Part shown: one piece after another, positions 1 to 13,461 of the stretch | Position numbering within the stretch: the stretch's first letter is position 1 | How the letters are laid out: each line of letters starts with the position of its first letter | Position numbers and translations under genes: made by a program | Assembly: GCA_964645535.1 (NCBI GenBank) | Contig: CAZYCQ010000033.1 | Coordinates: 25,002 to 38,462 of the forward strand | Reading direction: 5' to 3' | DNA from: an uncultured archaeon | GTDB lineage: Archaea > Asgardarchaeota > Heimdallarchaeia > Heimdallarchaeales > Kariarchaeaceae | DNA: 13,461 nt | Notes under the pieces: generated by a model | Seen by the model: the letters and a program-made list of their open reading frames with translations, nothing else | What the model was told of the DNA's origin: nothing | Databases searched by the model: none

Positions 1-1275
1 TATCCCTTGACCTCAATGGTATGGCAAGAAGTCTGGGGTGCCATCGAAAGTGAATATCCCTATCGTCCTCTGGTTGTCTGGAATCATATGGGTAATCCAA
101 ACTATTCCATTCCTGGTTCCAAGAAAGTACAAGAAGTCATCGAAATGCCTGCAAAGGATGGCAATGGCTATCAGCTCCCACTCTTCATTTCCGTGGATGT
201 GGTCATGGGTGAGGCTTCTGCGTATGCAGATTATATCCTCCCAGACGTTACCTTCTATGAAAGGTTTGGAACTCCACATGTTGCTTCATCCATCTTGACA
301 AAGGCCTCTGGTGTCAGGCAACCAATTTTCGGTGAATTTGACCCTGAAACTGGGGAATATAATTACCGTCCACTTCCTGGTTACGAGAACTGCAAGATGG
401 CTGAAGATATCTATATCGAGCTTGCACGTAGGATGAAGGAGGTTCATAATGTTCCACTTGATGGTGTGGGTGAGGACGCGTTTGGTCCTGGAGAGCATTT
501 GAATAATGCATGGGATTGGTACAAACGTGCATTCCAAAACTTGGTTGAAGACTACGAACTCAATACCGGACCAATCCCTGGAGACACCATAAATGAAAAG
601 ATCAAATATATGCTTGATCGTGGTGGTCTCTTTGAGGACTATTCCGCCTATGAAACCTCTGGAAACTTCCAGCCTCATACCCTGAAGAAAATCTGCAATA
701 TCTGGATTGAGAAGGTCGCAACCAAGACCCATCCCTTCACTGGAGAGAAATTCTGGGGTACGGCCATCTATGAACCCATCAAAGATCTTGCAGGCAACAA
801 TGTCATTGAGGAAGACAAAACCGACTATCCATTCCGCATGATCACCTACAAACTTCCAATTCACACTCAGTCGAGGACTGCCAACAATCCGGTTCTTGTT
901 GAACTATTGCCAAAGAATGCCTTGGAGATCAACACCAAGGATGCAGAGGCATTGGGTCTGAAGACGGGTGACTGGGTCAATGTCTCATCCAAGACCCACC
1001 CTGAAGGAATGGATGTGCAGGTCTATGTTACCAACCTAGTGAGACCTGGTGTAGTCATGTTTGCCCACTCTTTTGGTCACAGCCATTATGGTGCAGCCGG
1101 TTGGAAGGAAGGAGACAAGGAAATCAAAGGAGATCCAAAGAAAGGCACCGGTTTCAACCTCAATGGTATCATGAGACTAGACACCACTTATGAGGATGGT
1201 CAAATCTGTTTGACTGATCCCATCGGTGGAAGTGCTGTCTTCTATGACACCATGGTAAAAATCACCAAAAAATAG
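1..1275 (+). CDS. ttrA: Molybdopterin oxidoreductase catalytic subunit, tetrathionate reductase subunit A-like (5'-truncated by the window edge)
   Basis: Frame is open from base 1, so the TTG at 7 is not the true start. DMSO-reductase-family motifs: MGNPNYSIPG, LPLFISVDVVMGEASAYADYILPD..FYE. C-terminal molydopterin-binding domain: YPFRMITYK..HTQSRT, EINTKDAEALGLKTGDWV, VRPGVV. HSFGH..YGA and LTDPIGGSAVFYDT.VKI resemble the TtrA subfamily. Substrate is not provable from this fragment. Confidence 0.8.
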   Translation, partial: YPLTSMVWQEVWGAIESEYPYRPLVVWNHMGNPNYSIPGSKKVQEVIEMPAKDGNGYQLPLFISVDVVMGEASAYADYILPDVTFYERFGTPHVASSILTKASGVRQPIFGEFDPETGEYNYRPLPGYENCKMAEDIYIELARRMKEVHNVPLDGVGEDAFGPGEHLNNAWDWYKRAFQNLVEDYELNTGPIPGDTINEKIKYMLDRGGLFEDYSAYETSGNFQPHTLKKICNIWIEKVATKTHPFTGEKFWGTAIYEPIKDLAGNNVIEEDKTDYPFRMITYKLPIHTQSRTANNPVLVELLPKNALEINTKDAEALGLKTGDWVNVSSKTHPEGMDVQVYVTNLVRPGVVMFAHSFGHSHYGAAGWKEGDKEIKGDPKKGTGFNLNGIMRLDTTYEDGQICLTDPIGGSAVFYDTMVKITKK

Positions 1276-1459
1276 ACTGAAATCGAATTGAAAACTATAC
1301 ATTCCTCGATATCTGAAAACCAATAAAATTGCTTTAGTTGACCGTATCTTCAGATTTGGGTCAAATGTTCTGAACGAATGGGAAGTTTTTTCATAAAAAC
1401 TAACATTTGTATACTTGCCTAATGCCATTCTTTTTATTTCTCAATACATACCGTATCCT

Positions 1460-1744
1460 ATGACAGTCGGACCTACTGAGCTTTTTCTGATCCTTGGAGC
1501 CGCGCTTCTTTTATTCGGTCCTAATCGTCTCCCAGAACTGGCGAGATCACTTGGTCAGGCAACAAGGCAATACAAAATGGGATTGAGGGAAGTCAAGAAG
1601 GATCTCATGGCCGAAGCATCTGAGCTTACAAAGCCAATGACTGAAGAGGATGAACTCATCCTCACTGCCAAATCCCTCAACATTCCCACAGAAGGCAGAA
1701 GTATTGAAGAAATTGCTGAAGATATTTTAGCACAACAGTCATAG
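1460..1744 (+). CDS. tatA: Twin-arginine translocase TatA/E subunit
   Basis: MTVGPTELFLILGAALLLFGPNRLPELARSLGQA gives TM + FG hinge + amphipathic helix. Tail AKSLNIPTEGRSIEEI resembles archaeal TatA tails. Start moved from TTG 1415 to ATG 1460. Lies 13 nt upstream of tatC. Confidence 0.95.
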   Translation: MTVGPTELFLILGAALLLFGPNRLPELARSLGQATRQYKMGLREVKKDLMAEASELTKPMTEEDELILTAKSLNIPTEGRSIEEIAEDILAQQS

Positions 1745-1757
1745 TAAGGGATTCCTG

Positions 1758-2651
1758 ATGATGTCTGGATATGATCCAACAGTCACTCAACGGATTTATT
1801 CCAGAGCAGTGTATGAAAGGGGTTATGCGGGTTCTTCCATGGACTACTTAGTTGAATTGGTTATCAGGCTTCGACGAGTTTATGCAAGCATCTTTCTTAG
1901 TGCTATTTTCATCTTCTTCATTCCTGAACGTTTTTTGGATGGTGAATACACATTACAGGACTATTCTCCCGGCATTTACCGTATCATGATGACTATCTTG
2001 CAGACATCTGTGGAAATGATGCTGAAGACCAATGTTCAGATCATTGTTTCTTCTCCTTTGACCACCATCTCAATTGGTGCACAAGTAGCCTTGATACTTG
2101 CGTTCGTTCTCAATATCCCTTTCCTGCTTTGGAATATTTATCAATTCGCAGCTCCTGGACTATATGTCCATGAAAGAAGAATCTTGAGGGAGGCTATGGT
2201 CGTTTTGGCAGGTTTGTTTTTCCTTGGCTCTGCCATTGCCTATTTCATTGTCACTCCGACCACGCTCAATGTGCTCACTGTCATAAGTTCCCCTCTGATC
2301 AATTATGGAAATGGCGAAGTGCCTTTGGCTCTGTTTTTTACTCTGGAATCCATATATTCCATCATCATTTGGACTGTTTTTTCGGCTGGACTACTTTACA
2401 TGATCCCCGGAGTAATCTACATTCTTGTTGTAATGGAAATTATTGACCCCGATTATCTTGTAAAAAACCGAAAAAGCGTTATCCTTGCAGTATTGACATT
2501 TGCCGCGGTGATTACACCGGATCCAACTATGGTCAGCATGCTTGTCCTTTCTGGACCTCTTTTGGTTGTGTACGAAGCGACAATTCAGATGGGGTATCGA
2601 AACAGATTCAGCAGAAAATTACATACCAGTAACGTTTGGAGGCAATTATAA
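1758..2651 (+). CDS. tatC: Twin-arginine translocase TatC subunit
   Basis: About six TM segments. Motifs LVEL..RL, IYQFAAPGLYVHERR and FAAVITPDPTMVSMLVLSGPLLVVYE. Adjacent to tatA. Confidence 0.95.
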   Translation: MMSGYDPTVTQRIYSRAVYERGYAGSSMDYLVELVIRLRRVYASIFLSAIFIFFIPERFLDGEYTLQDYSPGIYRIMMTILQTSVEMMLKTNVQIIVSSPLTTISIGAQVALILAFVLNIPFLLWNIYQFAAPGLYVHERRILREAMVVLAGLFFLGSAIAYFIVTPTTLNVLTVISSPLINYGNGEVPLALFFTLESIYSIIIWTVFSAGLLYMIPGVIYILVVMEIIDPDYLVKNRKSVILAVLTFAAVITPDPTMVSMLVLSGPLLVVYEATIQMGYRNRFSRKLHTSNVWRQL

Positions 2652-3983
2652 ATGGCAGTCGACCCAATTCAACTTTCCAGATCTTTTCAATCTTCTTGGA
2701 CTCTTTTGATGATAGCTGTGTTGTTGCCAGCTTATCTTTACCGAGAGAATATTCGATCCAGAAAAGAAGCTTTGAAGTACATTAGTGTTATCCTTGCTTA
2801 TTTTCTCTTAGGCTATCTCATGCAGATATACTATGATCAGCTTCTGCTTACTGCTGCCCAGTTCGAAATAATCCTTTTCATGGGTGGTATAATGCTTGCA
2901 GCCTTTATCTTCCCGAAGTATCTTGACCTTTTCGAGCTCAATTTCGAACAGGGGTTCCGACTCAATGCAAATGGTGCTTATATGGTATTGCTCAATACCC
3001 TAAAGGCACTGAGGGCAAAAATTCTGCTTGAAAAACCCTCTCGTGAAATCATCTCCTTATTCAAAGGCTCTTATGGCATGGATTTTCTTCTAGAGATCGC
3101 AATAATCTCTGATTCATCCACCACGGCACGATTAAAGACGCATGTTTCTGGAAACACACTGACACGTTTTCGTGCCTTATTTGTACTGGCATCCTACTCC
3201 CCAATATTCGCCTTCGCAAACCAAACCTTCGAACTTGAGGTTCCATTGATTGGGTTCCGATATAACTCTGAAATTGGTTTCTTTGTTGTCTGGTTCCTCT
3301 ATATCATGTTTGATTTCCTCATGGTCAATGTTAACCGGAATTTCATTTATCTGATTGAAGAAACACAAAAGGAACAGATGCTTCTCCTTGCTAAAAAAGC
3401 AACAGAAAGGAAGCAACCGGTTTCCTTGAAAAAACCTGATGTCACAGTCAATATAGACCGAGCCAAATCCAAAGCAGAAGAAATCAAGAAACGGTCGGAA
3501 CAGATCAAGCAACGGCAATTGAAAGAGGAAATCGAAAAGAAACGCCAAAAATTGAGAAGTCGGGTCAAAGGGGTAATGGGTGAAGATGAGGAACAGGTTG
3601 AAATTGATCCTGAGATTCTGAAACAGAAAATACTTATTGAAAAAACAAAAACCGTTCTAAAGTCCACTCCAATCTTTCGAGAAGTCACCATTCAAGACAT
3701 CGCAAAAAAGGTGGGTGAGGATGATATCGAAAAGGTCGAACGGGTGGTCATTGGGCTTATCAACAATAAGGAAGTCAATGGGTTCTACGATATCTGGGAT
3801 CAACGTTACCTTCCCGGAGATACCAATGCAAGGTATATCGAAAAAACACTGAATCAAATGGACCTTTCTCCTTCCGATTTGGAATTCATCCGACTGACCA
3901 GAGGGGGAGACGTTGAAATTCGTTTCAGGCACAATGGAGAAATCAGGACTTCATCTGAAACCAAGGAGGTAAAGAACAAATGA
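2652..3983 (+). CDS. Hypothetical polytopic membrane protein with coiled coil and C-terminal PCI-like winged-helix domain
   Basis: 443-aa ORF that abuts tatC and overlaps the next gene (ATGA). About 5 hydrophobic segments in residues 15-228 and a K/E/R/Q-rich coiled coil at about 235-310. FREVTIQDIAKKVGEDDIEKVERVVIGLINNKEVNGFYD fits the PCI winged-helix pattern. The CDS is secure; the domain call is inference. Confidence 0.75.
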   Translation: MAVDPIQLSRSFQSSWTLLMIAVLLPAYLYRENIRSRKEALKYISVILAYFLLGYLMQIYYDQLLLTAAQFEIILFMGGIMLAAFIFPKYLDLFELNFEQGFRLNANGAYMVLLNTLKALRAKILLEKPSREIISLFKGSYGMDFLLEIAIISDSSTTARLKTHVSGNTLTRFRALFVLASYSPIFAFANQTFELEVPLIGFRYNSEIGFFVVWFLYIMFDFLMVNVNRNFIYLIEETQKEQMLLLAKKATERKQPVSLKKPDVTVNIDRAKSKAEEIKKRSEQIKQRQLKEEIEKKRQKLRSRVKGVMGEDEEQVEIDPEILKQKILIEKTKTVLKSTPIFREVTIQDIAKKVGEDDIEKVERVVIGLINNKEVNGFYDIWDQRYLPGDTNARYIEKTLNQMDLSPSDLEFIRLTRGGDVEIRFRHNGEIRTSSETKEVKNK

Positions 3984-4588
3984 GTTACGGGAATTCAATT
4001 GAGATTATCCCTGAAGCACAATTCCTCAATTTTCTTGGACAGTTTCTGATCGCAGATAAACCAGACAGGCAAATGGTTGAAGGGATCGCTACGATTTCAA
4101 GGCATGTTGATATTCCGGAATTTTTAGAGCTCTCTGAAATCGCAGAAAAAATCCTGAAAGATGAGAAAATGTGGAAACGATTTGAAAATATCCACAATCA
4201 TCATTTCCTGATACCGGCTGGCTGTGCAATTCCCCTTTTCTCATCCCAGCTCTATTTTTCAAGGATCAAACCTGACTTCTACAATAACTATCTCCATTCA
4301 CTTGGTTTGAATTTCAAGCAGGAAGGACGAAAATTTCCGGATCATATCGGAAATGAACTGATTTTGTTGTCAATCATCCTGTCCATGGCGGTGACTGACA
4401 ACTCCAAATCTGTTGCAAAGTTGGGTCGTGAAATGCTTCGAAAATTTTTCATTCCCCATTTGGATCCCATTTCAATGAGAATTTCTAATTGCGACTGCGA
4501 TGATCCCGTAAACCTTTACAAACCTCTCTTCAAATGTATCAAGATTCTCTACGAAGAAGCAAAGGATATCCTTGCCAAAATCAATTAA
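3980..4588 (+). CDS. TorD/DmsD-family redox enzyme maturation chaperone
   Basis: 202 aa, helical. FPDHIGNEL matches the E(P)xDHxxxEL motif in degenerate form, IPLFSSQLY corresponds to the PxxSxY motif, and FFIPHL is near the C-terminus. Context is a molybdoenzyme plus Tat. Confidence 0.8.
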   Translation: MSYGNSIEIIPEAQFLNFLGQFLIADKPDRQMVEGIATISRHVDIPEFLELSEIAEKILKDEKMWKRFENIHNHHFLIPAGCAIPLFSSQLYFSRIKPDFYNNYLHSLGLNFKQEGRKFPDHIGNELILLSIILSMAVTDNSKSVAKLGREMLRKFFIPHLDPISMRISNCDCDDPVNLYKPLFKCIKILYEEAKDILAKIN

Positions 4589-4610
4589 ATTAGCTCAGCT
4601 TTTTCAAATC

Positions 4611-4625
4611 AAACCTATTTATACT
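4611..4625 (+). promoter_or_regulatory. Archaeal TATA-like element
   Basis: TTTATA at 4618-4623, 23-28 nt upstream of the GTG at 4646. Confidence 0.45.
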
Positions 4626-4645
4626 TCGGAAGTGAAAAAACTAGT

Positions 4646-5338
4646 GTGAACAGAATAACTCTCATTTTTGATGAAATTTTTGGGTTGGAAGATCATCGGC
4701 ACTATCATGTCAGAACATATGCCATTTTTGTAACATTCTTTTTCATTCTTTCTTCACTCCTTGCAATGCTTCTTTTTCCTGGATATTCAATTTCAGAAGA
4801 TTTCTTGAGTACCTTGGGAACTCATAAGGCCCGTTATCCTTTTATCTTCAACATATCTACTGTTCTTACCGCAATCCTTCTTATTCCGACCTACATTTCC
4901 ATTAACCGGATTCTACAAAGGAATGTTCCCAAAAATCATGATTTCTTCTTAAAAATGTCAATTGCTTTGGGTTTATTCAGTTCCTTTTCCTTAGCAGGTG
5001 TTGGCCTGTTTCCAGCAGAAGGAGAGACATTTCAAGCTCACACTTTGTCTGCTCTTTCCTTCTTTTTGGCGATAGGTCTATATTACTTAGTGGTCAGCTA
5101 TCTCATTATCCGAATTCTAATTGAATGTCATGATTTTAGATCCTTCCTGACCCCCTTTGATTATTTCGGATTTACCTTCGTGATTCTTGTTCTGGTTCTG
5201 ATGGACATTTCAGCATGGTATAGCCGCCTTCTACAAAAGTTTATCGTGTATAGTGCATTAATATTCTTGGTTTACATGACTTCAAAAGTTCATCGTGTTG
5301 ATCATTTAAACCAAATGATTCATGGTCTACATGAATAG
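4646..5338 (+). CDS. DUF998-like integral membrane protein
   Basis: About 6 TM segments with the pattern PGYS...FLSTLG...IFN...GVGLFP...H...A..FF, typical of DUF998/Frag1-like proteins. Confidence 0.7.
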   Translation: MNRITLIFDEIFGLEDHRHYHVRTYAIFVTFFFILSSLLAMLLFPGYSISEDFLSTLGTHKARYPFIFNISTVLTAILLIPTYISINRILQRNVPKNHDFFLKMSIALGLFSSFSLAGVGLFPAEGETFQAHTLSALSFFLAIGLYYLVVSYLIIRILIECHDFRSFLTPFDYFGFTFVILVLVLMDISAWYSRLLQKFIVYSALIFLVYMTSKVHRVDHLNQMIHGLHE

Positions 5339-5524
5339 AGCTGGCCATTTGAGAATATTGTTACTGCTTCTCAATTTGAAGAATTTAAGGTGGACTGATA
5401 GATCAAAAAAGCAAGAATTCCCGATTGGATGGATCCTTGACTCCTTTTCCTTTGGGTGTGTTGAAGCTGGATCACATTAAGACCAACATAATTCTTTTAG
5501 AACGGCATTCCTATAAATGAAAAG

Positions 5525-6169
5525 ATGAGTTTTGATCAATATCCTTTGGATGATTTCCATCTCTATATTTCAAAGCGGACACAGGAGAGACTACAAATTC
5601 GCCAAAAATTGCTCCCAGTATTCGTGAAAGTAGACAGGGATATCAATTTTCATGGTCATTATTCCAAAGATAGTTATCTTGCATTAACTACAACTTTCCT
5701 TCAACGTGCTTTATCGGAAATAACCATAGAAGATCTTCCTATTGTCTACGGCATTGTTGATTTTCTTCTACTTACTCCCAATGTTCTATCTTTAAACCTT
5801 GATGACTTTGCACAAGGCATGGTCAGAGTAATGGCCTCATTTTTGCCTCCGTTTCCAATACTCCATGAGTTGGCTGTCCTATCATGGTATGACCAAATTG
5901 TCTCAGTTGAAATCTTTCTTGAAATCCTTGACCAATATGAATTGAAAGAAAAAGAAGCCTATCATATTTTGGGTGAATTGAGTCATCGATATCCTGAGGA
6001 GACAATAGAATTTGCTCTTTCCCGGAATGTCCTTGGTTCCCATTACCTGCCTCGATTAAAAACAAAAATGCAAACCATCAGGAACAAAGGAAGCAAGAAG
6101 GATTTTGAACTTGTTGGAAATTCTGAAGAAATTGAAGCCCTTTGGACAAAATTCAGCAAGAAGATATAA
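5525..6169 (+). CDS. Hypothetical protein (soluble, probably all-helical)
   Basis: 214-aa ORF with ATG start, 2 nt from the next gene's ATG. No motif recognised. Confidence 0.7.
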   Translation: MSFDQYPLDDFHLYISKRTQERLQIRQKLLPVFVKVDRDINFHGHYSKDSYLALTTTFLQRALSEITIEDLPIVYGIVDFLLLTPNVLSLNLDDFAQGMVRVMASFLPPFPILHELAVLSWYDQIVSVEIFLEILDQYELKEKEAYHILGELSHRYPEETIEFALSRNVLGSHYLPRLKTKMQTIRNKGSKKDFELVGNSEEIEALWTKFSKKI

Positions 6170-6171
6170 TA

Positions 6172-6906
6172 ATGGTCGAGAAAACATTTAATGTGTCATT
6201 TTCCATCTATGAGTGGTATCAAACGGAAGAAACTTCTTCAGTCAATATTGTTGTCCGATTGATCCTCTCTGTATTCATTCTGAATTCTGCCCTGTTTTTT
6301 GCATTAGGACTTGCAAATACCAATAATTCCCAAATTCTTTTGTCTGCATACTTGATATTTTGGCTAATTGGTGTGAGCAAATTAAGAGAAAAAACCAATG
6401 AATTCATAATTATGAGCCCTTTCTGGCTGTATTTTCTTCTTTCAACACTGATTCTCACTTTCTTCAACGAAAGTTTTCTTTTTTTCATCTTTTTTCTAGA
6501 TGCCGGTGTTAAAGATTCTGGCGAACTTGCCTCTGAAACTGAATATCTGAAACAGTTGGTTCTTTTCTCCCCTATTTTCCTTGGCATCGCCATCTGTATC
6601 CTAATCCTTCACACCTTCTTGAAGTTGAAATCTTCTGATATGTTTATTTTCGGATCACTTGGAAGCCTCTTCGGAATTCTGTTGAGTGGCAGTATTCTTC
6701 TCAATACCATTTGGTTATATGCAGGGATTTATGCAGGTATCTACGGAATTGTGTTTTCATTCACCAAGCCTTTTTCTCTTGAACGGGGAAATCCCCGATT
6801 GATTTATGGACTAGGGATTCCATTGCTGCTTTTGATTGTATTTGGCGGTTCGGTTCTTGGTCAATTCCTCATTCAATCATTTTTCGATGACTCAATGAAT
6901 CCTTGA
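6172..6906 (+). CDS. Hypothetical polytopic membrane protein (about 7 TM)
   Basis: Very hydrophobic ORF. ATG 6172, just after the upstream stop, is preferred to TTG 6142. The 3' end overlaps the convergent hydrolase by 34 nt. Confidence 0.7.
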   Translation: MVEKTFNVSFSIYEWYQTEETSSVNIVVRLILSVFILNSALFFALGLANTNNSQILLSAYLIFWLIGVSKLREKTNEFIIMSPFWLYFLLSTLILTFFNESFLFFIFFLDAGVKDSGELASETEYLKQLVLFSPIFLGIAICILILHTFLKLKSSDMFIFGSLGSLFGILLSGSILLNTIWLYAGIYAGIYGIVFSFTKPFSLERGNPRLIYGLGIPLLLLIVFGGSVLGQFLIQSFFDDSMNP

Positions 6907-7685
6907 ACTGCTTCAAGATATGGCACAGGATTGATAATATATGGGAAATGACCTCCCCAACTGATATTCGTTTTTTTGGAATTAATATAGTACTCCTTGA
7001 TGTGATTTCTTGTTTCTTGGTCAATGACTGGGTCATCATTGGAACAAACAACTTGGATGGGAATGTCTTCTTTTATTTTGGGTGGAGGAACCAGCTCTAG
7101 ATTCCATCGTGCACGTATCAGGAATTCCTTCTTGGTTGATTTGCGCACCTTTGTTTGAAAGAACTCCATTGCCTTTTCCCCTTCTGGGTAATTTTGAAAA
7201 CCTTGCAGCATACTTTTTTGTGTGATCTTGGTGATCATGCCCCAAGGAAGAAACCTTGCAATTGTTGTAGTCAATCCATGTTTTTTCCGAATCTTGGAGT
7301 TGTCAACATATGAATTTCCAATTGTAAGGGTGAGGACATCCTCGGGATACTTCTCAGCATAATATTGGACTATTCTTCCCCCTACGGATGTTCCTAACAA
7401 GTGAAAAGGTTCGCCTACTGTTTCGGTAAGAATTTCATGCCATGCATCAATGACTGATTGAAATTTTGGAAGATGAATGTGTGAAAATGCCATGGTTCTA
7501 AATGACTTGGAGAGAGGAATCTGTATCCTTGTGAAGATTTTCTCATCTCCTCCGGTTCCGGGTATGAAAACAATCGGTGTCCCCTTCCCCATCTCCCTCA
7601 AAAAAAAGTCTAACCCTTTGTATGAAAGCTTCCGTTCTGGAAAGTCTTCAAACAAGGTTCCCATTGGCGCGGGTTCTAAATCCAT
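6873..7685 (-). CDS. Alpha/beta-fold hydrolase, maspardin-like
   Basis: PIVFIPGTGG oxyanion loop, GTSVGG nucleophile elbow (7377-7394), NDDPVI acid and GGHFPY histidine (6939-6956). Confidence 0.9.
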   Translation of the reverse strand: MDLEPAPMGTLFEDFPERKLSYKGLDFFLREMGKGTPIVFIPGTGGDEKIFTRIQIPLSKSFRTMAFSHIHLPKFQSVIDAWHEILTETVGEPFHLLGTSVGGRIVQYYAEKYPEDVLTLTIGNSYVDNSKIRKKHGLTTTIARFLPWGMITKITQKSMLQGFQNYPEGEKAMEFFQTKVRKSTKKEFLIRARWNLELVPPPKIKEDIPIQVVCSNDDPVIDQETRNHIKEYYINSKKTNISWGGHFPYIINPVPYLEAVQGFIESSKND

Positions 7686-7699
7686 GAATTGTGGTGTGG

Positions 7700-7752
7700 T
7701 AATGGATTTTTAATTTTTTTTTCATCCCTTATCAAAAAAGGTTACATATTTT
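7700..7752. promoter_or_regulatory. Divergent archaeal promoter region (hydrolase / sulfurtransferase)
   Basis: Plus strand: AAAAAAGG followed by TTACATAT (7742-7749), about 25 nt before ATG 7770. Minus strand: A-run followed by TTAAAAA, about 25 nt before ATG 7685. Confidence 0.45.
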
Positions 7753-7769
7753 CCCTAAAGAACAAAGGT

Positions 7770-8609
7770 ATGGATTTAATTGTCAATCCTGAAGAAGTCA
7801 TTGCCACTGATTGCCTATTCCTTGATACACAATTCGTGTTGGGAGATCCAAAAGGGGGATATTCCCTTTATTTGGAGAGGCATATTCCCAATGCGATTTT
7901 TGTTGATTTGGATGGGGTTCTTTGTGGGGAAATAACCGAAAAAACTGGCAGACATCCCCTTCCGGATCTCAAGAAATTTGTTTCCTTTTTAGAACAGAAT
8001 GGGATTGACATGAACAATAAAATCGTTGTATATGATAATGGTGGGGGCGGTTTTGCCGCAAGATTATGGTGGATGTTGAGGACATTGGGATTTGAACACG
8101 TCGCGGTACTTAATGGTGGGATTGACTATTGGGTTAGGAAAGGTTTTCCCATTGCTTCTGGCACTGAAAATGTGGATCGAACTCCTGTCATTCTGCATGA
8201 CCTTCCTACTACTTGGCAAGAGGGTCTTTATCCAATTATTGACGCAAAACAATTGAAAAAAGGTATCCTGAATGATTCCTTGGTTCCCATTGACAGCAGG
8301 AACCATGAAAGATATCTTGGTCTTGAAAAAGGACCCGACTTCATGGCAGGACGCATTCCAAAAGCCCTTAACCTTCCATGGGGTGAACATCTCGACAATG
8401 ATGGAAAATTACTTCCAAAGGAGAATCTCAAAAACAGATTTAGCAAAATAGTATCGAAACAAAATGTATTCTATTGTGGATCTGGGGTGACTGCTTGCTT
8501 TAATGTACTTTTGGCAGAATGGCTTGGTTTTGGCAGGATACCTCTTTATCCTGGTTCTTGGAGCGAATGGATTCGTTTATACCCGGATTTCGTCGAAGTT
8601 GCAACATAA
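7770..8609 (+). CDS. sseA: Tandem-rhodanese sulfurtransferase (thiosulfate/3-mercaptopyruvate sulfurtransferase family)
   Basis: HIPNAIFVDLD, GRHPLP, VVYD, AARLWWML, LNGG, GRIPKALNLPW, active-site loop YCGSGVTAC and YPGSWSEW. Start moved to ATG 7770. Confidence 0.93.
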   Translation: MDLIVNPEEVIATDCLFLDTQFVLGDPKGGYSLYLERHIPNAIFVDLDGVLCGEITEKTGRHPLPDLKKFVSFLEQNGIDMNNKIVVYDNGGGGFAARLWWMLRTLGFEHVAVLNGGIDYWVRKGFPIASGTENVDRTPVILHDLPTTWQEGLYPIIDAKQLKKGILNDSLVPIDSRNHERYLGLEKGPDFMAGRIPKALNLPWGEHLDNDGKLLPKENLKNRFSKIVSKQNVFYCGSGVTACFNVLLAEWLGFGRIPLYPGSWSEWIRLYPDFVEVAT

Positions 8610-8685
8610 ATGTCATACTCCCATATTATAACAGTACATCCACTTTTGATATACCCAAAAACCATTCTTCATTTGGTAGTGCGAA

Positions 8686-9084
8686 ATGCTCCAACATATA
8701 ATGGTACTTTCTCCACAGGGTCCCTGCTTTGTCCATAGATCATTCACAAAGGACAGGGATGTTGATCCGCAAGTCTTGAGTGGTCTAGTCGCCGCTCATG
8801 AAAGTGGAAACAGATTTGTCAACATTGCCAAGATACTAAAAGCAGAACTCAACAGTGATGAGGAAATAAAGGTGGAAATCAAGAAGCACTACAACTATAT
8901 CTCTGCAGCAATTGCTTCCGGTTCGATTGATCAGGCCAAACTTTCAAAAACCTTGGAAAAGATCAATCAAGTGGCCTACGAAGCTTTGGGTAACCCTCAA
9001 AAACTTTATTCCGTAGATACAGAGAAGATTCGGAATGTAGAAAAGAAAATCGACATTCTCTTGTTAAAAGAGGGAGTCCTCTAA
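8686..9084 (+). CDS. Stand-alone longin-like (longin/roadblock superfamily) domain protein
   Basis: 132 aa with a beta-beta-alpha-beta-beta-beta-alpha-alpha pattern: MLQHIMVLSPQGPCFVHRSF, DPQVLSGLVAA, YISAAIAS, LSKTLEKI, EKKIDILL. This resembles Asgard longin proteins. Confidence 0.65.
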   Translation: MLQHIMVLSPQGPCFVHRSFTKDRDVDPQVLSGLVAAHESGNRFVNIAKILKAELNSDEEIKVEIKKHYNYISAAIASGSIDQAKLSKTLEKINQVAYEALGNPQKLYSVDTEKIRNVEKKIDILLLKEGVL

Positions 9085-9890
9085 TATTCTGCTGGAGAGA
9101 GCCTTCCACCGACATAATAGAATGATGCTTTCCTCCCTACACTTTCAGGTTTGTCATTGAATGCCATCACTTCGATTTCCAATACTGAGTTATTATTGAC
9201 CTGCTTCCTTGATACTTTCAGCACTCCATTGGCGGCATGTTCGATAGCCCTCATGATCTTCTCATCGTGGGCATCCCTATGGATTGAGAGAATGGTTGTA
9301 GAATTTTTGATCTTGTCCATGGCTCTACGATTTTGGATGAAACTATATACGTCTCTAAAGTCTCCTGACGAATAGATTATTGTAGACAAACTGAGACAAG
9401 CTCCTCGAATGCCAGTTGTTGGTCCTTCTTGGACATGGAGCAGTGATCTTCTGATTGCCTCATTGATTTCTCTGGGTTGGGTCAAATCCCTGACAGTCTC
9501 AATGCCGTCATCATGATTCATATCGGAAACTGATGATCCAAATCCAATTCCTCCTGATGATGATGTCAGACCTATCTGGTATGACCCGCTGAAGCCGTCT
9601 ATAAAACGTAGCCTTCCTGTCTGAAGTTCCATGTCTGGATTTCTTCCAAAAGTCTGGAATGTTTTCCTATAATGATCAAACGTTTGTTCAGTCGAAAGAA
9701 GGAAAATGTAATCCATAGCTTGGAGTCCATTGGCAAGAAATGACATGATGAAAGGGTCTGCATCTGCACCAATCTCATCTTCGATCAACCATGTTGTACC
9801 TCTTGGTAATCCTCCTCCTACAATTTCATCAAGTGTGGGCAAACCAAATTTACAAAGTTGGGTTATTCCACTTCCAATATTTGCGAACAT
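9081..9890 (-). CDS. KaiC/RAD55-family RecA-fold protein with degenerate Walker motifs
   Basis: FGLPTLDEIVGGGLPRGT, LSTEQ, GRLRFIDGFS and IEHAANGVL are KaiC/RAD55 hallmarks. The Walker A position reads EDEIGADAD and the Walker B position reads GACLSLS. Confidence 0.85.
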   Translation of the reverse strand: MFANIGSGITQLCKFGLPTLDEIVGGGLPRGTTWLIEDEIGADADPFIMSFLANGLQAMDYIFLLSTEQTFDHYRKTFQTFGRNPDMELQTGRLRFIDGFSGSYQIGLTSSSGGIGFGSSVSDMNHDDGIETVRDLTQPREINEAIRRSLLHVQEGPTTGIRGACLSLSTIIYSSGDFRDVYSFIQNRRAMDKIKNSTTILSIHRDAHDEKIMRAIEHAANGVLKVSRKQVNNNSVLEIEVMAFNDKPESVGRKASFYYVGGRLSPAEY

Positions 9891-9956
9891 AAATGGTTAT
9901 TGGGAAAATGGGTTTATGTACTGTTTGGGAAAATCATGCTGAAATGTCCAATTTCA

Positions 9957-10931
9957 CTATGGAGTTGACGTGCTATTGTCTGGAGGTGTCGGATTAAGGA
10001 TAACCGGGGTATTTTCTCCAATGATTATCAGATTCCCGAAAGATCCGATTTCCAATAAGGCTTGAATCCATAAGAAAGAAAGTAGTTCAGTGGAGGTCAG
10101 GTTCAATGCCTGTGCCAGTGCATAATATGCCTCACTTTGTGCTGTCAAGGTTATGTTGAGGGCTTTGGCTTGTGCTTCCATTTGAATGATGAATGCCTGG
10201 GCTGATGCATTCGCCTCAATCAAGGTGATGTTTGCTTGTGCTTGAGCTTCCAAAATCGCAGTTTGTGCCCTTACCAAAGCTGCCTGCTGCTCCAACCTTG
10301 CAATCTCAATTTCCTGCCTTGCAACCTCCGATCTTTCAATTGCATCTTCAAAAGAATCCGGAAGGTCGACATTTCTCAATTGAAAACCTGGCACATCCGT
10401 GAAAACGTCCAACAAGGCTTTTCTCAGAGTTTCTTCCATATCGAACCCGATCCCAGTTCGGTTATTGAAAAACTCGATGGCTGTATACTTACTGGATACG
10501 TCCCGTATCTCTTCCCTTGCGATTCTGATGAATGTAGCCTCATATAACTCTGCAAAATTCAGGTACAGCTCATAGACCTTATCCGGCAACAATTGATACT
10601 GAAAACTGATTTCAAGAGCAAGTGCAAGCCCATCCTTTGTTCTTCCAGTTATCTCGGTTGCTGTGCTATCCTCTGAGTTTTTGAACTCAATGGTTATCTG
10701 AATGGCTGGAAAATAGATAAAGGTGTGGAATAAACCGATATAGTGCCGGCCTGGACCATAGACCTCTGGAGAGACCTTACCTGTAAAAGTGTTCTTCTTT
10801 AGAGCGAGTTCGGTCTGCTCAACTTTCTTGAATGCTGAAAGGGCTAATACCCCTCCAAAAAAGAGCAGTCCGATGAGAATCACCGCACTAATCTTTCTTT
10901 TGTCAAGAGTAATATCACCATACTCTTCCAT
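9957..10931 (-). CDS. SPFH/band-7 (prohibitin/erlin-like) membrane protein
   Basis: N-terminal TM. SPFH core GPGRHY, RTKDGL.L.LEISFQY, FFNNR, QLRNVDLP..FEDAIE. Ala/Glu/Gln-rich coiled coil. Confidence 0.92.
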   Translation of the reverse strand: MEEYGDITLDKRKISAVILIGLLFFGGVLALSAFKKVEQTELALKKNTFTGKVSPEVYGPGRHYIGLFHTFIYFPAIQITIEFKNSEDSTATEITGRTKDGLALALEISFQYQLLPDKVYELYLNFAELYEATFIRIAREEIRDVSSKYTAIEFFNNRTGIGFDMEETLRKALLDVFTDVPGFQLRNVDLPDSFEDAIERSEVARQEIEIARLEQQAALVRAQTAILEAQAQANITLIEANASAQAFIIQMEAQAKALNITLTAQSEAYYALAQALNLTSTELLSFLWIQALLEIGSFGNLIIIGENTPVILNPTPPDNSTSTP

Positions 10932-10952
10932 AGTGTTGTAGTGAAAATAGGT

Positions 10953-10968
10953 TATTTATCCCTTTCGC
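10953..10968 (-). promoter_or_regulatory. BRE + TATA-like element of the SPFH gene
   Basis: Minus strand reads GCGAAAGG-GATAAATA, ending 22 nt upstream of the ATG at 10931. Confidence 0.5.
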
Positions 10969-11100
10969 ACAAAAAATCAATGGATGATCAAGAAATGATG
11001 AAAAGTTAATTCACCCAAATGATCACCAATTCATACCCATAAGGGGAAATTTCTGAAAAAAACATGGTTGGTTCTCATTTGCCCATTCAGATTGGGATTG

Positions 11101-11110
11101 TTTTATATAA
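11101..11110 (+). promoter_or_regulatory. TATA box of the surface protein gene
   Basis: TTTTATATAA, 22-31 nt upstream of ATG 11132. Confidence 0.6.
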
Positions 11111-11131
11111 TGAACAACGTTCAAAAAAGTA

Positions 11132-12067
11132 ATGAGACAAAAAATCTCAAATGCAACGATATTTTTCGCGTTGAGCTTACTGGTTGTCATGGCTCCAGTC
11201 GCCAATGCAGACTTACCATCGCATAGCTTGGAGGTAGGGGATTCTTTTCTCCATGATTTCTCTTTTAGCTATCAAGACTCAGTAAATGGCACAGATTTTG
11301 GTAATCAAACTGTTGCACCGGATGTGCTGAAAATCCTCAATCAGAAGCAGGTCAAGACAGTTGTCCATTCAATTGTCCCAAAAACTTCCTATTATCAGGT
11401 CAACTTCACTCATGAAAAAGACGATCTTCGGGTTCAAGGTTCCAGCGGTATCGATGACTGGCGCGGCATATATATTGGAGGAATTTTTATGGTTTTCTTC
11501 ATAACGTTTGGAATTCCTGATGCAGGTGATTTTGATGATGGCTTTTCATCTTCCAATGAGGTTACGGAATCATTTGCTCCTCTTTTTGCCTCCAATGATG
11601 AAAACACCTATTTGGAAATCATCCAACAAATAAATGAAGACAAAGAGGCTTTTGAAAACTCCACTTCAACTCCACCTGCTGGAGCAGAATTAGTCAACTC
11701 TGAAATTTCCATCGATTCAAACATTGATACTGCGAATCGAATTTTCAAAATGAATCTGAATATCAACTACAATGACAAAAGCAATGACACCACTGTTGAT
11801 TGGACAAGATCCGTTGAGTTTCTCTTTGACTTAGAAATTGACTACAATCAATCCATTGTTCGCAATATGCTATATGAAGCAAAAATAGAAATTGGATATG
11901 AAGACGCTTCACGTTTGTTTTTCCAAAGTTTAAGTATTGGAACCAGTTCCAATGATGGTGGCTTTTTAGACAACATTAGGGAACAGGTTTCATTGACCCC
12001 TGCAATCTTATTTGTTCTTCCCTCCATGATCTTCATCATCACAATCAGAAAAGCAAAACGGAAGTAG
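11132..12067 (+). CDS. Secreted, C-terminally anchored surface (glyco)protein
   Basis: Sec-type signal peptide ending ANA-D. Acidic S/T/N-rich body with six N-X-S/T sequons (NGT, NQT, NFT, NST, NDT, NQS). C-terminal TM followed by RKAKRK. Confidence 0.8.
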   Translation: MRQKISNATIFFALSLLVVMAPVANADLPSHSLEVGDSFLHDFSFSYQDSVNGTDFGNQTVAPDVLKILNQKQVKTVVHSIVPKTSYYQVNFTHEKDDLRVQGSSGIDDWRGIYIGGIFMVFFITFGIPDAGDFDDGFSSSNEVTESFAPLFASNDENTYLEIIQQINEDKEAFENSTSTPPAGAELVNSEISIDSNIDTANRIFKMNLNINYNDKSNDTTVDWTRSVEFLFDLEIDYNQSIVRNMLYEAKIEIGYEDASRLFFQSLSIGTSSNDGGFLDNIREQVSLTPAILFVLPSMIFIITIRKAKRK

Positions 12068-12293
12068 GTATTTTTCAAAGTTTTTCCATTTGCATAGTTT
12101 AAGTTTGTCTTACATGTCATAACTGGAAATTATGAGAATACTCCTTTGCCTGACAATTCTTATCTTGCGAACAATGGGGTTGATGACTATCAAAGTTACC
12201 ATGCCATTTACATAACTCGACAGGTAGTAAGTGGTTCAAGTCCGATTTGGGGAATCGTTTTTTTCATACTCTTTTACCTAGATTGATTAGGGG

Positions 12294-13070
12294 GTGATCC
12301 GTAACGAAGATGTGAATGCATTCCCCCTTACGGATGAAATCGGAATTGTTGAGGGTTGGCCGTTTCTCCATTTGAGTCGGGAATCCACGATTGTGTTGGG
12401 AGATATACACCTAGGTCACGAATCTATAATATTGGGTGATGACCTCACTCAACTGACCCCCTCCATCAAGATACTGAAAAAAGGACTTACAAAGGCAATT
12501 TCTAGTTTCTCAGTACGCCGGATCATTTTCAACGGTGACATCAAGCATCTTTCATATGGTGTAACTGGGCAAGAACGATTGGAATTGCGGTTTCTTCTTG
12601 AATCATTGGCCTCAAGGTGCGAATTGGTTCTAATCAAAGGGAATCATGATAGGTTTTTGAAATTTGCCTTGGACAATGATATCCGATCCTCTCTTCAGAT
12701 TGTTGAATCTTATGAATTCGATGATATTTTGATTTTACATGGTGATGCTGATATGATACTTCGACCTGATTGGAAAACCATAATTCTGAGTCATGAACAT
12801 CCCTCGTTTGTTTTCCATGGAAGTATTGGCGAAAGGATCAAGCTTCCTGCTTTCGCATTTTTCAGAGGTATGCTTGAAGGATTAACCAGAGATTTCATTA
12901 TTCTTCCTGCCGCAAGTGCCTTGGCAGGTGGTGTCTCCTTCCCTCCTCATTCACGAAACGAATTTCTATCCCCGTTGCTCAAAAGGCTAGAAACACCGAT
13001 TCAAATGTCATTGTATCCCTTTGATGAAACAACCGGTGTCATCCCTCTTCCAAGTGAGGTTGTTGGATAA
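12294..13070 (+). CDS. Calcineurin-like metallophosphoesterase, COG1407 (SbcD/Mre11-related) type
   Basis: Complete motif set GDIHLG, NGDIKH, KGNHD, HGD, HEHP, followed by KLPAF and ILPA. Confidence 0.9.
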   Translation: MIRNEDVNAFPLTDEIGIVEGWPFLHLSRESTIVLGDIHLGHESIILGDDLTQLTPSIKILKKGLTKAISSFSVRRIIFNGDIKHLSYGVTGQERLELRFLLESLASRCELVLIKGNHDRFLKFALDNDIRSSLQIVESYEFDDILILHGDADMILRPDWKTIILSHEHPSFVFHGSIGERIKLPAFAFFRGMLEGLTRDFIILPAASALAGGVSFPPHSRNEFLSPLLKRLETPIQMSLYPFDETTGVIPLPSEVVG

Positions 13071-13172
13071 ATGCTATCCAATGATTATTAATTTGGATAT
13101 GTTATTTTTTCTCTGCGGATTGATTGAATTATTGCATAAAATTTTGTCAATTGATGTGTTCTTCCACCATAT

Positions 13173-13183
13173 TCTATAAAAAG
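13173..13183 (+). promoter_or_regulatory. TATA-like element upstream of the YHS gene
   Basis: TATAAA at 13175-13180, 24-29 nt upstream of GTG 13204. Confidence 0.5.
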
Positions 13184-13203
13184 CTATAGTAAATTGATGA
13201 TAT

Positions 13204-13383
13204 GTGGCAAAAAAGAAGATAATCTATGGCGTGTGCGGGTCTCCCATATTGAAAAAAAAGCCTGATGAGGCGGATTATAAAGGGCATAAACTCTATTTCT
13301 GTACAAAAATCTGTTATGAACGATTTAAAGCAGATCCTGAAGGATTTCTCAAATCAAGCCATGTAAAATTGAAAATTGAATGA
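13204..13383 (+). CDS. YHS/TRASH-domain small metal-binding protein (59 aa; absent from the ORF track)
   Basis: Manual translation: MAKKKIIYGVCGSPILKKKPDEADYKGHKLYFCTKICYERFKADPEGFLKSSHVKLKIE*. It matches VCG..(x)n..YxGxxxYFCxxxCxxxFxxxP. Confidence 0.88.
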   Translation: MAKKKIIYGVCGSPILKKKPDEADYKGHKLYFCTKICYERFKADPEGFLKSSHVKLKIE

Positions 13384-13405
13384 AAGTGCACAATCAGATC
13401 GCCCG

Positions 13406-13461
13406 TCAGACTTCATCTACTTGCGTATCACTGACATGGTTATCATCATTTTGTGCGTATC
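13406..13461 (-). CDS. Possible 3' end of a minus-strand gene entering from the right edge
   Basis: Open frame ...YAQNDDNHVSDTQVDEV* with stop at 13408-13406, converging on the YHS gene. Too short to be sure. Confidence 0.3.
   Translation of the reverse strand, partial: YAQNDDNHVSDTQVDEV

Follow-up and report, generated by a model that had tools for sequence, protein, structure and literature searches.

Why does a gene for a membrane protein of no recognized family stand directly between tatC and a TorD-like chaperone gene in a heimdallarchaeial genome? To our knowledge, known Tat systems consist only of TatA/B-family and TatC proteins, and we found no paper describing a further Tat component. 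The gene in question encodes a 443-aa protein, here given the working name X, and lies in the window analyzed here, a 13,461-nt stretch of DNA. A third membrane protein, unrelated to TatA/B and TatC and strictly co-inherited with tat, would add a new kind of component to Tat. On balance, we favor the reading that X is a membrane subunit or docking factor associated with Tat and specific to its lineage.

Gene organization of the tat locus

The gene order reported in a preliminary description of this DNA was confirmed. A TtrA-like gene, tatA, tatC, X and a TorD-like gene follow one another on the + strand, which also carries all features described below. The window contains only the 3′ part of the TtrA-like molybdopterin oxidoreductase gene (1-1275; NCBIfam TtrA E 1.8e-42; Pfam Molydop_binding E 6.3e-14); its start lies upstream of the window, and the full ORF (L004:8371-11277) encodes 968 aa with Molybdopterin, Fe4S4 and Molydop_binding domains. 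The protein carries an N-terminal twin-arginine motif, KRRVFMKG, and is, as judged from its sequence, a Tat substrate. Genes for 4Fe-4S and NrfD subunits lie upstream of it.

The tatA gene (1460-1744; 94 aa; PF02416, TatA_B_E, E 1.4e-14) runs from ATG 1460 to TAG 1744 and is separated by 13 nt from tatC (1758-2651; 297 aa; PF00902 E 7.1e-39, 134 bits, above threshold). The TAA of tatC directly abuts ATG 2652 of X, leaving a 0-nt gap. Gene X (2652-3983), which encodes a tat-linked membrane protein, gave only a sub-threshold PCI match in Pfam and NCBIfam. Its TGA overlaps, in the sequence ATGA, the ATG at 3980 of a divergent chaperone-like gene of the TorD/DmsD family (Nitrate_red_del; 3980-4588; 202 aa; PF02613, sub-threshold). 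An alternative gene call begins X at Met20 (P0007, 424 aa); because the residues upstream of Met20 are conserved, we place the start at 2652. As described earlier, no tatB is present in the window, and the whole genome has just two TatA-family genes. This is usual for archaeal TatAC systems. Listed sequencing runs with this DNA all stem from a single metagenome study of a hot spring, probably where the window originates, and none is an RNA run.

Genomic coupling of X to tat

The X family is tiny, with 31 matches among 1.84 billion (1.84e9) cluster representatives. It corresponds to no Pfam or NCBIfam family and bears no source name, and we found no description of it in the literature on Tat in Heimdallarchaeota/Asgard or on Tat accessory components, so the protein was rightly called undescribed. 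In each of the 14 loci that we read, no more than 1 kb separates X from tatA and/or tatC. These loci comprise the window, a paralogous module on contig C32 of the window's genome, L005-L007, L008-L017 and G070, with L009/L010 and L011/L012 each counted as one locus; at L014, the ORF cut off by the contig end is TatC. The tat link is kept while gene order varies among tatA-tatC-X, X-tatC, tatC-mobA-tatA-X and tatA-X.

The same coupling is seen at the level of genomes. Across a set of 400 Asgard genomes, we found TatC in 20 and X in 12, and each of these 12 is one of the 20 with TatC. The carriers belong to four families of one archaeal class, Heimdallarchaeia, and X is missing from every genome of this class without tatC. 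The only TatC-positive, X-negative genome in the class has a TatC fragment with an internal stop. Copy numbers of X and tatC are equal wherever tatC is assembled whole; the window's genome, for example, has exactly two TatA, two TatC and two X, each of its two modules holding a single copy of all three. The TatC matrix of pairwise identities correlates with that of X (r = 0.95 across 12 modules), both proteins divide into the same three subtypes, and in a TatC tree the X-linked TatCs and the non-X Asgard TatCs fall on separate sides of one branch (support 95/92). Adjacency, co-occurrence, matching copy number and parallel divergence thus bear out the linkage to tat, and the contrary prospect, homologs unlinked to tat or residing in genomes lacking Tat, was looked for among these loci and genomes and not encountered. 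The junctions in the window, where X abuts tatC and overlaps the TorD-like gene, also speak for such coupling.

Could X be an unrelated membrane protein that lies beside tat genes merely through inheritance in a narrow clade? All carriers fall in one class, so some of the synteny conservation reflects common descent and not independent maintenance, and linkage alone gives a mirror-tree signal such as that between TatC and X. The tat link has nevertheless outlasted both gene-order rearrangements and duplication into three X subtypes that are only 17-25% identical, and genomes of the class without tatC never have X. We consider coincidental inheritance highly improbable. Because X lies beside tatA/tatC at all loci examined and occurs only in tatC-bearing Heimdallarchaeia genomes, it is a strong candidate Tat component. 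TatAC systems without X exist elsewhere, including in Asgard lineages f12, f24, f32 and f33; since TatAC works there without X, the protein is not a general mechanistic requirement. Multi-TM ORFs of 273-278 aa beside tatA in f24 and f32 were considered as shorter X relatives in other Asgard archaea and rejected, as they resemble neither X nor each other.

Variable neighbors and a possible role in maturation

The steady neighbors of X are tatA and tatC, and its other neighbors change: they are a TtrA-type Mo-enzyme, DOMON-FeS-NrfD genes, or Mo/W cofactor and transporter genes. The Mo/W genes differ among loci and include moaA with an ABC transporter, moaE/moaD, a MobA-like NTP_transf_3 gene and a gene for a ModA-like binding protein. 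NrfD/FeS complexes adjoin X in most modules, and RR signals are present on both local complexes.

The recurrence of Mo/W-cofactor genes near X fits a maturation role too. Acting outside the translocase, X might serve the maturation or assembly of exported redox complexes by delivering cofactor, holding apo-enzymes at the membrane, or assembling FeS/NrfD/Mo subunits, and would then be encoded with tat genes only since both serve the same enzymes. The NrfD/FeS complexes and the overlap of X with the TorD-like gene in the window agree with such a role. By contrast, type-2 modules (DOMON-FeS-NrfD), which lack a molybdoenzyme, still carry their own X paralog; the invariant neighbor is tatA/tatC and no single enzyme or cofactor gene; and the copy numbers of X and TatC match. 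We therefore regard a maturation factor as possible, though a good deal less probable than not. The TorD link itself, which had been put forward as part of the cluster, did not hold as a family trait, because TorD-like genes accompany only the molybdoenzyme-type modules, one of the three subtypes; at L009, a TorD-like homolog lies between the Mo-enzyme gene and tatA.

Membrane domain and cytoplasmic segments of X

The preliminary description had proposed about five TMs, a cytoplasmic C-terminus and a long charged coiled coil for X, all of which were supported by our analyses. Family-mean hydropathy and positive-inside counts define a membrane domain at residues 1-230 (2652-3341) with the N-terminus outside. 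It contains five family-conserved hydrophobic segments at residues ~15-29, 42-59, 69-88, 172-190 and 207-228, and the K+R counts of successive loops (0.6/2.9/0.6/9.9/0.4/3.0) fit an N-out, C-in topology. The structural model of residues 1-230 has low confidence (pLDDT ~40-55). One relative, P0030 (660 aa), has a signal peptide and a Lamin-tail domain ahead of TM1, an arrangement that fits the N-out topology; its extra part being these two elements, P0030 was rejected as a TatC-X fusion.

The K+R-rich loop between TM3 and TM4 is a cytoplasmic alpha/beta insert of ~80 aa (residues 92-170; 2925-3161), modeled by AF2 as beta-alpha-beta4 with pLDDT ~60-70, for which family domain searches and ESM Atlas returned no match. 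The membrane domain is followed by a ~90-aa charged cytoplasmic helix or coiled coil (residues 230-320; 3339-3611), in which 45% of residues are K/R/D/E and which is modeled as long helices at 206-252 and 268-308. Beyond the winged helix described below, a C-terminal helix and beta-hairpin extension (residues 391-425; 3822-3926; elements H80-91, E99-104 and E110-114, pLDDT 64-75) has conserved G419 and E422. A whole-X profile retrieved from the PDB only the ATP synthase b stalk, at a non-significant E of 0.45, and ESM Atlas searched with X gave no usable feature match, its structural rows having TM < 0.3 by query. Complex prediction for TatC with X residues 1-250 gave scores of 0.00 and 0.01, which speak neither for nor against association.

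An acidic winged helix resembling PCI domains

The most conserved part of the X family is a winged helix at residues 320-390 (3609-3821), modeled with pLDDT 93-96, in which T339-P340, G377, Y379 and W382 are invariant. It includes residues 342-387, which the preliminary description had assigned to a PCI winged helix. The fold was confirmed and its best structural matches are indeed PCI subunits; the PCI identity is less firm, with Pfam matches below threshold, a missing helical repeat and a structural preference of only about one Z unit. Foldseek ranked CSN2, CSN3, Rpn, eIF3, PCID2 and DDRGK1 highest, and nearly all of its top 37 matches are PCI subunits. CSN2 gives the closest superposition (Z 9.8, rmsd 1.8 Å over 68 residues, 21% identity), followed by Rpn (Z 8.5) and CSN3 (Z 8.2), and the model has the H1-b1-H2-H3-b2-b3 order of Rpn/CSN/eIF3-like PCI subdomains. 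PF01399 matched X with E 0.0021 and 18.7 bits, below the cut-off of 22, and at E <= 0.01 it matched 6/33 family members (best 1.9e-4), although this model also matches weakly in 6/14 control genomes, e.g. E. coli. A profile of the C-terminal part of X gave only non-significant PDB matches (S-layer protein, E 0.15; CSN3, E 0.6). In contrast to PCI proteins, X is membrane-embedded and lacks the N-terminal helical-repeat (TPR-like) half of the PCI domain, a single long helix preceding the winged helix in the model.

In prokaryotes, DNA-binding domains are most often winged helices, and X might accordingly be read as a membrane-tethered transcription regulator that senses membrane or Tat status and controls the tat and respiratory operon. 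Winged helices of IclR, MarR, GntR, Fur and BirA score Z 7-8 against the X domain, near the PCI matches, and the small Z margin of ~1 applies to Z-alpha, ScpB and bacterial regulators alike; one regulator per operon would also yield matching copy numbers. However, the acidity of the X winged helix speaks against DNA binding: across 33 members, the core has a net charge of -2.7, and the presumed recognition helix, helix 3, has a net charge of -2.5 and a pI of 4.4. No basic recognition helix or wing for DNA contact is found in the family, the residues that are invariant lie outside helix 3, in the wing and the STP turn, and the domain stands ~90 residues off the membrane on the charged helix. 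A regulator is thus very unlikely, and the concern that the C-terminal domain might be an ordinary DNA-binding domain, or no winged helix at all, gives way to a confidently modeled acidic winged helix with PCI subunits as its nearest relatives in structure.

The nearest folds raise another alternative, suggested in part by the preliminary description, namely that X is a Tat quality-control adaptor whose winged helix recruits a Cdc48 unfoldase, sHsp or the proteasome against rejected or stalled substrates. Besides proteasome-lid and CSN subunits, these folds include DDRGK1/UFL1 (8c0d_B, E 6.7e-3; 8qfc, 8ohd and 8b9x, Z 7.1-8.6). DDRGK1/UFBP1 is an ER-membrane adaptor of the UFM1 ligase UFL1 that acts at the translocon, and X shares its overall logic of a membrane anchor, a long charged helix and a C-terminal PCI-like winged helix. 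Moreover, four genomes have a divergent Cdc48 gene alongside the type-2 module, and in the two that were examined with Pfam, L016 and that of the window, an Hsp20-like gene lies in between. Against this alternative, neither type-1 nor type-3 modules nor L011 have Cdc48/Hsp20 neighbors, no PCI, MPN or proteasome gene was found in the X neighborhoods read, and the structural matches favor PCI over generic winged helices by a narrow margin only. The DDRGK model (PF09756) matches neither X at E <= 1 nor any family member at E <= 0.01, the best DDRGK match of the window's genome lying elsewhere (14.6 bits). X further differs from DDRGK1 in having five TMs rather than one, in its setting at Tat rather than Sec61, and in the lack of a UFM1 system. 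We consider a quality-control adaptor unlikely. Quite unlikely, too, is a bolder version, in which X is the obligatory third subunit of a TatA-TatC-X translocase class and the winged helix recruits Cdc48, sHsp or the proteasome; if true, X would be a prokaryotic forerunner of eukaryotic membrane-anchored translocon surveillance of the DDRGK1/UFL1 type.

A proposed role for X in Tat export

Under our favored reading, a Tat-associated subunit or docking factor, X would be a component dedicated to TatA-TatC export in Heimdallarchaeia. The five-helix domain would place X in the membrane beside TatC and TatA, with which it may physically associate, and the acidic PCI-like winged helix would project into the cytoplasm on the ~90-residue charged helix. 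In this position the domain may act as a protein-protein docking or assembly module, in line with its strong conservation, its acidity and its best matches to scaffolding PCI winged helices. Its partners might be twin-arginine substrates that arrive folded and loaded with cofactor, either by themselves or together with their chaperone; alternatively, it might oligomerize the translocase.

TatB offers the closest comparison within Tat. Like TatB, X is encoded beside tatC and is membrane-anchored with a long charged cytoplasmic helix, which makes it a candidate TatC partner on the cytoplasmic, substrate-receiving side; as with TatA/B proteins, it is encoded with tatC and restricted to genomes having Tat. 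TatB, by contrast, has a single TM segment where X has five, and it has neither the globular insert nor the winged helix of X. Membership in the TatA/TatB/TatE family was rejected given these five TMs, the lack of a Pfam TatA_B_E (PF02416) match and an hhalign probability of 1% between the X family and the local TatA family. X also shares the setting of TorD/DmsD maturation and Tat proofreading, with a Mo-enzyme, a TorD-like gene and tat genes together, and could take part in the hand-over step; it differs from TorD/DmsD in being a membrane protein of unrelated fold, and in that only one of three module subtypes has a TorD-like gene.

X could shed light on the way in which the membrane receives or inspects folded substrates with bound cofactors. 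It would also bring a PCI-like winged helix, otherwise known from eukaryotic scaffolds such as the proteasome lid, CSN, eIF3 and DDRGK1/UFL1, to a protein-export machine of a prokaryote, and this in the archaeal class considered closest to eukaryotes.

Features of the TatA, TatC and TorD-like proteins

The TatA encoded in the window has a conserved C-terminal motif, LIxxAKxxGIPTEGRSIExIAxDIL, common to other Asgard TatA proteins. The tail motif (GIPTEGRSIExIAxDIL) was rejected as an X partner, since it occurs equally in Asgard TatA without X (E 1e-13 to 9e-7); a word-based search with the tail returned near-identical proteins only. The TorD-like protein scored 19.4 bits against PF02613 (cut-off 22.2), and 4/4 relatives match this model, the best at 7.5e-5 and likewise sub-threshold; a PDB profile search with it gave no match. 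It contains the motif FPDHIGNEL, which matches the TorD-family signature. In the TatC alignment, Glu139 of the HERR motif is invariant and Glu33 near-invariant, presumably corresponding to the signal-binding Glu103 and Glu15 of E. coli TatC.

X and the tat genes

The first 4.6 kb of the window, all on the plus strand, run from the 3′ end of a TtrA-like gene (1-1275) through tatA (1460-1744), tatC (1758-2651) and the gene for the 443-aa protein X (2652-3983) to a 202-aa gene (3980-4588). Pfam and NCBIfam bore out the identities of TatA, TatC and the TtrA-like protein, and the junctions are as the preliminary description gave them: a 13-nt spacer between tatA and tatC, a 0-nt gap between tatC and X (TAA then ATG), and an ATGA overlap between X and the 202-aa gene. 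Its assignment of that last gene to the TorD family stands with a qualification, the product being a divergent TorD/Nitrate_red_del relative that matches below threshold, yet 4 of 4 relatives match (best 7.5e-5). Directly 3′ on the same strand lies a gene for a multi-pass DUF998 membrane protein (4646-5338; 6.4e-9). The source is a Heimdallarchaeota MAG (89% complete), in which the window spans C33:25002-38462. Upstream of the window come genes for 4Fe-4S and NrfD subunits and the beginning of the catalytic-subunit gene; the TtrA-like catalytic subunit has 968 aa and a twin-arginine signal, KRRVFMKG. As had been noted, the window holds no tatB, and just two TatA-family genes occur genome-wide; lack of tatB is ordinary. 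Comparison with the TatA family ruled out X as a TatB homolog. TatC keeps the Glu residues corresponding to the RR-motif binders of E. coli TatC, indicating that X is an addition to the system rather than a replacement. The TatA C-terminus carries a well-conserved motif, LIxxAKxxGIPTEGRSIExIAxDIL (1634-1741; alignments A6 and A7), of a kind uncommon in TatA tails; the motif is not X-specific, since it also occurs in TatA of X-less Asgard lineages (E 1e-13 to 9e-7).

Among 1.84 billion cluster representatives, a profile search returned only 31 X-family proteins; we found no Pfam family or name for any of them and no description of X in the literature. The linkage to tat genes holds across homologs: a tat gene lies within 1 kb of X in 14 of 14 loci read (L009/L010 and L011/L012 each counted as one locus). 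The order is tatA-tatC-X in the window, at the paralog on contig C32 of the same genome, and at L005-L009, L011 and L016; X-tatC at L015; tatC-mobA-like-tatA-X at L013; tatC-(moaD, moaE)-X at L014; and tatA-X at L017 and in genome G070 (tatC 14 kb off, among W/Mo genes). Each of tatC, tatA and X is present in exactly two copies in the window's genome. Among 400 Asgard genomes, X occurs in 12 and TatC in 20; all 12 X genomes have TatC, with equal copy numbers wherever tatC was assembled whole. Within the class, the sole TatC-positive genome without X holds just a stop-containing TatC fragment, and four other Asgard families have genomes with TatC and without X.

Pairwise identities of TatC and X correlate at r = 0.95, a mirroring that is expected from linkage alone, the pairs being non-independent. 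Both sets of identities mark out the same three subtypes, X evolving faster, and a branch in the TatC tree (support 95/92) separates 12 X-linked TatCs from five non-X Asgard TatCs. The X-tat association has nevertheless outlasted duplication, rearrangement and deep divergence, which speaks against X as a mere hitch-hiker beside tat genes, the least probable account. Its constant partners are tatA and tatC, while the surrounding enzyme and cofactor genes vary. The most economical reading, which we hold to be somewhat better than even, is that X is a dedicated membrane component of the Tat pathway, whose winged helix, carried into the cytoplasm on a stalk, would dock either substrates or their complexes with chaperones or, alternatively, organise the translocase. 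A role as a redox-enzyme maturation or assembly factor seems rather unlikely.

Topology and winged helix of X

The family shares five conserved hydrophobic segments, and loop K+R counts of 0.6/2.9/0.6/9.9/0.4/3.0 point to an N-out, C-in topology, in keeping with the five TMs of the preliminary description and with a cytoplasmic C-terminus. N-out agrees with the 660-aa X variant P0030 (L013:6001-7983), in which TM1 is preceded by a signal peptide at the N-terminus and an extracellular Lamin-tail domain (PF00932, 6e-13); the family member P0027 has a shorter N-terminal extension. An approximately 80-residue cytoplasmic alpha/beta insert is predicted between TM3 and TM4. Past TM5, the charged stretch noted earlier is confirmed as ~90 helical residues, 45% charged. 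The full-length model is weak (pLDDT 54.6); residues 312-443, modelled with a 33-sequence alignment, form a confidently predicted winged helix (pLDDT 93-96), after which come a helix and a beta-hairpin. T339-P340, G377, Y379 and W382 are invariant and E363, L369, I381 and Y386 near-invariant in the family, all within the winged helix and concentrated in the wing.

The C-terminal part had been likened to a PCI domain. In Foldseek searches of the PDB, CSN2 was the best match (3.8e-4) and the top ~37 were almost all CSN, Rpn, eIF3, PCID2 and DDRGK1/UFL1, with bacterial regulators starting at 1.2e-2. An exhaustive VIA search gave CSN2 at Z 9.8 (rmsd 1.8, 68 aa, 21% identity) versus Z-alpha and ScpB at 8.7, UFL1 at 8.6, Rpn at 8.5 and many regulator winged helices at 7-8. 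A PDB profile search by sequence gave no significant match (CSN3, E 0.6). X scored 18.7 bits against the Pfam PCI model (cut-off 22), with E <= 0.01 in 6 of 33 family members. The same model also gives weak matches in control genomes and at eight further places in the window's genome. The winged helix of X therefore has its closest relatives among PCI winged helices; X lacks the helical-repeat half and so a full PCI domain, and its winged helix is not cleanly separated from generic ones. The winged helix is acidic (helix 3 net -2.5, pI 4.4), which argues for protein rather than DNA binding and makes a membrane-tethered regulator very unlikely.

The nine PCI-model matches in this genome include three exceeding the Pfam cut-off and one inside a 1670-aa ORF; PCI- or DDRGK-model sites lie at C11:40396-40590, C53:15982-16143, C112:968-1117 and C1:57319-58230. 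A 731-aa ORF on C1, with weak DDRGK and PCI matches, may be UFL1/DDRGK1-like. According to one paper (PMC10183829), DDRGK1 and UFL1 are apparently of Asgard archaeal origin.

The second module and other tat loci

The second X copy (445 aa, ~17-20% identical to X) lies directly 3′ of the second tatA-tatC pair on C32 (L003:5982-12349, minus strand), ahead of genes for a DOMON protein, a 4Fe-4S protein with a TRRTMVK signal, and NrfD. This type-2 module is conserved in L006, L007, L011 and L016 and appears to encode a Tat-exported, quinol-linked complex for extracellular electron transfer that has no molybdoenzyme. In its TatCs the N-terminus is extended by a conserved cytoplasmic stretch of ~50 residues (yVPxWMxEGxxTAxAL...FVxEFLxExKK; L003:11009-12040, minus; L006:6268-7290; L007:6312-7352; L011:4976-5998; L016:4930-5949), which type-1 and type-3 TatCs lack. 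In four genomes, a gene for a Cdc48-type AAA ATPase and an ORF of ~205-214 aa divergently adjoin the module (L003:12553-15419, plus; L016:1619-4437, L006:2891-5758 and L007:2882-5735, all minus); the pair is not present in L011. The ORF, which lies between, matched Hsp20 in both genomes checked by Pfam (the window's own and that of L016). The arrangement possibly reflects a proteostasis link, or merely inherited synteny. Together with the DDRGK1-like layout of X, it would suit a quality-control adaptor, an unlikely role against which stands the failure of X to match the Pfam DDRGK model.

In X-less Asgard families, other multi-TM ORFs lie beside tatA, of 273 aa (L032:5395-6216, minus) and 278 aa (L034:8025-8861, minus), with no Pfam family and no resemblance to each other or to X; in genome G286, the ORF sits between tatA and tatC. 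In family f5 (G070), the tat genes lie inside a tungsten/molybdenum island (L022:8320-12738 and L023:1914-5902) comprising tatA-X-moaA, ABC transporter genes, an aldehyde:ferredoxin oxidoreductase, a ModA/WtpA-like binding protein and tatC.
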